NCBI GenBank assembly: GCA_963715865.1
Contig: OY970280.1
Span: 1,600,001 to 1,664,000 of the forward strand
Direction: 5' to 3'
DNA: 64,000 nt
Origin: Candidatus Bathyarchaeota archaeon
GTDB taxonomy: Archaea; Thermoproteota; Bathyarchaeia; Bathyarchaeales; Bathycorpusculaceae
Shown: positions 1 to 64,000 of the stretch, one piece after another
Position numbering within the stretch: position 1 is the first letter of the stretch
How the letters are laid out: every line of letters starts with the position of its first letter
Program-made: the position numbers and the translations under genes
Notes under the pieces: generated by a model
Database searches by the model: none
Told to the model about the DNA's origin: nothing
What the model saw: only the letters and a program-made list of their open reading frames with translations

Positions 1-1
1 C

Positions 2-1201
2 GGTGACATGGTTCTTGGGGCATTAATAGATCTTGGAGCCAATGTTGACAAGGTTACTTCTGCCATAAAATCTTTGGAAAACCCTGAGTATGGCTACAAA
101 AATATCAAAATAAAGATTAACCAAGTAATGAGGGGCGAGTTCAAAGCTACAAAAATTGATGTCACATCTGAAACTGCCAACAAAAGACATGGCGGTGAGC
201 TTGTCGACATAGTAGAAAAAGCTGCAGATAAACTTGAGCTTTCAATAAAAGCCAAACAGTTCGCCTCCAAAGTCATCCGCACACTAGTCGGTGTAGAAGC
301 TGATTTACACAAAACCTCATTTGACGATGCACACTTACACGAAGTTGCAATGGTTGACACAGCCGCTGAAATACTTGGTTCAACAGTAGCCTTGGATGAT
401 TTAGGCTTGTTTGATTCAAAAATTTACTCGACTCCTGTTGCTGTAGGCGGAGGAATATTCAAGTTTTCACACGGTATCGTTTCAAGTCCTGCCCCTGCAA
501 CATTAGCCATACTCCAATCAAAGAAATTCCCATTCCAAGGCGGACCGATAGAAACTGAACTTGCAACACCAACAGGTGCTTCTATTTTGGTTAATTTGGT
601 TGATGAGATTAGCCGTTTTTATCCGCCTATTGTTCCTTTAAAGATTGGTTATGGTGCTGGAACTAAGGATTTTGCTGAAATGCCTGCTGTTTTAAGACTT
701 ACATTGGGTAAGCCTTTGGATGATGGACTTGTAAAGGATGAAATTGCTGTTTTGGAGACGAATATCGATGACGTGACGGGTGAGGTTGTCGGGTACACTA
801 TTGATAAATTGCTGCAGGAAGGCGCTAAAGACGTGAGCATAATTCCAATGTACACAAAAAAGAACAGGCCAGGGCAAATCATCAAAGTGATAACGGATCA
901 AAAGGATGCTAAACGTCTCTCTAGCTTGTTGATTAAGGAAACAGGCACGTTAGGTGTTAGAGTTTACTTCTGTGAGAGGCACATCGTTAATCGTGAATTG
1001 CACACAGTGGATTTATTCATAGCTGGCGCTAAAGAACCTGTCAAAATTAAAATTTCCAAAAACAGCAACGGCGATATCGTTCATATAAAACCAGAATACG
1101 ATGACCTTAAAAGGATAGCTGACAAAACTAATTTGCCTTTTAGAGAAGTTACAGACCTTGTGATGTCAAAAGCAAGGGAAGTTTTCACTCAAACGAAGTG
1201 A
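2..1201 (+). CDS. larC: Nickel pincer cofactor biosynthesis protein LarC, 5'-partial (starts before the window)
   Basis: Window opens in frame with G-D-M-VLGALIDLG, matching the LarC N-terminal SGDM motif; HLHEV, ELATPTGA, GYGAG, ETNIDD, MKKNRPG-like and ETGTLGVR motifs; adjacent to larE. Confidence 0.93.
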   Translation, partial: GDMVLGALIDLGANVDKVTSAIKSLENPEYGYKNIKIKINQVMRGEFKATKIDVTSETANKRHGGELVDIVEKAADKLELSIKAKQFASKVIRTLVGVEADLHKTSFDDAHLHEVAMVDTAAEILGSTVALDDLGLFDSKIYSTPVAVGGGIFKFSHGIVSSPAPATLAILQSKKFPFQGGPIETELATPTGASILVNLVDEISRFYPPIVPLKIGYGAGTKDFAEMPAVLRLTLGKPLDDGLVKDEIAVLETNIDDVTGEVVGYTIDKLLQEGAKDVSIIPMYTKKNRPGQIIKVITDQKDAKRLSSLLIKETGTLGVRVYFCERHIVNRELHTVDLFIAGAKEPVKIKISKNSNGDIVHIKPEYDDLKRIADKTNLPFREVTDLVMSKAREVFTQTK

Positions 1202-1207
1202 CTTTTA

Positions 1208-2032
1208 ATGAACGAGGCAAACACGAAATTCAAACAGCTCAAACAGTTCATCAGGGAAAAAGGAAAAGATGGTGTTGCAATCGCTTTTTCTGGAGGTGTG
1301 GACAGCTCAACTTTGGCTGCTGTGAGCCATGAGGTTCTAGGCGAGAAGGCAGTAGCTGTTATAGCTCAATCCCCAACGTACACATCTGAAGAGCTAAGGG
1401 ACGCTAAACAAGTAGCCAAGGAGATAGGCATCAAATTGTATGTGATTGAAACTAACGAGTTATCCAACGAGAATTTTAGCAAAAACCCTGAAAACCGTTG
1501 CTACTACTGCAAAAAAGAATTACTCGAATGCTTACTTGATTTTGGTCATGAGCTTGGGTTTAAAGCGGTTTTTGAAGGCACAAACTTTTCCGATTTAAAT
1601 GATCACAGGCCAGGATTCAAAGCTGTGCAAGAAGCCAGCAACGTGTATAGCCCATGGATGATTAACAAGTTTAGTAAGGATGAGATTCGCCAAGTAGCTA
1701 AAACAATGGGGCTTAGCGTTCATGACAAACCTGCTTTAGCGTGTTTAGCTTCAAGGATACCGTTTAATGAGAAAATTACGGCTGAGAAGTTGAACAGAAT
1801 CGACAAGGCAGAGCAAGCCATAAAGGCGATAACGGGAGTTAAGCAGATCCGCGTCAGAGACCATAACGGGTTAGCACGAATAGAAGTCGGAAAAGCTGAA
1901 AGAGCGCTCTTTTGCAGTGTCGATGTTTTGGATAGGGTGGCTGAGGATTTGAAAAAGTTAGGTTTCAAGTATGTGACGGTTGATTTGGAAGGTTACCGAT
2001 CAGGAAGCATGCTTAAAACATTAGACACATAA
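1208..2032 (+). CDS. larE: LarE ATP-dependent sulfur transferase (PP-loop), with the CxxC...C motif of [4Fe-4S]-type LarE
   Basis: SGGVDS PP-loop, RCYYCK, GTNFSD..DHRPG, ACLASRIP, RVRDH. Confidence 0.93.
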   Translation: MNEANTKFKQLKQFIREKGKDGVAIAFSGGVDSSTLAAVSHEVLGEKAVAVIAQSPTYTSEELRDAKQVAKEIGIKLYVIETNELSNENFSKNPENRCYYCKKELLECLLDFGHELGFKAVFEGTNFSDLNDHRPGFKAVQEASNVYSPWMINKFSKDEIRQVAKTMGLSVHDKPALACLASRIPFNEKITAEKLNRIDKAEQAIKAITGVKQIRVRDHNGLARIEVGKAERALFCSVDVLDRVAEDLKKLGFKYVTVDLEGYRSGSMLKTLDT

Positions 2033-2149
2033 ATACAAACATGCATGTCTCCTGTCTATGCGCCTATTAATTTGCAAAGAACTCTGTCAGACCTTGGCAG
2101 TGTGAATGCTTAAATAATTTCGGCTATTGTATTTTGTTCGGGCTGAGAA

Positions 2150-3574
2150 ATGACTACTTCGCCGTCAAGTATTTGCTTTTTTAACACTCTAACACGCAAG
2201 AAAGAAGTTTTTAAGCCGTTGGAAGCGGACGAAGTGAAAATGTACACGTGTGGTCCCACAGTGTATGATTTTGCGCATATTGGGAATTTTCGGGCTTTTT
2301 TGTTTGAGGATTTGCTGAAACGTTGGCTTGTGAGTCGAGGCTTCAAGGTTACGCATGTCATGAACTTGACAGATGTCGATGACAAAACCATCAAAGGCAG
2401 CCAGAAACAGCAGGTGCCGCTTAGGCAGTTCACCGATTTCTATGTCAAAGCCTTTTTCGAAGACATCAAAGCCCTAAACATTCAACCCGCAGACGTTTAC
2501 CCAAAAGCCACCGACCACATTCCCGAAATGGTCGCTTTAATCAAAACGTTGATGGCTAAAGGCTACGCTTACCGCGGCGAAGACGGCTCAATCTACTACG
2601 CCATAAGCAAGTTCCCAGGTTACGGCAAACTCTCAAAAATCAAAACTGCCGAACTCAAAGCAGGCGCAAGAGTAAGCCAAGACGAATACGCCAAAGAAGA
2701 AGCACAGGACTTTGCCCTCTGGAAAGCTTGGACGCCGGAAGATGGCGATGCCTTCTGGGAAACGGAGCTGGGCAAAGGCAGGCCAGGATGGCACATCGAA
2801 TGCAGCGCAATGTCAATGAAGTATCTCGGCGAAACCTTCGACATTCACTGCGGCGGAGTGGATAACATTTTTCCGCATCATGAGAACGAGATTGCGCAAA
2901 GCGAGGCGGCAACCGATAAGAAGTTTGTGAATTACTGGTTGCATAATGAGCATTTGCTTGTTGAAGGCAAAAAAATGGCTAAGCGCTTTGGCAATTTTTA
3001 CACGCTCCGCGACCTGTTAGCTAAGGGGTATGATCCGATTGCGATTCGGTACTTGCTGTTGTCCACGCATTACAGGCAACAGTTCAACTTTACTTTTGAA
3101 GGCTTAGAAGCCGCTAAAGCTGCGGTGGATAGGCTAAGGAATTTTGTTCGACGCTTGCATGACGCGGAGGGCAAGGATAGCAAAGGAAAAGCCGCCGTTT
3201 TAGCATCGAAGCTTGAGGCGTGCTTTGGCGGGTCAATGGATGATGACTTGGACATCGGTATAGCATTGGCTTCGCTTTTTGATTTTGTGCGGGAAATCAA
3301 CAACTTGCTTGATGCTAACATGGTAAGCAAGGCGGAAGCAGCAGAAGTTGGCAGATTAATAATGCAAATCGATGCCGTCTTGGGCGTCATTGGCGAGGTG
3401 AAGACGCAGGAAGTCTTACCGGCAGAGATTGATGCTTTAGTTCAGCAGCGTGAGGAAGCTCGCAAAGCGAAGAATTGGAAAGAAGCTGACGCCATAAGAA
3501 CACAGCTTAAGGCAATGGGCATCGTGCTTGAGGATACAGCACAAGGCGTACGGTGGCATAAGGAAAAGGCTTAA
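2150..3574 (+). CDS. cysS: Cysteine--tRNA ligase (class I)
   Basis: MYTCGPTVYD, HIGN, GRPGWHIECSAM, DIHCGGVDNIFPHHENE, KMSKS variant KMAKR. Confidence 0.97.
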   Translation: MTTSPSSICFFNTLTRKKEVFKPLEADEVKMYTCGPTVYDFAHIGNFRAFLFEDLLKRWLVSRGFKVTHVMNLTDVDDKTIKGSQKQQVPLRQFTDFYVKAFFEDIKALNIQPADVYPKATDHIPEMVALIKTLMAKGYAYRGEDGSIYYAISKFPGYGKLSKIKTAELKAGARVSQDEYAKEEAQDFALWKAWTPEDGDAFWETELGKGRPGWHIECSAMSMKYLGETFDIHCGGVDNIFPHHENEIAQSEAATDKKFVNYWLHNEHLLVEGKKMAKRFGNFYTLRDLLAKGYDPIAIRYLLLSTHYRQQFNFTFEGLEAAKAAVDRLRNFVRRLHDAEGKDSKGKAAVLASKLEACFGGSMDDDLDIGIALASLFDFVREINNLLDANMVSKAEAAEVGRLIMQIDAVLGVIGEVKTQEVLPAEIDALVQQREEARKAKNWKEADAIRTQLKAMGIVLEDTAQGVRWHKEKA

Positions 3575-4356
3575 ACGGTTTTGCCCTCAAAATTCCATTC
3601 GGTTTTGGAATATTTTTCCTTGTAAAGCTTCTGCGCAAGCTCCACTTCATAAGGCGTTAACTCGCTAGGCTCAAGCTGAATCTTCAAAATCGCCCTAAAA
3701 CCCTGAGCCAACGCATTAGCAACTGTTTCAGGCATAACTACGTGGCCTAACTCGTTTTGTATGCTGGTGATTTTGCGCTTAGCAATATCCGCGGCTTGAG
3801 TGCAACTTGCGTTTTTTAGTTTTAGAAGCGTAAACATTTTTGGCAAATCAACGCTTCGCAGCACTGTGCCATGCTGGAGCACGACTCCACGGGTTATGGT
3901 TTGGCTGCTGCCTGAGATTTTTTTGCCGTTAACGGTTAAATTTGGGCAGTTTTTTTGGTCACCTCTGCTGAAGTCGGCTGGTATTCCCAAAAGCCTAAGC
4001 GCGTCGGTTATTGCCTCGTAAATCTTGGCGTAAACGCTAGTAATGTCTGCAGTGCCTAAGGCTTCGGTTTTGGCGTTTACGCTGTAGGTGACTTCGCCCT
4101 CATAATCATGGTAAACGGTGCCGCCGCCACTAATACGCCGAACCACATCAACTCCCAGCCGTTTGCAAGCGTCAAGGTAAACTTCGTTCTGAGGGTTCTG
4201 GTTCTTGCCAATGCTGACGGCGGATGGTTGCCAACGATAAAAACGCAAGGTATTCGGAACTTGCCCAGCGATTCGCGCTGTTAATATTGCCTCGTCGATT
4301 GCCATGTTCATAAATGCATTGTTGGTTTGGAGCGGTAGTAAACGCCAAGTATCCAT
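3571..4356 (-). CDS. lplA: Lipoate--protein ligase family, catalytic domain only
   Basis: NMAIDEA, RRISGGGTVYHD, KKISGSSQ, LQHGT motifs. Confidence 0.9.
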   Translation of the reverse strand: MDTWRLLPLQTNNAFMNMAIDEAILTARIAGQVPNTLRFYRWQPSAVSIGKNQNPQNEVYLDACKRLGVDVVRRISGGGTVYHDYEGEVTYSVNAKTEALGTADITSVYAKIYEAITDALRLLGIPADFSRGDQKNCPNLTVNGKKISGSSQTITRGVVLQHGTVLRSVDLPKMFTLLKLKNASCTQAADIAKRKITSIQNELGHVVMPETVANALAQGFRAILKIQLEPSELTPYEVELAQKLYKEKYSKTEWNFEGKTV

Positions 4357-4494
4357 TATGGTTCAATCCTTTCGAATGAAAAAACAAGGTTTCGCTTAAA
4401 ACTGTTATGCAATTGCTTAGATTTTACGATAACTCACTAATGTAGATATGTTCATATGCAAGTTGCAAAGTAAAGTAGATATCGAGGTTGTCTG

Positions 4495-4662
4495 ATGGTT
4501 GCCCGTAAATTCACAGTTTTACTCGAACCTGCCGAGGAAGGTGGTTTCGTAGTCAAGTGTCTTGAGCTTCCGGTTGCAACTCAAGGCGAAACCAAAGAAG
4601 AAGCCTTAAGCAACATCAAGGAAGCCATCGAAGGTTATCTGGAAGTTAAAGCAAAAAACTGA
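4495..4662 (+). CDS. hicB: HicB-family antitoxin, 55 aa (MVARKFTVLLEPAEEGGFVVKCLELPVATQGETKEEALSNIKEAIEGYLEVKAKN); absent from the ORF track
   Basis: Hand-translated; EEGGF-V...LP..TQGET.EEA..NI.EAI signature; GAGGT RBS upstream. Confidence 0.88.
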   Translation: MVARKFTVLLEPAEEGGFVVKCLELPVATQGETKEEALSNIKEAIEGYLEVKAKN

Positions 4663-4817
4663 GGAATCGGTAGGGTAGGTATCTTTTTAGCTACTGAAAC
4701 TAGGTCTAAAAAGAGGGTATCCCTCCGTAAGCCAGTTTCTCAAAAATGATTGCTCTAATCCTTATAGATAAAGCCTTAAAACTTAAACTCGCATTCTTAA
4801 GGAAAGAGGAAACTATA

Positions 4818-5699
4818 ATGAAGATTATTGCTGGTCCAGCGTCGAAGGAGCTTGCTGAAAAGGTTTCAGCGTTAACTGGTTTTGGGAATGTTCCTGTTGC
4901 GTTTAAGGTTTTTCCTGACGGGGAATCGTATGTTCGTTTGGAAGGTAGCGTTCAAGGCGAAAGTGTGGCTATTGTGCAGACTACGTGTCCGCCGGCTCAG
5001 GATGGGAGGCTTTTTCAGTTAGCGTTCATGGCTGATGCAGCAAAGCGAGGCGGCGCCGATAAGGTCTTGGCGGTTGTGCCTTACTTGGCCTATGCCCGTC
5101 AGGATAAGATGTTTCTGCAGGGCGAAGGTATAAGTGTTGAAACCGTCGCGCGGATGCTGAAGGCAGCTGGAATCGACGAGTTATTAACAGTGAACACTCA
5201 CTCGGAACATGCGCTCGAACAGTTTTCGTTTCCAGCCAGAACAGTGAGTGCTATACCGCTTTTGGCAGAGTATTTTGTGCAGAAAGGCTTCAAAGGAGCA
5301 TTTGCCCTGTCGCCTGACAAGGGTGCAATGTATATTGCGAAGCAGGCGCAAGCGGTTTTAGGCGGCGAAGCTGGGCATTTGGATAAGCAGCGTGACCGCT
5401 ATACTGGACAAACTAAGCAGACCGCTGAAGGCTTAAACGTTAAAGGCAAAACCGTCATAATCTTCGACGACATAATCAGCACGGGCGGCACCATCGTGGG
5501 AGCAGCAAAAATCCTCCGCGAACAAGGCGCCAAACATGTTTTTTGCGCTTGCGTGCACGGCTTGCTGATTGGCGACGCACAAAAACGCATCCTTGACGCA
5601 GGCGTGGAGGAAATCGTGGGCACCGACAGCGTGCCTGGCAGTGTGAGTAAGGTTTCGTTGGCGCCGCTGATAAGCCAAGAACTTAGGGCGCAAAAATAG
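4818..5699 (+). CDS. prs: Ribose-phosphate pyrophosphokinase
   Basis: FPDGESYVR, PYLAYARQD, SPDKGA, DDIISTGGT; start placed at the ATG at 4818. Confidence 0.95.
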   Translation: MKIIAGPASKELAEKVSALTGFGNVPVAFKVFPDGESYVRLEGSVQGESVAIVQTTCPPAQDGRLFQLAFMADAAKRGGADKVLAVVPYLAYARQDKMFLQGEGISVETVARMLKAAGIDELLTVNTHSEHALEQFSFPARTVSAIPLLAEYFVQKGFKGAFALSPDKGAMYIAKQAQAVLGGEAGHLDKQRDRYTGQTKQTAEGLNVKGKTVIIFDDIISTGGTIVGAAKILREQGAKHVFCACVHGLLIGDAQKRILDAGVEEIVGTDSVPGSVSKVSLAPLISQELRAQK

Positions 5700-6746
5700 T
5701 TGGCTAAACTTTTTTTCCTCTTATCGGGCGAGAGCGAGTCTTTGCCTGCTGCTGAAGTTAAAGCGATACTGGAAGCAGAAGGCTATGGCTATGGGAACGT
5801 TGAAGTTCTCGACCAGACTTTGCGGTTGGAATCAGAGCTCGGCAGCGTCCAAGCAGTGCAGGTTAGAGCAGCGTTCACGAGACTTTGCGCCTTGGAGCTT
5901 TTCAAATCAGACGCCACTGAAACGGAAATTAGTAAAACCGCAAGCAATACTGACTTCAAAGCAGTTTTGAAACCGGGCGAAAGCTTTTCGGTACGGATAA
6001 ACCGCATAAAAAACTACGCGGACCAAGCCATCAACACTATGAGGCTGGAAGGAAAACTGGGAAAAATAATACTGCAACGCACACAAGACACAAAGGTAAA
6101 CCTCAAAAACCCAGACAAAACCTTCATCGGCATAATAACCAACGAAAAACTCGTTTTTGGTTTGAAGCTCACCGAAATCCAAACCAAAACCTTCTCAGAA
6201 CGCAGACCGCGCAAAAAACCGTTCTTCCACCCGTCTGCCATGCCGTCGAAACTTGCCCGTTGCATGGTGAATTTGGCGCATGGAAAAACTGAAGACTTAG
6301 TGCTTGACCCGTTTTGCGGAACAGGCAGCTCGCTTATTGAAGCCACGTACATCGGCTGCAGAGCGTTGGGTGTTGATGCTCAGAGGCGGATGGTTTTGGG
6401 TTGCAGAAAAAACCTGCAGCACTTCAATATCACTGCTGAAGGTTTAGTTTTGGCTGATGCACGCCATTTGCCCTTTACGGAGGTTGATTGTGTTGTTACT
6501 GACCCGCCGTATGGTCGCTCATCAAGCACATTGAAGTCTACGACTAAGCAGTTGGTGCAGGAGGTTTTGGCTTCAGCGCATTGCTTGTTGGGGGTGGGGC
6601 AACGGATTTGTATTGCTTCGCCTAAAACATTAAACATTAAAGCGTTAGGCACGGCGTTGGGGTATAGGCATGTGGAGTCCCATTTCGCCTACGTACATAG
6701 AACGCTAACAAGGGAAATCGCAGTGTTCGAGAAGGTGCATGACTAA
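5700..6746 (+). CDS. trm11: tRNA (guanine(10)-N2)-methyltransferase, THUMP + MTase
   Basis: HPSAM, LDPFCGTGS, TDPPYGR motifs; N-terminal THUMP-like region. Confidence 0.88.
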   Translation: MAKLFFLLSGESESLPAAEVKAILEAEGYGYGNVEVLDQTLRLESELGSVQAVQVRAAFTRLCALELFKSDATETEISKTASNTDFKAVLKPGESFSVRINRIKNYADQAINTMRLEGKLGKIILQRTQDTKVNLKNPDKTFIGIITNEKLVFGLKLTEIQTKTFSERRPRKKPFFHPSAMPSKLARCMVNLAHGKTEDLVLDPFCGTGSSLIEATYIGCRALGVDAQRRMVLGCRKNLQHFNITAEGLVLADARHLPFTEVDCVVTDPPYGRSSSTLKSTTKQLVQEVLASAHCLLGVGQRICIASPKTLNIKALGTALGYRHVESHFAYVHRTLTREIAVFEKVHD

Positions 6747-7670
6747 GTGAGTATTCGCGTGGTGTTTTTGGGAACAAGCGGCAGCGTTCCAACCCTGAAG
6801 CGGAGCCTACCAGCCGTCGTCCTCCAATGTCCAAAGGAGCAGTGGATGTTTGACTGCGGCGAAAGCACACAGCGGCAAATGATGCAGGCAAAAGTAAGCT
6901 TCCACAAGAAACTAAAAGTTTTTCTCACTCACTTGCATGGTGACCACGTGCTGGGTTTGCCAGGGGTGCTGCAAACGATGGCGTTAATGGACCGCAAAGA
7001 GCCAGTCGCTGTGTATGGCCCCCCAGGGATTAAGGATTTTCTGCTTTGCGCTAAAGAGACCCTGAAGTTTGGTTTAACGTTCCCAGTGGAAATCAGCGAG
7101 ATTTTAAGCGAAGGCATAATTCTGGATGAAGAAGAATACAGTGTTGAGGCTGCCAGGTCTAACCATGCCGTGGACAGTTACGCTTACGCGTTTATAGAGA
7201 AGCCGCGCCCTGGAAAGTTTTACCCGAAAAAAGCCTTGACGCTCGGAGTTCCCGAGGGCGAATTGTGGTCTAAGCTTCAGGGCGGCGAAGAAATCAAAAT
7301 GGCAGACGACAGGGTGGTTAAGCCAAGCGACGTCATGGGGCCGCTTCGGGCTGGGCGAAAAATTGTTTACACAGGCGACACCAGACCGTTCGAAGGGTTT
7401 GCAAAGTTTGCTGCCGGAGCGGATTTAGTTATTCATGACTGCACCTTTGACGATTCACTGAGCGAGAAAGCAGCATTGGATGGGCATTCAACGCCTAGCC
7501 AAGCTGCAGGACAAGCGAAGGCAGCTGGAGCAAAGCGGCTGGTTTTGACGCATATCAGCGCAAGGTATCCTGATGCCAGTGTGCTTTTGGAACAGGCAAA
7601 AAAGGTCTTTGCACACACGATGCTGGCTGAGGATTTTATGGAGCTTGAACTGCCGCTTAGGAAAAGCTAA
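6747..7670 (+). CDS. rnz: Ribonuclease Z
   Basis: FLGTSGSVP, FDCGE, THLHGDH, YTGDT, HST, LTHISARY. Confidence 0.96.
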   Translation: MSIRVVFLGTSGSVPTLKRSLPAVVLQCPKEQWMFDCGESTQRQMMQAKVSFHKKLKVFLTHLHGDHVLGLPGVLQTMALMDRKEPVAVYGPPGIKDFLLCAKETLKFGLTFPVEISEILSEGIILDEEEYSVEAARSNHAVDSYAYAFIEKPRPGKFYPKKALTLGVPEGELWSKLQGGEEIKMADDRVVKPSDVMGPLRAGRKIVYTGDTRPFEGFAKFAAGADLVIHDCTFDDSLSEKAALDGHSTPSQAAGQAKAAGAKRLVLTHISARYPDASVLLEQAKKVFAHTMLAEDFMELELPLRKS

Positions 7671-8449
7671 CCGAGAAGCTGCCGCAGTTTTTGTAGGCTT
7701 TCTGTGATGTTGGTTGTAGATTCGAGGATTACGGTTTTGTCGTAGCCTAATTTTTTTATGGTTTGTGCAAACCAGTTCCAGTCGATTTTGCCTTGGCCTA
7801 TGCCGAGGTGCTGGTCTTCAATGCCGTTGTTGTCGCTGGCGTGGACGTGGATGATTTTGTCAGCTAACATGTTGAAGAATGGTTCTATTTGGGCTTCGAG
7901 GTTGGCGTGGCCGAGGTCCATGACGATGCCGATTGGCAGGTTAGTTTCTCTGTAGAATCGAGTAAATTCCTCTGGTTTATTCATTAAAAACCAGTATTTT
8001 GCTGGCAAATTTTCCAGAGCAATGTTTACCCCGTATTCTTCCGCTGTCTCGTAGAGTTCTTGGATGCTTTGGTTGTTTTGTTTCCAGTCGGCGCCGGGGT
8101 AGAATTGGCCGATGCCTGTTTGCGTTCCAGGATGGAAAACCCAGAGTTTAGCGTCCAACGCGTTAGCGTAGGCGATGGATTGTTTGAGGCGTTTTATTGC
8201 GGTGTTTAGCATGACTTTTGACGGCGAAGCAATGTTGATGTCAGCGAAGGGCGCATGTAACGAGTATTCTAAACCGTATGATTTCGCGGCTTCTTTGAGC
8301 ATGGCGACGCGTTTTTTGTCAAGTTCATGCTTGCCGTCATCTAAAACTTCAACGTAACGCGTGTCCACAGTGCCTAAACGCTTAACCATCCGATTGAATG
8401 GTTCGCCTAGGCAGTAGAGCATTGAAACGCCAACTTTAGCCTTGGGCAT
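7667..8449 (-). CDS. Sugar-phosphate isomerase/epimerase family (AP endonuclease 2 TIM barrel)
   Basis: SLHAPF, ALENL, DLGHA, HVHASDN, DQHLGIGQG metal-binding motifs. Confidence 0.85.
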   Translation of the reverse strand: MPKAKVGVSMLYCLGEPFNRMVKRLGTVDTRYVEVLDDGKHELDKKRVAMLKEAAKSYGLEYSLHAPFADINIASPSKVMLNTAIKRLKQSIAYANALDAKLWVFHPGTQTGIGQFYPGADWKQNNQSIQELYETAEEYGVNIALENLPAKYWFLMNKPEEFTRFYRETNLPIGIVMDLGHANLEAQIEPFFNMLADKIIHVHASDNNGIEDQHLGIGQGKIDWNWFAQTIKKLGYDKTVILESTTNITESLQKLRQLLG

Positions 8450-8587
8450 ACAACCGTTACCTCACTTGTTAACAGGACAGTTTGCTGGTTAAGAGTTTAA
8501 AACTAACTTAATAACCTAATCGAGGCAATCGGGAAAAACTAATGCTCTAAACAAGCCGTAATTTAATTCTTAGAAAAAAGTCCTTTT

Positions 8588-9103
8588 TTATGGGAATAGT
8601 CGTCTGCCCCATTGTTGCTGCCTAAACGCGACCGCTCTAGTCGTTTTATACTGCACCTGTCTAATTCCTAGCGCTAGTTCAGCAAACTCTCTTATGGTTG
8701 TGTAGCGGAAGTCCCATGTTGGCGTGCCACACCGTAAGCCGCTGCACATCGTGTCCGCGTAAATGTACAATCGCATCCCGCCATAATCGTATGCTGCTTG
8801 GTTTTGCTGCCCGTATTTTGGTTCTGAAAGTATTTTGAAGGGCCAGAGTTTGCATGCTTCAGGCTTCATGTTCTGCAAGCCGCAGTAGTAGTTGTTTGTG
8901 TGGTTGCATAGGAAAGCGCAGGAGCCATCGTCTGCCCTTTTAATGAAGAATCGGTCTAAGCCAGCCACGGTTGTTTCCATGCCAAAAGTTTTGGCGATTT
9001 TTAGCCATTCCGTGAAGTCTAAGACGACGCTGTAGAGTTTGCAGCAGTAACCGCATGCTTTGCAATGCCAGTCGGCTATGTTTTGCCATGGAATAAACTG
9101 CAT
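8588..9103 (-). CDS. YkgJ-family cysteine-cluster (putative Fe-S/Zn) protein
   Basis: CKACGYCC, CAFL, C....KPEACKLWPF pattern. Confidence 0.8.
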   Translation of the reverse strand: MQFIPWQNIADWHCKACGYCCKLYSVVLDFTEWLKIAKTFGMETTVAGLDRFFIKRADDGSCAFLCNHTNNYYCGLQNMKPEACKLWPFKILSEPKYGQQNQAAYDYGGMRLYIYADTMCSGLRCGTPTWDFRYTTIREFAELALGIRQVQYKTTRAVAFRQQQWGRRLFP

Positions 9104-9176
9104 TTTTAGTAAACACTCTTTTTGAACAGTGAAGATAGGAGACTAAAAACCTTTTTCCAATCAATAAAGGGAAAAA

Positions 9177-9653
9177 CTATGGTTTCCTGTACAGATAAAT
9201 TGTGTGAGAAGGATAGCCTAACTGGGGGTTTTCACAGAAATTCTCAACTTTCTCAGGACGCCAACCAATAATCTCGTAATCATGCGAAACCACGCGTGCA
9301 CCCTTCTTAAGGTCACTCTCAAGCTTGGGCCTGATTTTCTCATTTGCACTCGTCGTCAAATACAAGTAAACCACGTCAGCCGAAGTTAAGTTAACGTTAA
9401 ACATGTCACCATTCACAATTGTTACTCTATCCTCAAGACCATTCTCATGAATAGTACTCAACGCTTTTTTCGCCAAATCCTCACGCAACTCGATACCGAC
9501 CCCTCTGGCGCCAAAAGTTTTCGCCGCCATAATCACAGTTCTGCCATCTCCAGAACCTAAGTCAAACAGTACTTCGCCAGCCTTCAAATCAGCCAATTTC
9601 AACATGTATTCTACAACACAGTTTGGACTTGGAACAAAAGGCGCAATAAACAT
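9177..9653 (-). CDS. Class I SAM-dependent methyltransferase
   Basis: APFVPS, DLGSGDGR, GIE, GDMF, RVVSHDY; start placed at the internal ATG. Confidence 0.88.
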   Translation of the reverse strand: MFIAPFVPSPNCVVEYMLKLADLKAGEVLFDLGSGDGRTVIMAAKTFGARGVGIELREDLAKKALSTIHENGLEDRVTIVNGDMFNVNLTSADVVYLYLTTSANEKIRPKLESDLKKGARVVSHDYEIIGWRPEKVENFCENPQLGYPSHTIYLYRKP

Positions 9654-9686
9654 TCTAACACTTTCACCCTTCAACAATCATGCTTT

Positions 9687-10013
9687 TTATGCCACGTAAG
9701 CGTCCTTTTTCGGCTGCGGCCTTCTAGCTTCCCCACATTTTACGCAGCTTTGAGCGCACAATTCAAGATATTTTTCTTCATCAGCCGAGCCAACCGCGTT
9801 TGCTGCTTTCATGCAGAGTTCACTTGGCTCAACGCAACCTTCTTCTTTGCACAGATTCGAAACGAACTGACAAACTTCCTGCACATCCTTAGGCTCCAAG
9901 ACAGCCCTGTTGGTGCGCACAAGCAAACAAAGCTCCCGCGCCATAACACATGTTTTCACGTATTTGACGCGTTCAAGAACTTCATCGCGTAAATTCTTTC
10001 GGCTTATTTCCAC
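9687..10013 (-). CDS. Cys-rich helical hypothetical protein (9 Cys in 108 aa)
   Basis: Clean ORF 9 bp upstream of the methyltransferase ORF; regular Cys spacing. Confidence 0.6.
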   Translation of the reverse strand: MEISRKNLRDEVLERVKYVKTCVMARELCLLVRTNRAVLEPKDVQEVCQFVSNLCKEEGCVEPSELCMKAANAVGSADEEKYLELCAQSCVKCGEARRPQPKKDAYVA

Positions 10014-10138
10014 TCTTCTTTATTCTCCTACTGGCATTATAAACAGATAATCAAAATAAGCGGTTCTAGGTTTAAAAAGTTGCTGTTATTCCTCATAAAA
10101 CAAACAATTTTAAAAAAAGGCAAACTGCAACGTCATTA

Positions 10139-13012
10139 TCAAAACCGTTTACTCAACGCCTTGCGTTCAGCCTCCAAAACCAACTCGTAAAATCGGTCTG
10201 AAAGCTTAGGCTCCTTCTCCAGAACAGCCGCAATGTCCGCCGTTTGAACTCGCCGAGCGCTCAATGCCACTGCAGCCACTTTACCATACTTTTCAATCAA
10301 CTCAGCAGTCTGCTTAGCCTGCAACTGCATCTTTTCCTCGTCCTTAGCTAAACGTCCCTTCTTCTCAATCAACGGCAATGCCTTCTCCTCTTCCACCTTC
10401 AACATTCCAAGCGCAAAAGACCCGCATCTGGGACACTTAGGTTTATCAGGCAAATCTTTGATGCGAATCATCTCCATGTAATCCCAACAGTTAGTGCAAA
10501 CAAAATTGCCCGTTTCATTAAGTAATCGTGCTTTAGCTGCCGCGATAAGCACTGCACGCATTTTCTCAGGCGGAATAAGATCCGTTTTCATGCTTACCCG
10601 CTCAATGCCCACGCGAGCAACCGGAGTCGCGTTGCCGCCAGTCATAACCACCTGCAAGCCTACCTCACCGTCACTGAATCCGCTTAAGCACCATGACAAG
10701 CCCATCTGCGTCAAGGTCTTTAGAGAAAACCTCCTTCAAACCCTCCTCATAAATCGGCGTACCCTCAAAACTCGTAATCAACTTCTGAATGCTAACGTTG
10801 CTAAAGTCAGCCCACTTCTTTAATGCGCCAAAACGTCTGGCTACTTGTATTACTCGTCGCTTGAATAATCCAGTCTTTATAGTTGACCTTGTCAACGTAT
10901 CCTTAACCGCTTGCGCACTCATGCCTTTCAATTCATTAAAGACTTCAACCAGTCCCTCAGCACTCATACTGCCCATGGTCTGCACAAAAATACGGTAAGG
11001 ATCATGCTGAACCACCATGCCCCGCCCAAGCTTATCAGACAACACTTCCCCAAGCAACTGCGCTAAAGCACGATTAATTAGCGAACCAAAATTAGAGTGA
11101 ATAATAACAAATTCACCCCAATCCTCAACCACAATCCGCTTGGGAGTAGGAACCGCAAAGCCAGCGTTCACCTGCTCCACCGTCTCAGCCAACGCATGCA
11201 AAATCGTCTCCTTATCAGCCATGTAACGTTCAGAAAGCAAGGCACTGACCTCTTCAGGCGAAAGCCCGCTTCGCATTTTTTCCTCAACAAAACCGCGTAT
11301 TTCTGCCACTTCCTGCGCTATCTCGTATGGCACTGGAATTTCCTCGCCTATCCAGCTGGGAATTGAACCAGTCGGATCGTCAACTGGCCGCACGTAAACT
11401 TTGTCTTCCGTGGCATGGATTATTTGCCATGGGCTGCCTCGTAATGATGAATTTTGTTCCTGGCTTGCCGTACTCCGCCATGAACGCTTCATCTAAAACA
11501 CCAATCGAAGTGTCCGATGACTCGTCAATAACAAGGAACTGTTTCTCCTCAGGAATCATCGACAAATTATCAAAATAGTACTCAAACAAAGCCTTAGACC
11601 GCTGAGGCTTCAAAGCAACTTGATCCTCAAAGGACACCCAGGCTAAACGTGGAAAACGCTCATGCATATACTTGAGAAGCTTTTTCAACATCTTCCAAGG
11701 TTAAGTTTTCAAACGGTGCAGCATTGCGTGCTAACTCTAAAACATCGTTAAATTCTAATCGCCTGCTCTTAAGCAGTAGCCCAGCAATTTGATGAGCCAA
11801 AACGTCGTAGGGTTTATCTGGAATTTCAACGGGCTCCAACTCTTCTTTGAGGGCTCTGCGGGCAATAACTAAGGCTTCAAGCGTATCATCTGAATCCATG
11901 CCGATAATTACGCCTTCGGCCACATGCCCATAAGTGTGGCCTGCGCGTCCAACCCGCTGAATAAGCCTTGTAACTTGCCTTGGACTCATGTACTGAATAA
12001 CAAGGTCTATGCGTCCAACATCTATGCCTAATTCGAGACTGCTGGTAGCGATTAAACCCTTAAGTTCACCCCGCTTTAACCCCGTTTCCGCAGCTATTCG
12101 TGAGAGCTTAGCTAAAGAGCCATGGTGAATTGAGATTGGAAAATCGATGTCCCACACTTTAAATCTGGATGCTAAAACTTCCGAGATTGAACGCGTATTT
12201 GTAAATAAAAGAACAGATTTACGTTTGCTCATATAATCGCGAATAATTCGCAGTCTAGCCGCTACTTCTGGATGCGTGTAGATTTTCGCGGCAAACCTTA
12301 CATCTTCCTCACTTGGCTTAGGGTAGATTACTTGCAGCTTCACCATTTTGGCAACGGGAACACGGATGATTTCGACAGGACGCTTATTGCCGACGAGGAA
12401 CTGAGCGACTTTTTCTGGGCTGCCAATTGTAGCGGATAAACCGATCATTTGGAAGTCTTTGCCGATTAGGCTTCTGACACGTTCCAGTGCCAGAGACAGT
12501 TGGCTTCCGCGTTTGCTATCAGCTAACTCGTGTACTTCATCAATTATTACCCACCGTAAGCTTTGCAGGTGTTGACGTAAAATCCAGCCGGAAAGTATAG
12601 CTTGCAGGGTTTCAGGGGTTGTTATGAGGATGTCAGGTGGGCTTCGGGATTGACGGGTTCTCTCTTTTGTTTCGGTGTCACCATGCCTGACGGCGAGTTT
12701 TATGTCTAGGTTGTTGCACCACCACTGAAGCCGCTCAAGCAAGTCTCTGTTTAAAGCCCGCAATGGCGTAATGTACAATACTTTTATGCCTGGAGTTTTG
12801 GGTTCCTTAAGAAGCATGCTTAGCACGGGCAGGAAGGCGGCTTCTGTTTTGCCCGTGGCTGTAGGTGAAATTAACAGGACGTTTTTGCCGTCAAGAATTT
12901 TGGGGATTGTTTTTTCTTGAGGTTCAGTTGGTTTAGAGAATCCTTTCTGTTCAACGAGCCTTCGAACTGGCTTCACAAGCATTTCAAAAGCATTTTCAGA
13001 AGTTGCCTGCAA
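10139..13012 (-). pseudogene. lhr: Lhr-type DEAD/DEAH helicase broken into four reading frames by three +1 indels (~11683, ~11443, ~10677); assembly error or pseudogene
   Basis: PTATGKT, DEVH, SAT, HHGS, SSLELGIDVG, QRVGRAGH and C-terminal CxxC...CxxC; removing one base at each site joins ORFs 11660-13036, 11380-11691, 10671-11492 and 10139-10714. Confidence 0.85.
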
Positions 13013-13332
13013 TATAAAGTAAACCTCAAATGCCAAGATAAGCTAGGGATTCGGATATAAAAAATGTTAGGGAAGATTAACTAGGATTACAGGTTTTTTA
13101 AGGAAACTTTTTTAACTTTTGGTTCCTAATGGCTTGATTAATTATTGTTGTTTTGGCTAATATTCAAGCTTTTGTTAAACGCTTTCAACCATTTCCTTAA
13201 AGCAGTTCCAAGGGCATAGACAAAAATTTGTATAAACGCTACGTTAAAACGAAAAATATCTATTTGAAAGCTATGGAAAGTTTTTTATTCTATCAGCATA
13301 AACCATGGAAGCGGTGATATGGAGGAAATTTA

Positions 13333-13503
13333 ATGGCTAAATGTCCAAAATGCGGAACTGAAGTTTCAAAGCCGAAAAAGACGTGGAAGATGGCTGGTCG
13401 TCCAGATAAAGCTGGAAAACGAATGCAGCTGGAAATCGGACTCTACGAATGCCCAAAATGCGGCAAGGTATTCCGCGAAGTGTTAAGTAAAAAGAAAATC
13501 TAA
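13333..13503 (+). CDS. Cren7-like small chromatin protein with two CPKC motifs, 56 aa (MAKCPKCGTEVSKPKKTWKMAGRPDKAGKRMQLEIGLYECPKCGKVFREVLSKKKI); absent from the ORF track
   Basis: Hand-translated; GGAGG RBS; PxKxWxMA and IGLYxCPxCGKxFRxxL align by eye with Cren7 PEKVWALA and IGLFKDPETGKYFRHKL. Confidence 0.75.
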   Translation: MAKCPKCGTEVSKPKKTWKMAGRPDKAGKRMQLEIGLYECPKCGKVFREVLSKKKI

Positions 13504-13636
13504 AACAGTGCAACCAGAAACTTAAAACTGATTGCATCATCTTGCCTCTCTTATTTTTCTTTATTTTAAAACGGTAAGTTTTAAAAAGTAGGAACTCTTT
13601 ATGAACAGGAACCACTTCACCATTAGAGGCAAAAGT

Positions 13637-14309
13637 TTGATTGCTCTAAAAAAGTTATGGAAAAATGATTATTTCAAAACGGTAGTTGCCATCGTCTTGA
13701 TTGTTGTAATAGTTCTTGGCTTTTTCTTTGGCTTAGCAACTAGCGCTTAACACGCCTGATCCCGCGTTGACTGTGGAAAGCGGCAGCATGTGCATTCCTT
13801 ACGGTGCCAACGATAACTTCTGGTTAAGCTTAACCCACCCGTTTGACCGAACCCTGAGTATAGGCGACATCATAATCGTCCAAGGCATAGACCCCAAAGA
13901 CCTGAACACTAACTATCCAAACAGCGACATAATCGTCTTCCACAGCCCGAGCCCGTACTCAAGTGAATTAATTGTGCACCGCATAATAGGCACAGAAGAA
14001 GTTAACGGCACCACATATTACCTTACTAAAGGCGACGGAAACGGAAACCCATGGCCACAAACCCCACAGATAGGCTCGGGGACAGACCCGTGGGACAACA
14101 ACAACCCCCCAGGAGTCCCCCAAAACATGGTAGTAGGCAAAGTTGTTATGCGTATTCCATGGTTTGGATGGATAACACTTTTCATGAGGAATAACCAGTG
14201 GGGTTTACCATTGATTATTGCGCTTATAGTGTTGCTGGTGATTATCGAATTTATTATTCCTATGTTAAGAGAGAAGAAAAGACCTGAACAACAGAATGGA
14301 GTACAGTGA
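13637..14309 (+). CDS. sec11: Signal peptidase I (S26B/Sec11 type) with a +1 frameshift at ~13736 after the N-terminal TM helix
   Basis: VESGSM catalytic Ser, GDIIIV, IVHRI, TKGDGN; removing one base joins TM helix TVVAIVLIVVIVLGFFFGL to QLALNTPDPALTVESGSM. Confidence 0.85.
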
Positions 14310-14384
14310 CAGCCACAGATGTCTTTATAAAGTCAGCCTTTGATAAGAAATATTTAAGGGCGGTTAAAGCAAGAGGGGAAATGA

Positions 14385-14945
14385 TTGCCAAAAGTTAAAG
14401 CTACAATAAGCATCGAAAATGTGGTCGCTTCTGCAACGCTGAACCAGAAAGTTGACTTGAATGCTGTGGTTAAGGGTTATCCAGGTGTTGAATATCGCCC
14501 TGAACAGTTTCCAGGACTAGTTTTTAGATTAAAACGTCCCAAAACTGCGACTTTAATTTTCAGTTCTGGAAAAATGGTTTGCACTGGCGCTAAATCAGAG
14601 AAGGAAACTCGCAGAGCTGTCATGAAAGTGGTTAAGGAACTTAAAAAAGGCGGCATAATAATCATCAGCAAACCAGAATTAAAAATACAAAACATTGTTG
14701 CCTCAGGCGGCTTAGGCGGCATGATTGACTTAGAAAAGGCAGCTTACACGCTTGGTCACGCCATGTACGAACCTGAACAGTTCCCAGGCTTAATCTACAG
14801 GATGCAAGAGCCCAAAGTAGTGATTTTGCTCTTTGCAAGTGGAAAACTGGTTTGTACTGGAGCCAAAAAAGAACAAGACGTTTATGATGCTGTGGAAAAA
14901 TTGCATACGCTACTTGAAGAAACCAATTTGATATTTTACGATTAA
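14385..14945 (+). CDS. tbp: TATA-box-binding protein
   Basis: Two repeats of NVVAS/NIVAS, YxPEQFPGL, IFxSGKxVCTGAK. Confidence 0.98.
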   Translation: MPKVKATISIENVVASATLNQKVDLNAVVKGYPGVEYRPEQFPGLVFRLKRPKTATLIFSSGKMVCTGAKSEKETRRAVMKVVKELKKGGIIIISKPELKIQNIVASGGLGGMIDLEKAAYTLGHAMYEPEQFPGLIYRMQEPKVVILLFASGKLVCTGAKKEQDVYDAVEKLHTLLEETNLIFYD

Positions 14946-14957
14946 AAATTTAATTTT

Positions 14958-15587
14958 TCATTGTTTTTTGACTTGTTTCAGGATTGTTTTTCGGCTTTCT
15001 TGGTCTATGGCGCCTATTTCGTACAGTGTGTTTGCTATTTCGCTTATTTTCAGTAATGCGTGAAGGTTTATGTCGCTTTTTTCAAGTAGTTGTTTTCCGC
15101 CTTCTTCTCGGTCCAGAAAAGCGACGGCGGCTGTTACAACGCCACCTTCGGCTCTTACGGCTTCAGCGGCTTTTTTGAGGGTTAATCCGGTGGTGACTAA
15201 ATCGTCGATTAGTAGAACTTTGTCTCCTGATACAAGGATTCCTTCTACTCTTCTTTCTCTTCCGTGCAGTTTGATGCCTTTGCGCACGTACAGGAAGGGT
15301 TTTTTGAGGTTGTATGCGATTTGGGATGCAAAGGGGATTCCGGCAATTGGTACTCCCGCTATTCGGTCGAAGTTTTTTAGTCCGATTTGGTTGGCTATGT
15401 ATTCAGCGTAGAAGTCGCAGATTTCTCTGAATGCATCTGGGAAGCTTGGGATTACTCTTAGGTCTATGTAGTAGGGGCTTGCTTTTCCGCTTGTTAGCTT
15501 GAATACTCCGAATTTTACTGCGTCGATTTTGAAGAGTATGTTTGCCATTTTGTCTTTCTTTTCTTGGATGATTTGGTCTGTTTTCAA
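14958..15587 (-). CDS. pyrE: Orotate phosphoribosyltransferase
   Basis: FKLTSGKASPYYIDLR, RKxxKxHG, LIDDLVTTG; TTG start inferred after GGAAGTGA. Confidence 0.93.
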   Translation of the reverse strand: MKTDQIIQEKKDKMANILFKIDAVKFGVFKLTSGKASPYYIDLRVIPSFPDAFREICDFYAEYIANQIGLKNFDRIAGVPIAGIPFASQIAYNLKKPFLYVRKGIKLHGRERRVEGILVSGDKVLLIDDLVTTGLTLKKAAEAVRAEGGVVTAAVAFLDREEGGKQLLEKSDINLHALLKISEIANTLYEIGAIDQESRKTILKQVKKQ

Positions 15588-15592
15588 GTTTT

Positions 15593-16282
15593 TCACTTCC
15601 TTTTTGATACTTGGTAGATTTTGTTTTGTTCTGGAATCAAGCATGCAGTTCTTGGCAGTTCCTTTTTTATTATTTCAGCGAATTGAGTTTGGCTTGCTGT
15701 TGATGCTGTGTGGTATGGTACTGCGACTTGTGGCTTGGTTAATCGTGCTATTTCGAAGCCTGTTTGCGGTGTGGAGCCTGGAGCTATGCCAACTGTGCAG
15801 AAGACTACGTCGAATTTTTCTCTTTGCCCCATGGCTGCTAGTTCTGGGAAGGGTAAGCTGTCTGCTGTATGGTAGACTTTGACTTCGTCTTCGCTGGTTA
15901 TTATGTAGGTTACTGGGGCTTGTGCGGTGTGATTGCATTTTTCTGCTTTGACTGAGACTTCGCCGATTTTGATTTCTGCGCCGGGTTTTATTTCTTGGAG
16001 TTTTTCGGTGGGTATGGCGTGTTGGAGTTTTTTTGTTGAGGCTGAGTCAGCGATTATTGTGCAGTTTGTTGCTTTTTGGATTTCTGTTATTAATCGTGGG
16101 TCTAGGTGGTCGTAGTGTTCGTGGGTTATTAGGATTGCATCTACGTTTTGGAGGCTTTTGGGTTTGATGTCTACTGGGTCTATGGCAAGCGTTTTAGTGG
16201 GGGTTTTTAGGAGAATTCCAGCATACTGGTTGAACCATACGAAGAGTATGGTGTTTTTTTCCGGAGTTTTCTGGATGGACAT
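15593..16282 (-). CDS. MBL-fold metallo-hydrolase
   Basis: IDP, ITHEHYDH, YHTADS, VPYH. Confidence 0.85.
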   Translation of the reverse strand: MSIQKTPEKNTILFVWFNQYAGILLKTPTKTLAIDPVDIKPKSLQNVDAILITHEHYDHLDPRLITEIQKATNCTIIADSASTKKLQHAIPTEKLQEIKPGAEIKIGEVSVKAEKCNHTAQAPVTYIITSEDEVKVYHTADSLPFPELAAMGQREKFDVVFCTVGIAPGSTPQTGFEIARLTKPQVAVPYHTASTASQTQFAEIIKKELPRTACLIPEQNKIYQVSKRK

Positions 16283-16467
16283 TTACTTGATTCCTCACAC
16301 TATTATAATGATTAGCGTTTTAAAGAAGTTGCGTTACTAAATTGTTGCGCGCGTATTTGCGGAAAAAGTTATAACATCTATTGCCTTGCCATAAAAGAAG
16401 GAATTTGAGTAAATTTTGGATTTAAATGTAAAATGTATGAAAAATGAGCAAAGGCTCTATTGATTGT

Positions 16468-16620
16468 TTAACCGTTGCCTATAACAATCGTAATCTGGGA
16501 AGATACGCTGATAGTCTTGGCAATGTTGTATTTTGCCCATTCCAGCATGTCTTCTTTTTTGTTGTCGTGGGCGATGAGTGCGATTCTTTTTTTGTGCCTT
16601 ATCATAGCTATTTTTGCCAT
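16468..16620 (-). pseudogene. mgsA: N-terminal remnant of methylglyoxal synthase
   Basis: KKRIALIAHDNKKEDMLEWAKYN matches the MgsA N-terminus; similarity then stops, with no GTTG loop. Confidence 0.7.
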
Positions 16621-16765
16621 ACTTCTTGTTCCCCTGCTTAGCAGCATCATGAGTGGTTGGCTTATAATTGTTCCGCTGTACAACATTACGGTTGAAGTTT
16701 GGATTTGGGAATAAAGGTTATGTAGGTAATCATGCGACAGGGCATAATGGGGAAGAAGACCTGTT

Positions 16766-17393
16766 ATGGGGTCACTGAAAAGTTTAGCTCAAGGCTTTCT
16801 AGTCGCAACAGGGCTAATCTGGATATTCAACATAGCCGCGCTCTTCGAAGGCGGCGACGCTTGGCTAGGCTTAATGTACCTGTTCATCTTGCTGATTCCA
16901 GCCTCCAGCATAACGTATCTTAAGCTGAAAAACACAAACCCTAAAATTGTGCCTGAGACTTCGGAAAAATGGCGGAATTTGCTGTTTTCTTTTCAAGGCG
17001 TTGCTTTAGCATTTTGGATGTTTGATATTGTAACAACATTCTACGCCATTAACGTTACAGGTTTGGCTATAGAGTTGAATCCGCTCGGGTGGCCGCTTGG
17101 CATTTTAGGCGCATTCGCATTTTACGCGCCAACATTAGTTTTCTCGTATGTTTTGCTGTTTAAAATTAAAGAAACAGCTCTCTTTACGCTGCCATACCTT
17201 TGACGCTGGTAACGCTTGGCATGGGCATGATGAATTGGTCGCGGGAGCACAAAACTTCCAAGTGTTCGTTGACACCGCTGCTCTGGCAACGGGAATACGC
17301 TATGGACTGTTAGCGTTGATTGTTACGGTAAACTTGGCTGTTCCATTGGCCTTAAAAAGAATGGTAACTCAACCTAAAATCGTTTTGTCATGA
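16766..17393 (+). CDS. Multi-pass membrane protein with two -1 indels (~17173, ~17235)
   Basis: Hydrophobic helices; FDIVTTFYAI...IELNPLG motif; the missing helix LYAAIPLTLVTLGMGMMN lies in the third frame between the two listed ORFs. Confidence 0.65.
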
Positions 17394-17850
17394 CGTAGGC
17401 GTCTTCGCCATCAGAGTAGTACCCGTTTATGGTTCTGGTAACTTCAAAGCCAAGCTTCTTGTAGAGCGATACGCCCGCTTCGTTTGTTACTCTGACTTCT
17501 AAGAAGCATTGTTTAGCCTTGTAATATTGCATGCCTTCCAACGCCCTGTTGATTACTGCTTGAGCGACGCCTTTGCGCCTGTACTGTGGCAAAACCGCGA
17601 TGGATACGACATGTCCCTTTCTTATTAAGCCGCCGAACCCATAATTTGATAAGCCGACTTCGATGCGGCACATGATGTAGCCCGCGATTGCTCCGTTTTC
17701 TTCTGCCACAATGAAGGTTTCTGGAAAACGCTGGTGCAAGTCCATAAAGAAAAAGTCCGTGTAGTTTTCTGGTAGGCAGACGCGGTTGATTTGCATTACG
17801 CTTTGTAAGTCGTCGGGGGCAAATTTGCGGAGCTTGAAGGTTTGTTGCAT
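17374..17850 (-). CDS. ard1: N-terminal acetyltransferase (Ard1/RimI GNAT)
   Basis: CLPENY, GHVVSIAV..YRRKGVA, LEVRVTN, YYSDGEDAYVM. Confidence 0.92.
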   Translation of the reverse strand: MQQTFKLRKFAPDDLQSVMQINRVCLPENYTDFFFMDLHQRFPETFIVAEENGAIAGYIMCRIEVGLSNYGFGGLIRKGHVVSIAVLPQYRRKGVAQAVINRALEGMQYYKAKQCFLEVRVTNEAGVSLYKKLGFEVTRTINGYYSDGEDAYVMTKRF

Positions 17851-17945
17851 TATTTCGCCTTCTTAAACCAAATTTCACCGTTGTAACTTAAAGGTTGCGC
17901 TTTATGCTTCAATCCGTTGCTTTTGGCATGGAGTGGGCAGATTGT

Positions 17946-19229
17946 TTAAGTCTTTGTTTCTTCCGGCGCTTTGAAGATGGGCAAAGTGTAGCTGCCCTGA
18001 GGCATCGCCCAAACTCTTGAGGCTGAGCCAGCAATTTTCAACGCTTCACCCAACGCATCGTTTACTGCTCTCGCGGTTTTCAGTTTGAATATGCTGGTTG
18101 CATAGTAATCAGGCAGGGAAGAAACCAAGATTATCTGGTGGTTTTGCAGTGCTTTTAAGAGGTAATAGGCTTTGTGACCGCCCATAACAAAGTTGCGTTT
18201 AATTTCGCGTTCAACATTTTTCAAATCGCCCAAACGCGTCATCCAATCGTAGAACACTTGGTTCCCATGTCCTTCAGGACACTCGGCAACGAGGATTATT
18301 ACGCCTCCGCGTTTAACTGCGTCCAACGCGTTGTCCAGCGCTTTGTAAGCTTGGTACAGATTCATGTCCGCTGGATGGCCGCCTGCGCTTACGACTAAGA
18401 TGTCTGCTCGGCGGTCCACTGTTATGCGGTACATTTCGTCGACCAGTTTTACGGCTTCCATAAACGCCTGCTCCAAATCGCCAGCGAAGGCTTTTACGAT
18501 TTCGCCCTTCTTGTTCTCGACAACGTTTACGATGAAGTCTACTTTGGCTAATCTTGCCGCTTCAGTCATGTCCCGATGCACTGGGTTATCCTCTAAAATT
18601 CCTGTTCTGGCGTTGGCGTGCAGTAGCATGGCGTGGTTGTGCTTGATGGTTTCTTCGCCGCTGACAGCGGGCAAAACGCTTTTTCTTCCACCGCCATAAC
18701 CCGCATAATAGTGGAAGCCAACATCGCCCAAAAGCACTTTCACGTCTGCCTCAGCTAAAACGCGGTTAACATACACTTTGTTGCCATGCGTCTTAGTCGT
18801 GCCCACATAAACTAAGTCTGTGGCTCGGCAGTCATGACTGATTGTTTTTACGCGTTTAAGCGCTTCCGCACCAAGCAGTTCTGCGGCTTCTTCAGGCTTA
18901 ACTGCCCGGTGGGTTCCGCAGCCAAAAATAACCGTGACATTCTCATCTTTTACGCCAGCCAGATTCAGCTCGGCGAGCACTGGCAAAAGCATCACTTCAC
19001 TTGGCGCTTTGCGAGTAGCATCATCCACGACAATTGCGACTTTGCTTTCTGGCTTGGCAATTTCGCTTAAACGCTTAGAGCCGATGGGTTCTTTTAGGGC
19101 TCGCTCAACTTCAGCCTTAGCGTCCGATGCGCCTTGGCGCTCGCTGGGCTCGATTGTGCCGAGGAGGTTTCGGGCTGGAACTCTGACGCACACGTCGGTT
19201 TTTCCGTAGGGAAGCCAAACATCAACCAT
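17946..19229 (-). CDS. larA: Nickel-pincer-dependent lactate racemase family protein
   Basis: DDATR, GCGTHR, FHYYAGYGGGRKSVLP, KHNH, NLYQAYK: all LarA cofactor and catalytic positions recognisable. Confidence 0.92.
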   Translation of the reverse strand: MVDVWLPYGKTDVCVRVPARNLLGTIEPSERQGASDAKAEVERALKEPIGSKRLSEIAKPESKVAIVVDDATRKAPSEVMLLPVLAELNLAGVKDENVTVIFGCGTHRAVKPEEAAELLGAEALKRVKTISHDCRATDLVYVGTTKTHGNKVYVNRVLAEADVKVLLGDVGFHYYAGYGGGRKSVLPAVSGEETIKHNHAMLLHANARTGILEDNPVHRDMTEAARLAKVDFIVNVVENKKGEIVKAFAGDLEQAFMEAVKLVDEMYRITVDRRADILVVSAGGHPADMNLYQAYKALDNALDAVKRGGVIILVAECPEGHGNQVFYDWMTRLGDLKNVEREIKRNFVMGGHKAYYLLKALQNHQIILVSSLPDYYATSIFKLKTARAVNDALGEALKIAGSASRVWAMPQGSYTLPIFKAPEETKT

Positions 19230-19410
19230 GACAAGTCACGTTATAATTGAAATGTACACGACGTAAGAAACTATTAAGCCTTATCAAAACAGACACAAAA
19301 AGTGTAAGAACACTAATCCGCGGTAACTTCTCTTAGGCTTTAATCTAGAAATCAGACTTAATTTTAACGATTTTTTGTATAAGCCAAGTATCAGCTTTAA
19401 CATAAATTCT

Positions 19411-19539
19411 ATGTACGGAGCACCTTTTTACGCACTCCTTGGCACTATTGGTGCTGTTCTTCTGCTTGTTAGCATGTATGAATATATTTTTAAAAAAATT
19501 AGATTGCGCCACTTGGAAAGACCAAGCCATGTTTTCTAA
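19411..19539 (+). CDS. Putative 42-aa single-TM protein (MYGAPFYALLGTIGAVLLLVSMYEYIFKKIRLRHLERPSHVF)
   Basis: Hand-translated; hydrophobic stretch followed by a basic tail; TATA-like TTTGTATAAG about 30 bp upstream. Confidence 0.45.
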   Translation: MYGAPFYALLGTIGAVLLLVSMYEYIFKKIRLRHLERPSHVF

Positions 19540-19578
19540 AAAAAGACAATGAGGGATTGGTGACATCTTAGAGCATTA

Positions 19579-19683
19579 GGGTTTGCTGAGGCTCTGGAAC
19601 ATTTTTTAAGGAGAAAAGAAAAATGCAAATGCTTGACTATGACCTATTGCTTTTCGTGAATTTAACCAGAGCCTTCTCAGCCC
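19579..19683 (-). repeat. Bulged inverted-repeat element, copy 1
   Basis: Plus-strand arms GGGTTTGCTGAGGCTCTGG (19579-19597) and CCAGAGCCTTCTCAGCCC (19666-19683). Confidence 0.9.
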
Positions 19684-19714
19684 TTATTCTCTTCTCCAAT
19701 GCGTTTTTAAGACT

Positions 19715-19728
19715 AAAAAAGGGGGAAA
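19715..19728 (-). terminator. Pyrimidine/T-tract terminator-like motif after beta-propeller gene 1
   Basis: Minus strand TTTCCCCCTTTTTT about 25 bp after the stop; equivalent tracts at ~22672-22684 and ~51048-51062. Confidence 0.55.
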
Positions 19729-19751
19729 GTGATTTTTTTGTTTGCGAGTCG

Positions 19752-22226
19752 TTATGGCCGCTTCTTGAGCCATCAACATTAGCACGACAGCAATAGACTA
19801 TGATGATTATAGCGACTAGTGCCGGCGACGCAGGAACAAAGTACAGTTGGCGACAGAAGTACGGTGTAGATATGGTGATGCTGTTGGCGCTGGAGAACTG
19901 GCATAGAAATGTGTTTCGGCATTAGATCCATAGTATGACTGTGAACCTGCAAAGGTAGCGATGACAGTGTAATTGCCTGGAATGTCAGGCGTCCAAGTGG
20001 AAGCGAACGTTCCGCTGGAATCAGTTGTAGTAGTGCCGATTTGTCTGTTGTTGCCGTTAGAGTCGATAACGCTGAGTGTAACTGGAACACCAGTCACGTT
20101 TGTTGGCATTGGCTTCTGCATGTAAACGTACTCCATCCACTGACTCATGCTTGCATCAGATACGCTGGTAGACCGTTGGGAAATTCCGCTGATAGTTGTT
20201 GTTGATTGCCAGGAGATTTATCCAATACTGTGCCCGTTATAGTCACAGGTGTGGAAGTTGTCACGCCAAGGTTGGGTGCGGTAACAGTGGTAGCGCTTGG
20301 TCCCATGCCAAAGCAGTACTGGCGACCGTCATAATAGTTGGTGGCTATGAGGAGGCCGTCCGCTATAATTGGTTGCATATCATAGTTAGGTGACCAAAAC
20401 GCTATATTCCATATGGTCGCTCCTGTTGTTGCGTTGAGGCACCAGAGCTGGTCCCCCTGATAATAAGGAGGAGCCTCACTGTGCTCATTGTTGGAAGCGT
20501 AGACTTTGCCGTTGGCAACCATGATTTGCGAGAAGAAAGTTTCCCAACCGTATGGAGTCTCATAGCCGACGGGATTGTAGCCTCCCTTCCATTCTATTGC
20601 CCCTGTCGTAGCGTTAATTGCCCAGACGTATCCGGTGTAGGTCGGGTAGTAGACCATGCCGTAAGCTGCAGCTTTGGAGTAACTCCAGAAACTTCCCCAA
20701 GGATATGTGGTGACAGTGTCATTGAACAGAACAGCTCCGGTTAACAAATCTATCCCCGCTAATGGCCTCAATCCGTTGTTATTAGGATCCCCATTAAGCA
20801 GAGCATAGACGTACGTTCCTTCTTGTGTAATAACACCGCTGAGTGAGCTAAATGATCTTTCCGCAATGGTAAAATTATTGGTCCACAGTATTTGCCCTGT
20901 ATCAGTGTCAAAAGATCCAGAGGGAACAATGGGGGTTTCTAATATCGTCGTAGCTGCCCCGACGCCGAAATAAAACCCTACATTATTCCATATCCCAGTG
21001 ATGCCATTGAGCGGATAGGTTACGTTGTATACAATCCTGCTTGTGAAGTTGGCGCTGATACCGGATGCGTTCCATTTGATCAAATAATTCTGAGCAGTAG
21101 CACCACTTCCTATCGTCTGCACGCTGTAGACGTAGGGGGCAACGAAGGTACCCGACATGCCAGGCACATCGCAAATCAAAGTTCCCGTGTATGCACTCCA
21201 CTTTTGGAGCCTCGAGCCAATATTCATCAAATACGCATTGTAGGAATCGGTTGGGGAGCCAAAGCCAATTGTAACGTACTCTTCAGATGTAGCGACGGAC
21301 AAAGTAATGTTTTGATTAACCCATAGTTGTTGTCCAGTACGTAAGTCTATGCAATGGACCCCGTCAGGTGCACTGTAATAACCTAATCCGGCAATGGCGA
21401 TGGTTATAGTGTAGATAACGCTCGTGTACTGGTATCCTAGGACAAGTACTCCACCCTGGTAAGTAGCATCGCTCACGGGAACGCCACTGTATATACTGTC
21501 GTTATATGCCCCTCCGACCATGCCGCCTAAGCCCGATGTCCTCGCCCATAGTATGTGGGCAGAGTTTGGCGCTTGACCATATGGCTGATAGAAATCCCCG
21601 GTGCTATCGTAACCGACCTGACACCAGTCTCCCAAAAGCTGGCTCCATTCTCTGTTCTCGACTGAGATTGGGGTCTGCCAGTAAGCGGTTGGAAGTGGAG
21701 TTGGCTGGTAACCAGGAACCTGCGCCTCTGTTACGTTAAGATGCGTTATTGGGCTTTCGGAGCCCGTATAGTTAACTGCGTATGTTGTTTGAAATGCATA
21801 TGGATAGGGTGGTTTGGGTGATTTGTATGGGGTTCCTACCGGAAAGTAGTCTCCAGCGTAAAAGAACTGCAATGTCCAATTGCCAACAGCATCGGGCACG
21901 AAATTAAACCATGCCGAGCCATCTGCCTGTACCGTTGTCAACGGCCCAATTGTTTGAACGGTTCCGTCGGGATGTGTGATTTTAACAGTATAGCCAGTCC
22001 GAGGAACACCTGCCCAGTCCACAGGGGGTGTCACCCAAATGTTAACCAAGAGGCTCTGATTGACCCCTATAGGGTTAGGACTACAAGCAAGGTAGGCAAT
22101 GGTTGGTACGGTTTCGGCATGACCTTGCGCGTTAGCACTTGGTATTAGCATCGTTGAAGCTGTCATTGAAAGCATCAAGAATATTGCAATCGAAATAGCC
22201 ATAGTTTTACTTTTTAGTTTTTGCAT
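19752..22226 (-). CDS. Secreted 'PQQ-like' beta-propeller surface protein 1 with C-terminal TM anchor and KKRP tail; 1-bp deletion at ~20163 and several indels at 19770-19870
   Basis: Signal peptide; repeated D..TG..LW blade ends; conserved GVPVTLSVIDSNGN/WTPDIPG module; paralog 2 has GATACTGCTGG where this copy has GATACGCTGG. Confidence 0.85.
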
Positions 22227-22289
22227 TTTTTTTTCTTTTCCTATAATTTTATGCAACAGATGTCGTTCAAAACTACTTATAAAGGGTCC

Positions 22290-22505
22290 CAGTAAGTCAA
22301 CCGACTACCAACTAACCGACAAAAAACAGAAAATTTTAAGAAAGCCAGCTGTGGAAGGCAAATATTTCCTAACCATCAAAATGTTGAAATGTACTGACGA
22401 AGACCAGGCCAAGCGGAATAAACTGGTCCCATAACGGCTTCCATTCTTTTAATATAGGGTATTTTTACGATTTCCTCATTAATTGCAATAACATCCTTAC
22501 AATCT
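22290..22505. repeat. 216-bp direct repeat A: 3' remnant of the Lrp gene plus promoter region of beta-propeller gene 1
   Basis: 8 mismatches by hand alignment to 25429-25644; encodes DCKDVIAINEEIVKIPYIKRMEA...RQYISTF*. Confidence 0.95.
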
Positions 22506-22526
22506 AAAATTGACTGTGAAGAAAGA

Positions 22527-22636
22527 GGGTTTGCTGAGGCTCTGGAACATTTCTTTTCTTTAGGAGAAAAAGAAAAATGCATAGCTTGCTAAAGGCTATT
22601 GTTTCTTGTAAATTCTAACCAGAGCCTTCTCAGCCC
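22527..22636 (-). repeat. Bulged inverted-repeat element, copy 2
   Basis: Both arms identical to copy 1; interior also similar. Confidence 0.9.
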
Positions 22637-22709
22637 TTCTCTCTTCTCCATTGCTTTTTAAGACTAAAACTAAAAAAGGGGAAAGTGATGTTTATGTTTG
22701 TCAACATTT

Positions 22710-25355
22710 TTATGGTCGCTTCCTAAGCATCAGCATAATCAAAGCGCCGACTATGGCTATTGCAATTATTATGGCGACTGTTGAAATGGCAAAGTATGTC
22801 TCTGTAGGTGGCAAATTAACTACTGGATATGGAGATGCTGTTGGCGGTGCTGCGCTTGCATAGAATGATGTGTCAGCGTGCGATGGATAGTATGACTCTG
22901 AACCAGCGAAGTTAGCGATGACAGTGAAGTCACCCGGTATGTCAGGTGTCCAAGTATAAGAGAACATGCCGTCTGCGTTACTTGTAGTGTTTCCGATTTG
23001 CCTATAGTTGCCGTTAGAGTCAAGAACACTAAGAGTAACAGGGACTCCGGTTGTGTTGGTTGGCATTGGCTGCTGCTCGTAAACTGCTTCCATGAATTGT
23101 GTTTGGCTTGCATCAGATACTGCTGGTAAACCGTTGGGGAAGTTTGCTGCAACTGCGTTTTGCTGTGAACCTGCAGAGATGTCGGTAACCGTTCCTTGAA
23201 TGACTATGGGTGATCCTACGGATGTAACAGGGTTAGGCGCTTCAACTGTTGTTTTGCTCGGTCCCATGCCGTAAGCGTATATCTGGTTGTCATAGGCATT
23301 GTCCCAAACCATAATGCCGTCAGCGACGGCGGGCCCATTGACTACGTTAAAGTTCAAAGTGCTCCAAATCAACTGTCCAGTGGTCGCGTTTAAGCAGTAT
23401 AGCTTGGCGCCTTTGTATACGGGCGCAGTGAAGTCGTGGCCTGACCGTATGTAAAGCTTTCCATCAGCAAGAATGTAACTCGTACCATAGGACCCCCCAA
23501 GGGGCTCCGTACCATAGGGAGTGTCGACCCCGCTGCTTCCAGCGTTCCAGCTCCAAATTAGAGCGCCTGTTTGGACATCATAGCAGTACACCTCTCCGCT
23601 GAAGCCCGGAAAGCTGTAAAAGTTGCCGTAGCCTATAACCCCCTTATAAGTAGCGCCAGCTTGGTCGCCATTGTAGTATCCCAAAGAACTGTTGCAGCCC
23701 TTAATTGGACCCCACAGCTTCTCTCCCGTCTTGAGGCTGTATCCACTCCAAGTCATCGACTGCTGTGCGTATTCAGTGTACACTCCTTCGCCCACAGGAC
23801 CCAGAACTACGTTGGTAAATGGTGTTAGCGTTCGGTTTACTGGACCCCACAGCAGATGCCCGTTAGTTTCGCTGTAACCTGCGTCAATTCGATAGCCCAC
23901 TTGAGATCCGCCTGGAGGCCCAACAGAAAATGCCCCTCCGCCTCCCATTGCAGCAGTAAGTATTACACCGTCGCTAATCCATAAAGTTGAAAGTATATCC
24001 TCTGATTGTATGGGTACGCCTGAAATGTTAGTGACTATGGGTACGCGCCATTCGTATCCACCGTTCCAGTCAATAGTACTTCCTTGAGGAGGCCGCCAAA
24101 TTTCCGCAGCAGAATAAACACTATACTTATTAATCGCCTGAGAGGCCACTGCGATACATTTGCTAGCGTTCCACAGACTCAACTGACCTCCGGATACCTT
24201 GTAGCTTAGCAGTTCACCGTTTGAACCCTCCACGAGCGTGCCCTCACTTACGTTGGCAATGTTCAGTATCCACTGTCCAGTCATAGCGTCATACATTGAC
24301 CACGTCGTAGGCGCTATGGGATTCGCTACCAATCCCTCTGACCCCCCCGTAAATAGGTACGAGTGGGCTCCGTACTGGTCTCCTGTTATGAAATTGTATA
24401 TCATACCGCATCTCAGCGTGGTATTAGCGTTCACAGTCCATAGCGTCTGTCCAGTCCGTAGATCTACAGCGGTCAGAGGTCCGAAGTTGTTTCCAGCCCC
24501 TGGGTATTCAGTGTAGTAAAGTATACCGCATATGATCACTGGATTCAATTGGGGTTGGTGCATCGTTCCCGATGCGAAGACGCTTGATGAATCGGAGCCG
24601 AATTCTCCTCCGATTTGGCCCCCGAAAGCTAGCGGCTTTGTCCACATGATGTGAGCGGTGGTTGGCGCGGTGGTGTACGGATCAAAGTTTCCAGTCTGAT
24701 CGTACACTCCAGAGGAGCCATGCGATGTTTTGGCAAGTCCGAGCCAGTTTCCGCCGATCGAATACCAATCTCTGTTCATTGAATTTATTGGGCGTGTCCA
24801 GTATCCCGTTGGAAGCGGAGACGGCGGGTAGGCGGTTGTTATCTGCGCCTGTTGCACGGTGAGTGTCACTAAGTTGCTGGTACTGGCTTCAAAAGTATCG
24901 TTAATATAGTTCAAACCAGAAGGACTAATTAAGGGATAGGGGTAGGGATTCTCGTTAGTTGGGGTTTGTTGAGGAAAGTGACCAACAAAAGTGTATTCGC
25001 CGACTTCTGTAGGCACGTATGTGCACCCTATCACTCCTCCTGTAGCGTCGGAACTGAACGGTCCTAAGGTTGTGGTTGTTCCGCCGGGCGTTGTGACTGC
25101 CACTGTCATATTATGCCATCTATAACCCCAATCGCTATACGCGCTTGGCGGAGCCTTATCAATCCAGAAGCTAACGTAGACGGATTGACTGACTCCTGCT
25201 GGGTTAGGTGCAAGTGTAATGAAAGCGTAGGTGGGAATAGTCCATGGAGGCGTATGCGCACTAGCAGTTGGTACTAGCATCATTGAAGCTGCCATTGAAA
25301 TTGTCATGAGTATAGCAATTGTAATAGCTGCAATTTTATTTTTGAGTTTTTTCAT
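22710..25355 (-). CDS. Secreted 'PQQ-like' beta-propeller surface protein 2 (881 aa) with C-terminal TM anchor and RKRP tail
   Basis: Signal peptide ending ASA; propeller blade motifs; PT-rich linker; hydrophobic helix then basic tail. Confidence 0.9.
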   Translation of the reverse strand: MKKLKNKIAAITIAILMTISMAASMMLVPTASAHTPPWTIPTYAFITLAPNPAGVSQSVYVSFWIDKAPPSAYSDWGYRWHNMTVAVTTPGGTTTTLGPFSSDATGGVIGCTYVPTEVGEYTFVGHFPQQTPTNENPYPYPLISPSGLNYINDTFEASTSNLVTLTVQQAQITTAYPPSPLPTGYWTRPINSMNRDWYSIGGNWLGLAKTSHGSSGVYDQTGNFDPYTTAPTTAHIMWTKPLAFGGQIGGEFGSDSSSVFASGTMHQPQLNPVIICGILYYTEYPGAGNNFGPLTAVDLRTGQTLWTVNANTTLRCGMIYNFITGDQYGAHSYLFTGGSEGLVANPIAPTTWSMYDAMTGQWILNIANVSEGTLVEGSNGELLSYKVSGGQLSLWNASKCIAVASQAINKYSVYSAAEIWRPPQGSTIDWNGGYEWRVPIVTNISGVPIQSEDILSTLWISDGVILTAAMGGGGAFSVGPPGGSQVGYRIDAGYSETNGHLLWGPVNRTLTPFTNVVLGPVGEGVYTEYAQQSMTWSGYSLKTGEKLWGPIKGCNSSLGYYNGDQAGATYKGVIGYGNFYSFPGFSGEVYCYDVQTGALIWSWNAGSSGVDTPYGTEPLGGSYGTSYILADGKLYIRSGHDFTAPVYKGAKLYCLNATTGQLIWSTLNFNVVNGPAVADGIMVWDNAYDNQIYAYGMGPSKTTVEAPNPVTSVGSPIVIQGTVTDISAGSQQNAVAANFPNGLPAVSDASQTQFMEAVYEQQPMPTNTTGVPVTLSVLDSNGNYRQIGNTTSNADGMFSYTWTPDIPGDFTVIANFAGSESYYPSHADTSFYASAAPPTASPYPVVNLPPTETYFAISTVAIIIAIAIVGALIMLMLRKRP

Positions 25356-25428
25356 GTATTTTTCTTTCCTTTAATTTTAGAGCGAAATCGCTCAAAGGTA
25401 CATTGCTCGAAATGCTTTTAAAATGTCA

Positions 25429-25644
25429 CAGTAAGTCATCCGACTACCAACTAACCGACAAGAAACAGAAAATTTTAGGAAAGTCAGCTGTGGAAGGCAA
25501 ATATTTCCTAACCATCAAAATGTTGAAATGTACTGACGAAGACCAGGCCAAGCGGAATAAACTTGTCTCATAGCTGCTTCCATTCTTTTAATATAGGGTA
25601 TTTTTACGATTTCCTCATTAATTGCAATAACATCCTTACAATCT
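25429..25644. repeat. 216-bp direct repeat B: Lrp 3' end plus promoter region of beta-propeller gene 2
   Basis: About 96% identical to 22290-22505; contains periodic CCGACTA-CCAACTA-ACCGACA upstream of the TATA-like element. Confidence 0.95.
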
Positions 25645-26492
25645 TTCACTAAAGCCGTAACTAACAGGTCGTAGTTTCCACTTATTTTGACAAGATAGGC
25701 TACGCCAGGGATTATGGATAACTTATCCGCTACTTCTTTTGTTTTGCTTTGGTTTGCGAGTGCGATGTTAAGGTCTAGAATAGCTTGATAGCCCAATTCT
25801 AAAGGGTTAATTTGAATTGAAACCTTGATGAAATTATTTTTCCTAAGATTTTCGTATCTCCTAGTTACAGTGTCAGTTGAGGCGCCTATTTCTTGAGCAA
25901 TTTTACTGAAAGATAAGCGACCGTTTTTGGTTAGTTTTTCAACTATTTGCATATCGATTTCATCAATCTTTACTGAACTTTTCTGAGCGTCTACACCTGC
26001 CTGAGAACGTTTTCCATCGGCTTTCTCAGTTTTGTTTTCGAATGTACCTACCAAAATGTTTTCAGGTATGTTTCTTACGTCTGTCCAAAGAAACGTTTTG
26101 ATTTCATCTATTATGCTTTGTTTGCTTATGAGTTCTTTGACGCGTTCTAAATCTCTTAGACTTTTTAGATTACAAATTGCTACAAGACTATGTGTTGAAT
26201 TATAATAGCGAAAGCTAGTGATATCAGGAATTTTCTTAAGGCGCTCAAAAACATCAGTAACGTATTGTGATTCTACGCTGAGCATTATCATTGCTACTCC
26301 ACTGTAGCCAAAGTTTGGATAATTAAATTGAATCGTGGCGCCAACTATTATGCCGGCCTTCGTCATATCTTTGTAATGTTTCCAGATGATGTCTTTTGAT
26401 GTATGGCATTCTTCAGCTATAGTGGTAAAGCTTTTCCGTCCATCTTTGAGAAGTTCTTTGAGAATCTTTACGTCTATGTCCTTAAGGTCTTT
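25515..26492 (-). CDS. Double-length Lrp/AsnC regulator (two HTH + RAM units)
   Basis: DIDVKILKELLKDGRKSF and IDEIDMQIVEKLTKNGRLSF HTH starts, each followed by a RAM-like domain with GNYDL-type motif. Confidence 0.88.
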   Translation of the reverse strand, partial: KDLKDIDVKILKELLKDGRKSFTTIAEECHTSKDIIWKHYKDMTKAGIIVGATIQFNYPNFGYSGVAMIMLSVESQYVTDVFERLKKIPDITSFRYYNSTHSLVAICNLKSLRDLERVKELISKQSIIDEIKTFLWTDVRNIPENILVGTFENKTEKADGKRSQAGVDAQKSSVKIDEIDMQIVEKLTKNGRLSFSKIAQEIGASTDTVTRRYENLRKNNFIKVSIQINPLELGYQAILDLNIALANQSKTKEVADKLSIIPGVAYLVKISGNYDLLVTALVKDCKDVIAINEEIVKIPYIKRMEAAMRQVYSAWPGLRQYISTF

Positions 26493-26741
26493 CATGGCTA
26501 CCAATTCTGGCTTTAGTAGTAAATAAAGTAAACTCATAGTTTCCTTTTTATTTTTATGTTTCGCATAAAACGTTGCTTTTTGGAAATTTGTCGGAGGAGC
26601 TTTGGCTCTCCACCCATGTTTTTCGTATGTTTTCGCCTAAAAATGTTTTATCTTACGAATATTTTTGATTATAGTCTGATTTTTGAAAAAAACTTAAAAG
26701 CAAGTAAAAAATTTGAGTATGCCTCATTAGAGGAGAGAAAC

Positions 26742-27555
26742 TTGCTGCTACAAGAGGAAGGAGTTCAAACGCTAGTTAATTTAGGACTTACAGTTTTGCA
26801 AGCAAAAGTCTACATAGCCCTCGCCAAATTAGGCACCTCAACAGGAAGAACAACGGCTAAAGAAGCAGAAGTAGCTTCACAAGATGTTTACCGCGTACTC
26901 TCCGAACTCCAAGAAAAAGGCCTTGTTGAAAAAATAATAAATAAACCAAACAAATACAGACCCATCCAAATAGAAGAAGGCTTAACAATTCTACTTCAGC
27001 GAAGAAACAAGCAAACCATAGAAATTAAAAACATGATGACAGAAATATGCAAGAACTTTTCAAGTACCGATAAAAGCGAAGACGATAATGAAAAATGCCA
27101 ATTCGTTTTGGTCACACAGAAAGAAACAATTGCAAACAAGCTTACAAAAGCAGTTGAGACGGCTCAAACAAGTATTGATTTGATGAATGACTCCCGAGAA
27201 GCAATGATAATGCATGAAAAAATTCATGAGTTAAAGGATAAAGCCCTTAAGAAAGGCGTAAAAATCAGGACTATACTAAACAACCCCCCGGGGGGGGGGG
27301 CAGACATCAAAGTCATTTTTGGCTTTTCTGGAGAGGAAGCCTGAATTCCAGGTAAGATATCTTCGTCATTTTCCTTCATCAGCAAAGTTATTCATAAAAG
27401 ACAACAAAGAAGTGTTTATTTCGACTTCGAGGAATGTAAGTATGTTAGCGCAGCCTTACCTGTGGTCAAACAATCCAATTCTAGTACAAGTAATTCAACA
27501 GTGGTACGATATTATGTGGGAAAAGAGCAGTAGAGAATACCAAAGGGTGCAGTAG
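26742..27555 (+). CDS. TrmB-family regulator frameshifted at a C6G11 tract (27284-27300)
   Basis: LGLTVLQAKVYIAL, VYRVLSELQEKGLV, PNKYRP; C-terminal IKDNKEVFI and WSNNPILVQVIQQWYDIMW in the next frame; G10 would fuse both parts. Confidence 0.85.
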
Positions 27556-27624
27556 AAATCTTCGAAAGTGGAGTTATAAGGCAATGTTTCTGGGCCAACA
27601 CCTACCGGGTTAGGGATATCACCA

Positions 27625-27801
27625 ATGAAGGCAGGTTGCATTCGTTCTCTGCGCGTTAGCATTTGGCAAAAACACAAGAGATGCACTCTAGACACCCTCA
27701 TCGCCACAGAATGGGACACCCTACGCGATTTGAAGAAGATGCTCAGCAACCTTGAGCTTTCAACAGGCGAGAAAAACCGCCTAGCCAACGCCTTGGTATA
27801 A
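27625..27801 (+). other. Possible 58-aa ORF or gene remnant (MKAGCIRSLRVSIWQKHKRCTLDTLIATEWDTLRDLKKML...)
   Basis: Hand-translated; coding-like composition; no family recognised. Confidence 0.25.
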
Positions 27802-27903
27802 ACACTTTAATTTTGCAGTTCAATGTTAAAAAATTTAGTCATGGATGAACTTGAAGAGGGTCTACTTTTAGCAATAGAAAAATCGATTCAAAAAGTGAAG
27901 GGG

Positions 27904-28770
27904 TTAGGCTGCTTTTGGCTTGGCTTTGTCTACAGCGCCGCTTAAGCTGGTCATTTCCATGTTCGCTTTTCGGATCAGGTCGCCGATTGTTTCTTTGGTG
28001 GGTATTGCAGCGCCGACAGCTAATGCAACCGCCTTTTGGTGTGCATTCTGCAATAGTGGCTTGATTGTTTCTTTGGTTGGGTAAGAGATGCCAAGTGCTA
28101 AGGCGAAAGCTTCTTGGTTGCTTTGCTCAACGCTTTTCCTTGTTGCTTCAATGTCAACTTTAAGCTGGGCGCCAACAATCATTAAGCCGTTGTCCAAAAC
28201 AGCCCGCATCGACAAGCCTAGTTCAACCGCTTTAATGCCCAGTTTTGAGAGGACACCGGCAAGGCGCTCGTTGATTTCTTCACCCTTACGAACCACCAGT
28301 GTGTCTTTGCTGACCCAAACGCTGCCAGACTCAATCCTTGTGGGCAAGCCAACAGCATTTAATTGGCTAATGATTGGACCTGGGGCTTGACCCGTGTTGC
28401 CTGCTGGAACAACCACGTCGATGGCGGCAATATCGCCTGACTTGGCGGTTGTTCTTACTTTGCCGCGTTCCAACAACAGCGCCAGTTTAAACGGGTTTAA
28501 ATCTGTAAACAAGTAAACGTTTGATCCGTCCAAGTATTCCTCAAGCTTCTTTAGGTCTTCCTGATTCATCTCTTCAATGGCTAGCTTCATGAGCGTGTTC
28601 TTTAAAACTCTAAAGTAAACTTTGCCAACCATACTCTTTTTTAGTTCCTGCAGTTGCGAAGCACGAACCTTCTTCAGGCTAGCGATACCGATAGATTTGT
28701 ATCCTTTTAGTATGTCTTTTATTGCTTCTACTTCGCTTGACTTTTCCTCTAATACTTGTTGGGATGGCAT
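27904..28770 (-). CDS. rpl10: 50S ribosomal protein uL10 (P0)
   Basis: RVLKNTL, AKSGDIA, GNTG..PGP, GLPTRIESGS. Confidence 0.95.
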   Translation of the reverse strand: MPSQQVLEEKSSEVEAIKDILKGYKSIGIASLKKVRASQLQELKKSMVGKVYFRVLKNTLMKLAIEEMNQEDLKKLEEYLDGSNVYLFTDLNPFKLALLLERGKVRTTAKSGDIAAIDVVVPAGNTGQAPGPIISQLNAVGLPTRIESGSVWVSKDTLVVRKGEEINERLAGVLSKLGIKAVELGLSMRAVLDNGLMIVGAQLKVDIEATRKSVEQSNQEAFALALGISYPTKETIKPLLQNAHQKAVALAVGAAIPTKETIGDLIRKANMEMTSLSGAVDKAKPKAA

Positions 28771-28784
28771 GATTTTTCTCTCTG

Positions 28785-29435
28785 TTAAGGTTTAATTTTT
28801 ACCGGCTCACCCATGGAAGTCTTGATGAAAGCGTACTTTACGTTTTTCAAGCCGCGCTTCAATTTTCCATCTAAAACACGAAGAACAGTCATAATATTAT
28901 CAACAAGTTCTTCATCCTTCATCTGTTGAGAGCCAACTGAAACTTGAATAATCGGTTGGTTACGCATTCTCACAACCACAGTCTTGCGGTGCTTATTTAT
29001 TAGGGCTGCAATGTCAGCGTTTGGCGGAACAGGAATAGGCATTTTTCCCCTTGGACCCAAAACTGGACCCAGAATTCTGCCTACAAGCGACATCAAGGGA
29101 GCTTCGGAAATGAAAATGTCATATTCGCTGGCAAGCTTGCGCAAATCCTTCTTTTTACCAGCTAACGCTTCCAAGTCAGCACGTTCAATAACGTAATCAG
29201 CTTGCGCGTTTCGTGCTTTAAACGCAAATTCTCCAGAAGCAATAACACAGATCTTGTTCGGTTTACCAGTTGCGTGAGGAAGCTCAACAACCTCTTGGAT
29301 TTTGCCTTCTGGCGCCTTCATATCGATCTCTGTAATATCCAAGATCAACTCTACTGTCTGGTTGAATTTTTTTTCGCCAGACTTCGCCTTTGCCTGTTTA
29401 ACTGCTTCTGATATTGTCTTGTTGTCTAGGGGCAT
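28785..29435 (-). CDS. rpl1: 50S ribosomal protein uL1
   Basis: KFNQTVEL, LGPRGKMP, KTSMG. Confidence 0.96.
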   Translation of the reverse strand: MPLDNKTISEAVKQAKAKSGEKKFNQTVELILDITEIDMKAPEGKIQEVVELPHATGKPNKICVIASGEFAFKARNAQADYVIERADLEALAGKKKDLRKLASEYDIFISEAPLMSLVGRILGPVLGPRGKMPIPVPPNADIAALINKHRKTVVVRMRNQPIIQVSVGSQQMKDEELVDNIMTVLRVLDGKLKRGLKNVKYAFIKTSMGEPVKIKP

Positions 29436-29493
29436 TTTTAAGCCTCGTGCCAATGAGGGATTGGAAACCCATTATAAAAATATTCGCTTATCA

Positions 29494-29982
29494 TTATTCG
29501 CTACCGAATAGTTGTTCGTAGTTGCCAGCATCAATTTCCTTTTGCACTTCTCGCGGGTCTTTACCTTCAACCGTAACTCCTAAACTCACGCAGGTTCCAA
29601 GCATCTCTTTCGTTGCCTTCTTGAGGGTTGGCGCTAAAAGTTCATGCCGCTTAATTTTCGCGATTCGCACCATCTGCTCCATAGACAAGTTGCCTACTTT
29701 AACAGTGTTAGGTGTTCCTGAACCCTTTTCAATTTTCAACTCTGCAACGATTAATGCGGAAGCGGTTGGAGTGCCAACGGATACGTCGAAGGTTTTGTCC
29801 TCAGTATCAACGCTGATTTTCACTGGAACCTTCATTCCAGCATAGTCTTTTGTAAGCTCGTTAATCTTGTTGACGACAGCCATGATGTTGAGGCCTAATG
29901 GACCAAGAGCAGGACCTAACGGTGGACCTGCATTGGCTTGCCCGCCATTTACGAGCAATTCTACAACTTTTTTCTCGCTCAT
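29494..29982 (-). CDS. rpl11: 50S ribosomal protein uL11
   Basis: [28 protein letters not shown]. Confidence 0.97.
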
Positions 29983-30000
29983 TTTTCTGTTTCACCAGTT

Positions 30001-30474
30001 TTATCTTTTTGCTTTTTCCACTAGTTTTACATAGTCTGAGTGTACTGTGATTGGCAAAGTGAATGTTGCCTCAAGCAATTCGAGGGTAACTTCGCCTTTT
30101 GACTTGTCGAGTCTTGTGATTTTGGCTCGCATGCCTTTGAACGGTCCACCAGTGATTTCGACAACATCATCCTCATTTAGGTCTTCCATGACTGGTTTTC
30201 GAACAATGTATCGTTCTATTTCGTTGAAGCTTACGAGCCCAGGGATTCTGGAGCGGACGTGTCTTAAGCCTGCGATGGCTTCTTCCACTAAATGTGGTCC
30301 ATCAGCTTCAACAAACACATATCCTTTTAACGTATCTGGTACAAGAAGAGCTTTTATGGGAATGCGGTTCATTTCAACTTTTGAAGCTATCAATCGTGCT
30401 ACGTTGCGTTCTTGTCCTGTTGTGGTTTTGACAACGAAAATTTTTGCTTGCATTTGCTCTTCTTTTTTATCCAT
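30001..30474 (-). CDS. spt5: Transcription elongation factor Spt5/NusG
   Basis: KTTTGQE, LKGYVFVE, KOW motif GGPFKG. Confidence 0.96.
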   Translation of the reverse strand: MDKKEEQMQAKIFVVKTTTGQERNVARLIASKVEMNRIPIKALLVPDTLKGYVFVEADGPHLVEEAIAGLRHVRSRIPGLVSFNEIERYIVRKPVMEDLNEDDVVEITGGPFKGMRAKITRLDKSKGEVTLELLEATFTLPITVHSDYVKLVEKAKR

Positions 30475-30486
30475 AAATTTTCATTC

Positions 30487-30675
30487 CTAAGCTGATGCAC
30501 CTGTAGTTGCGCCGCTTATTGCGTAAGTTAAGAGTTTAATTACGAAACCGATTAAACCAATTGCTCCTATGCCTAGGAGGCTGATTTTTATTGATAGCCA
30601 AAGCTCGTCTCTTCCCGGTTTTATAGCTAGCTTTAAGGTTCTTGATGCCTGCGTTAGCCAAGATTTTATTCCCAT
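30487..30675 (-). CDS. secE: Protein translocase subunit SecE/Sec61-gamma
   Basis: LAIKPGRDE plus TM helix GIGAIGLIGFVI; canonical position before spt5. Confidence 0.92.
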   Translation of the reverse strand: MGIKSWLTQASRTLKLAIKPGRDELWLSIKISLLGIGAIGLIGFVIKLLTYAISGATTGASA

Positions 30676-30793
30676 ATTTATCGCACACTCAAGATTTCAT
30701 TTATGAATAATAAACATTACTGTAACTTAGAGTTTAAAAACTACTTTATCAAGACTTTTAAAGTTATCTTAACGAGGCATAACGTATTTTTGG

Positions 30794-31618
30794 TTAAACT
30801 TTCTTGAAAGGCAACCCAACATCCTGCAGCGCCGATAACAGTTTTGGCTTGTCTTGGCTTCTGATTCCTTTCCAATCAAGAATCGCCAACGAAACTTTCT
30901 CCAAAGTTTTCTCGATGCATTGCGATAATATTTCAGAATCAATAATGGAGACAGCGTATTTGGGAATCATGTGGCCAAAAACGGCTTCGCCAGCCAAAGC
31001 CATACGCGTGAACTTTTGGTTGTAGTGCGTTCCGCCTATTCCAACAACTGCTGAATTAGCGGTTTTCGGGAAATTGGCGATTGCAGACATTGCGGAGTGG
31101 GCAACGGCTTGTGCAGCTTTGGAATCGCTCCATTGCGCTGGGGAGCTGCCTAACTCAACAAACATCGCTGGCACATTCAAACTTGGACCATGATGTGTGC
31201 ACTCGTAGGATACTTCATAGTCGAGGCTTAATTCTTCTTTGTAGTGCAATAGTGCTTTTAACGCGTCACGCATTGCGGTTGCAGGGGAAACTGAGATTTT
31301 TCTGGGCAATCCGCCTAGTTCTGCATCGCCAAGGTTTCCTGGCGTGTGGACGGATAGGGTTGGTTTGCCACTTGCGCTGCTGTGTCTGGAGATAAAGACG
31401 ATTAAGTCTGCGTTTGGAAAGTTGTCGGGTAGGTTTTGTGCTTTAACAGATTCTTCGCTTAAAGTCGCAAGCGTCATGTTTTTACCGTTTAAGTCAGCGG
31501 TGTAGAGTGGGGTTTGCTGGAAGGCTTCAGCGGTTTTGTTGAAGGGGTAGTGGTTGAGGATTTGCTGTTTGATGTTCAGGCTTGCAGTGTCCTTGTTTGA
31601 GGCTACAATAAGAATCAT
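30794..31618 (-). CDS. dtdA: D-aminoacyl-tRNA deacylase (archaeal DtdA/GEK1 type)
   Basis: SRHSS, LSVHTPGN, YECTHHGPS, FVELGS, GIGGTHY. Confidence 0.92.
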   Translation of the reverse strand: MILIVASNKDTASLNIKQQILNHYPFNKTAEAFQQTPLYTADLNGKNMTLATLSEESVKAQNLPDNFPNADLIVFISRHSSASGKPTLSVHTPGNLGDAELGGLPRKISVSPATAMRDALKALLHYKEELSLDYEVSYECTHHGPSLNVPAMFVELGSSPAQWSDSKAAQAVAHSAMSAIANFPKTANSAVVGIGGTHYNQKFTRMALAGEAVFGHMIPKYAVSIIDSEILSQCIEKTLEKVSLAILDWKGIRSQDKPKLLSALQDVGLPFKKV

Positions 31619-31717
31619 GCTGGTTCTCTTCGTTATAGTGTGTTGTTTGGATGAAAAGGTTTTCCATAAAGCTTATAATTGCTGGCTTGGTCAGCGTTAC
31701 TGGAAGGCAAAGTAAAG

Positions 31718-32629
31718 ATGCATTTGATTAATTTCAAAGAGTTATCTGGTCAAGAGCTTGATGCGCTAGTTGATTTAGGCGTTGAAGTTAAGCATAACCC
31801 TAAAAAATACCGTAAAGCGTTTGAGGGTAAGTCGGCTGCGTTGATTTTTCAGAAAACTTCCACTCGCACAAGGGTTGCTTTTGAAGTGGCGATGACGCAG
31901 CTTGGCGGTCACGGTTTGTTTATTGATTGGAGAACCACGAATTTCACGTTAGCTGACATATCGGATGAAGTTCAGTATTTGTCGCGTAATGTTGACTGCA
32001 TCATGGCCAGATTGCTGTACAATGCTGACCTCCTGAAGATGGCTAACGCTTCCCGTGTTCCAGTAATCAACGGCTGCGACGAGAAGTATCATCCAACACA
32101 AGCTTTAGCAGATTTAATCACCATAAAAGAAAAGAAAGGCAAACTGAAAGGCGCTAAACTCGTTTACATTGGCGTCCACAATAACGTCTGCAACTCGCTC
32201 ATTGAAGGCTGCACCAAAACAGGAGCCAAACTAACAACGGTTACACCGATTTTCAACGAAGTAGCAAGAGACGATGAATTGCTGGCTGAAGCGAAGAAGA
32301 CTGGATTGTGGCAGTCAACCTTAGATGTAAAAAAAGCGGTTAAAGAAGCGGATTTCGTTTACACGGACACGTGGATTGACATGGAATTCTTCACTGACCC
32401 AAAGTTTGCTGCTGAAAAGGACAAGCGGATTAAGCTTATGATGCCATACCAAATCAACGCTGAACTGCTGAAAGGCAGCAGCGCGTATATTATGCATGAC
32501 ATGCCTATTCACAGAGGATACGAAATAAGCGCAGAAGCCATTGAGAATCTGAAGTCGGTGATTTATGAGCAGGCAGAAAATAGGCTATACTCAGCTAAGG
32601 CAATTTTTCTTAAGCTGCTGGGTGCTTAA
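31718..32629 (+). CDS. argF: Ornithine carbamoyltransferase family
   Basis: STRT, HPTQALAD, EQAENR; HDMP replaces HCLP. Confidence 0.85.
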   Translation: MHLINFKELSGQELDALVDLGVEVKHNPKKYRKAFEGKSAALIFQKTSTRTRVAFEVAMTQLGGHGLFIDWRTTNFTLADISDEVQYLSRNVDCIMARLLYNADLLKMANASRVPVINGCDEKYHPTQALADLITIKEKKGKLKGAKLVYIGVHNNVCNSLIEGCTKTGAKLTTVTPIFNEVARDDELLAEAKKTGLWQSTLDVKKAVKEADFVYTDTWIDMEFFTDPKFAAEKDKRIKLMMPYQINAELLKGSSAYIMHDMPIHRGYEISAEAIENLKSVIYEQAENRLYSAKAIFLKLLGA

Positions 32630-32783
32630 GCGCTCTTTTTTATCTATACCCCTCTATGAATAGTCTTAACGTTTGATTAGGTGACATGCTGAGGTTTATG
32701 TGCTCTCAAACAAGAAGAGTGTAGCCAATCTTTGTGAGCAGCTTTTACGTTTTTCTTTTTGTTTACAGACAAGCTGCCAATGA

Positions 32784-33245
32784 TTATTTAGTTTCGCTTA
32801 TTGTTTGGATTTTGAAGTTTGGGTTTATGGTTGAGAGAAGTTCGAGATACCTTTTGTTTTTCTTCAGGTTTTGAATGCCCTGATCCTCTGTTATTAAGGC
32901 GTCACAACAGTTGAGTGCAGTTGAAAGGATTAGGCAGTCTATGAAGTCAACCATTAAGCTCCGGAGAATGAAGGCTGTTAAGAGGATTTTGCTATCATAC
33001 GTTGGGATTTTTTCGATAATATCATCATAAAACAATGACCTAATACCGCGTGTGACTCGCTCAGGTAAGAGTTCCTTATTGAGAACGTATTTTGCGCCTT
33101 TTGCTGAAAGCTCGTAAAGGCTTATCTGGCTAATAGCGATTTCATGCCCTTTTGTGTTTAGTGTGATTAAGGCATCTTTGGAAAGCCCTTTAATAGAAAT
33201 GCCTACGGTTGGAAGAAGATAGGTTGTATCCAGTAAAAGTTTCAA
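32784..33245 (-). CDS. vapC: PIN-domain toxin (VapC)
   Basis: LLLDTTYLL, ISLYEL, DFIDCLI, LITED; 4-bp overlap with the antitoxin. Confidence 0.88.
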   Translation of the reverse strand: MKLLLDTTYLLPTVGISIKGLSKDALITLNTKGHEIAISQISLYELSAKGAKYVLNKELLPERVTRGIRSLFYDDIIEKIPTYDSKILLTAFILRSLMVDFIDCLILSTALNCCDALITEDQGIQNLKKNKRYLELLSTINPNFKIQTISETK

Positions 33246-33475
33246 GCCTCAGCCTGCCTGGAAAGTTCTTTTCTTTGTTTGTGAAATTCTTCCAAGGTTA
33301 TTTCTACAGGAGTATCTTCTTGGAGCACTTCTTTGATTGTTGGGACTGGTTCGACTATAAGCCTTCCTGATTCCATCTTGAAGATTACTTTAGTGCAGGC
33401 TTTAAGTCCTAATTTTTCTCGTATTTTCTTGGGAGGAAATAATTCCCCTTTTGAGCCTACTCGACTTTCTTGCAT
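33242..33475 (-). CDS. vapB: AbrB/MazE-type antitoxin (VapB)
   Basis: RVGSKGELFPPKKIREKLGL...LIVEP. Confidence 0.88.
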   Translation of the reverse strand: MQESRVGSKGELFPPKKIREKLGLKACTKVIFKMESGRLIVEPVPTIKEVLQEDTPVEITLEEFHKQRKELSRQAEA

Positions 33476-33492
33476 TCTTCTGAATCACCGAA

Positions 33493-33508
33493 TGTAATAA
33501 AGATTACA
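33493..33508. promoter_or_regulatory. Putative vapBC autoregulatory operator TGTAAT-N4-ATTACA
   Basis: Perfect 6-bp inverted repeat between the TATA-like element and the GGTGA RBS of vapB. Confidence 0.6.
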
Positions 33509-33601
33509 GAAAAAATTAAACTTTTCGGAATAGTTTGATTTTTTGAAGGCATATTTTCTACAAGAAAAAAATTTTAGTGAGAATATTTCAAAAAAAATCA
33601 G

Positions 33602-34030
33602 CTAAAGACACTTAATGTAGCCGCATGAGTAGCATTTTCCGTCATGCACACAGACCACGTCTCCGCAGCTTGGGCATCGGTGCTTCTCTGTTTGACTTGC
33701 TAAAAACTCGTCCATGCCGTTAGCTTTCAGCATTTTGAGGTTTTCAACCATGCTCATGCCATAGCGTTCTCGGTAGCGCCTGTCTAAGCGGTCTAGGTTC
33801 TTGCAGGGCATCGCTTCGCATTCGTAGCAGAATTGGATTTGGTGTTTGGAGAGTTTGCTGCATTTTCTTTTGATGAAACAGTTCTTGCCTCTGGGAAGAC
33901 AGCCTGCGCAGTGAGTTACTTTGCCCCTTTGCCGCGGTATTCCTCGCGAATAGGCTATGTATCCTTTGCATAAGGCGCAGTTCATTCCGCAAGGCGCAAT
34001 TAGCTCAGAGACAAAATTGTGTTTGTTCAT
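33602..34030 (-). CDS. DUF3795-like Cys-rich metal-binding protein
   Basis: APCGMNCALC, CAGC, FCYEC..PC, terminal CPSCG/CYSCG. Confidence 0.8.
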   Translation of the reverse strand: MNKHNFVSELIAPCGMNCALCKGYIAYSRGIPRQRGKVTHCAGCLPRGKNCFIKRKCSKLSKHQIQFCYECEAMPCKNLDRLDRRYRERYGMSMVENLKMLKANGMDEFLASQTEKHRCPSCGDVVCVHDGKCYSCGYIKCL

Positions 34031-34262
34031 TAGTTTTTATTTGAAATGTTATGAACTTAACGGTTTCGCTATATGTTAGCGAATTCACAAAAAACTCTAC
34101 GTTTCGGCTTAATCTGGTGTTATGTTTGTTGGTTGACGTTAGCATTGTAACTGTGTCAATACAACAACAAAGTTTTTTTAAACAATTCAGCACTAACTCC
34201 TTTAGCGGAATTTTGGTTTAGAGCACGAAGAGAGGATAATTAATATAGCCTTAGTGAAGTGA

Positions 34263-35216
34263 ATGCTATTGTTTTTATCTAGAGGTTTAAAGAACATTCT
34301 TGCACGCGGTATCTCAGCAGTTTTGCCTAAGGTAGCTTGGGATGAAAAATGTTTCCTCATATTTGAGAAAGCGGGCTTTCATATTACGCCAAACAATTTT
34401 TACTATCCAATCCCTGAACTAAACTCTTTAGATGCTAATTTATGGGAAAATGAATCTGAGCTTACTGGTTTAGACATTAATATAAACGAGCAACTTAGAT
34501 TATTGACCCAGATCTTTCCACTGTTCAAAGAAGAATATACTTTTCCAATAGAAAAAACAAGCATACCACATGAATACTACCTAAATAACTCCTGTTTTGG
34601 CGCGGTTGACGCAGAAGTATTGCATTCAATGATACGTTACTTTAAACCTAAAAAAATAATAGAAATCGGCTCAGGATTCTCAACATACATTTCCGCAAGA
34701 GCAAGCCGCCTAAACAAGGAGAAAGATGAAGTAAACACTGAGCTTACTGCGGTTGAACCATTTCCAAATGACACCTTAAAAAAAGGTTTCCCAGGCTTAT
34801 CTACCTTAATTCAAAAACCGCTTGAACAGGTGAATTTAGATTTATTCTCAAGTTTAGAAGCGAATGATATTTTGTTTATTGATTCAACGCATGTGCTAAA
34901 AATTGGTGGTGACGTAAAATACTTGTATCTGGAGATTTTGCCCAGACTTAGAAATGGCGTTATCGTTCATAGCCACGATATTTTCCTTCCCAGAGAATAT
35001 CCTAAAAGTTGGGTGCTAGAGAACCATTGGTTTTGGACTGAACAATACCTTTTGCAAGCCTTCTTAGCTTTCAATAGTGCCTTTGAAATCTTGTGGGCTA
35101 GTCAATACATGAGCCGCAAGTATCCTAACGAATCAAGTTTTGTGTTTCCTTCCTACCGTAAAGATAGCTTATTAGGCCCAGGCAGTTTTTGGATCAAAAG
35201 AAAGGTAAATAGTTAA
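34263..35216 (+). CDS. Class I SAM-dependent methyltransferase (Methyltransf_24-like)
   Basis: IIEIGSGFST, LFIDSTH, VHSHDIFLP, WTEQYLL. Confidence 0.85.
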   Translation: MLLFLSRGLKNILARGISAVLPKVAWDEKCFLIFEKAGFHITPNNFYYPIPELNSLDANLWENESELTGLDININEQLRLLTQIFPLFKEEYTFPIEKTSIPHEYYLNNSCFGAVDAEVLHSMIRYFKPKKIIEIGSGFSTYISARASRLNKEKDEVNTELTAVEPFPNDTLKKGFPGLSTLIQKPLEQVNLDLFSSLEANDILFIDSTHVLKIGGDVKYLYLEILPRLRNGVIVHSHDIFLPREYPKSWVLENHWFWTEQYLLQAFLAFNSAFEILWASQYMSRKYPNESSFVFPSYRKDSLLGPGSFWIKRKVNS

Positions 35217-35336
35217 AAATTAAATTTCAACCGTACCTTTGAAAGAGGACTATGTGATTAACAGGTTACCTTGGTTTTGAGGGATAATTCTTAATTACCG
35301 CGTCCTCTAAAGTGTCTGGCTTGAGGGAAAAATAAA

Positions 35337-36404
35337 ATGGTAAAGATGGATTTCGGTGGCGTCATAGAAGATGTCATCACTCGTAAAGAGTTCACAGTGG
35401 CGCAAGCCCAAAAAATCCTAAAAGACGAAGTCGTCGTCTCACTTGGCTACGGCATTCAAGGCCGAGCTCAATCACTCAACATGCGAGACAACGGAATAAA
35501 AGTAATCATTGGACAAGAAAACACAGGCGTACACAAAGCATACTACGACTTGGCAGTCCAAGACGGATGGGTTCTAGGAAAAAACCTGTTCCCAATGGAA
35601 GAAGCAGCCAAAAAAGGAACAATCAAAATGTTCCTACTCACAGACGCAGGACAAAAAGACGTTTGGCCAACTGTTAAAAAAACACTCAAAGAAGGCGACG
35701 CCCTGTACTTCTCACACGGATTCTCAATCGTTTACAAGGAACAAACAGGCGTCATTCCACCAAAAAACGTCGACGTTATCCTAGTAGCACCAAAAGGTTC
35801 AGGCACATCCGTTAGAAGAAACTTTGTTGACGGAAGCGGCATAAACTGCAGCTTCGCCGTCCACCAAGACGCCACTGGCAAAGCACAGGACCGCGTAAAA
35901 GCCATCGGCATCGCCATCGGCGCAGGCTACCTGTTTCCAACAACCTTCGAAAAAGAAGTGTACAGCGACCTCACTGGCGAACGAGGCGTTTTAATGGGTG
36001 CTTTAGCAGGCATCATGGAAGCACAGTACAACACGCTGCGCGAACGCGGACACAGCCCAAGCGAAGCCTTCAACGAAACCGTCGAAGAACTAACCCAAAG
36101 CCTAATTCGCCTTGTAGATGAGAACGGCATGGACTGGATGTACTGCAACTGCAGCGAAACAGCACGCATCGGCGCACTGCGCTGGAGAGAACGCTTCCGC
36201 GACGGAACCAAGCCACTGTTCGATTCATTGTATGATTTGGTGGCTGCAGGCGAAGAAACACGCATCGTTCTGGAAAAAAGCAAAGCACCGGACTACAGGC
36301 AAAAACTCGCTGATGAACTTAAAGCCATGGGTAACAGCGAGATGTGGCGCACAGGCGCAACCGTGCGCTCATTAAGACCAGGAAAACAGAAGAAGCAAGA
36401 ATAA
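35337..36404 (+). CDS. ilvC: Ketol-acid reductoisomerase (Bacteroidota/fungal Ilv5-like type)
   Basis: GYGIQG, FSHGF, VAPKGSG, SDLTGERGVLMG, SPSEAFNETVEE. Confidence 0.93.
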   Translation: MVKMDFGGVIEDVITRKEFTVAQAQKILKDEVVVSLGYGIQGRAQSLNMRDNGIKVIIGQENTGVHKAYYDLAVQDGWVLGKNLFPMEEAAKKGTIKMFLLTDAGQKDVWPTVKKTLKEGDALYFSHGFSIVYKEQTGVIPPKNVDVILVAPKGSGTSVRRNFVDGSGINCSFAVHQDATGKAQDRVKAIGIAIGAGYLFPTTFEKEVYSDLTGERGVLMGALAGIMEAQYNTLRERGHSPSEAFNETVEELTQSLIRLVDENGMDWMYCNCSETARIGALRWRERFRDGTKPLFDSLYDLVAAGEETRIVLEKSKAPDYRQKLADELKAMGNSEMWRTGATVRSLRPGKQKKQE

Positions 36405-36531
36405 ACTTCTTTTTCCAATCTTTTAATTTTATTTTTATGCAGTTTCCGCCTTGACTATACGTCAAGTTCTTGGGTTTGGCAAGCTAATTTTTTATATCTG
36501 AAAGCAACGCTTTGCTAAAACAACAAGGGGC

Positions 36532-36816
36532 TTAGTCTTGGATTACATTACAGTTGCTGCAGTAGCTGTCTTTGCAGTGACGCTTTTCTTGATGATTAAG
36601 CGTCCACGCGGTTTGCGGCTTGGCTATGCGGCTGGAAACGATGCGGCGGAAAGGCGTCAACATCAGCCTTAAAGAATACCTGAAAGTTGGTGCTGTATTG
36701 TCCATCGCGCAAGTTGCTATTGCATCAGCGGTGTTGTGGGCTGAATTGGGCATGGGCTTTAGGTTAATGCTATAGCGCTCTGAAAAGGCAATATAATCTC
36801 TATCTGGTACGTTCAA
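36532..36816 (-). other. Unidentified ORF, probably 3'-truncated where it collides with the transporter remnant
   Basis: TTG after AAGGAAGG; the first ~60 codons look coding. Confidence 0.3.
36538..36672 (+). pseudogene. N-terminal remnant of an ArsB/citrate-transporter-like membrane protein
   Basis: Hand-translated MDYITVAAVAVFAVTLFLMIKRPRGLRLGYAAG then unrelated sequence; family recognised from memory only. Confidence 0.5.
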
Positions 36817-37079
36817 TTTCCTTCCTTGACTGAAAACTACTAATTATTAGGATACGATAGCTAAAACTAACTTTTGATGACTGGTGAGTATCCATTTATC
36901 CTGCAAAATAGATGAGTTAAATTGCATGAGCCTCACCAGAGTAAACACTTGGACTATTCTATTAAACTTTTAATACTTAACAAATCCTTGAGGGTAAAAC
37001 TAGAAAAAGAAAAGAAGAACCTGAAGACTGGGCAATGAGTCTTATTTCAATTTCTTTCAGTTAAATACAAAGCTGACAT

Positions 37080-37394
37080 CTATTTCTTTAGTTCTATCAC
37101 TAACAAGTCTATAACGGAGTCGCCAACATTTGTCGCTTCATGATTTTGTGCAGTCATAAAAACTGCTTTGCCTTCAGTTAAGTCCATCGTGTCAGTTTTT
37201 CCTTCAGAAGTAATCTTTAATTTTCCACCCTTTAACACGTAGACTACATGTTCGGGGTGATGATGCATTTTTGCTGTGTCGCCTGGCTTAAAAACTACTT
37301 TGAGAACGCGTACCTTCTCATTTTCATTAATAAAATTGTAGACGTTTGAAGCAACAGAAACCGGGTCCAAATCCATTTGTGTCTTCATCAGCAA
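37080..37394 (-). CDS. Cupin-domain protein
   Basis: PGDTAKMHHHP.HVVYVLKGG and QNHEATN cupin motifs. Confidence 0.85.
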   Translation of the reverse strand: MLMKTQMDLDPVSVASNVYNFINENEKVRVLKVVFKPGDTAKMHHHPEHVVYVLKGGKLKITSEGKTDTMDLTEGKAVFMTAQNHEATNVGDSVIDLLVIELKK

Positions 37395-37585
37395 TCACCT
37401 CCAAAATCGGTCTATGACAAACAGAGAATGTTACAAAAACATAAAATAAAACCTTGTGGCGAACACCATGCAACCACACAAAAAAGTTCAAAATGGTGGA
37501 GCTAAGTGCACTTGGATTCAAGCTTTTTTAAATACAAGCAAATAACAGATTTAAACAAAGCAAAAACCACTTTAAGTGAACCAAA

Positions 37586-38797
37586 ATGATAATCAACAAA
37601 GCAAACTTGAATCCTGACTCCTTAAAAGGAGAAATTGCCCTTGTAACAGGGGCTGGACGAGGAATCGGCTATGAAGCAGCAAAAACCCTTGCTTGGCTTG
37701 GCGCAAAAGTAGTTATCGCCGAAATTAACGAACAAAACGGAAAAACCGCTGAAGAAAGTATCAACAAAGAGTTCGGAGCTGGAGAAGCGTTTTTTGTTAA
37801 AACAGATGTTGGCAATGAAAAAGACCTTGATAAACTGGCTGAAGCAGCACTAAAAAAGTTTGGCAAAGTTGACATAGTTCTAAATAATGCTACAGTGTTT
37901 CCAATTGGCGCCGTTAAGGATACACCGATTGATTCATGGGATTTTAGTTATCGTGTTAATTTAAGAGGCCCAGTTCTTCTGGCAAGAAAATTCCTTCCAG
38001 CCATGACAGAACGCAAACACGGCGTATTCGTCTGCGTTTCATCCTCAGGCGCTGCACCATTCATAGGAGCGTACGAAGTGTTCAAAACAGCTCAAGTTGA
38101 ACTGGCAAACACTATCTCCGCTGAAGTTGAAGGCACAGGAGTATACGCTTTCACCATTGGCCCAGGCATTTCCCGCACGCCCGGATTTACTGAAGGCGGA
38201 GGAAAAGTTGCTTCGCTCATGGGAATGAGCTTGGATGAACTGTTTGAAATGAACAAAAACGCTCAGATTTCACCTGAAGCTGCCGGAACAGGCTTTGCAA
38301 TAGCTATTGCCCTTGCCAAAAGGTATCATGGTCAAGAGACAAGTTCAATCCAAGTGCTTAGGGAAGCTGGAATAGAGTTAACAGACGAGAAACAGAAAGC
38401 GCAAGAACAAGAAAAATTAGTCACTAAACCTATCGATATCCAAAATACAATTGAACTTTATGAGTTAGTGCAAAAAACATATCTTGAACAATCGGAAGGA
38501 TGGAAAAAACGCAACCTCTTCGAGAGGCAATGGATATCAAGAGACTTCAAGAAGAACACTGGAATGTCCATTGATGAGATGCAAACAACAGTAAAAGCCT
38601 TGGGAAACAGCTTAAAAACTCAGGCTTCAACAGCAGAGTTCGTTGAACCATTAAATCGGTTAGCAGCTTACTACGTACATCAGCAAGAACAGCTTAAAGG
38701 CTTCGAGAAAGACCCAAAGAAGCTAGAGGAAAACCTAAAAATCATTGACGGCTGGATAATAGATGTTAAGCAATTGGTGCAAGTATTAACAGCTTAA
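37586..38797 (+). CDS. SDR-family oxidoreductase with a C-terminal helical extension
   Basis: TGAGRGIG, VLNNA, SS, YEVFK, GPG. Confidence 0.88.
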   Translation: MIINKANLNPDSLKGEIALVTGAGRGIGYEAAKTLAWLGAKVVIAEINEQNGKTAEESINKEFGAGEAFFVKTDVGNEKDLDKLAEAALKKFGKVDIVLNNATVFPIGAVKDTPIDSWDFSYRVNLRGPVLLARKFLPAMTERKHGVFVCVSSSGAAPFIGAYEVFKTAQVELANTISAEVEGTGVYAFTIGPGISRTPGFTEGGGKVASLMGMSLDELFEMNKNAQISPEAAGTGFAIAIALAKRYHGQETSSIQVLREAGIELTDEKQKAQEQEKLVTKPIDIQNTIELYELVQKTYLEQSEGWKKRNLFERQWISRDFKKNTGMSIDEMQTTVKALGNSLKTQASTAEFVEPLNRLAAYYVHQQEQLKGFEKDPKKLEENLKIIDGWIIDVKQLVQVLTA

Positions 38798-38819
38798 GTT
38801 TCAAATGCCTGTGCTTGGT

Positions 38820-39863
38820 TTATTCAAGTTTTTTTAGTATTTCCCTGTAAACCGTTAAGGCAGTTTTTTCGTCGGTGACTCCTTTTAGGAGCATGCGTCC
38901 ACCATTAAATAAGCTAACTTCATATCCCTTGTAATTGAACATCAGAGCTAAACGCGACTTCAAACGCACATTAAACCGCTTATTTACGACTGGGTATACT
39001 TCATCAAGGTTCAGCTTTAACAGTTTTTCAGGGTTAATGTTAGCTGTATCTTTTCCACAAAGCCAAACAAGCCGCTCACCACCAGCAACCGAAGACAGCG
39101 CACCGTGGCACACAGGGCAGCGGGTGCTTTTTGAAATATCTATGCTGGTGAAATCCATGTCGCTGAAGTCGCAGACTAACAGTTTGCCCTTCAAAGTTGA
39201 GCCGATTCCAGCTAAGAGTTTTATGGTTTCCATAGCTTGCAAAGCGCCGATTATTCCAGTCGTTGCACCTAACACGCCACGAGTGCTGCAAGTTAGCAAG
39301 TCTGAGTCGGAAAGGTTAGGCATCAAACATTCTAAGCATCCAGTTTCAGGCGGAACAAACACCGATAGGTTGCCTTCAATTCCGATGGCTGCTCCGAAAA
39401 CGTATGGAACCTTCAATTTTACGCAGGCACGATTAACAAGGTAACGAGTCACCATGTTATCTAACCCGTCCACAACGCAGTCCACGCCATCTAAAAGGCG
39501 TTCAACATTGCTGGCGTTCACGTTTTCAGGAACTGCTTCAGCCTTGACAAGTGGATTAAGCTCTTGTAAACGTTTTGCTGCCACCTCAGCTTTTGGATAA
39601 TGCAAATCAGCCATTGTGTATAGGATTTGGCGGTGAAGATTCTGCGCCTCAACTGTGTCTTGGTCAATTAAACGAATGTAGCCCACGCCAGCCAAAGCAA
39701 GATAAAGTGAAGAAACCGTGCCCAATCCACCTGCACCGACAACTGCAACTTTAGACTTAGCCAAGCGCAGCTGTCCTTTTTTGCCTAATTCTTTCATTAT
39801 AACTTGGCGACTGCAGAAATCTTTAGCGAACGCTTCCTTTTCTGCCGCATCCACCTTAACCAT
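38820..39863 (-). CDS. HesA/MoeB/ThiF (E1-like) adenylyltransferase
   Basis: VVGAGGLG, DQDTVE..NLHRQ, DGLDN, CLEC...C...C..C. Confidence 0.92.
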   Translation of the reverse strand: MVKVDAAEKEAFAKDFCSRQVIMKELGKKGQLRLAKSKVAVVGAGGLGTVSSLYLALAGVGYIRLIDQDTVEAQNLHRQILYTMADLHYPKAEVAAKRLQELNPLVKAEAVPENVNASNVERLLDGVDCVVDGLDNMVTRYLVNRACVKLKVPYVFGAAIGIEGNLSVFVPPETGCLECLMPNLSDSDLLTCSTRGVLGATTGIIGALQAMETIKLLAGIGSTLKGKLLVCDFSDMDFTSIDISKSTRCPVCHGALSSVAGGERLVWLCGKDTANINPEKLLKLNLDEVYPVVNKRFNVRLKSRLALMFNYKGYEVSLFNGGRMLLKGVTDEKTALTVYREILKKLE

Positions 39864-40088
39864 TCTCCGAGTTAGTGTTGTTATTCAGTCTTATATCTGC
39901 CTTTTATTCGGAACTGCCTTTCATATATTTCCCTAATTTTCTCGATGGTATCCGCGTCCTCTGGGCCTTTGTTGTCCCTGACGTGGATTATTCTGGCGAA
40001 CCGCAAGGCTTTATTATGGATTTCTCACAAGAACTGTTGGTGTTAAGAATTTGGAACAGAAAAACAAAACAACTAATATTAACGCTGT

Positions 40089-40712
40089 CTAATTGTCTGT
40101 GCCAGAATTTCGAAGCTGATACTGGAGAGCTCTTATGACGGCTTTCTTAAGGTCGTTTTCTCCTTGGTAAGTTCGCATTTTGACCCCGTATTTGTCCAGA
40201 TACTCCATAAGCATTGATGAAAGCACTATGCTATTTTTACTCAGGAACCATAATTTTCCAGCATGCTCACGGAAGAGCGCATGCATAAGTTCCAAGTATT
40301 CGCCTCCGCGTGTTTCCTCTTTGTCTCTTAGCAAGAAAATGACTTGGGCATTCCGCATTAAGACATCCAGCTTTTCGAAAATGGGAAATCTATGGAATTC
40401 TGTGATTTTGTATCTCTTTTTTAGGTAATCATAAACAGTTTTATCGATTCCCTCTTTTTCCAGTTTCAGGTCGTTCATGTCAACGAGCTGATTTTCCTGA
40501 AATATGAAGAGGGTAATTCTGTCCTCGTCTGAAAGTTCTGTCAAAACCTCCACGACATCTGAAAAATACACTTCCACGCCATCAAGCAGCAACGCATATA
40601 CGTTTTCTCCTGAAAAAGTCTTCACTATTTCTTCTTTAACGTTTTCGAGTCGGGCTTTTGTTTGAGGATCAAAACTGCCCAATAGCAAAATTGTGACTAA
40701 GGGTTTGTCCAA
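40089..40712 (-). CDS. Hypothetical protein with nucleoside 2-deoxyribosyltransferase (NDT)/TIR-like fold features
   Basis: TILLLGSF first strand; AQVIFLLRD...TRGGEYLEL.HA resembles the NDT D.v.a.l....GT..El..A motif (by eye). Confidence 0.5.
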   Translation of the reverse strand: MDKPLVTILLLGSFDPQTKARLENVKEEIVKTFSGENVYALLLDGVEVYFSDVVEVLTELSDEDRITLFIFQENQLVDMNDLKLEKEGIDKTVYDYLKKRYKITEFHRFPIFEKLDVLMRNAQVIFLLRDKEETRGGEYLELMHALFREHAGKLWFLSKNSIVLSSMLMEYLDKYGVKMRTYQGENDLKKAVIRALQYQLRNSGTDN

Positions 40713-40725
40713 TCCGATTTCACTG

Positions 40726-40983
40726 CTATTGATCCTCTGTTATCTTCAGGGTTACTATTTTTAAGTTTTCATCCAGTTTCGCTTCGAATCTGCCTTTTCT
40801 CTTTGCTGTTGTTGACAAGAATGGAACAACTTTGAACGAGCCTTTGATAGAATAGGTGTCGTCAACGTTTATTTCGGAGATTTCTATTTCAGCGCTCGCG
40901 TATGCTTCGTTAAGGGCTTCTGAAATCTCTTTTTTCAGTGCGCTTTTGATTTGATATAGTTCATATTTTGTTTGCATTATCAA
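40726..40983 (-). CDS. Small alpha/beta hypothetical protein
   Basis: ORF coupled to the upstream wHTH (4-bp overlap) and 13 bp from the downstream gene. Confidence 0.6.
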   Translation of the reverse strand: MIMQTKYELYQIKSALKKEISEALNEAYASAEIEISEINVDDTYSIKGSFKVVPFLSTTAKRKGRFEAKLDENLKIVTLKITEDQ

Positions 40984-41312
40984 GCAGTCTCCTTAACAGC
41001 TTTGAGGAGATCTTCTCCGATTAGTCTTTTTAGTTCTGAGAGCTTGTCGTTCACGATCTTGTATCTTGGTTGTCCCCTGATGTCAATTTTCGCAATAAAC
41101 CCCGCGCTCATAAGTTCGCCTAGGTGGAAGCTTAGCGTGTTCGGGTTGATGCGGCCTGCCCATTTTTCTATGGCATCCTTCAGTTCAGACCATGTGGCTT
41201 CTTCTTTGGCAGCGATAAATGCGGCGATGAAGCTTCTTAATGGGTTTGCGAATATTTCGCATTTTTTGCTTGCCTGCGCAATTAAGTCTTCGATACTCAT
41301 GTTTAGCACCAA
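40980..41312 (-). CDS. Winged-helix (ArsR-like) regulator
   Basis: FANPLRSFI, TWSELK, NTLSFHLGELMSAGFI, QPRYKI. Confidence 0.82.
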   Translation of the reverse strand: MVLNMSIEDLIAQASKKCEIFANPLRSFIAAFIAAKEEATWSELKDAIEKWAGRINPNTLSFHLGELMSAGFIAKIDIRGQPRYKIVNDKLSELKRLIGEDLLKAVKETA

Positions 41313-41485
41313 TTTTAGTTAGGCAGCTCCAAGATATATAGTTAACTGTAATTAACTTAAAGTTAATCATGATTAACCTAGCAGAATTTCCAGCCAAGAT
41401 AACCAATCGCCAAAAATGCTAAAACCTTAAAAAAAAAGCGGTAGGTTCACGTTGCGATAAAAAGAGTACGTTAAGGGATGTGAAT

Positions 41486-41860
41486 TTAGAAGGAAGCTTC
41501 GAGTTTTTCTTTGACTTCTTTGATTTTTTTGGTTAGCTCTTCGACTTCCTTTGTGTTGCCTAATGCTTTTTGGCAGTCTCGTGCATAATCTAGTGCGCTG
41601 ACGCCGTACCTGTCGAATCCCTTGTTAAACGAGATTTCTGCGGACTTCATGAAGAGCTCTAGGCTTTTCGTGTAGTCTTTGAGGGCAAAGGCGCATTCGC
41701 CAGCCTTATAGTACATTTCTGCTGAGCCGAAATAGTTCTGCCCTTTGTAGTAGAGTTCAGCCACTTTGACAAAAATGTCCTTCGCTTCAGCGTACTTGGC
41801 GTTTTCCATTAACGCATTGGCATCTTTGTGGAGTTTTATTGGGTCTTCTTTTACGCTCAT
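41486..41860 (-). CDS. TPR/alpha-SNAP-like helical repeat protein
   Basis: Repeated A..Y.KA.E.F/Y helix pairs. Confidence 0.7.
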   Translation of the reverse strand: MSVKEDPIKLHKDANALMENAKYAEAKDIFVKVAELYYKGQNYFGSAEMYYKAGECAFALKDYTKSLELFMKSAEISFNKGFDRYGVSALDYARDCQKALGNTKEVEELTKKIKEVKEKLEASF

Positions 41861-42010
41861 GAATTATCACTTACAATCGTCATTATTTTGCGGTGAACTT
41901 CCATTTAGATATTACTCTCCCACAAGGCTCTGTCTCTAAATAATCAGAACTATCGGCAAATGGCATAACATAAAAGGCTCTTCCAATATGCAGTTAGTAG
42001 GGAATAAATC

Positions 42011-43402
42011 TTGATGCTTCGATGCATTCGCTGCGGCGCTGAGTTTTCGGTTTATCCGTTAAGGAGTAACTGTGAAAAATGCGGCGGTACACTGGAATTC
42101 GCAGCAGACTTGCCTGAGGCTGGAAAGTTGAAGTTTTCAGGACCGCAAAGATTCTGGAGATACAAACAGATGCTTCCGCCGGTTAAGCACATGGTCAGTT
42201 TGGGAGAGGGTGGAACACCATTGCATAAAGCGGAAAGGCTTGCCAAAGCAGTCGGATTGAAAGACCTCTATTTGAAGGATGAAACCCGCAACCCCACAAA
42301 CTCCTACAGGGACCGTGCAGCAGCTTTCTTGACATCAAACGCGATTGATCAAGGTTTTGAAGCACTAGTTTGCGCCACTAACGGAAACATGGGAGCTTCT
42401 TTGGCTGCCTACGCCGCAAAAGCAGGACTGATTTGCCATGTCTTAGTCCCCAAAATTGTTGATGTCGGAAAACTAGCGCAGATGATTGCTTACGACGCCG
42501 TCATCGAGGAATCAGGCGACATTGTGGACGATTCCATCCGCAAAGCAGCTGCCTTAGCCAAGGAAACAGGCTGGTACCAAGCCACCGCCGAACTCAACCC
42601 GCTGGTGGTTGAAGCTCAAAAAACCATTTCGTATGAAATTTATGAGCAGTTTGCGGTTCCTGACTGGGTTATCGTTTCGATGGGAAGCGGTGGAACCATC
42701 TATTCTCTTTGGAAAGGCTTCAAAGAACTCAAACAGCTAGGGCTGACCAACTCGTTACCGCGAATGGTAGGAGTTCAGACTGAAGGCTGCGCTGTCATAG
42801 TTAACAAATTGACAAAACCATCATCTTCAAAATCTTGTAGCCTGTCCACACGTGCCCTAGCTATTCTCGTAGGCGAACCATTACAAAGCGAATTGGCAAT
42901 CAAAGCAATCCAAGAATCAAACGGCTTAGCTTTAACCGTCTCAGACGTGGACATTCTGGCTGCAGAGCTTCAAGTCGCTAAACTTGAAGGAGTCTTCGCC
43001 GAACCCGCAAGCTCAGCCACCGTGGCAGCATTGCATACGCTGAAAGCTGACCGAATTTCCAGCGACCGCAGCGTAGTCTGCCTCATCACTGGGAGCGGGC
43101 TTAAAGCGACCGATGTTCTGCAGGCGTTGACGAAAAAACAGAAAGCAGCAGGCTTAGGACTTGCAGTAAGTACAAAGCAAAAAATCCTCAAAATCCTAAG
43201 CGAAAAGGACACTTATGGATATTATTTGTGGAAGCAACTGGGGCAGATAATGACTCGTGCCGCTGTGTATCAGCATCTTAATGAGTTGGCGGATAGGGGG
43301 TTGGTGGTTGGTTATGAGGAGAATGGCAAGAAGTTTTTCCGCATTACTGAGCGCGGTAAGAAGGTTTTGGCGGCTTTTGGCGAGATCCAACTGCTTATGT
43401 GA
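42011..43402 (+). CDS. Threonine-synthase-like domain (PLP Lys replaced by Arg) fused to a C-terminal PadR-like winged helix
   Basis: N-terminal Zn ribbon, SLGEGGTPL, NPTNSYRDR, GSGG, EPASSA, TGSGLK; then KILKILSEKDTYGYYLWKQL...VYQHLNELADRGLV...FRITERGK. Confidence 0.88.
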   Translation: MMLRCIRCGAEFSVYPLRSNCEKCGGTLEFAADLPEAGKLKFSGPQRFWRYKQMLPPVKHMVSLGEGGTPLHKAERLAKAVGLKDLYLKDETRNPTNSYRDRAAAFLTSNAIDQGFEALVCATNGNMGASLAAYAAKAGLICHVLVPKIVDVGKLAQMIAYDAVIEESGDIVDDSIRKAAALAKETGWYQATAELNPLVVEAQKTISYEIYEQFAVPDWVIVSMGSGGTIYSLWKGFKELKQLGLTNSLPRMVGVQTEGCAVIVNKLTKPSSSKSCSLSTRALAILVGEPLQSELAIKAIQESNGLALTVSDVDILAAELQVAKLEGVFAEPASSATVAALHTLKADRISSDRSVVCLITGSGLKATDVLQALTKKQKAAGLGLAVSTKQKILKILSEKDTYGYYLWKQLGQIMTRAAVYQHLNELADRGLVVGYEENGKKFFRITERGKKVLAAFGEIQLLM

Positions 43403-43435
43403 TTGATTGTTGTTGTTTTGGTAACATTTATTAGA

Positions 43436-43457
43436 TAGTATAGCTGCAACTATACTA
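43436..43457. promoter_or_regulatory. Perfect palindromic operator TAGTATAG-N6-CTATACTA directly upstream of BRE/TATA (AAAG-TTATAA) of the ECF gene
   Basis: 8-bp exact inverted repeat; TATA-like element at 43461-43466; ATG at 43485. Confidence 0.7.
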
Positions 43458-43484
43458 AAGTTATAACTGTACCAAGGCGAAAAC

Positions 43485-44021
43485 ATGCAACCCAAACCCG
43501 ACCAAAAAGGAGTCACCCTCAAAATTGCACTGGCGGGAATTATGGCAGCCCTTGTTGCAGTAGCCACCCTCTTATTTGTGGTTCCTATCCCAGCCACCAG
43601 CGGATACTTCAACCTTGGCGAGACACTCATCTACATAGCAGCATTACTTTTGGGACCACTAGTAGGTGCAACAGCAGGTGCAGGAGCAACAATAGCCGAT
43701 ATTCTTGTAGCCGCACAGTTTGCTCCAGGAACCTTTACAATTAAAGCAATCGAAGGTTTCCTTGTTGGCTTCTTAAACAAGAAACTAAACAAAAAGACCC
43801 GAAGCATCACTTTGAGCGCCACAGTAGCGATTGTTATTGGTGGCTTTGAGATGGTTTTAGGATACTTCCTCTACGAACAACTTGTCTTAGGCTATCCTTT
43901 CGCTTTGGCACTGGTTGAGGTTCCCTTTAACATTGTACAGATGCTAATCGGCTTATTAGTAGCCATCCCTGTCATGCACGCGGTTTTACGTGTTTTCCCA
44001 CAGCTTAAAAGCATGGTTTGA
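43485..44021 (+). CDS. ECF transporter S component (HmpT/PdxU2-like)
   Basis: AGIMAALV, PIPATSGYFNLGE, LLLGP..G, IADI, APGTFTIKAIEG; about 5-6 TM helices. Confidence 0.85.
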   Translation: MQPKPDQKGVTLKIALAGIMAALVAVATLLFVVPIPATSGYFNLGETLIYIAALLLGPLVGATAGAGATIADILVAAQFAPGTFTIKAIEGFLVGFLNKKLNKKTRSITLSATVAIVIGGFEMVLGYFLYEQLVLGYPFALALVEVPFNIVQMLIGLLVAIPVMHAVLRVFPQLKSMV

Positions 44022-44034
44022 CAGAGGATTATCT

Positions 44035-45042
44035 ATGAAACTTCCGCCTGGAAAAATCCCCATAAACATCCTAAAAGAAGTAGTATTCAAAAACCTTGGC
44101 GCCGAACGCAGCGAAGTAGTTTTAGGTCCAGCAGCTGGAATAGACGGTGCAGTATTAGATGTTGGAAATAAAAACGTCATTGTCTCCATGGACCCAATCA
44201 CTGGTGCAGTTGAACGCATCGGATGGGAAGCCATTAACATTAACGCGAATGACGTTGCTACTTTCGGGGTTGAACCAGCCTTTTTCTTTTCATGCCTGCT
44301 TTTACCAGAGAACGCGGACAGCAAAATCGTTGAAACCATAAGCACCCAAATGCACAATGCCGCAAAGGAACTCGGCATAGCCATTGTGGGCGGACATTGC
44401 GAGTCAACGCCGGGACTTGCTAATCCTATTGTTGTTGGTTGCATTATGGGCTTAACAGAAAAAGGCAAATACGTGACTGCTGCAGGAGCAAAAACTGGCG
44501 ATAAACTGATTTTGACCAAGAGCGCTGGCATTGAAGGCACTGCAATTTTAGCTTCCGACCGCGAGGCGCAACTGGCAAAAGCCTTCAGCCCCGCAATGCT
44601 TGAGAGTGCCAAGGGCTTCTACAATCAAATAAGCGTAGTAAAAGACGCTTTAACGGCTTATAAAACGGGCGGAGTCCATGCCATGCATGACCCAACCGAA
44701 GGCGGAATACTAAACGGCATCCACGAAATGGCAGACGCCGCAAGCTTAGGTGTCCGCGTTTTTGAGGAAAAAATCACAGTTGAACCTGAAACAGCCAAAA
44801 TCTGCAGGTTCTATGAGATTGACCCGTTGCAACTGATTAGTTCAGGCGCCCTGCTCATTGCTGCAGAGCCGGAAGCCTCAAACAAAATAGTCGACAGTTT
44901 ATGCCAAGAGCACATTTACGCTGATGTGATAGGCGAATTCAACCCAAACATCAACAAACGCTTACTAATGCATAAGGATGATACGGCGGAGATGCTGCCA
45001 AGACCAGTCTCTGACCATTTGTGGCTGGCGTTAACGCGTTAA
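44035..45042 (+). CDS. PurM/AIR-synthase-like (HypE/ThiL/SelD fold) protein
   Basis: GIDGAV, MDPITG, NANDVAT, IVGGHCE, MHDPTEGG, LISSGALL. Confidence 0.88.
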   Translation: MKLPPGKIPINILKEVVFKNLGAERSEVVLGPAAGIDGAVLDVGNKNVIVSMDPITGAVERIGWEAININANDVATFGVEPAFFFSCLLLPENADSKIVETISTQMHNAAKELGIAIVGGHCESTPGLANPIVVGCIMGLTEKGKYVTAAGAKTGDKLILTKSAGIEGTAILASDREAQLAKAFSPAMLESAKGFYNQISVVKDALTAYKTGGVHAMHDPTEGGILNGIHEMADAASLGVRVFEEKITVEPETAKICRFYEIDPLQLISSGALLIAAEPEASNKIVDSLCQEHIYADVIGEFNPNINKRLLMHKDDTAEMLPRPVSDHLWLALTR

Positions 45043-45789
45043 GCTGACCCTGAAACCGCTAAGCGGAAGCTGTAAACACCAGTAGAGAAAGAATACGGGG
45101 TAAAAAATCATGTACTCAAACAAGTGCGAATAAACCAAGCCGCATTTAAACTCGACAATGGCTTGTGCAATACCGTTTTGCAGCCTCCAGTTAGTCGGCG
45201 GCTTATAATGCAAACAGTAAATGTTACTACCAACCGATACTTTGTAACCGTGTGTTTCAATCCACTGTACAATGAACGCGTCTTCATAAGCGTGCAACTG
45301 CTCAGGAATCCTAATGCCCTCAACGGCTTTACGCAAAATCAATGTATCATGCATTCCGCCTCGCAAGTAAAAACATTGCCTAGCAACTATGCTTTGCAGC
45401 TTCAGGATATGCTTATCTTTCACGTTGGGGATAACGTCAATGTTTAAGCCCCAAACAGCGCCCACACCGCTTGCCAAGTCTGCCTGAGCTTTTTTATACC
45501 AGTCTGTGCAGAGCAACACGTCGCTGTCAACAAACATGAACCAGTCCGTGCCTACGCGGCGTATGCCTTCTGTGCGTGCTTTAGCCCTTGAACCCTTCAT
45601 CTGAAACAGAGAAATATTGCCATATTTTTCGTTAAATTTGTCGAGGATTTGCAGGGTACGGTCTGTTGAGAAACCATCAATCACAATTAAGTTTTTCACA
45701 GGCACATTCTGGTAGATTGATGTAAGGCATTTGCTTAGCACGTGCTCGCTGTTTTTTGTCAGCAACACTACATCAACTTGCTGCATCAA
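45031..45789 (-). CDS. Glycosyltransferase family 2
   Basis: LLTKNSE, IDGFSTDRT, FVDSD, HAYED. Confidence 0.88.
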   Translation of the reverse strand: MMQQVDVVLLTKNSEHVLSKCLTSIYQNVPVKNLIVIDGFSTDRTLQILDKFNEKYGNISLFQMKGSRAKARTEGIRRVGTDWFMFVDSDVLLCTDWYKKAQADLASGVGAVWGLNIDVIPNVKDKHILKLQSIVARQCFYLRGGMHDTLILRKAVEGIRIPEQLHAYEDAFIVQWIETHGYKVSVGSNIYCLHYKPPTNWRLQNGIAQAIVEFKCGLVYSHLFEYMIFYPVFFLYWCLQLPLSGFRVSLTR

Positions 45790-46266
45790 TGGTCCTCAAC
45801 ATTTAAAGTTCTTAATAAGCACTTAACGCGTCTACAGCATAAAAATCTAAGTAACCTCAAAAACACTTTTTTCCGCTCAGGGTCTGCCTTGTTCTGCTCT
45901 ATTGTACTCGACGGTAATTGGTGCTATCAGTATTAGCCTGTTGAGGGTAAGCAGGTTTGGGAAAGTGAAAAATTTAGACTCCAGAGTAGTTGCTTCGTGC
46001 TTGTGAGCCAAACCAGGAAACCAACCGCTAACTCTATAATTCGATAATTTAAAATAGTTTTCTAAAATTTTTAATCGTAAATTTTCGTTCTAAAACATAA
46101 AAGTTACCTGCATCGGTAACAATAAAAATCTTATGGCTATTATATTAAGAGAATAATTCATGATTGAATTGAACTTCGAATTGGTAAAAAAAATCCAAAT
46201 TCCGCTATTTTTGTCTGCCTGCTTTTTCTGCAACAAAATTTTTTTAAAAGTTTGTTGTGTGAGTGA

Positions 46267-46377
46267 CTATCGCTGGGATTTTCCGCATTCTTTGCAGAAG
46301 ATGTCAGAGGCGTCTATTGTATGCCCGCAGTACGCGCACTTTTTTGCCTTGTCAGAATCGGTTACTGTAGACGACAT
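46267..46377 (-). CDS. 36-aa zinc-ribbon protein (MSSTVTDSDKAKKCAYCGHTIDASDIFCKECGKSQR); absent from the ORF track
   Basis: Hand-translated CxxCG-x9-FCxxCG; alternative in-frame GTG at 46422. Confidence 0.7.
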   Translation of the reverse strand: MSSTVTDSDKAKKCAYCGHTIDASDIFCKECGKSQR

Positions 46378-46456
46378 GGGTGACTCTTTCTCGTATCTCT
46401 TAGCAATAAAGGGATAAGGCACTTAGGTAAAGCTGGCTGGAAATCAACGCTTACGG

Positions 46457-47614
46457 ATGGCATTTCTATCGCAAACCAAAAAAGTATGGTGTTTAGATTC
46501 GGATAATGGTTTTTATAGTTCCAATCTGATTAACTGTAATATCAATGAAGCGGCTAGTGACATTTATTTGGCGACAGGTATCAAGAAAGTGGTATCCATA
46601 GCAGCACGTTCACTTGCTCCCGGCAAGCCTCACCATGCTCAATGGTTAGTCACAAGAAAATGTAACTACCGCTGTGCCGGTTGCAATGTCTGGAAGGAAC
46701 AAGACCAAAGAGAACTTGCAACAGATGACATAAAAAAAGGATTAGATATTCTAAGAAAAGTCGGCATAGTTGAACTTGTATTCTCAGGTGGAGACCCGCT
46801 GCTTAGGGATGACATTGGCGAGATAATTGATTATGCCTCAAAATTTTTCGTCACAACCGTTTATGATAACGGAAGCATGGCTGTAAAAAAAATCGATTCC
46901 CTGCGAAATGTAGATTTCGTGGCAATTTCAATAGACAGCTTGGACGAAGCAAAAAACGATTACATAAAGGCTGTTCCAGGTGCATGGAAAAAGGCAATGG
47001 AAGCCGTAGAAATGCTTCATAATGAGGGAATAAACGTTAGTGTCACGCCGACAATTTCACAAAAGAACCTCTATGAAATAGTTGACATAACTAACTATTT
47101 CACTCAAAAGGGAATTCCCGTCTGGTACTGTCTTTACGCGTATGACGTTTCGGTGGACGAAAAACAACTCTTTAGGATTGGCAAAGCAAACGATGAGCTC
47201 GTGATAACGGATAAGCAAGCCATGGTTAAACTTTGCGATTCCCTAATTGAAATGAAAAAGAAAAATAAGAAAATCCTCATGACAAACAAACTTCTAAAGG
47301 CGTTGAGAAGTCTCTATGAGGAAGACAAGAGAACATGGAAATGCCAAGCACTGAGTAACTTCCTAGTCGTTGACCATTTAGGCAGAATCGCGGGGTGCCA
47401 TAGCCACAATTTTGCAGGTTCAATTTTTGATTTGCCTAAGAAATGGAAAAGCAAAGAATTCAAGGAACTGCGCGAAACTTACCATAAATGTACGCAATGC
47501 AACTACCTATGCTACGTTTTCTATTCGCTTCAGGGAAGCCCATGTGGTCATTTGTCGTTGGCTATGGACCAGTGGAAAAACGCGCGATTACTGATTAAGA
47601 AAGAGAAAAACTAA
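46457..47614 (+). CDS. Radical SAM protein with a C-terminal SPASM/twitch-like Cys cluster
   Basis: CNYRCAGC, FSGGDPL, SIDS, C-terminal CQA...GC...CTQCNYLC; true start may be downstream. Confidence 0.88.
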   Translation: MAFLSQTKKVWCLDSDNGFYSSNLINCNINEAASDIYLATGIKKVVSIAARSLAPGKPHHAQWLVTRKCNYRCAGCNVWKEQDQRELATDDIKKGLDILRKVGIVELVFSGGDPLLRDDIGEIIDYASKFFVTTVYDNGSMAVKKIDSLRNVDFVAISIDSLDEAKNDYIKAVPGAWKKAMEAVEMLHNEGINVSVTPTISQKNLYEIVDITNYFTQKGIPVWYCLYAYDVSVDEKQLFRIGKANDELVITDKQAMVKLCDSLIEMKKKNKKILMTNKLLKALRSLYEEDKRTWKCQALSNFLVVDHLGRIAGCHSHNFAGSIFDLPKKWKSKEFKELRETYHKCTQCNYLCYVFYSLQGSPCGHLSLAMDQWKNARLLIKKEKN

Positions 47615-47877
47615 ACTTCCAAGTTTGGAATCAGGTAGAGGAAACTGGCAATATTTATTGTCGATTGACTGTCAAATTTCTGCTCTTCTTCAATGTTTGT
47701 TATGGGAATTTTTAGGGTACTGATTCTTATTTTTGCGATGTTATCATTTATTAGTCGTGGTCCCGCATCTTTAGGTTTCTTTAATTCTATGATTGCTGGT
47801 AAGAGCATAAGCAGGAAGGTTATGGTTGCTATGGCTGTCAGAGTAAAGAGTGTATTTGAAATCTGAATCATAAGCAT
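47611..47877 (-). CDS. Small membrane protein
   Basis: N-terminal TM helix then LPAIIELKKPKDAGPR; last gene of a 3-gene GT2 cluster. Confidence 0.6.
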   Translation of the reverse strand: MLMIQISNTLFTLTAIATITFLLMLLPAIIELKKPKDAGPRLINDNIAKIRISTLKIPITNIEEEQKFDSQSTINIASFLYLIPNLEV

Positions 47878-47900
47878 CTAACGAGCATTATTTCTTAATT

Positions 47901-49175
47901 CTAAATATAACGGTTTCCATTACCCGAGTGCTCAGTCTTCTCCCAATCACTCTTGGTACTACCAACCAGCTTTCCAGCCAATAAATCGAAAAAAGCCTTC
48001 GTACAGATGAGTATGTTAAACAAGAAGGAGAAAATTAAAAAAGGCATCAACCATTGGATTCGTTTTCTGCCGTCTAAGTATGCGCCAATTCCAATCTCAA
48101 AAAAAGGCGCATAGTTACCCACGAAACTGTAAAAAGAGACAGGTACAGTAAACCAAAGTGCACCAGCAATTGATGAACCATTAAGAATAAGCAAACTGCC
48201 TACAAAGAAAGAAAGCAGGGTTAAAATGGGCATAAAATATACATGCAAAAGAAGTAAGCCATCAATTTTCTCTCTTAGCTTCATTTTTTTGCTTCTCAAA
48301 ACATTGAATGCTTGCTTGAAACAAACTTGCATATGTCCTCTTGCCCACCTGTGCCTTTGCCGCCAATATGCCTTCCATGTATCCACCGCTTCCTCGTAGC
48401 ATTCAGCGTCTCCTACATAGCGAATTTTATAGCCTGCTAGATAAACTTGAAAAGTTAAATCAGTGTCCTCAGTAAGCATTGACTCGTCAAAGCCACCTAA
48501 ACTCTCCACAATACTCCGCCTAAAACCGCCAACTGTGCCGCCGAACTGCGGTACAAGACCTAAAATATCACGCGCTTCTTGGTCAACTCTGTATCCGCCT
48601 ATTCGCTCTAAAGCTATTAAACGGGTTACAATATTGTGTGGTTCATTTAAAACAACGGGTCTTCCCTGTACCGCTCCAACGTTTGGGTCAGCGAATTTCT
48701 CCACAAGCTTTTTCGCTATGTCAGCACAAGGGAGGTAATCTGCATCGAAACAAAGCACGATTTCTCCTGTTGAGTGCTTTAAACCAGCATTTAATGCTGA
48801 GGCTTTTCCCTTGCCACCAATTCCGCTGTCTCTGTGCAAGACTTTTATGAAATTATATGATTTTGCATATTCTTCTGCAATCTTTCCTGTATTATCCGAG
48901 GAAGCATCATCAACTAATATAACTTCCAGTTTGTTTTCAGGATATGATAGCTGAGTCATTTTATCTAATAATTTGCCGATTACATTTTCCTCATTGTGAG
49001 CGGGAATAAGGATAGAAACTGTTGGTTCATATCTTAAATTTGGGTTAGTATTGGAAGCTTTATTGGTTTTTGATCTCCTTAGAACGGTTAAGGTAAAAAC
49101 ATAATGACGAATTAAGTAAATTGTAATAACCGAAGTAAAGAAAATAAAAATTAAATTTAAGATTTCGATAATCAA
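47901..49175 (-). CDS. Processive GT2 beta-glycan synthase (cellulose synthase/PgaC-like)
   Basis: DDASSD, GKASALN, FDAD, TEDTD, QRHRW (D,D,D,QxxRW); flanking TM helices. Confidence 0.9.
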   Translation of the reverse strand: MIIEILNLIFIFFTSVITIYLIRHYVFTLTVLRRSKTNKASNTNPNLRYEPTVSILIPAHNEENVIGKLLDKMTQLSYPENKLEVILVDDASSDNTGKIAEEYAKSYNFIKVLHRDSGIGGKGKASALNAGLKHSTGEIVLCFDADYLPCADIAKKLVEKFADPNVGAVQGRPVVLNEPHNIVTRLIALERIGGYRVDQEARDILGLVPQFGGTVGGFRRSIVESLGGFDESMLTEDTDLTFQVYLAGYKIRYVGDAECYEEAVDTWKAYWRQRHRWARGHMQVCFKQAFNVLRSKKMKLREKIDGLLLLHVYFMPILTLLSFFVGSLLILNGSSIAGALWFTVPVSFYSFVGNYAPFFEIGIGAYLDGRKRIQWLMPFLIFSFLFNILICTKAFFDLLAGKLVGSTKSDWEKTEHSGNGNRYI

Positions 49176-49558
49176 TCTTTCGCCTGCCTAATTGCTTCTT
49201 GTTGTTTTGGAAGAAAGCCTAAACTCAAGGACCAGAAAGGTACTATCCACATGAGGTTTAAAATAGGGTAAATTAAGGTGTAGAAAGCGTTGAATGCTAC
49301 TCCAAAATAGTCATAGCCAGCTAAAGAGAAGTAATAAAAAATTAGATTCCAGAACAAGCCAACTATGTTACCTGCTGTTAACACGCAGATTTTTTTTAAT
49401 ACGCTACCGTTTAGCTGAAAAATTAGCGAGACGAAAAGTATATTGAAGATTAATAATGTGACGGTAGATTGGAGATTAATTAGGCGGAAAGAGGTTATGA
49501 GGCATAGGATGATTGCTTCTAAGAAGATAAGCGAAGCTATGCGGTTTAAGGTTTTCAC
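49172..49558 (-). CDS. Four-TM membrane protein coupled to the GT2 gene
   Basis: Hydrophobic throughout; 4-bp overlap. Confidence 0.7.
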   Translation of the reverse strand: MKTLNRIASLIFLEAIILCLITSFRLINLQSTVTLLIFNILFVSLIFQLNGSVLKKICVLTAGNIVGLFWNLIFYYFSLAGYDYFGVAFNAFYTLIYPILNLMWIVPFWSLSLGFLPKQQEAIRQAKD

Positions 49559-49659
49559 TTGTTTCCTCCCCTTTCTCTTAAGTTTTGCGCTTTGAAAGAG
49601 GAGTCTAATTTGTTATTTGTGGTTTTAAGTCGTCTGTAACTTTGTTATAGAAGATAGTT

Positions 49660-50274
49660 CTAGTTAGACTTGGGAACGGAAAGAACCACGTTATTTATTA
49701 CTCTGCAAAGAACTTCAAAAACCTCTTCTGCATTCAAATTATCGGTATCTAAAACCAAGTCAAACGGCGCAAAATCCTCGCCTAAAACGAAACCGTAAAG
49801 CTTCTTGTATATTGCCTTTGTCCTATCTTCTTTTTCTTCCAGCACTTTGAATGCTTCGTTAACGGTTATTTTGTCGCGTTCGGCAACTCTTGTTGCTCTC
49901 TTCTCAATTGAAGCCATCAACCAAATCTTAAAACCCTCTTTAAGCAGCCACGGCATCGTCCAACTATCCAAGAGGACATTGCCTTGCTGTGCGTATTCCA
50001 GGAGCTTAGCGTCTACTGCCTTGTCAAATTTAGGGTCAATTACTCTTTCTTTAAGAAAATTTAAGCCTTCAAGGCTCTCCCACCAGCCTTGACACGACAC
50101 GTCATAGCCTTCTGCCTTTGCCAGTTCTTTAAGCGCGTCGCCGCCTGAATAACATTTTAGATTGTATTTTTCTGCAAGTTTTTTGGACAGAGTGCTTTTC
50201 CCTGTTCCAGCCATTCCTGAAATGCAAATTACTATTTTTTTCTCGGCTAAGCATGCTTTTGTGTTTTTAGCCAT
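49660..50274 (-). CDS. cmk: Cytidylate kinase
   Basis: ISGMAGTGKST, DKAVD, RATRVAERD. Confidence 0.9.
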   Translation of the reverse strand: MAKNTKACLAEKKIVICISGMAGTGKSTLSKKLAEKYNLKCYSGGDALKELAKAEGYDVSCQGWWESLEGLNFLKERVIDPKFDKAVDAKLLEYAQQGNVLLDSWTMPWLLKEGFKIWLMASIEKRATRVAERDKITVNEAFKVLEEKEDRTKAIYKKLYGFVLGEDFAPFDLVLDTDNLNAEEVFEVLCRVINNVVLSVPKSN

Positions 50275-50297
50275 TTAGCGTCACCACGTTTTCTGCA

Positions 50298-50762
50298 TCA
50301 AGTTTCGATGGGCATTATGCCTATTATGCGTGATGAAAGCAACCCGAAGAACAGCGAACAAATGGGATACCAGTAAAATACGGGAATAGCCCCAATGCCT
50401 GGCACGTAAGCCATAGTGGTGCCTCCAAACGTTGGCGTTAATATTAAAAACCAGACAATTAGATAAATGAAAGAAATTCCAAACTGGACCATTTGAGGCT
50501 TCATCATTTTTGTCTGCATGCTATTTATTTGAGATTGCCTCTTTTTGAGTTTTTCCATTTGCTTTTTATCGTTAGCTCGCGCAGCTTTCATGGTTTCTGA
50601 CCGGTATTCAGCCATTTCTTTCTGCATGACTCGGTATTGTTCCCAGCCTACGAAATAGTTGATTAGAACCCTGTTTATTCCAGAGTTTATGAACGCAATG
50701 ACAGCTGAGATACCCATAATTAAAATTGTTGCCAAAGGCAACGAAGTGACTGCTAAAGACAT
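50298..50762 (-). CDS. DUF106/EMC3-like membrane protein (Oxa1 superfamily)
   Basis: TM-coiled coil-TM layout, MMKPQM, FYWYPICS; conserved position between secY and cmk. Confidence 0.85.
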   Translation of the reverse strand: MSLAVTSLPLATILIMGISAVIAFINSGINRVLINYFVGWEQYRVMQKEMAEYRSETMKAARANDKKQMEKLKKRQSQINSMQTKMMKPQMVQFGISFIYLIVWFLILTPTFGGTTMAYVPGIGAIPVFYWYPICSLFFGLLSSRIIGIMPIET

Positions 50763-50930
50763 TGCATGTTTCCTCTTGACTTTATGCTTATGCGTATCTT
50801 GTTTCCTCGTTAATAACCGTTTTTACTTCTCAGCGTTGTAACTGTTTTAGAAAAAACTTTTTCCTGTTGGCGCATAGGTTCATTTAGAAACTCCCTTGCA
50901 TATCAAATTGGCTGATAACATGTTTTTAGT

Positions 50931-51013
50931 GAGGTCTGCTGAATCTCAGAGATTATAAGAGAAAAATGCTTAGAATAGGATTAAACGTTTTTTATCCAGA
51001 GCCTTCTCAGCCC
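50931..51013 (-). repeat. Bulged inverted-repeat element, copy 3 (distal arm degenerate)
   Basis: Exact CCAGAGCCTTCTCAGCCC at 50996-51013; GAGGTCTGCTGAATCTCAGA at 50931-50950; shared AGAAAAATGC interior. Confidence 0.8.
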
Positions 51014-51133
51014 ATCGATTTTTATTATTAATTATTTAATAACAAAATAAAAAGAGGGAAAGAATATGCTTCCTGTGTTGGTGTCGTAGTTGGCTCGGTC
51101 TATTGCCGATTGTTTCGCCTCATAGAATCAAAC

Positions 51134-51793
51134 TTAAGGTTTTTTCCAAAACAAGTAAACCTTTGTTTGCAGTAGCATTCCAACGAGCTTAACCAGCTTC
51201 GCAATTTTCGATACATCCGCATTCTGAATACATTTAACATAGACAGAGGTTTCCCCAAAGGGCTGATGACGACTGACTGCAAACTCTTTTTTGAACCGTA
51301 GATGTTTGTTTTTGACGAATGCTTCTTTAAGCTTGCACATTTGTTCATGGCTTAAACTTTCAAGTTTTACTCGGACATAGCGCTCACTGCCTAATAGATG
51401 CAGGTCAAAACCCAACTCCAAGAGCATTCTAGAAACTTCAGAAACGCTGTCCGCAGATTGCTGCTGCACTATTTTCTTCATTCCTGCCTTTTCTGCAAAC
51501 GGGTTATACTTTGCCATTACTGCAATCATCTCAACGTAAGGTGTCCCCACTAAAGGCAAGGTTTCACGTATCAGTTTAGCGCCTAAGCCTATTGTTCGGT
51601 ACTTTGGATGGATAACCACTCGGCTGATGATGCTTAATTGCTTGTTCATTTCCTGAATTGAAATTCGCGGAAGCACTAAGCGTCTTCCGTAACAGGCGGG
51701 TGGAGGATAACTGTAAACGATTACACCACAGAGCTCTTCTCCACGAACTAATCGGAAAATCTTGCGGGAAACAGCAACCTTATGACCTCGATA
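51134..51793 (-). pseudogene. 5'-truncated GNAT-like protein of the type usually fused to an ABC-type ATPase
   Basis: Open frame upstream of the listed ORF reads YRGHKVAVSRKIFRLVRGEELCGVIVYSYPP, then ISRVVIHPKYRTIGLG; no credible start. Confidence 0.65.
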
Positions 51794-52135
51794 ATCGACC
51801 AGCTGATAAAGCGTGGGATAAGAGGATACAAAAGCAGAGCAGAATTCATAAAAGAAGCCATAAGAAAAAGGTTTGAAGAGCTACAAACCGCACAGCATAT
51901 GCTTGAGCTGCCGCCCCTCGAACATTTTAACATAGACGAACAAGGGGTCAGAATTCTGGACCGAACTCTTGCGAGCAAAACATCAAGGGGAAGAATAATA
52001 GACGTTTACTTTAAGCCCGACAACGTTTGGTGCGATTACTGTCAATCCAGCAACTGCCAACACGTCAAATTCGCCCTAGACCTCCCAGCGGTACAGGAAA
52101 TCCTAAACAAAAAAGGCTGGACAATAAAAGCATAA
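51782..52135 (+). pseudogene. 5'-truncated ribbon-helix-helix + SWIM-like Zn-finger protein
   Basis: GYKSRAEFIKEAIR (RHH helix B) lacks the N-terminal beta strand; WCDYC...CQH. Confidence 0.6.
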
Positions 52136-52262
52136 AAATGCTCGTAAATACCTGAACAAAAAAGAGGTTTGAAGCCTTTAACTTCCTCTCTCCAATAAGA
52201 AAATTGAGCAGCGTGAGTATAACCGAATTAATTTCAACGCTAACCTCACCTTAAGTTCAATC

Positions 52263-52344
52263 TATTTAAAGGCGGGGAGATAGCCATCAGAGAGCACTAG
52301 AGCCGTTTAACTATTCAAAGCCAACAACTACTCTCCTTTAAATA
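52263..52344. repeat. Inverted repeat TATTTAAAGG...CCTTTAAATA with partial GGAGATAG/CTACTCTC extension
   Basis: 10-bp exact arms at 52263-52272 and 52335-52344. Confidence 0.6.
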
Positions 52345-52379
52345 AGGAACGATAGTTTTTTCAAGCAAACCTGTTAAGC

Positions 52380-53795
52380 CTACTCTCCAAGGATTCTCCT
52401 GAAGGCAGGGAACATCTCGGCTGCTCTCTCGCGCATTAGCAATTCATAGTACTGGTAAATTATACCCACCGATAACAAGATGCCTACGCCTGTACCGAAG
52501 GTGCCAAGGAAATCTGCAAGCCCAACCAAAAGCCCAACGATGATTCCGCCGAGAACCGTGACTACAGGAATGTAACGTTTAAGGATAGACTCAATTGGTC
52601 TTCCTGACCTCCGGTAACCAGGAATCTGCATGCCTGAATCCATAAGCTGCTGCGCAACTTTTGAGGGACCTAAACCGCCAACCTCAAGCCAAATCAGCGA
52701 GAAAACAGCGCAGAAAACCACAAGAATACCCAAAAAAGCAGCAGCCCTTAGCGGGTCAAGCGCAACTTGGTGAATGTTATTTGGCGCAGTAACAAGGTAA
52801 GCAAGACCACCTACAGGTGTTATACTGCCAGTTGTTACGTTTTGGCTAAAGTCGCCTATTATCTGGAAGAAAAGATTTGTTCCAGGAAGAGGGCGACCCT
52901 GAGTACCCCATAACAATTGCGAAAAGAAATAAACGTTTGCAAATAATGCTGACGCAAATATAACTGGAAGGTTAGAAACGTACAACAATTTAATTGGATA
53001 CCTGCTTCTGAAACCTTTGTACCCTGCATAACTCATTGGAAGCTCAATTCTAATTCCATTCAAATAAATAACCAACAAAAAGACTCCAATAGTAGCAAAA
53101 AACCCAAGCAAAGACGGATATATTCCAGAAATAGAACCAAACACCCAAGCCATCAATGTCTGCCCACCGCCCAAGTAAGCTGAAAGAGAACCAACAAACA
53201 AACCAGTAGTCGGCGAAAACGTATCCCAGACAACAGTCTGGGCAACACCAGCCATAATGAAAAGGCTGATTCCACTGCCTAGCCCCCAGCCCTTCTGAAC
53301 AAGTTCGTCCATTAACATAACAATTAGCCCAGCACCCAGAAGCTGCAAGAAAATAACCAGCGTTACCGGTCCAGAAAGCGCACCGTACATGCCGCTTATA
53401 ATATACGCTGCACCCTGAATACCAGTAAGAACAACAGTGAACACTTTACTTGCAGAAGTGAATAATCCTCTATCCTCAGCATTTGACATATCACATTCGA
53501 TAATTGATGAACCAGCAAGCAACTGCAAAATCAAACCAGCCGTAACAATAGGCCCAATGCCCAACTCCATCAATGTGCCACGGTTCGAAGCAAAAATAAC
53601 CCTTAATTGGCTAAACTGGTCTGATGCTGATGCTGCAACCCCGTAAAGTGGGATTTCAGTCATTACAAGGAAAATGACTAAAACAAGTCCGGTCCAGAAG
53701 ATTTTCTCGTTAAAGCTTACTTTTCGTTCGGGCTTTTTTATTTCTGGCAGAACTCTTCCTATGGGTTTGAAGAGGCTGAGGAATCTTCCGGCCAT
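52380..53795 (-). CDS. secY: Protein translocase subunit SecY/Sec61-alpha
   Basis: GTLMELGIGPIVTAG, GLGSGISLFI, YPIKLLYVSNLP, GMQIPGYR. Confidence 0.98.
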   Translation of the reverse strand: MAGRFLSLFKPIGRVLPEIKKPERKVSFNEKIFWTGLVLVIFLVMTEIPLYGVAASASDQFSQLRVIFASNRGTLMELGIGPIVTAGLILQLLAGSSIIECDMSNAEDRGLFTSASKVFTVVLTGIQGAAYIISGMYGALSGPVTLVIFLQLLGAGLIVMLMDELVQKGWGLGSGISLFIMAGVAQTVVWDTFSPTTGLFVGSLSAYLGGGQTLMAWVFGSISGIYPSLLGFFATIGVFLLVIYLNGIRIELPMSYAGYKGFRSRYPIKLLYVSNLPVIFASALFANVYFFSQLLWGTQGRPLPGTNLFFQIIGDFSQNVTTGSITPVGGLAYLVTAPNNIHQVALDPLRAAAFLGILVVFCAVFSLIWLEVGGLGPSKVAQQLMDSGMQIPGYRRSGRPIESILKRYIPVVTVLGGIIVGLLVGLADFLGTFGTGVGILLSVGIIYQYYELLMRERAAEMFPAFRRILGE

Positions 53796-53804
53796 TTAGC
53801 AGTG

Positions 53805-54230
53805 TTACTCTCCATTGGCTTGGGAGTTTACGATTTCTCCGCCTGCTTTTTTGATTTTTTCAGCTGCCGATTTTGAGTATGAGGGCACTTGTATGGTTAG
53901 GGGTTTTGTGATTTTTCCTGTGCCTAAAAGTTTTGTGTAGCCTAACGCTGTTAGGTTGATTTGAGGTTTTTCCTGCTGGCTTGTTTGAGCTATTTCTTCT
54001 AGTTTCTTGAGGTTTATTGTGTTTTCATGGCGGTGAAGGCTTTGGGGTGAGGTGAAGCCATGTTTGCCAAAGTAGTCAGGTTCATGGGTTACGACGTAGC
54101 TCCATAAGTGTTTGTGTCGCCCAACTTTTCTATATCCCTTGGAGCCTGAGTCTCGGTGTTGACCTACTCTTCCATAGCCTTGTGTTCTTGAGCCCCTTGT
54201 TTTTCGTATTTTTCTTAGTTTATGCGGCAT
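53805..54230 (-). CDS. rpl15: 50S ribosomal protein uL15
   Basis: RGSRTQGYGRVGQHR, KLLGTG, KIKKAGG. Confidence 0.96.
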   Translation of the reverse strand: MPHKLRKIRKTRGSRTQGYGRVGQHRDSGSKGYRKVGRHKHLWSYVVTHEPDYFGKHGFTSPQSLHRHENTINLKKLEEIAQTSQQEKPQINLTALGYTKLLGTGKITKPLTIQVPSYSKSAAEKIKKAGGEIVNSQANGE

Positions 54231-54678
54231 TTTGGTCAGCTTCTTTATTAATTGCTGTTTCAGCTTTTTTAAGTTTGATTTCTAGCACACCGTTCTTGAA
54301 TTTGGTGTACATAACGTCTGGAATCACTACCTTCGGCAGATTTAAACTTTTATAGTATCTGCGATCTTTCGATTTTGCTGAGAGAGTGAGTTTTTGATCT
54401 TTCACATTTATTTTAAGAGTTTCCTTATTAAAGCCTGCGATTTCAGCCACGATTGTTATGTAGTTGTTTTCTTGGAATATGTCAATTAATGGTTTGGGTT
54501 CTTGGAAATTGCGCTTGGCAAAGCTTTTGGATGGACGAAAGCTTGAGGAGACGGATATTGATTTTACGCGGTAGGCGTGTTCTGGCTGGGTTATTCTTTG
54601 CTTTTTGCTTTTTATACCTGAGTTATTGAAGTCTAGCCATTTGCGATTTTTGTTAGTTCTTCTCCATTTTGCACTTAT
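54220..54678 (-). CDS. Hsp20/alpha-crystallin-domain protein; the open frame starts with ATA after GGAGGGGG
   Basis: EPKPLIDIF, IVAEIAG, LNLP, FKNGVLEIKL; no in-frame ATG/GTG/TTG upstream of the domain. Confidence 0.8.
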   Translation of the reverse strand: MSAKWRRTNKNRKWLDFNNSGIKSKKQRITQPEHAYRVKSISVSSSFRPSKSFAKRNFQEPKPLIDIFQENNYITIVAEIAGFNKETLKINVKDQKLTLSAKSKDRRYYKSLNLPKVVIPDVMYTKFKNGVLEIKLKKAETAINKEADQNAA

Positions 54679-55096
54679 GTCTTTCCCCCTCCAATTAACT
54701 AACGAATTTCTTCATCGTAACTATAAAACGTATCGCACATAAACAGTGAGAAAACACGCGTTAACTCTGGAACAGTTTGCCTGAGAAAATGGTGATTGCT
54801 GCTTATTTTGCGGTGAGGAACTCGATTGCCTGAAGCACCTTATAGCCCCCAATAATTTATACATACTTAAATTAAGAAAGACTAATTAGATTCATTCACA
54901 GCCAATCGCTTAAAGTAATCCGAAGCATTTAGGCGCTAGCTATGCTACAAAGAAAAAATATACCGAATTATTAGGTCAAAATGTGCAAAAAACTGTGGAA
55001 GCCAAAGAATGTGTTGTTGAATCTGCAACGTTTTCTAGAAACTGAAAAATAAGCAAACACTCTTTTGAACCAGAACTAAAAGGTTTGTAGAAGATT

Positions 55097-55645
55097 TTAT
55101 TTTTGCCTTTTTATATATGCATCAGCAAGCTTCTCAAAAGTTGCTCTCATTTTCTTCATTTCTTCGGAAATTGACCCGTATTTCTCTTTCATAGTTCCAA
55201 AGTTACTGCTTGTTTCTTTTCTAAACATTGAAAACTCGTCTTTTAGTAAGCCAAACTCGTCACGGGATGAAGCAACATAAATCGTTCCGTTTTCCAAGTT
55301 TTCAAGAAGTGCACGGTCCACAGGCGACTGAACCTCAAACCCATAATCAATTTGGAAATCACTGTATTCTTTCCAAGGTCCAAGATAGCCTTTCTCGCCT
55401 TCCGTGTAAAAGCTTAAGTTTTCAACAAAAACACTCAACGCATCATCCTTTTTACCCTTGTAATCCATCTTTTGCAAGAGCTTGTTAATCTTAGTCAGGT
55501 CACCTTCACAGAAAACCTCGACTTTTCCATCAGGCAAATTCCTCACAAGCCCCTTTAACCCAAGCTGACTAGCAACACGCTTAACAAAAGCACGGTACCC
55601 AACGCTTTGAATCCAGCCTTCAGCAATAATTGTAGCTTTAGCCAT
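55097..55645 (-). CDS. acyP: Acylphosphatase with a C-terminal coiled-coil extension
   Basis: GWIQSVGYR (catalytic Arg), VRNLPDGKVE (catalytic Asn). Confidence 0.88.
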   Translation of the reverse strand: MAKATIIAEGWIQSVGYRAFVKRVASQLGLKGLVRNLPDGKVEVFCEGDLTKINKLLQKMDYKGKKDDALSVFVENLSFYTEGEKGYLGPWKEYSDFQIDYGFEVQSPVDRALLENLENGTIYVASSRDEFGLLKDEFSMFRKETSSNFGTMKEKYGSISEEMKKMRATFEKLADAYIKRQK

Positions 55646-55769
55646 TAAAGGAAACCTCAGTTGACTCCCAATTCTTCTCTATGCTTAGCCGCTCCTTCTA
55701 GAGGGCTCTATGCTTTTAAGATTTATCGAAAATAAAACAAAATGAAGAAATTGCCAAGTTAAACGCACA

Positions 55770-56258
55770 TTAGATCATGCGTTTTACTAGGTCGTTTATT
55801 GCTTCACCGCGGTAGCCTGCTTCGCCGCCTGCCTTAAAGCCCTTCTTGGTTTTGCCCTTATAGCCTTTACTTGGCGGATGCAACTTAAAACGAGGCTGCA
55901 TGTCGGGCAGTTTCTGGAATTCTACTTTGCAGTTTACTATGGCTTCTGCAAGGTCATCAATGGATTTGTAGCCTGCTTTCTTGATGTACTCATCTGTTAG
56001 CTTCTTGTCGCCTGCTAACCTTGCGCGTTTATGCAGCATCATGGCAACGATTTCTTTTGAGGGCTCGCCCCAAGTGACATAACTGTTTACGCGTTGCAGC
56101 ATTCCTTTGTAGGCTGGTCTGCTATCGATGAGCACTGCATGGTTAGTATGTGCTAAATGCAAGAAGTCAAGGGTTTCTCGTGTTTCACGCTGAGCACTAA
56201 TAGTTCCACGAATCTTAACCACGACAAGGCACTTGCATATTTCAGTTTTCTGCGCCAA
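55770..56258 (-). CDS. rpl30: 50S ribosomal protein uL30
   Basis: VVKIRG, GMLQRV.SYVTWGE, LHPP.KGY. Confidence 0.95.
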   Translation of the reverse strand: MAQKTEICKCLVVVKIRGTISAQRETRETLDFLHLAHTNHAVLIDSRPAYKGMLQRVNSYVTWGEPSKEIVAMMLHKRARLAGDKKLTDEYIKKAGYKSIDDLAEAIVNCKVEFQKLPDMQPRFKLHPPSKGYKGKTKKGFKAGGEAGYRGEAINDLVKRMI

Positions 56259-56259
56259 T

Positions 56260-56904
56260 CTACTTCACCCAGTCCACCGTAGTAATCAAATTATAAGTCT
56301 TCCGTAAACCATCAAAAATTGCGTATGCATAAGACGGCACCGTACGTGTTGAACCATAACTTCTCATCCACAAGTCCTTCACGCCAGCTAAGCCTAAGAT
56401 GACTTTGGCTACTTCACTTGAAACTAAGCCTAAGCCTCTGGGTCCCGGAACAATAACCACTCGGACACCGCCGCATTTTCCTTCAACTTGGAATGGAACT
56501 GAATGAGGTTTACCGCAACCGCACTCCCAACTTCCGCATCCGCGTTTTACTGGAATAATGTTTAAGCGGGCATTCACAGCAGCCTTCTCAATGGCGTTTC
56601 GCACTTGGCTGGCTTTTCCTGAGCCTAAGCCGATGTAGCCGTCTCTGTTTCCAACGGCGACTATGGCTTTGAAACGGGATTTTTCGCCAGCGTCAGTTTG
56701 CTTCTGCACTAGGTTAACGTTTATGACTTCTTCTTGAAGATCAGGAATTAATGAGTCCACGATTTGGGGTTCAGAAATTTTTATGCCACTGAGGAAGACA
56801 TCTTCAATAGTGGTAATTTTGCCTTCTTGAATCATTTTGCCCAAACGAGTTTTTGGAACCCATTCTTCTAAGTTAGTTCGTCTTTCACTGTGCATTTTAC
56901 TCAT
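56260..56904 (-). CDS. rps5: 30S ribosomal protein uS5
   Basis: WVPKTRLG, QKQTDAGE, RGCGSWECGCG, PRGLGL. Confidence 0.97.
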   Translation of the reverse strand: MSKMHSERRTNLEEWVPKTRLGKMIQEGKITTIEDVFLSGIKISEPQIVDSLIPDLQEEVINVNLVQKQTDAGEKSRFKAIVAVGNRDGYIGLGSGKASQVRNAIEKAAVNARLNIIPVKRGCGSWECGCGKPHSVPFQVEGKCGGVRVVIVPGPRGLGLVSSEVAKVILGLAGVKDLWMRSYGSTRTVPSYAYAIFDGLRKTYNLITTVDWVK

Positions 56905-57506
56905 GCTTTCTTTTCACCTTTCTTAAATGAACCGGTAATTTCAGCCTTAACCTTGTTGAAGTGCTCAGGTATTTTTTCAGGCGCAACACCTTGTGCTGTG
57001 TACTTGGAGAATTTGGCAGAGTACTCTTCAGAACCGGCGCCTAAGCTTTTAGCGTACTTGGCGATATGTTCACCTTTATTGCGTTCCTTAACAATCTTCT
57101 CTTCACTGTGAGGAACATCTACACCAGCATCCAAAACCCCGCTCAATGCAGCGAAAACCTTGGAGCCCTTTGTGGGAGAAACCAAGCCAATATCTAAGAT
57201 GGCTTCTTCAACGTCTTTAGCTTTCGCCTTTAAACCGCAAAGCAAACCCGTAAGGTAAGCTGCTGGGACATTGCCAGTTGGAGCCTTCCAACCGTAATTC
57301 TTGACTAGTTCGCGGCTGTTCGCTGCAGCTAAAACCTCATCACCATGCGGCTTAGCAACGATTATTTGTACTGTAACATTCTTTAATGAAGCTCGAGTAA
57401 CAAGCCGAGGCTTTCCAGAAATAACCAGAGCCTTCCGCGCTTGATAATCAGTTTTTCCCTCGCGTCTGCGTCTTAATTGTACGCGGTAATTGCCGTTTTT
57501 TGCCAT
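56901..57506 (-). CDS. rpl18: 50S ribosomal protein uL18
   Basis: RRRREGKTDY, AAYLTGLL, LDIGL. Confidence 0.96.
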   Translation of the reverse strand: MAKNGNYRVQLRRRREGKTDYQARKALVISGKPRLVTRASLKNVTVQIIVAKPHGDEVLAAANSRELVKNYGWKAPTGNVPAAYLTGLLCGLKAKAKDVEEAILDIGLVSPTKGSKVFAALSGVLDAGVDVPHSEEKIVKERNKGEHIAKYAKSLGAGSEEYSAKFSKYTAQGVAPEKIPEHFNKVKAEITGSFKKGEKKA

Positions 57507-57507
57507 C

Positions 57508-57963
57508 TTAACGTTTCCTCCATAAATCGTTAGCTTTCAAATTACGTTCCAGTTCAGCAATAGATTCGAACCTGCCGCTACCAGCCATCCTGTAATACTG
57601 ACTGTATGTAGCTTCAGTTATGATTCTGCTTGCCTTCAACTCACGAAGCTTGCGTCTTAGAGAGCGGATCTTTATCATCCAAGCCTCTTTCTGAGTAACC
57701 TTCGCGTAACCAGCACCAGTAATGCTGCCGGGACCACTGCGCCTGCCCTTACGCTTTTTCTCTCGGATAATTTTTGCTCTGGACCTGCTTACGCCTTTCT
57801 CAGGCAAAGTAACGATGACTTTCTCGTGAATTAGCTTTCTGATTTCTTCACGTGTAATTGCGCCTTCAACATCATCCATGCGTTCAGGATCAATCCACAC
57901 GCGGTTTTGCCCAATCTTTAAGATTTGAGACGCTAAACGTCTTTGGCTGCTTAAGTCTGTCAT
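57508..57963 (-). CDS. rpl19e: 50S ribosomal protein eL19
   Basis: QRRLASQIL.IG.NRVWIDP, TREEIRKLI, GPGS..G. Confidence 0.96.
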   Translation of the reverse strand: MTDLSSQRRLASQILKIGQNRVWIDPERMDDVEGAITREEIRKLIHEKVIVTLPEKGVSRSRAKIIREKKRKGRRSGPGSITGAGYAKVTQKEAWMIKIRSLRRKLRELKASRIITEATYSQYYRMAGSGRFESIAELERNLKANDLWRKR

Positions 57964-58532
57964 TGTTTTTCTTCTTCCTTCTTGGGTTTAGGTTTGGTTT
58001 TCTTTGGTGCCTTTTCTTTCTTAGGCTTCTCTTCTTTCTTGACCTCTTTCTCTTCCTCTTCCGCTTCTTCCGCCTGCTCCTTCTCCTCGCCTTCAGCTGC
58101 TTCCTCTTCTTTCTCTTCGGTTTCTGCTGAAACTTTGACGTTTAAGATTTTAATGTTAAGTTTCTTGGCTTCGGCAATAATTAAGGCACGCTTTCTTTTG
58201 CCGACTGTGTGTGCGATGCGTATGGCTTGAGTATTAGGGTCAATAGTGGATAGGCCCTGTGCATTGTAAACTATAACTTCCCTGTATCCCGACGGATGTA
58301 AGCCTCTGGCGATTTTTGGTCCCTTATAGCCAACGCTTACTCCAGGCGGCCAACCCTTAATTTTTCGCCTAATCTTATTATCTAAACCTCTGGGTCTTCG
58401 CCAACTTAAGCTGAATCTTGAATATCGCCAGCTTTCTGGTCTTATGAATTCTGGTTTCTTGTTTTTAGCTCGTGCTCTAGCTTTGAGGGCTTTTCGTGAT
58501 GGTGATGGCTTCTTCTCGGTCTTTTCGGTCAT
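57960..58532 (-). CDS. rpl32e: 50S ribosomal protein eL32 with a Glu/Lys-rich C-terminal tail
   Basis: WRRPRGLDNK, GLHPSG, RIAHTVG. Confidence 0.95.
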   Translation of the reverse strand: MTEKTEKKPSPSRKALKARARAKNKKPEFIRPESWRYSRFSLSWRRPRGLDNKIRRKIKGWPPGVSVGYKGPKIARGLHPSGYREVIVYNAQGLSTIDPNTQAIRIAHTVGKRKRALIIAEAKKLNIKILNVKVSAETEEKEEEAAEGEEKEQAEEAEEEEKEVKKEEKPKKEKAPKKTKPKPKKEEEKQ

Positions 58533-59078
58533 TTAGGCAACTCCCTCGTTTTTTTCATACACGTATATGCCGTCAAGGAAAACTCTCGGGTCTTTTCTTC
58601 TTATTCTTGTAGCTTGCTCAATGTTGGCGGCGGTTTGGCTTACATCTTCCAAGTTTACGCCTTCAACAATGATATCTTCGGGTTCAATTTTCACTTTGAC
58701 GTCGCCGATTATTTTTACTCTGCGTGCTCTTCGTTCACCAGTAAAGTTTTCAATCAAAACAGATTTGTCTTGAAGCTTCACTGAGATTGGGAAGTGTGAG
58801 AACACGATTTTAAGCTTGTACGAGTAGCCTTTTGTTACTCCAGTAATCATGTTTTGAATGTGCGAGTATATTGTTCCTACAAGAGCGGCTTCCTTTTTAC
58901 GTGGCCACTTTGCCCAAACGCGAATATTTTTGCCTTCGCCTTCTATTGCGATTGGAGCAAAGGAAAAGTCACGTGTTAAGGATCCTTTGGCGCCTTTGAC
59001 GTTGACTTTTTTGCCTTCTAGGCTGACGTCTACGTTATCAGGAACTTGAATGGTTTTAGATATTTCTGGGAGCCGCAT
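58533..59078 (-). CDS. rpl6: 50S ribosomal protein uL6
   Basis: GVTKGY, HFPI, NFTGER, DPRVFLDGIY. Confidence 0.96.
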   Translation of the reverse strand: MRLPEISKTIQVPDNVDVSLEGKKVNVKGAKGSLTRDFSFAPIAIEGEGKNIRVWAKWPRKKEAALVGTIYSHIQNMITGVTKGYSYKLKIVFSHFPISVKLQDKSVLIENFTGERRARRVKIIGDVKVKIEPEDIIVEGVNLEDVSQTAANIEQATRIRRKDPRVFLDGIYVYEKNEGVA

Positions 59079-59089
59079 AAATTACACCT

Positions 59090-59473
59090 CTAATACACGA
59101 AGGCTAACAGCCTTCCTCCAATATTCTTTTCTTCAGCATTCTTATGGGCTATAACGCCTTTTGAAGTGGAAACAACCATTATTCCTATGTCTCTGGATGG
59201 CAAGAACTTCTTTTCCCAATCTTCAAACTCGCCGACTTTAACTGGGAAGCGTGGTTTAATTGGTCCACACTTGTTTATTCTGCCTAACAGTTGAACTTTG
59301 AATTTTCCAGAGCGCCCATCATCGATAAACTCGAATTCGCCTATGTAACCATTCAACTGCATTATGCGTAGGACTCGCCCCAAAAGTTTAGAGGCAGGGC
59401 TAATGATGCATTCGCGCTTGTTTCGCATTTCGTTGTTTATGATGGTTATCAAACCATTGGTTAAAGTATCCAT
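59090..59473 (-). CDS. rps8: 30S ribosomal protein uS8
   Basis: [37 protein letters not shown]. Confidence 0.97.
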
Positions 59474-59487
59474 ATTCTTTTTAGCTC

Positions 59488-59652
59488 CTACTCATATTTT
59501 TTGAACCCAAGTTTTGGGGCAGCCTCTCTAAAACAGTGCCTACATAAATATAAATTGTAACGTCGAATAACTGGCCCATAAGATCCACATCTGACACATG
59601 GCCGAGAACCTTTGCCGTATTTTCGTACTTTCTTTATTTGCTGTTTTCCCAT
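59488..59652 (-). CDS. rps14: 30S ribosomal protein uS14 (Zn type), 54 aa; absent from the ORF track
   Basis: Hand-translated [54 protein letters not shown]. Confidence 0.96.
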
Positions 59653-59668
59653 ACATTCATCCTCAGTT

Positions 59669-60211
59669 TTAAACGATTTCGACTCCTAACGTTTGTCTGA
59701 CGAAAACTATTGATTCTTCAGGCGTTAACATGTGCTTAGCACCAACGGGCCTTTTCTCTCTTCTTCGAATTTTCACTCGTTGCCCAGGACGATTAACAGA
59801 GACACACACATCCATTCCGAAGATGCCGATTTCAGGGTCGTATTTTACGCCTTTAATCTCAATGTGTTCTTTAAGGCCGAAAGCAAAGTTACCACGTAAA
59901 TCAAAGGAAGACTTTGAAATCTTGTTATCAACAACAGGTAACACTTTCTTAAGGAAATCAATCGCCTTTTGCTTTCGCAATGTTACGACAACCGCGATAG
60001 ATTCTCCTTCTCGTATGCCAAAGTCTCGGATAGTTTTTTTGGCTTTTCTCTTTACAGGCGTCTGATTCGTTATTTCTTTGAGTACTTTGTTGGCTTTTTC
60101 GAGTGGTTCGCCTGATTTCCCAACGTTAAGGTTTACCACTACTTTTTCGATTCGGGGCTTAAGCATTGGATGCTCTTCCCATTTCTTGACTAAAGCTTCT
60201 TCCTCAGACAA
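59669..60211 (-). CDS. rpl5: 50S ribosomal protein uL5
   Basis: [30 protein letters not shown]. Confidence 0.97.
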
Positions 60212-60968
60212 CTGCAGATGCCTCCGGTAAACCTATGAGCGGTTCAGCTTCACCTATGGAAAAGACAAAGTCTAAGATTGTTTGATAACGAACGCCTTGC
60301 GCGTCTTCGACGACTACTAGGGCTTGCCGTCGTTTTTTCGCCTCAGTCTTTTCTATTTCGACTATTTTGCCTTGTTTGCCGATGTTTTTTCCGCCAGTGA
60401 GTACTGCCAAATTTCCTTCCTTGGTTTTCAAGCTAAGAGCTACTTGTTTTTCTGGATAAGTTATTTTTAGAACGTCAAATGTGTCATAAGTGACTTCTTT
60501 TGGATTTTTCGGGTCCGCGACTTTCATGAGCATGTTTGAGCCGTCATGGAGAGCAATTTGTATGCCGTTTTTAACGGTGGTTTTATCTTCAACGCGGACT
60601 AGCTTGAAGTTTGCTTCTTCCTTGCTTATTGGATTTAAAAATAGCCCTTTGTGGGAGGGCATTACACGGTAATGCTTGTTCATGTCAGGAATGGAGATAA
60701 CATCCATCAAGCCAACAGGAAAATCATCTTTTCGCCTGACTTTCCCGTCAACTTGCACTTTGCCTTGAGCAAGTATCATTTTGGCTTCTTTCCTTGTTTG
60801 TGCAACGCCGAGAATGTCTCGAAGAACGAGAGTTAATGGCAGACAGTTCTGGAGCGAGTGTGAACCAGATGAGGGCTTCACTATCCAAGGTAACTCTTTT
60901 CTGTGAATTGGCCAGAACCTTGGAGCTGGCTTACGTTTCAGTCTTGCTGTTTTTCCTTTTTTACCCAA
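60204..60968 (-). CDS. rps4e: 30S ribosomal protein eS4
   Basis: LKRKPAPRFW, LVLRDIL, FPVGLMDVI, TGGKNIG. Confidence 0.96.
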   Translation of the reverse strand: MGKKGKTARLKRKPAPRFWPIHRKELPWIVKPSSGSHSLQNCLPLTLVLRDILGVAQTRKEAKMILAQGKVQVDGKVRRKDDFPVGLMDVISIPDMNKHYRVMPSHKGLFLNPISKEEANFKLVRVEDKTTVKNGIQIALHDGSNMLMKVADPKNPKEVTYDTFDVLKITYPEKQVALSLKTKEGNLAVLTGGKNIGKQGKIVEIEKTEAKKRRQALVVVEDAQGVRYQTILDFVFSIGEAEPLIGLPEASAVV

Positions 60969-60970
60969 AA

Positions 60971-61855
60971 TTATTTTCCTCCTTCAGTTTGTTCAGAGGT
61001 TTTACGTTTAGCACGCGGTTTAGGCGCCGTTTTTTTGGCTGCCGTTTCTTTTGCTGGCGCCTTTTTTGATGAGGTTGCTTTCTTTGCTGCTGTCCTTGGT
61101 TTCGCTGCTTTTTTAGCAGGCGTCTTTTCTTCTACTGCTGGTACTTCTGCCTTGGCAGGTTTCTTTTTCTGTGGGGCTGCTTCTTTTTTAGCGGCAGGTT
61201 TCTTGGCTGCAGGTTTCTTGGCTGCAGGTTTCTTGGCTGCAGGCTTCTTTGCTGCTGCTTTCTTTGCTGCTGGAGCTTTTTCAGGTGCCTTCTCCACTAT
61301 TTTTTCAGGAACTTTTTCTGGTGGTACTTGCTCTTTTGCAACTTCAGATACTGCTTCTTGAACTGGCGGTGCTTCTACGGGTTTTTCCTCTTTTATTTCT
61401 TCAACCTTAGCTTTCGGCTTTTCTGGAGCTTTTTCAGCTTTCTTTGCCGGTTTTGCTTTTTCTTCTTTCTCAGGTTTTTCTATTTCCTTCTTCCTTTCAA
61501 GGATTTCTTTTCGCCATTTATCGTCAAGGTTGAGGTTTCTTATCATGACTTTGGATGGGTGTATTGGAAGGAAAATGTTTGTTCCATCGACTTTCTCGCG
61601 TGTTAATCCTTCAATGTAAATTCGGTACTCTTTTAGAGAAATGCGTGAAACTTTGCCTTCAAAGCCCTTGTGATCTCCACGTTGAATGCGAACTGTGTCG
61701 CCTTTTCTTACTGGAAGAGTTTTTACGCCTCTTGAAGCAGCAAGCTCGTTTGATAGGGGAGCTGCCATAAGCTTGTGGCGCACGTGAGCAGGAGCGTTAA
61801 AAAGCTTTTTTCGCTGTTTACGTGGATTTTTTACTCGTTTGGTCTTTTGCATCAT
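60971..61855 (-). CDS. rpl24: 50S ribosomal protein uL24 with a ~170-aa Lys/Ala/Glu/Pro-rich tail
   Basis: PRKQRK..FNAP.H, VRKGDTV.I.RG, PIHPSKVMI; tail contains PAAKK repeats. Confidence 0.93.
   Translation of the reverse strand: MMQKTKRVKNPRKQRKKLFNAPAHVRHKLMAAPLSNELAASRGVKTLPVRKGDTVRIQRGDHKGFEGKVSRISLKEYRIYIEGLTREKVDGTNIFLPIHPSKVMIRNLNLDDKWRKEILERKKEIEKPEKEEKAKPAKKAEKAPEKPKAKVEEIKEEKPVEAPPVQEAVSEVAKEQVPPEKVPEKIVEKAPEKAPAAKKAAAKKPAAKKPAAKKPAAKKPAAKKEAAPQKKKPAKAEVPAVEEKTPAKKAAKPRTAAKKATSSKKAPAKETAAKKTAPKPRAKRKTSEQTEGGK
61194..61268. repeat. 15-bp coding tandem repeat (3 exact GCAGGTTTCTTGGCT + 2 variants) encoding AAKKP/AAKKA
   Basis: Read directly from the sequence. Confidence 0.92.
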
Positions 61856-61863
61856 CTTTGCAC

Positions 61864-62304
61864 CTACACGATTATGCTTGAGGCACTTGCAATTCTTGGC
61901 CATCTTTCGGCTGCCTCTCTAGCTACTGGACCTCTTATTTCTGAACCTTTCATTTCACCATCAGGAGTAATGATTACTGCCGCGTTATCTTCAAACTGAA
62001 CCCAAACACCGTCAACACGTCTGAAAGTTTTTCTTTGACGAACTATTACTGCTTGGAAAATCTTTTTCCTCATGTCAGGCGACCCTTGCCTGACAGAAAC
62101 AGTTACTTTATCGCCTACAGTGGCAGATGGGTAACGTCGCAGTCGACCTTTATAGCCCATGGCTTGAATCAAGCGTAATACTCGTGCACCTGTGTTATCG
62201 GCGCATCTTAATTCTGAACCTGATAAAAGACCACGGCTAATTTTTTGTCCGTGTGAAAGCATTCCTTTTGCAACAAGTGCTCTCTGTTTTGCCTTCGCCG
62301 CCAT
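61864..62304 (-). CDS. rpl14: 50S ribosomal protein uL14
   Basis: CADNTGA, VGD, AVIVRQRK, FEDNAAVI, KGSEIRGPVAREAA. Confidence 0.97.
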   Translation of the reverse strand: MAAKAKQRALVAKGMLSHGQKISRGLLSGSELRCADNTGARVLRLIQAMGYKGRLRRYPSATVGDKVTVSVRQGSPDMRKKIFQAVIVRQRKTFRRVDGVWVQFEDNAAVIITPDGEMKGSEIRGPVAREAAERWPRIASASSIIV

Positions 62305-62305
62305 T

Positions 62306-62632
62306 CTACTTCTCCTCTCCTAATTTTTCAACTACAACAAAGGACACGGTTTTGCTGACTGGTCTGCACTCGGCGATTCTCACTCTGTCGCCTTCTTTAA
62401 CATCGATACATGGTGGGTTGTGGGACGCAATGTGACCGTGTCTTCGTTCGTACCTTTGGAATTTTGATGAGAACTGTAAGAATTCTCTGTCAACTATGAC
62501 GGTTTTATCCATTTTAGCCGTGTGGACTATACCGTCAAATACACGTCCTCTCACTGAAAGAGTCCCATGGAATGGACAGCTTCGATCGTCACATGTTTTT
62601 TTAGGCTGCTTGAAAGTTAGAGACATTACCAT
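62306..62632 (-). CDS. rps17: 30S ribosomal protein uS17
   Basis: CPFHG.L.VRG, KMDKT, AHNPPC, ECRPVSKT. Confidence 0.97.
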   Translation of the reverse strand: MVMSLTFKQPKKTCDDRSCPFHGTLSVRGRVFDGIVHTAKMDKTVIVDREFLQFSSKFQRYERRHGHIASHNPPCIDVKEGDRVRIAECRPVSKTVSFVVVEKLGEEK

Positions 62633-62907
62633 AACCTCTTAATGCTTTTTTTAAGTCGGTCCTCAGGTCTGCCGACTAAAAGTTTACCGTCAATCTCTAC
62701 AACTGTGCCATCATCAAACTTAAAGTTGAAAACGGCTGATTCTTTAATTACGCTCTTCTCTTTGCCTTCCTTAAGAAAAGTGAAGGTATTTTTTGTTTCG
62801 CTTATGACTTTGCCGCCTAAACCAACATAGCCTTCATGAGGGCTTCTGGCGACTTTGCCTTCAGTGCCAATAAACTCATAACGAATAATTTCGGGGGTTA
62901 CTTTCAT
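62626..62907 (-). CDS. rnp1: Ribonuclease P protein subunit Rpp29/Pop4
   Basis: EFIG, GKVISETKNT, IDGKLLVGRPEDRLKK. Confidence 0.92.
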   Translation of the reverse strand: MKVTPEIIRYEFIGTEGKVARSPHEGYVGLGGKVISETKNTFTFLKEGKEKSVIKESAVFNFKFDDGTVVEIDGKLLVGRPEDRLKKSIKRLW

Positions 62908-63209
62908 TGGGAAGTCTCCTCAGTTTCTTTTTTAGCCTCAGGCTTCTTTGCTGGCTTTTCGGCTTTTTTCTTTTGTTTTTTCTCTGGTTCCTCGGTTGTT
63001 TTCCTGATGCCCAATTTATTCTCGTTTTCTACGGTTAGTATTTGAGCGATTGTTTTGCGCAGTTCCCTTATTCTTGCTGGGTTATCAATGGCGCCGCCTG
63101 CCTTAACCATGGTTTTGATGCGGGTTAGTTCTGCGCGTAAATCAACAAGTTTTTGGGTTCTGTCCTCAGAGGACATGGCGGTGATTTCTTTAAATCGCAA
63201 TATTGCCAT
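62904..63209 (-). CDS. rpl29: 50S ribosomal protein uL29 with a charged C-terminal tail
   Basis: NPARIRELRKTIAQILT; position after uS3. Confidence 0.93.
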   Translation of the reverse strand: MAILRFKEITAMSSEDRTQKLVDLRAELTRIKTMVKAGGAIDNPARIRELRKTIAQILTVENENKLGIRKTTEEPEKKQKKKAEKPAKKPEAKKETEETSQ

Positions 63210-63968
63210 TTACTCTTTTGCCTCCTCTTTCGGTTTGTCTGCGACTTCTGTTGCTTGTACTTCTGGCTCTGGCTGGGGCGCTTCTTCCGCTTGAGGTGGT
63301 GCTTGCTCTTCTGCTTGTTCTGGCGGCTTGGCTTCTGTTTGTTCTGGAACAGTGATTTTTTCTTCTTCGGGCAATGCATCGATGATTTTAACTCTGTCAG
63401 GGAAATATGCGTCTGGCGGCATGATTTTTACTCTTACGCCGATAATGCCTGGTTTTAGTTGGACATGAGCTTCAGCTTTTTTCATGGCTCGTAGGGCTGG
63501 TTCTCCGCATCGTGGGAAGTAGCCAGCTCGGAACTTTTCGAAGCGTGCTCGTTCTGTGGTAAGTTTTCCGCTTATGACTATTTCAGCGCCAAGTGCGCCT
63601 GCTTCCATAACTTGGTTTAGCGCCCAAAAACCAGCACGCCTAAAGTGAACGCCTCGCTGAAGCGCTGAGGCAACTCTGGATGCGACGACGAAAGCGTTGA
63701 ATTCTGGGACTTCGATTTCTGAAACTGAAATTTGAGGATTAGAAACTTTAAAGTTTTGTTCTAGGGCTGAGGCGAGTTCTTTTATTGTTTCTCCGCCTCT
63801 GCCGATGACTAAGCCTGGACGCATGGCGTAAATTACAACATGAGTTCCAAGCGGGGTTTTGGAAATGTTTACTCCGCCGTATCCGGCTCTGTCAAGTTTT
63901 TTTTGTAAAAATTCATCTATTTCTGTTCTTTTGATTGATTCTGTTATAAAACGTTTGACTATGCTCAT
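63210..63968 (-). CDS. rps3: 30S ribosomal protein uS3 with an acidic P/E/Q-rich tail
   Basis: RPGLVIGRGG, GVHFRRA, GAEIVISGKL, GIIGVRVKI. Confidence 0.97.
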   Translation of the reverse strand: MSIVKRFITESIKRTEIDEFLQKKLDRAGYGGVNISKTPLGTHVVIYAMRPGLVIGRGGETIKELASALEQNFKVSNPQISVSEIEVPEFNAFVVASRVASALQRGVHFRRAGFWALNQVMEAGALGAEIVISGKLTTERARFEKFRAGYFPRCGEPALRAMKKAEAHVQLKPGIIGVRVKIMPPDAYFPDRVKIIDALPEEEKITVPEQTEAKPPEQAEEQAPPQAEEAPQPEPEVQATEVADKPKEEAKE

Positions 63969-64000
63969 TTATTGTTCTCCTTGGGTAGGTTTCTCGTCTA
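63969..64000 (-). CDS. rpl22: 3' end of the preceding gene (...DEKPTQGEQ*), probably uL22
   Basis: Stop abuts the rps3 start; identity from conserved gene order only. Confidence 0.5.
   Translation of the reverse strand, partial: DEKPTQGEQ

Follow-up and report, generated by a model that had tools for sequence, protein, structure and literature searches.

A bulge-helix-bulge element behind surface-protein genes of Bathyarchaeia: candidate excised RNAs antisense to the translation starts of sister genes

A 64,000-nt window of a 2.35-Mb single-contig Bathyarchaeia genome (G000, C1:1600001-1664000) contains copies of an intergenic element that we read as the source of a small RNA excised by the tRNA-splicing endonuclease EndA, probably circular, and directed against ribosome binding sites (RBS). 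Relatives of its LarA protein, 77-97% identical, come nearly all from MAGs labeled Bathyarchaeia or Bathyarchaeota, and on this basis the archaeon is assigned to the Bathy-6 type known from peat, soil and wetland. Judging from comparison of the copies, we put the probability of this reading at about 0.55. The closing stem of the element is a canonical 3-4-3 bulge-helix-bulge (BHB). Its interior is, by sequence complementarity, antisense to the Shine-Dalgarno (SD) sequence and start codon of sister genes belonging to one family of surface proteins, and most copies stand directly behind genes of that same family.

Copies, host genes and distribution

The original prediction described three sites sharing an exact 18-mer. 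Indeed, CCAGAGCCTTCTCAGCCC was recovered at positions 19666, 22619 and 50996 of the window (plus strand), with 0.03 matches expected from shuffled sequences. The bulged inverted repeat, the T-tract and the upstream gene 3' end that had been reported with it were all found at the copies (Table 1). Copy 3 has an intact 5' arm, folds poorly and sits behind a decayed gene remnant; as its 3' arm is degenerate, like its interior, we consider it a decayed element. A search across the window returned no tRNAs. The placement of copy 2 near a duplication breakpoint was also borne out, since a 235-nt direct repeat (22271-22505 and 25410-25644, 94% identical), which forms the control block upstream of each of the two family genes, ends 22 nt from this copy. 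A weaker repeat (19869-20163 and 22826-23120, 75%) corresponds to the C-terminal modules of these genes, which are homologous.

Table 1. Location of the element copies, their parts and their host genes in the window.
Feature	Position	Strand	Description
Copy 1 of the element	19578..19684	-	107 nt; covariance-model match 107.2 bits
Copy 1, 5' BHB half	19666..19684	-	outer AGG, central GCUG, bulge AGA (19677-19675), inner AGGCUCUGG
Copy 1, 3' BHB half	19578..19593	-	inner CCAGAGCCU (upper end approximate), central CAGC, bulge AAA (19584-19582), outer CCC
Copy 1 antisense segment (...GCAUUUGCAUUUUUCUUUUCUCCUUAA...)	19604..19634	-	complementary to SD and AUG of family genes
Predicted EndA cuts, copy 1	between 19676 and 19675 and between 19583 and 19582	-	would excise 93 nt
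CCCCC-T6 tract, terminator-like, between host stop codon and copy 1	19715..19729	-	
Copy 1 host, disrupted family gene	19752..22226	-	PQQ_2 beta-propeller; ORF from ATG at 22226, broken near 20145
Copy 2 of the element	22526..22637	-	112 nt; covariance-model match 96.3 bits
Copy 2 antisense segment	22559..22581	-	plus strand reads TTTAGGAGAAAAAGAAAAATGCA
Predicted EndA cuts, copy 2	between 22629 and 22628 and between 22531 and 22530	-	would excise 98 nt
CCCC-T6 tract preceding copy 2	22672..22685	-	
Copy 2 host	22710..25355	-	intact, 881 aa; signal peptide MKKLKNK..., PQQ_2 propeller, membrane anchor and LRKRP
Copy 3 of the element	50931..51014	-	38.1 bits, third-lowest of 103 covariance-model matches

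The element is not confined to three copies, as had first been thought. A genome-wide search for the 18-mer, a check proposed with the original prediction, led to 15 copies in this genome (11 of them exact), and hundreds exist across the order. When the 15 copies were aligned in the orientation of the neighboring gene, they formed one conserved unit consisting of a hydrophobic coding tail ending in ...L(R/K)KRP-stop, a CCCC-T6 tract, a purine-rich box and the inverted-repeat element. Conservation drops sharply after CAGCAAACC.

The hosts had been described as accessory genes in general, and they proved to be members of a single surface-protein family, the very family to which the element interior is antisense. 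These proteins of 850-950 aa combine a signal peptide (MQ/K..K.K..AI.IAI...SM.AS..LVP.A.AHTP), a BamB/PQQ-type beta-propeller and a C-terminal membrane anchor followed by RKRP. G000 encodes at least 12 members of the family. Within the genus, four further genomes have 25-34 and a fifth has 11; the counts in a second taxonomic family (f7) are 15-19. Among 97 distinct copies, 70 (~72%) lie 47-77 nt past the stop codon of a long same-strand ORF with a membrane anchor and an RKRP-like tail, and about 25% are orphans outside this usual context. A CCC-T(5-8) tract is found 21-34 nt ahead of nearly all host-linked copies. In one complete genome (G040), the element stands behind 14 of 15 family genes. 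The gene at G040:C1:468013 is the only one of them found with no element behind it, and the G040 element at 935716-935825 (behind gene 938001) contains a 22-nt perfect antisense stretch to this gene.

The host of copy 1 is disrupted. Its frame breaks near 20145, leaving a truncated 703-aa ORF and, detached from it, a C-terminal anchor (...LKKRP) with its stop codon at 19752-19754 (ORF and anchor together within 19752-22256), and it is either a pseudogene or the product of an assembly frameshift. In many lineages (G006, genus g16; e.g. L223, L235, L053) the T-tract forms the loop of a hairpin, such as CTCCC-T7-GGGAG or TTTCCC-T7-GGGAAA, a layout that is unusual for a terminator.

Of 24 genomes of the genus with BLAST matches examined, 20 contained the element, its copies frequently arrayed ~3 kb apart. 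Many of these matches spanned the element alone, indicating that it has discrete boundaries. A covariance model retrieved it from 50 of 61 genus genomes, with ~450 matches and up to 27 copies per genome. At the level of the order it was present in 30 of 121 sampled genomes, concentrated in two families, f1 (13/25) and f7 (15/25); in genus g16 of f7, 15 of the 16 genomes sampled possess it. One f7 genome (G109) has a further BHB-armed element whose interior differs from that of the first (L238:1655-1753, L248:1372-1468, L228:1660-1758), located ~35-40 nt after it and resulting in tandem pairs at some loci.

The closing stem, its strand and the splicing machinery

A BHB is defined as a 4-bp helix flanked by two 3-nt bulges (PMC7714728). 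RNAalifold analysis of 38 copies gave an outer helix GG(N)/(N)CC, a 3'-strand bulge AAA, a central helix GCUG/CAGC, a 5'-strand bulge AGA and an inner helix AGGCUCUGG/CCAGAGCCU. The motif can thus be written GG-GCUG-AGA-AGGCUCUGG ... CCAGAGCCU-CAGC-AAA-CC, with two 3-nt bulges on opposite strands, 4 bp between them and flanking helices on both sides. The inner helix comprises 9 bp, 8 of which covary. For the outer helix (3 bp), pairing reaches 88% in f1 and 97% in f7 and includes both A:U and U:A replacements; its register is partly ambiguous because of a run of G. Variants of the central helix are compensated (GCCG/CGGC in L085, ACUG/CAGU in L102), and the bulges are conserved, as AAA in 90 of 97 copies on one side and as A-R-W (AGA, AGT, AAA or AAT) in about 95-96 of 97 on the other.

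The structure alignments were fitted to the covariance model. When the 97 distinct copies were aligned to it, 95% of the cells were paired, versus 86% in shuffles, and double changes were observed at 13 of the 16 pairs. Compensatory cells numbered 156, versus 53 in shuffles, and none of 500 shuffles reached 156, although these statistics overstate independence because the copies are related. Controls in which the register was slid had only 25-58% of cells paired. The 33 distinct copies of f7, taken separately, had 92.6% of cells paired and double changes at 10 of 16 pairs. The construction of such a model across Bathyarchaeia had been suggested together with the original prediction, and its outcome is a closing stem that covaries strongly, with bulges conserved in two families.

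The pairing register is settled by one pair of alignment columns. Column 11 is the base that follows the 5' bulge, and column 158 is the U or C bordering CAGC on its 5' side. Columns 11 and 158 form AU in 54 copies, GC in 30 and GU in 9, with 4 other combinations. The CUGA/UCAG register proposed earlier, in which the invariant A of CUGA would pair with column 158, leaves 33 copies unpaired and 64 paired (64/97 versus 93/97) and was rejected. Since pair 11:158 covaries, the stem is a canonical 3-4-3 BHB and not a 3-4-4 variant. The earlier description was right as to the bulge-helix-bulge and its polarity on the gene strand, and slightly off as to the register.

Inspection of the element revealed no k-turn and no C/D box motifs. 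In Rfam, the window had no match to any family at gathering score, C/D box sRNAs included, and permissive settings returned matches at chance level (best E = 0.35, 21 bits versus 50 needed). No description of such an element was found in the literature searched, in agreement with the initial remark that it belonged to no described family.

Two observations bear on the strand. On the gene strand, G:U exceeds A:C among the core pairs (43 versus 12); the four terminal pairs, which are the least reliable, show the reverse (9 versus 27). The second observation comes from a tRNA-Arg(CCG) intron of the same genome. On its 5' side, the outer helix UCGGC is followed by the central helix CUCC, the bulge GG/a (the slash marks the cut) and the inner helix; on its 3' side, the inner helix is followed by the central helix ggag, the bulge uu/A and the outer helix GCCGA. 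In this layout, both bulges are located on the 3' side of the 4-bp helix, each with respect to its own strand, and the cut follows the second bulge base. The element has the polarity of this intron on the gene strand only, the opposite strand having the reverse polarity. The sequence data thus favor the strand of the upstream gene (the minus strand of the window) as the functional one. The cut positions in Table 1 were inferred from the rule confirmed on this intron.

The genome encodes two EndA paralogs (PF01974, 100 and 80 bits; regions 742977-743219 and 1187424-1187678 of G000) and one RtcB (PF01139, 593 bits). The (alpha-beta)2 EndA of TACK archaea is known to tolerate BHB variants (PMC7714728), and circular rRNA intermediates of the EndA/RtcB type have been reported in Bathyarchaeia (PMC12918454). 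ARAGORN called 12 intron-containing tRNAs in G000, several of them with introns at non-canonical positions or of implausible length (up to 2 kb). Some of these calls are probably artefacts, and the set fits an alpha/beta EndA of broad specificity.

The interior and the start regions of the family

The middle of the element is variable and folds into different hairpins in different copies. The 3' part of the interior is conserved as ...UUUGCAU-N-CUUUUCUCCUUAA..., the opposite strand of which, AAGGAGAAAAGAAAAATGCAAA, contains an SD sequence, a spacer and a start codon. The pattern CAU-N(3-12)-anti-SD occurred in 91 of 129 interiors (12.5 expected from shuffled interiors), at a median of 13 nt ahead of the 3' arm, and in none on the other strand.

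Outside the elements, the best genomic matches of the interiors fell almost entirely in the start regions of genes from the surface-protein family (MQI[AT]K[NS]KTAAIAIAIFL...). They reached 23-27 identical bases in G000, to be read against the fact that A-rich start regions make matches of 13-17 nt common. Ranked against 1188 control gene starts, the strongest predicted duplexes (ranks 0-10) were those with one class of family starts ("class I"), an example being the gene at 1449649. Starts of a second class ("class II", MKF/MKK), which include that of the copy 2 host at window position 25355, scored at background. The antisense segment of copy 1 matches the gene at G000 1449649 in its start region, over 26 of 27 nt, and its duplexes of -36.2, -34.8 and -30.4 kcal/mol ranked first against the 1188 control gene starts. 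The segment of copy 2 is identical over 23/23 nt to the start regions at G000 1108163 and 2323116, with duplexes of -33 to -37 kcal/mol with four paralogs versus -14.9 kcal/mol (rank 472) with its own host.

In predicted circles, the anti-SD (CUCC) had an unpaired probability of 0.81, compared to 0.46 for the whole RNA, and this probability exceeded 0.5 in 87% of 82 circles folded in silico. The idea that AAUGGAGAAGAG, a purine box adjoining the element on its 5' side, might mask the antisense stretch in the precursor was abandoned, as native pairs were no better than permuted ones (p = 0.68).

Elements also follow the start-region variants of their own lineage. Family genes of two genomes (G040, G086) start with GAAGGTGAAAAAATGAAAAAAC or GAAGGAATGAAAAAATGAAA, and their elements contain the exact reverse complements; in a third genome (G155), AGGAGAAAAAATGAAAAA is used both in family starts and in elements. 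Across lineages, element and start region match over 21-40 nt, near-perfectly. In a best-of-5 alignment matrix, elements of G000 scored 31.7 against their own genome versus 19-24 against other genomes, those of G040 and G086 scored 32-39 versus 24-32, and those of G155 scored 41.8 versus 27-30. This diagonal emerged only after the second family was added. In the genus-only matrix it was highest or tied-highest in only 3 of 6 genomes, few starts being recovered and many genes using non-ATG codons; within the genus the test is weak because the start-region consensus is too uniform. The tracking could also be a product of gene conversion, with real 5' ends as donors, instead of selection for pairing. 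Family genes of other species (L108-L137; G006, G014, G049) often have apparently non-ATG starts, for example TTG after AAAGGAGAAAG.

The match of elements to their own hosts was also assayed. In G000, the own host was at background in 6 of 7 element-host pairs, a hint that elements might avoid it. This idea was dropped, as in the 14 pairs of G040 the own match averaged 10.8 nt, equal to the overall mean, with a mean rank of 8.0 (7.0 expected): the own host behaves as an average paralog. A few paralogs are hubs for antisense matches.

Proposed mechanism, alternatives and known systems

We propose the following pathway. The RNA module would be transcribed from the strand of the upstream gene, with RNA polymerase either reading through the T-tract or starting at a separate promoter; one or the other is required, because a T5-T8 tract separates the host stop codon from the element. 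No conserved promoter for the element was demonstrated. The two ends of the module would then pair into the BHB, and the alpha/beta EndA would cut each bulge behind its second base, releasing an RNA of ~85-115 nt. RtcB would ligate this RNA into a circle, with CAGCAA predicted to be joined to AAGGCUCUGG, and the flanks would be ligated at a predicted junction between GGGCUGAG and ACC. Both predicted junctions are defined exactly to the base. The excised RNA would display an unpaired stretch that is antisense to genes of the same family across their SD, spacer and start codon, and would therefore be expected to pair with a subset of paralog mRNAs; such pairing would block initiation of translation on them. 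Transcription, EndA cleavage, circularization and repression are all steps that we infer from the sequences. An EndA-excised small RNA was among the hypotheses of the original prediction, and it is favored by the covarying 3-4-3 BHB, its polarity, the G:U bias and the presence of EndA and RtcB.

Could the element be a structured RNA, located within the host 3' UTR or beyond it and left uncut by EndA, that serves for example mRNA stability, insulation of termination or protein binding? Its fixed position just past the T-tract would suit such a role, and strong covariation is expected of any functional hairpin. The resemblance to a BHB would then be coincidental, and the start-region-like interior a by-product of homology with the 5' ends of the family. 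However, two 3-nt bulges exactly 4 bp apart, with the right polarity and conserved in two families, would make a very specific coincidence, and both the CAU-spacer-anti-SD at its fixed place and the lineage tracking would be left without a role. We thus consider an uncut 3' element unlikely. A device acting in cis, in which pairing between the element and the start region of the mRNA carrying it would loop the message to tune translation or stability, appears highly improbable. Read-through would indeed place element and target-type sequence on one transcript, and in one G000 pair (host 1108181) the match between host and element is good, but the own host is at background in 6 of 7 G000 pairs and no better than a random paralog in the 14 G040 pairs.

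Other explanations dispense with the gene-strand RNA. A DNA-level element could be either MITE-like, with imperfect terminal inverted repeats, or an attC- or REP-like folded recombination site that shuffles surface-protein cassettes; a single-stranded DNA recombination site and a REP/MITE-like repeat had both been envisaged in the original prediction. Copies are numerous, end sharply with the inverted repeat, occur between tandem family genes and include ~25% of orphans, and the arms of an inverted repeat bound by a (dimeric) protein would covary as well. Nevertheless, target-site duplications are absent at orphan and host-linked copies alike, family genes devoid of the element show no empty-site scar, and distance and orientation are constant relative to one gene family. 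The bias of G:U over A:C in the core (43:12) also speaks for RNA. The nine tyrosine-recombinase matches in G000 are not systematically adjacent to elements, inspection of the arms revealed no attC core sites (RYYYAAC...GTTRRRY), and the flanking genes are paralogs with their own promoters rather than promoterless cassettes. Neither form of this explanation found support, and we regard it as quite unlikely. It is very unlikely that the opposite strand is the functional one, carrying, in convergent orientation to the host, either a real SD and start codon for a short ORF or a ribosome-loading site. GGAG-N(6-12)-ATG is conserved on that strand and a T5 run follows it in this genus, but the run is missing in other lineages. 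Moreover, the ORFs past the ATG span 4-57 codons and share neither frame nor sequence, that side has no conserved promoter and conservation ends sharply at the arm, G:U bias and BHB polarity point to the gene strand, and homology to family start regions fully explains the SD-ATG pattern. Finally, an invertible promoter, with the element and the downstream start region as inverted repeats, was considered and rejected: copy 2 does not match the start region of the gene directly behind it (-16.0 kcal/mol, rank 362), and many copies have no family gene downstream.

The proposed EndA-excised, anti-RBS RNA shares features with several known systems. Known BHB substrates of EndA include tRNA introns, the processing stems of 16S and 23S rRNA, the cbf5 mRNA intron of Crenarchaeota and the 5' UTR intron of Haloferax HVO_1309 (PMC7714728); outside tRNA and rRNA, the last two are the only documented ones (PMC7714728). 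The element resembles these substrates in its 4-bp helix, two 3-nt bulges, flanking helices and tRNA-intron polarity, and G000 encodes an EndA of the TACK-type alpha/beta form together with RtcB. Its predicted excised RNA of ~100 nt recalls the circular intron of tRNA-Trp, which also functions as a C/D box sRNA. In contrast to these substrates, it lies outside tRNA, rRNA, coding sequence or 5' leader, after the stop codon of a protein gene and a T-tract; it is multi-copy (10-27 per genome) and tied to one paralogous gene family; and its cargo is antisense to translation start regions. Its cleavage is a prediction.

In its stretch predicted to be accessible, complementary to targets at their SD and start codon, and in the expected block of translation initiation, the element is comparable to RBS-masking sRNAs, which include many bacterial sRNAs and, in Methanosarcina mazei, the trans-acting sRNA162 that masks the SD/AUG of its target (PMC3510493). 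It differs from them in its complementarity of 21-40 nt, near-perfect and aimed at paralogs of the gene in front, in its many sister copies per genome, and in a release predicted to occur via the tRNA-splicing pathway rather than through its own promoter and terminator or RNase E-type processing.

The location at the 3' end of a protein-coding gene is shared with sRNAs derived from bacterial 3' UTRs. CpxQ- and SroC-type sRNAs of bacteria are processed from mRNA 3' ends. Owing to this location, production of the archaeal RNA may be coupled to expression of the host gene. Unlike these sRNAs, the element is found downstream of a T-tract and not upstream of a terminator, and it is distinguished by its BHB processing signal, its archaeal lineage and its family-wide arrangement. 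As a short, multi-copy, intergenic and imperfect inverted repeat with conserved bulged bases, often between tandem genes, it also resembles MITEs, REP sequences and attC sites, from which it differs by the lack of target-site duplications, of a nearby transposase, RAYT or integrase and of attC core sites, by its fixed position and orientation relative to one gene family, and by RNA-type (G:U) substitutions. Altogether, these comparisons suggest that the novelty would reside in the combination of a BHB substrate with an anti-RBS sRNA, a combination that departs from documented substrates in location, copy number, linkage and cargo.

If the proposed reading is true, the element would represent a whole family of BHB substrates, with hundreds of members in two Bathyarchaeia families and a recognizable cargo. 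The splicing endonuclease would gain a role in making regulatory RNAs, and archaeal circular RNAs a new route of biogenesis. A more tentative extension, which we consider possible though doubtful, is a cross-silencing network in which each expressed surface-protein gene would release an EndA-cut, RtcB-circularized RNA antisense to a subset of its 15-35 sister genes. Such a network would result in hierarchical or mutually exclusive display of surface propellers, and would be an archaeal, post-transcriptional counterpart of antigenic or phase variation. Surface proteins of this repertoire make up several percent of these genomes; the element, if it acts as proposed, would offer a handle on how the repertoire is controlled in uncultured and globally abundant archaea of peat and sediment.

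Follow-up and report, generated by a model that had tools for sequence, protein, structure and literature searches.

A threonine synthase homologue lacking the catalytic lysine and fused to a PadR-type winged helix is a predicted vitamin B6-responsive repressor in Bathyarchaeia

A gene within a 64,000-nucleotide stretch of contig OY970280.1 from a Candidatus Bathyarchaeota archaeon (the whole stretch is called the window here, and positions are counted from its first letter) probably encodes a dimeric one-component transcription factor rather than a threonine synthase. Its threonine synthase (ThrC)-derived domain would serve as a sensor of PLP (B6) and repress the adjacent B6 uptake operon. 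The observed basis of this assignment consists of the domain architecture, the loss of the Schiff-base lysine, the family-wide link of this loss to fusion with a winged helix-turn-helix (wHTH) domain, a conserved operator and the set of genes in the regulon.

Domain architecture and loss of the Schiff-base lysine

The features of the locus are compiled in Table 1. Counted from the ATG at 42014, the protein has the length of most of its homologues (462 residues). The N-terminal zinc ribbon is also present in the canonical ThrC encoded by the same genome. A C-terminal PadR-like wHTH was part of the original prediction and is supported by the match of residues 392-454 to PF03551 (E 3e-10; 40.4 bits vs. 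a gathering cut-off of 27). No Pfam match to a GntR or an aminotransferase domain was obtained for the regulator, which instead combines PALP with the C-terminal PadR domain.

Table 1. Features of the regulator locus and the operon that follows it (positions in the window)
Feature	Position	Strand	Basis or remark
ThrC-fold/wHTH regulator gene	42011..43402	+	ORF, 463 aa from TTG 42011; ATG 42014 likelier start (462 aa)
N-terminal CxxC...CxxC zinc ribbon (Cys5, Cys8, Cys21, Cys24)	42023..42085	+	Translation
Fold-type II PLP domain (Pfam PALP, residues 62-361)	42194..43093	+	E 4.5e-74; nearest solved structures are threonine synthases
Arg100 codon AGG at the Schiff-base lysine position	42308..42310	+	Alignment to solved ThrC and homologues
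Flexible linker, residues 372-385, from sensor to DNA-binding domain	43124..43165	+	pLDDT <50
PadR-type winged helix-turn-helix, residues 392-454	43184..43372	+	Pfam PF03551
TATA-like box TTTATTA, directly 5' of the palindrome	43427..43433	+	Promoter role inferred
Predicted 22-bp palindromic operator TAGTATAGCTG/CAACTATACTA, family consensus TAGTAWAG-N6-CTWTACTA	43436..43457		Comparative genomics
ECF S-component gene (PF07155), candidate B6 vitamer transporter, first regulated gene	43485..44021	+	PF07155 E 5.8e-29; 4hzu_S match
PurM/AIRS-fold gene for an ATP-using enzyme of unknown function, second in operon, candidate B6 salvage kinase	44035..45042	+	Longest ORF from GTG 43990; ATG 44035 likely start

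Alignment to the solved threonine synthases 2zsj and 2d1f placed NPTNSYRDR of the regulator on NPTGSFKDR, ATNGNMG on ASTGNTS, NPLVVEAQKT on NPYRIEGQKT and the phosphate loop MGSGGT on VGNAGN. Arg100 aligns with the lysine of both structures, so the Schiff-base lysine required of a threonine synthase is missing. The same alignment confirms the motif changes first read from the DNA, namely NPTNSYRDR with its AGG codon, ASTGNT to ATNGNM, and NPYRxEG to NPLVVEA. The accompanying claim that the fold and the GSGG loop are retained likewise held, given the PALP match, the aligned MGSGGT and the structural matches described below. In Thermus ThrC, residues T88, N154, S155 and R160 hold the phosphate of O-phosphohomoserine; their equivalents in the regulator are M127, A193, E194 and V199/V200. 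A further change in the pocket is T85 to N. The retained positions are those that hold PLP itself, namely the Asn at O3', the phosphate loop rich in Gly and, at N1, the Thr of TGSGLK.

An AlphaFold2 model (92-row alignment, pLDDT 90.9) comprises two well-folded domains with a disordered linker in between, and its wHTH was modelled as three helices, then a two-strand hairpin (the wing) and a final helix. The best Foldseek matches for the model were the threonine synthases 2zsj, 2d1f, 6cgq and 1v7c, with TM-scores of 0.81-0.86 by target. A homodimer predicted with PLP included reached an ipSAE of 0.81, compared with 0.00 for the best of three controls. Such a score was attained by 20 of 30 proteins with a solved structure that pairs two copies of one chain, and by 1 of 23 solved as single chains. 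Contact agreement across the dimer runs was at least 53%, the pLDDT of the partner was at least 84, and the interface lay within the ThrC-like domain. This result may reflect only the likeness to solved ThrC dimers.

To place the exchange of the lysine in the context of the family, 1.84 billion cluster representatives (50% identity) were searched with phmmer and the best 150 matches were analysed, 148 of which span the motif. Proteins with a C-terminal extension of 60-110 residues were regarded as fused. Among these best 150 matches the lysine is absent in 73 of the 75 wHTH-fused representatives and kept in 69 of the 73 unfused ones, three of the four exceptions being fragments. The replacements in the 73 fused proteins are Leu (18), Arg (17), Ile (15), Val (6), Thr (5), Met (4) and Phe (3), with Ser, Tyr, Ala, Asn and His found once each. 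The PadR profile PF03551 was matched by 90 of 92 fused members. On a FastTree phylogeny of the ThrC-like core, from which the lysine column had been removed, the fusion label and the lysine label each change 4 times, and the combined groups require 3-6 changes, compared with a mean of about 49-51 in label shuffles. The named members belong to Bathyarchaeia, Promethearchaeota, Odin-, Baldr- and Helarchaeota, Aigarchaeota and a Thermococcus, and all bear the label threonine synthase.

Closer to the regulator, NPTxSYRDR is present in 119 of the 120 homologues that are 76-94% identical to it, so that the arginine can be ascribed neither to chance nor to a sequencing error. The proposed check on conservation of the K-to-R exchange came out in favour of the original reading, since loss of the lysine follows the wHTH fusion; arginine is just one of many replacements in the family as a whole, beside Leu, Ile, Val and Met. 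The residues of the pocket hardly vary. G125 and G227 are present in all 75 fused representatives, G225 in 71 and N126 in 68 (Asp in the other 7); in the 92-row alignment of fused members, G363 never varies and the conservation of T360 is 90% or more. The wHTH residues are nearly invariant in the fused-family alignment as well. The near-invariance of the pocket in the fused family argues that it was kept under selection after the lysine had been lost.

The palindrome and the vitamin B6 genes

The sequence TAGTATAGCTGCAACTATACTA at 43436-43457 is a palindrome of 11+11 nt, 91% complementary, which begins 33 bases past the stop codon of the regulator gene. Its end is separated by 27 nt from the next start codon, and a GG-rich, Shine-Dalgarno-like element lies in that gap. 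The palindrome is single-copy in the 2.35-Mb genome when up to 2 mismatches and spacers of 4-8 are allowed. The same search, with the same limits, found no copy of the motif upstream of the regulator gene, and there is accordingly no sign of autoregulation through a motif of this type. Archaeal transcription usually starts about 25 nt from the TATA box. At this spacing the start is predicted near the 3' end of the palindrome, where a bound dimer would, by inference, block initiation.

Seventeen orthologous loci from the same order, with regulators 54-89% identical, were compared. In 14 of them the regulator gene is followed by the ECF S-component gene and then usually by the PurM-fold gene. 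The palindrome and its abutting A/T box occupy the same place in 15 of the 17, with 0-2 mismatches, and two of these 15 loci have an overlapping second site. The genomes are kin, and the 15 loci are not independent observations. Three relatives depart from the common arrangement. In G015, the palindrome after the regulator gene precedes pdxS-pdxT, followed by the PurM-fold (AIRS) gene. G019 has one palindrome before the S-component gene beside the regulator and a second, perfect copy on another contig, 18 bp before pdxS-pdxT. In G038, where no transporter gene adjoins the regulator, the sole near-perfect site of the genome is found just before an S-component orthologue elsewhere.

Seventeen relatives in which the regulator was not found were checked. 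These possess the S-component gene, but its promoter lacks the palindrome (best matches with 4-6 mismatches), except in G024, where a decayed copy with 2 mismatches persists. The site is thus present with the regulator and missing without it, and so it travels with the regulator and not with the target gene. The regulator was also not found in most genomes of its own genus. These keep the S-AIRS operon, and the control is therefore dispensable. The suggestion that the regulator acts at 43436-43457 fits the operator-like pattern seen in comparative genomics, in the absence of binding data.

The first gene behind the palindrome belongs to PF07155, which according to PMC9997740 is the Pfam family that contains PdxU and PdxU2/HmpT. 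Its product had a single match among PDB sequences, 4hzu chain S (E 7e-14). This chain is HmpT, later shown to transport pyridoxamine, whereas the HmpT/PdxU2 family had originally been predicted to carry the thiamine pyrimidine HMP (both according to PMC4860826). Because of this first assignment, the transporter alone does not settle the ligand, which is fixed only by the pdxS-pdxT sites. Searches of the regulator's own genome (one contig, 97.9% complete) found no pdxS, no pdxT and no PF08543 (PdxK/ThiD) kinase; for pdxT only a sub-threshold GATase match was returned. A PF08543 ThiD/PdxK-type kinase was not found in the genus either. Lacking these genes, the organism must import B6, and its genome holds two EcfT genes for a shared ECF module. 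The product of the PurM-fold gene is distantly ThiL-like (94.6 bits). An assignment as ThiL itself was rejected, as a 257-bit thiL is located elsewhere in the genome.

Among 41 related genomes pdxS was found in three, G015, G019 and G003, with a stop within the G003 match. The regulator gene is present in each of the three, though broken in G003. pdxS adjoins the regulator gene in G015 and G003 and stands behind the palindrome in G015 and G019. This evidence is limited to three related genomes of one genus. On sequence evidence, the putative regulon of a PdxU2/HmpT-type S component and pdxS-pdxT points to vitamin B6/PLP and not to a phospho-amino acid. Of the two ligand classes originally proposed, the B6 vitamers are therefore favoured by the regulon and the phospho-amino acids are not, with binding itself remaining an inference.

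The same regulator and operon could respond to another ligand, such as HMP-P, an unphosphorylated vitamer, the external aldimine of PLP with an amino acid, or an amino acid. We regard this as improbable, though not to be dismissed. Apart from the early HMP assignment of the HmpT/PdxU2 S components, it draws on the resemblance in shape between HMP-P and PMP, the lack of a detected PF08543 kinase in the genus, the distant ThiL-likeness of the downstream enzyme, and the additional pocket changes T85 to N and T88 to M. However, the operator precedes pdxS-pdxT in G015 and G019, and every sampled pdxS is tied to the regulator; the conserved G-x-G phosphate loop, N126 and T360 favour a phosphorylated pyridine; and the genome has a true thiL.

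Catalysis, mechanism and distant family members

A separate canonical thrC, the presence of which had been named as a check, was found at G000:C1:1773620-1774780 in a cluster between thrB (homoserine kinase) and hom (homoserine dehydrogenase). Its motifs NPTGSFKDR, ASTGNT and NPFRIEGQK are all intact, and it scores 372.5 bits against TIGR00260. The regulator passes the same thrC profile with 195.8 bits (cut-off 167.1), which explains its threonine synthase label but does not demonstrate activity.

This score, together with a fold that is intact at high model confidence, leaves room for a bifunctional enzyme-regulator similar to RbkR, which would carry out a PLP reaction through another residue or with pre-formed external aldimines and bind DNA as well. 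Two related fused proteins of the nearest clade, P0123 and P0125, retain the lysine, and members of this type could still be enzymes or bifunctional. For the regulator itself such a dual role is very unlikely: the Schiff-base lysine is absent in 73 of the 75 fused representatives among the best 150 matches, with many aliphatic replacements, the ligands of the substrate phosphate are gone, and the genome has a complete canonical thrC. High conservation is otherwise limited to three lysines, K89, K204 and K365, and these are situated in motifs that also occur in the canonical ThrC sequences compared. Hardly credible is a decaying or neutral thrC paralogue without a regulatory role, next to a palindrome bound by another factor, since, despite the failure to find the regulator in most genomes of the genus and its broken state in G003, the full-length frame is kept at 54-94% identity and in several archaeal phyla, the pocket and wHTH residues are nearly invariant, and the palindrome's presence follows that of the regulator.

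The reading as a PLP-responsive repressor thus remains the preferred one. The idea of a PLP enzyme repurposed as a ligand sensor, with which the analysis started, gains support from the lysine loss that accompanies the fusion, from the separate thrC and from the operator pattern. The identity of the ligand as PLP, the binding to DNA, and both the repression and its sign are inferred only, and no experimental evidence exists for them. In the proposed mechanism, the change of the lysine to Arg100 would preclude an internal aldimine, and O-phosphohomoserine would no longer be bound. The ring and phosphate pocket that is kept may then accommodate PLP, or a closely related phosphorylated B6 vitamer, without a covalent bond. 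Dimerisation via the ThrC-like domain is predicted to present two PadR-type winged helices to the palindrome at 43436-43457, which would be flanked by the TATA box on one side and, on the other, by the site where transcription of the operon of S component and PurM-fold gene is predicted to start. With B6 abundant, the ligand-bound dimer would sit on the operator and prevent initiation; with B6 scarce, the operator would be free and the operon expressed. In relatives that make PLP, the same operator could place pdxS-pdxT under the same control.

Distant members of the family were inspected for a comparable setting. Fused proteins of a Helarchaeota member (Ser at the lysine position) and an Aigarchaeota member (Val) adjoin a PF07155 gene, and the Aigarchaeota PF07155 transporter is 37% identical to the S component encoded at 43485-44021. 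The intergenic regions of these two loci have imperfect inverted repeats with other spacing, which are unconvincing as operators. No B6 gene was found within 4-5 kb of P0137, P0133 (Thermococcus), P0273 (Odin/Baldrarchaeia) and P0144, whose surroundings are thus uninformative. P0123 is encoded on a 1.9-kb contig without gene context. In Thermococcus, a palindrome GCAAGTTTTAACTTGA with a similar core abuts the TATA box of pdxS-pdxT. The genome-wide count of such sites (up to 2 mismatches) was near the control level, and the sole other palindromic match precedes a DUF424 gene, followed by ORFs of the nitroreductase family. As specificity was not shown, the Thermococcus palindrome was not counted as support.

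A broader proposal would make lysine-less ThrC-wHTH proteins, annotated throughout as threonine synthase, general archaeal regulators of B6 from Bathyarchaeia to Asgard, Aigarchaeota and Thermococci, and at the same time have the PurM-fold gene, which invariably comes after that of the PdxU2-like transporter, encode a B6 vitamer kinase not known so far that takes the place of PdxK in these B6-auxotrophic archaea. In this combined form the proposal is speculative, a genuine possibility but one that we would not expect to hold.

Significance and comparison with known systems

If the assignment to a PLP-responsive repressor is correct, an independent invention fills the gap of a B6 regulator in Archaea, the B6 regulators in the papers searched being bacterial only (PdxR/MocR). 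A systematic misannotation would be corrected, as the 'threonine synthase' labels inflate thrC counts in archaeal metabolic reconstructions, and the operator motif could be used to predict B6 regulons. pdxS is missing from most genomes of this Bathyarchaeia order, which must depend on imported B6, and the PurM-fold gene is a candidate for the missing salvage kinase. The protein would also be a clear natural case of a pseudoenzyme turned into a cofactor sensor. No published ThrC-wHTH regulator or archaeal B6 regulator was found in the full-text literature, a search that did not cover most subscription journals.

With canonical ThrC (TIGR00260; 2zsj, 2d1f, 1v7c) the regulator shares the fold, the zinc-ribbon N terminus, a similar predicted dimer interface and 39% identity to 2zsj over about 320 residues. 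It differs in the absence of the catalytic lysine and of the O-phosphohomoserine phosphate site, in about 90 extra residues (linker and wHTH), and in the location of its gene beside a vitamin transporter gene rather than in a thr operon. The same architecture is already covered by NCBIfam NF004170 (PRK05638, 'threonine synthase'), which aligns with residues 3-456 over profile positions 2-441 of 442, including the wHTH region. The regulator scores 396.7 bits, under the curated cut-off of 421, and the profile is named after an enzyme activity that most fused members cannot have. The original view of a candidate new regulator therefore stands as far as the regulatory role is concerned, but the architecture itself had been recorded before under an enzyme name.

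In Archaea, ThiR consists of a ThiN domain with a DNA-binding domain, and RbkR of a riboflavin kinase with a wHTH, reportedly still an active enzyme. These systems share with the regulator the use of a cofactor-pathway enzyme domain as a one-component sensor over the uptake and synthesis genes of that cofactor, and they differ in fold, cofactor and DNA-binding domain.

A parallel in design is offered by the bacterial PdxR/MocR/GabR proteins, which likewise join a winged helix to a PLP-enzyme fold that acts as effector domain. In the MocR proteins the wHTH is N-terminal and of GntR type, the effector domain resembles fold-type I aminotransferases, and the characterised members are known to retain the Schiff-base lysine, whereas the regulator is of fold type II, carries a C-terminal PadR wHTH and lacks the lysine. 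The PdxR regulon comprises pdxST, pdxK and pdxU, and the MocR subfamily is reported not to be present in Archaea (both PMC5320631). The regulon inferred here, by comparative genomics only, is similar to that of PdxR in its pdxS-pdxT, PdxU-type transporter and ATP-using salvage-type enzyme. As proposed at the outset for MocR/GabR, the regulator and PdxR/MocR are analogous; they are not homologous, and the regulator is no member of the PdxR family. The design of an enzyme-derived cofactor sensor with a wHTH thus has a precedent in PdxR; what is new is the fold, the DNA-binding domain, the missing lysine and the occurrence in Archaea.

Family members and gene neighbourhood

Unusual members of the regulator family

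The Schiff-base lysine is kept in the fused ThrC-like/wHTH proteins P0123 and P0125 and in the fragment P0134, all of which fall in the clade nearest the window's own protein; the motifs of the lysine-keeping fusions read NPTSSFKDR and NPTNSFKDR. The lysine of these members could be a one-base reversion from arginine, or the proteins could be bifunctional intermediates. Another ThrC-like protein, P0254 (519 aa), has valine in place of the lysine and lacks the C-terminal extension, and carries about 115 additional N-terminal residues, possibly representing a different fusion order.

Coordinates of the features discussed
Feature	Sequence	Positions	Strand	Remark
ThiF/MoeB-type adenylyltransferase, 347 aa	window	38820-39863	-	
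Three small co-directional genes	window	40089-41312	-	divergent from regulator gene; first gene encodes an HTH_20 protein, 110 aa
TPR gene	window	41486-41860		between three-gene cluster and regulator gene
PurM/AIRS-fold enzyme	window	44035-45042	+	directly 3' of PdxU2-like S-component gene
Doubled palindrome	L037	6419-6457		
Doubled palindrome	L040	6413-6451	reverse	
Palindrome GCAAGTTTTAACTTGA	L120	1408-1440		Thermococcus, CP015193
Broken B6 locus	G003:C28 (L024, L100)	60379-64609		

Upstream of the regulator gene, the ORFs of 85 and 207 aa that follow the HTH_20 gene matched no Pfam family. This three-gene cluster is also present in the closest relative (L036), and the TPR gene recurs beside the regulator in five relatives. 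The ThiF/MoeB-type adenylyltransferase has no known connection to the regulator.

Doubled, distant and decaying sites

In two orthologous loci the palindrome has a second, overlapping copy shifted by 17 bp, and two dimers may bind side by side there. In the Thermococcus genome CP015193, a palindrome, GCAAGTTTTAACTTGA, lies directly 3' of the TATA box in the pdxS-pdxT promoter, and its core, AAGTT-NN-AACTT, is similar to the centre of the Bathyarchaeia operator, a likeness whose specificity has not been shown. The same genome also encodes a fused, lysine-less member, P0133. The regulator was not found in the related genome G024, where locus L116 (contig C8) holds TAGTATAGTTCTGATTATGCTA, with 2 mismatches to the operator, 5' of the S-component gene; the site looks like a decaying relic operator. 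In G003, the regulator and the adjacent pdxS and PurM-fold genes contain stop codons or frame breaks, reflecting either decay of the entire B6 locus or poor assembly (completeness 71%).

Vitamin B6 supply and the PurM-fold gene

Most members of this Bathyarchaeia order appear to be vitamin B6 auxotrophs: among 41 of its genomes (the window's own and 40 relatives), pdxS was detected in only 3, and the genome that holds the window, at 97.9% completeness, is not one of them. An orthologue of the PurM-fold gene is present in 40 of 41 relatives, adjoining the S-component gene in the majority of them; G015 carries it in third place, behind pdxS-pdxT. The encoded enzyme scored 105 bits as HypE-like and 95 bits as ThiL-like, both far under the cut-off, and a true thiL is located elsewhere. 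The genus lacks a PF08543 kinase. The PurM-fold gene occupies the position that pdxK holds in bacterial PdxR regulons, and on this analogy its product is a candidate for a new B6 vitamer kinase.
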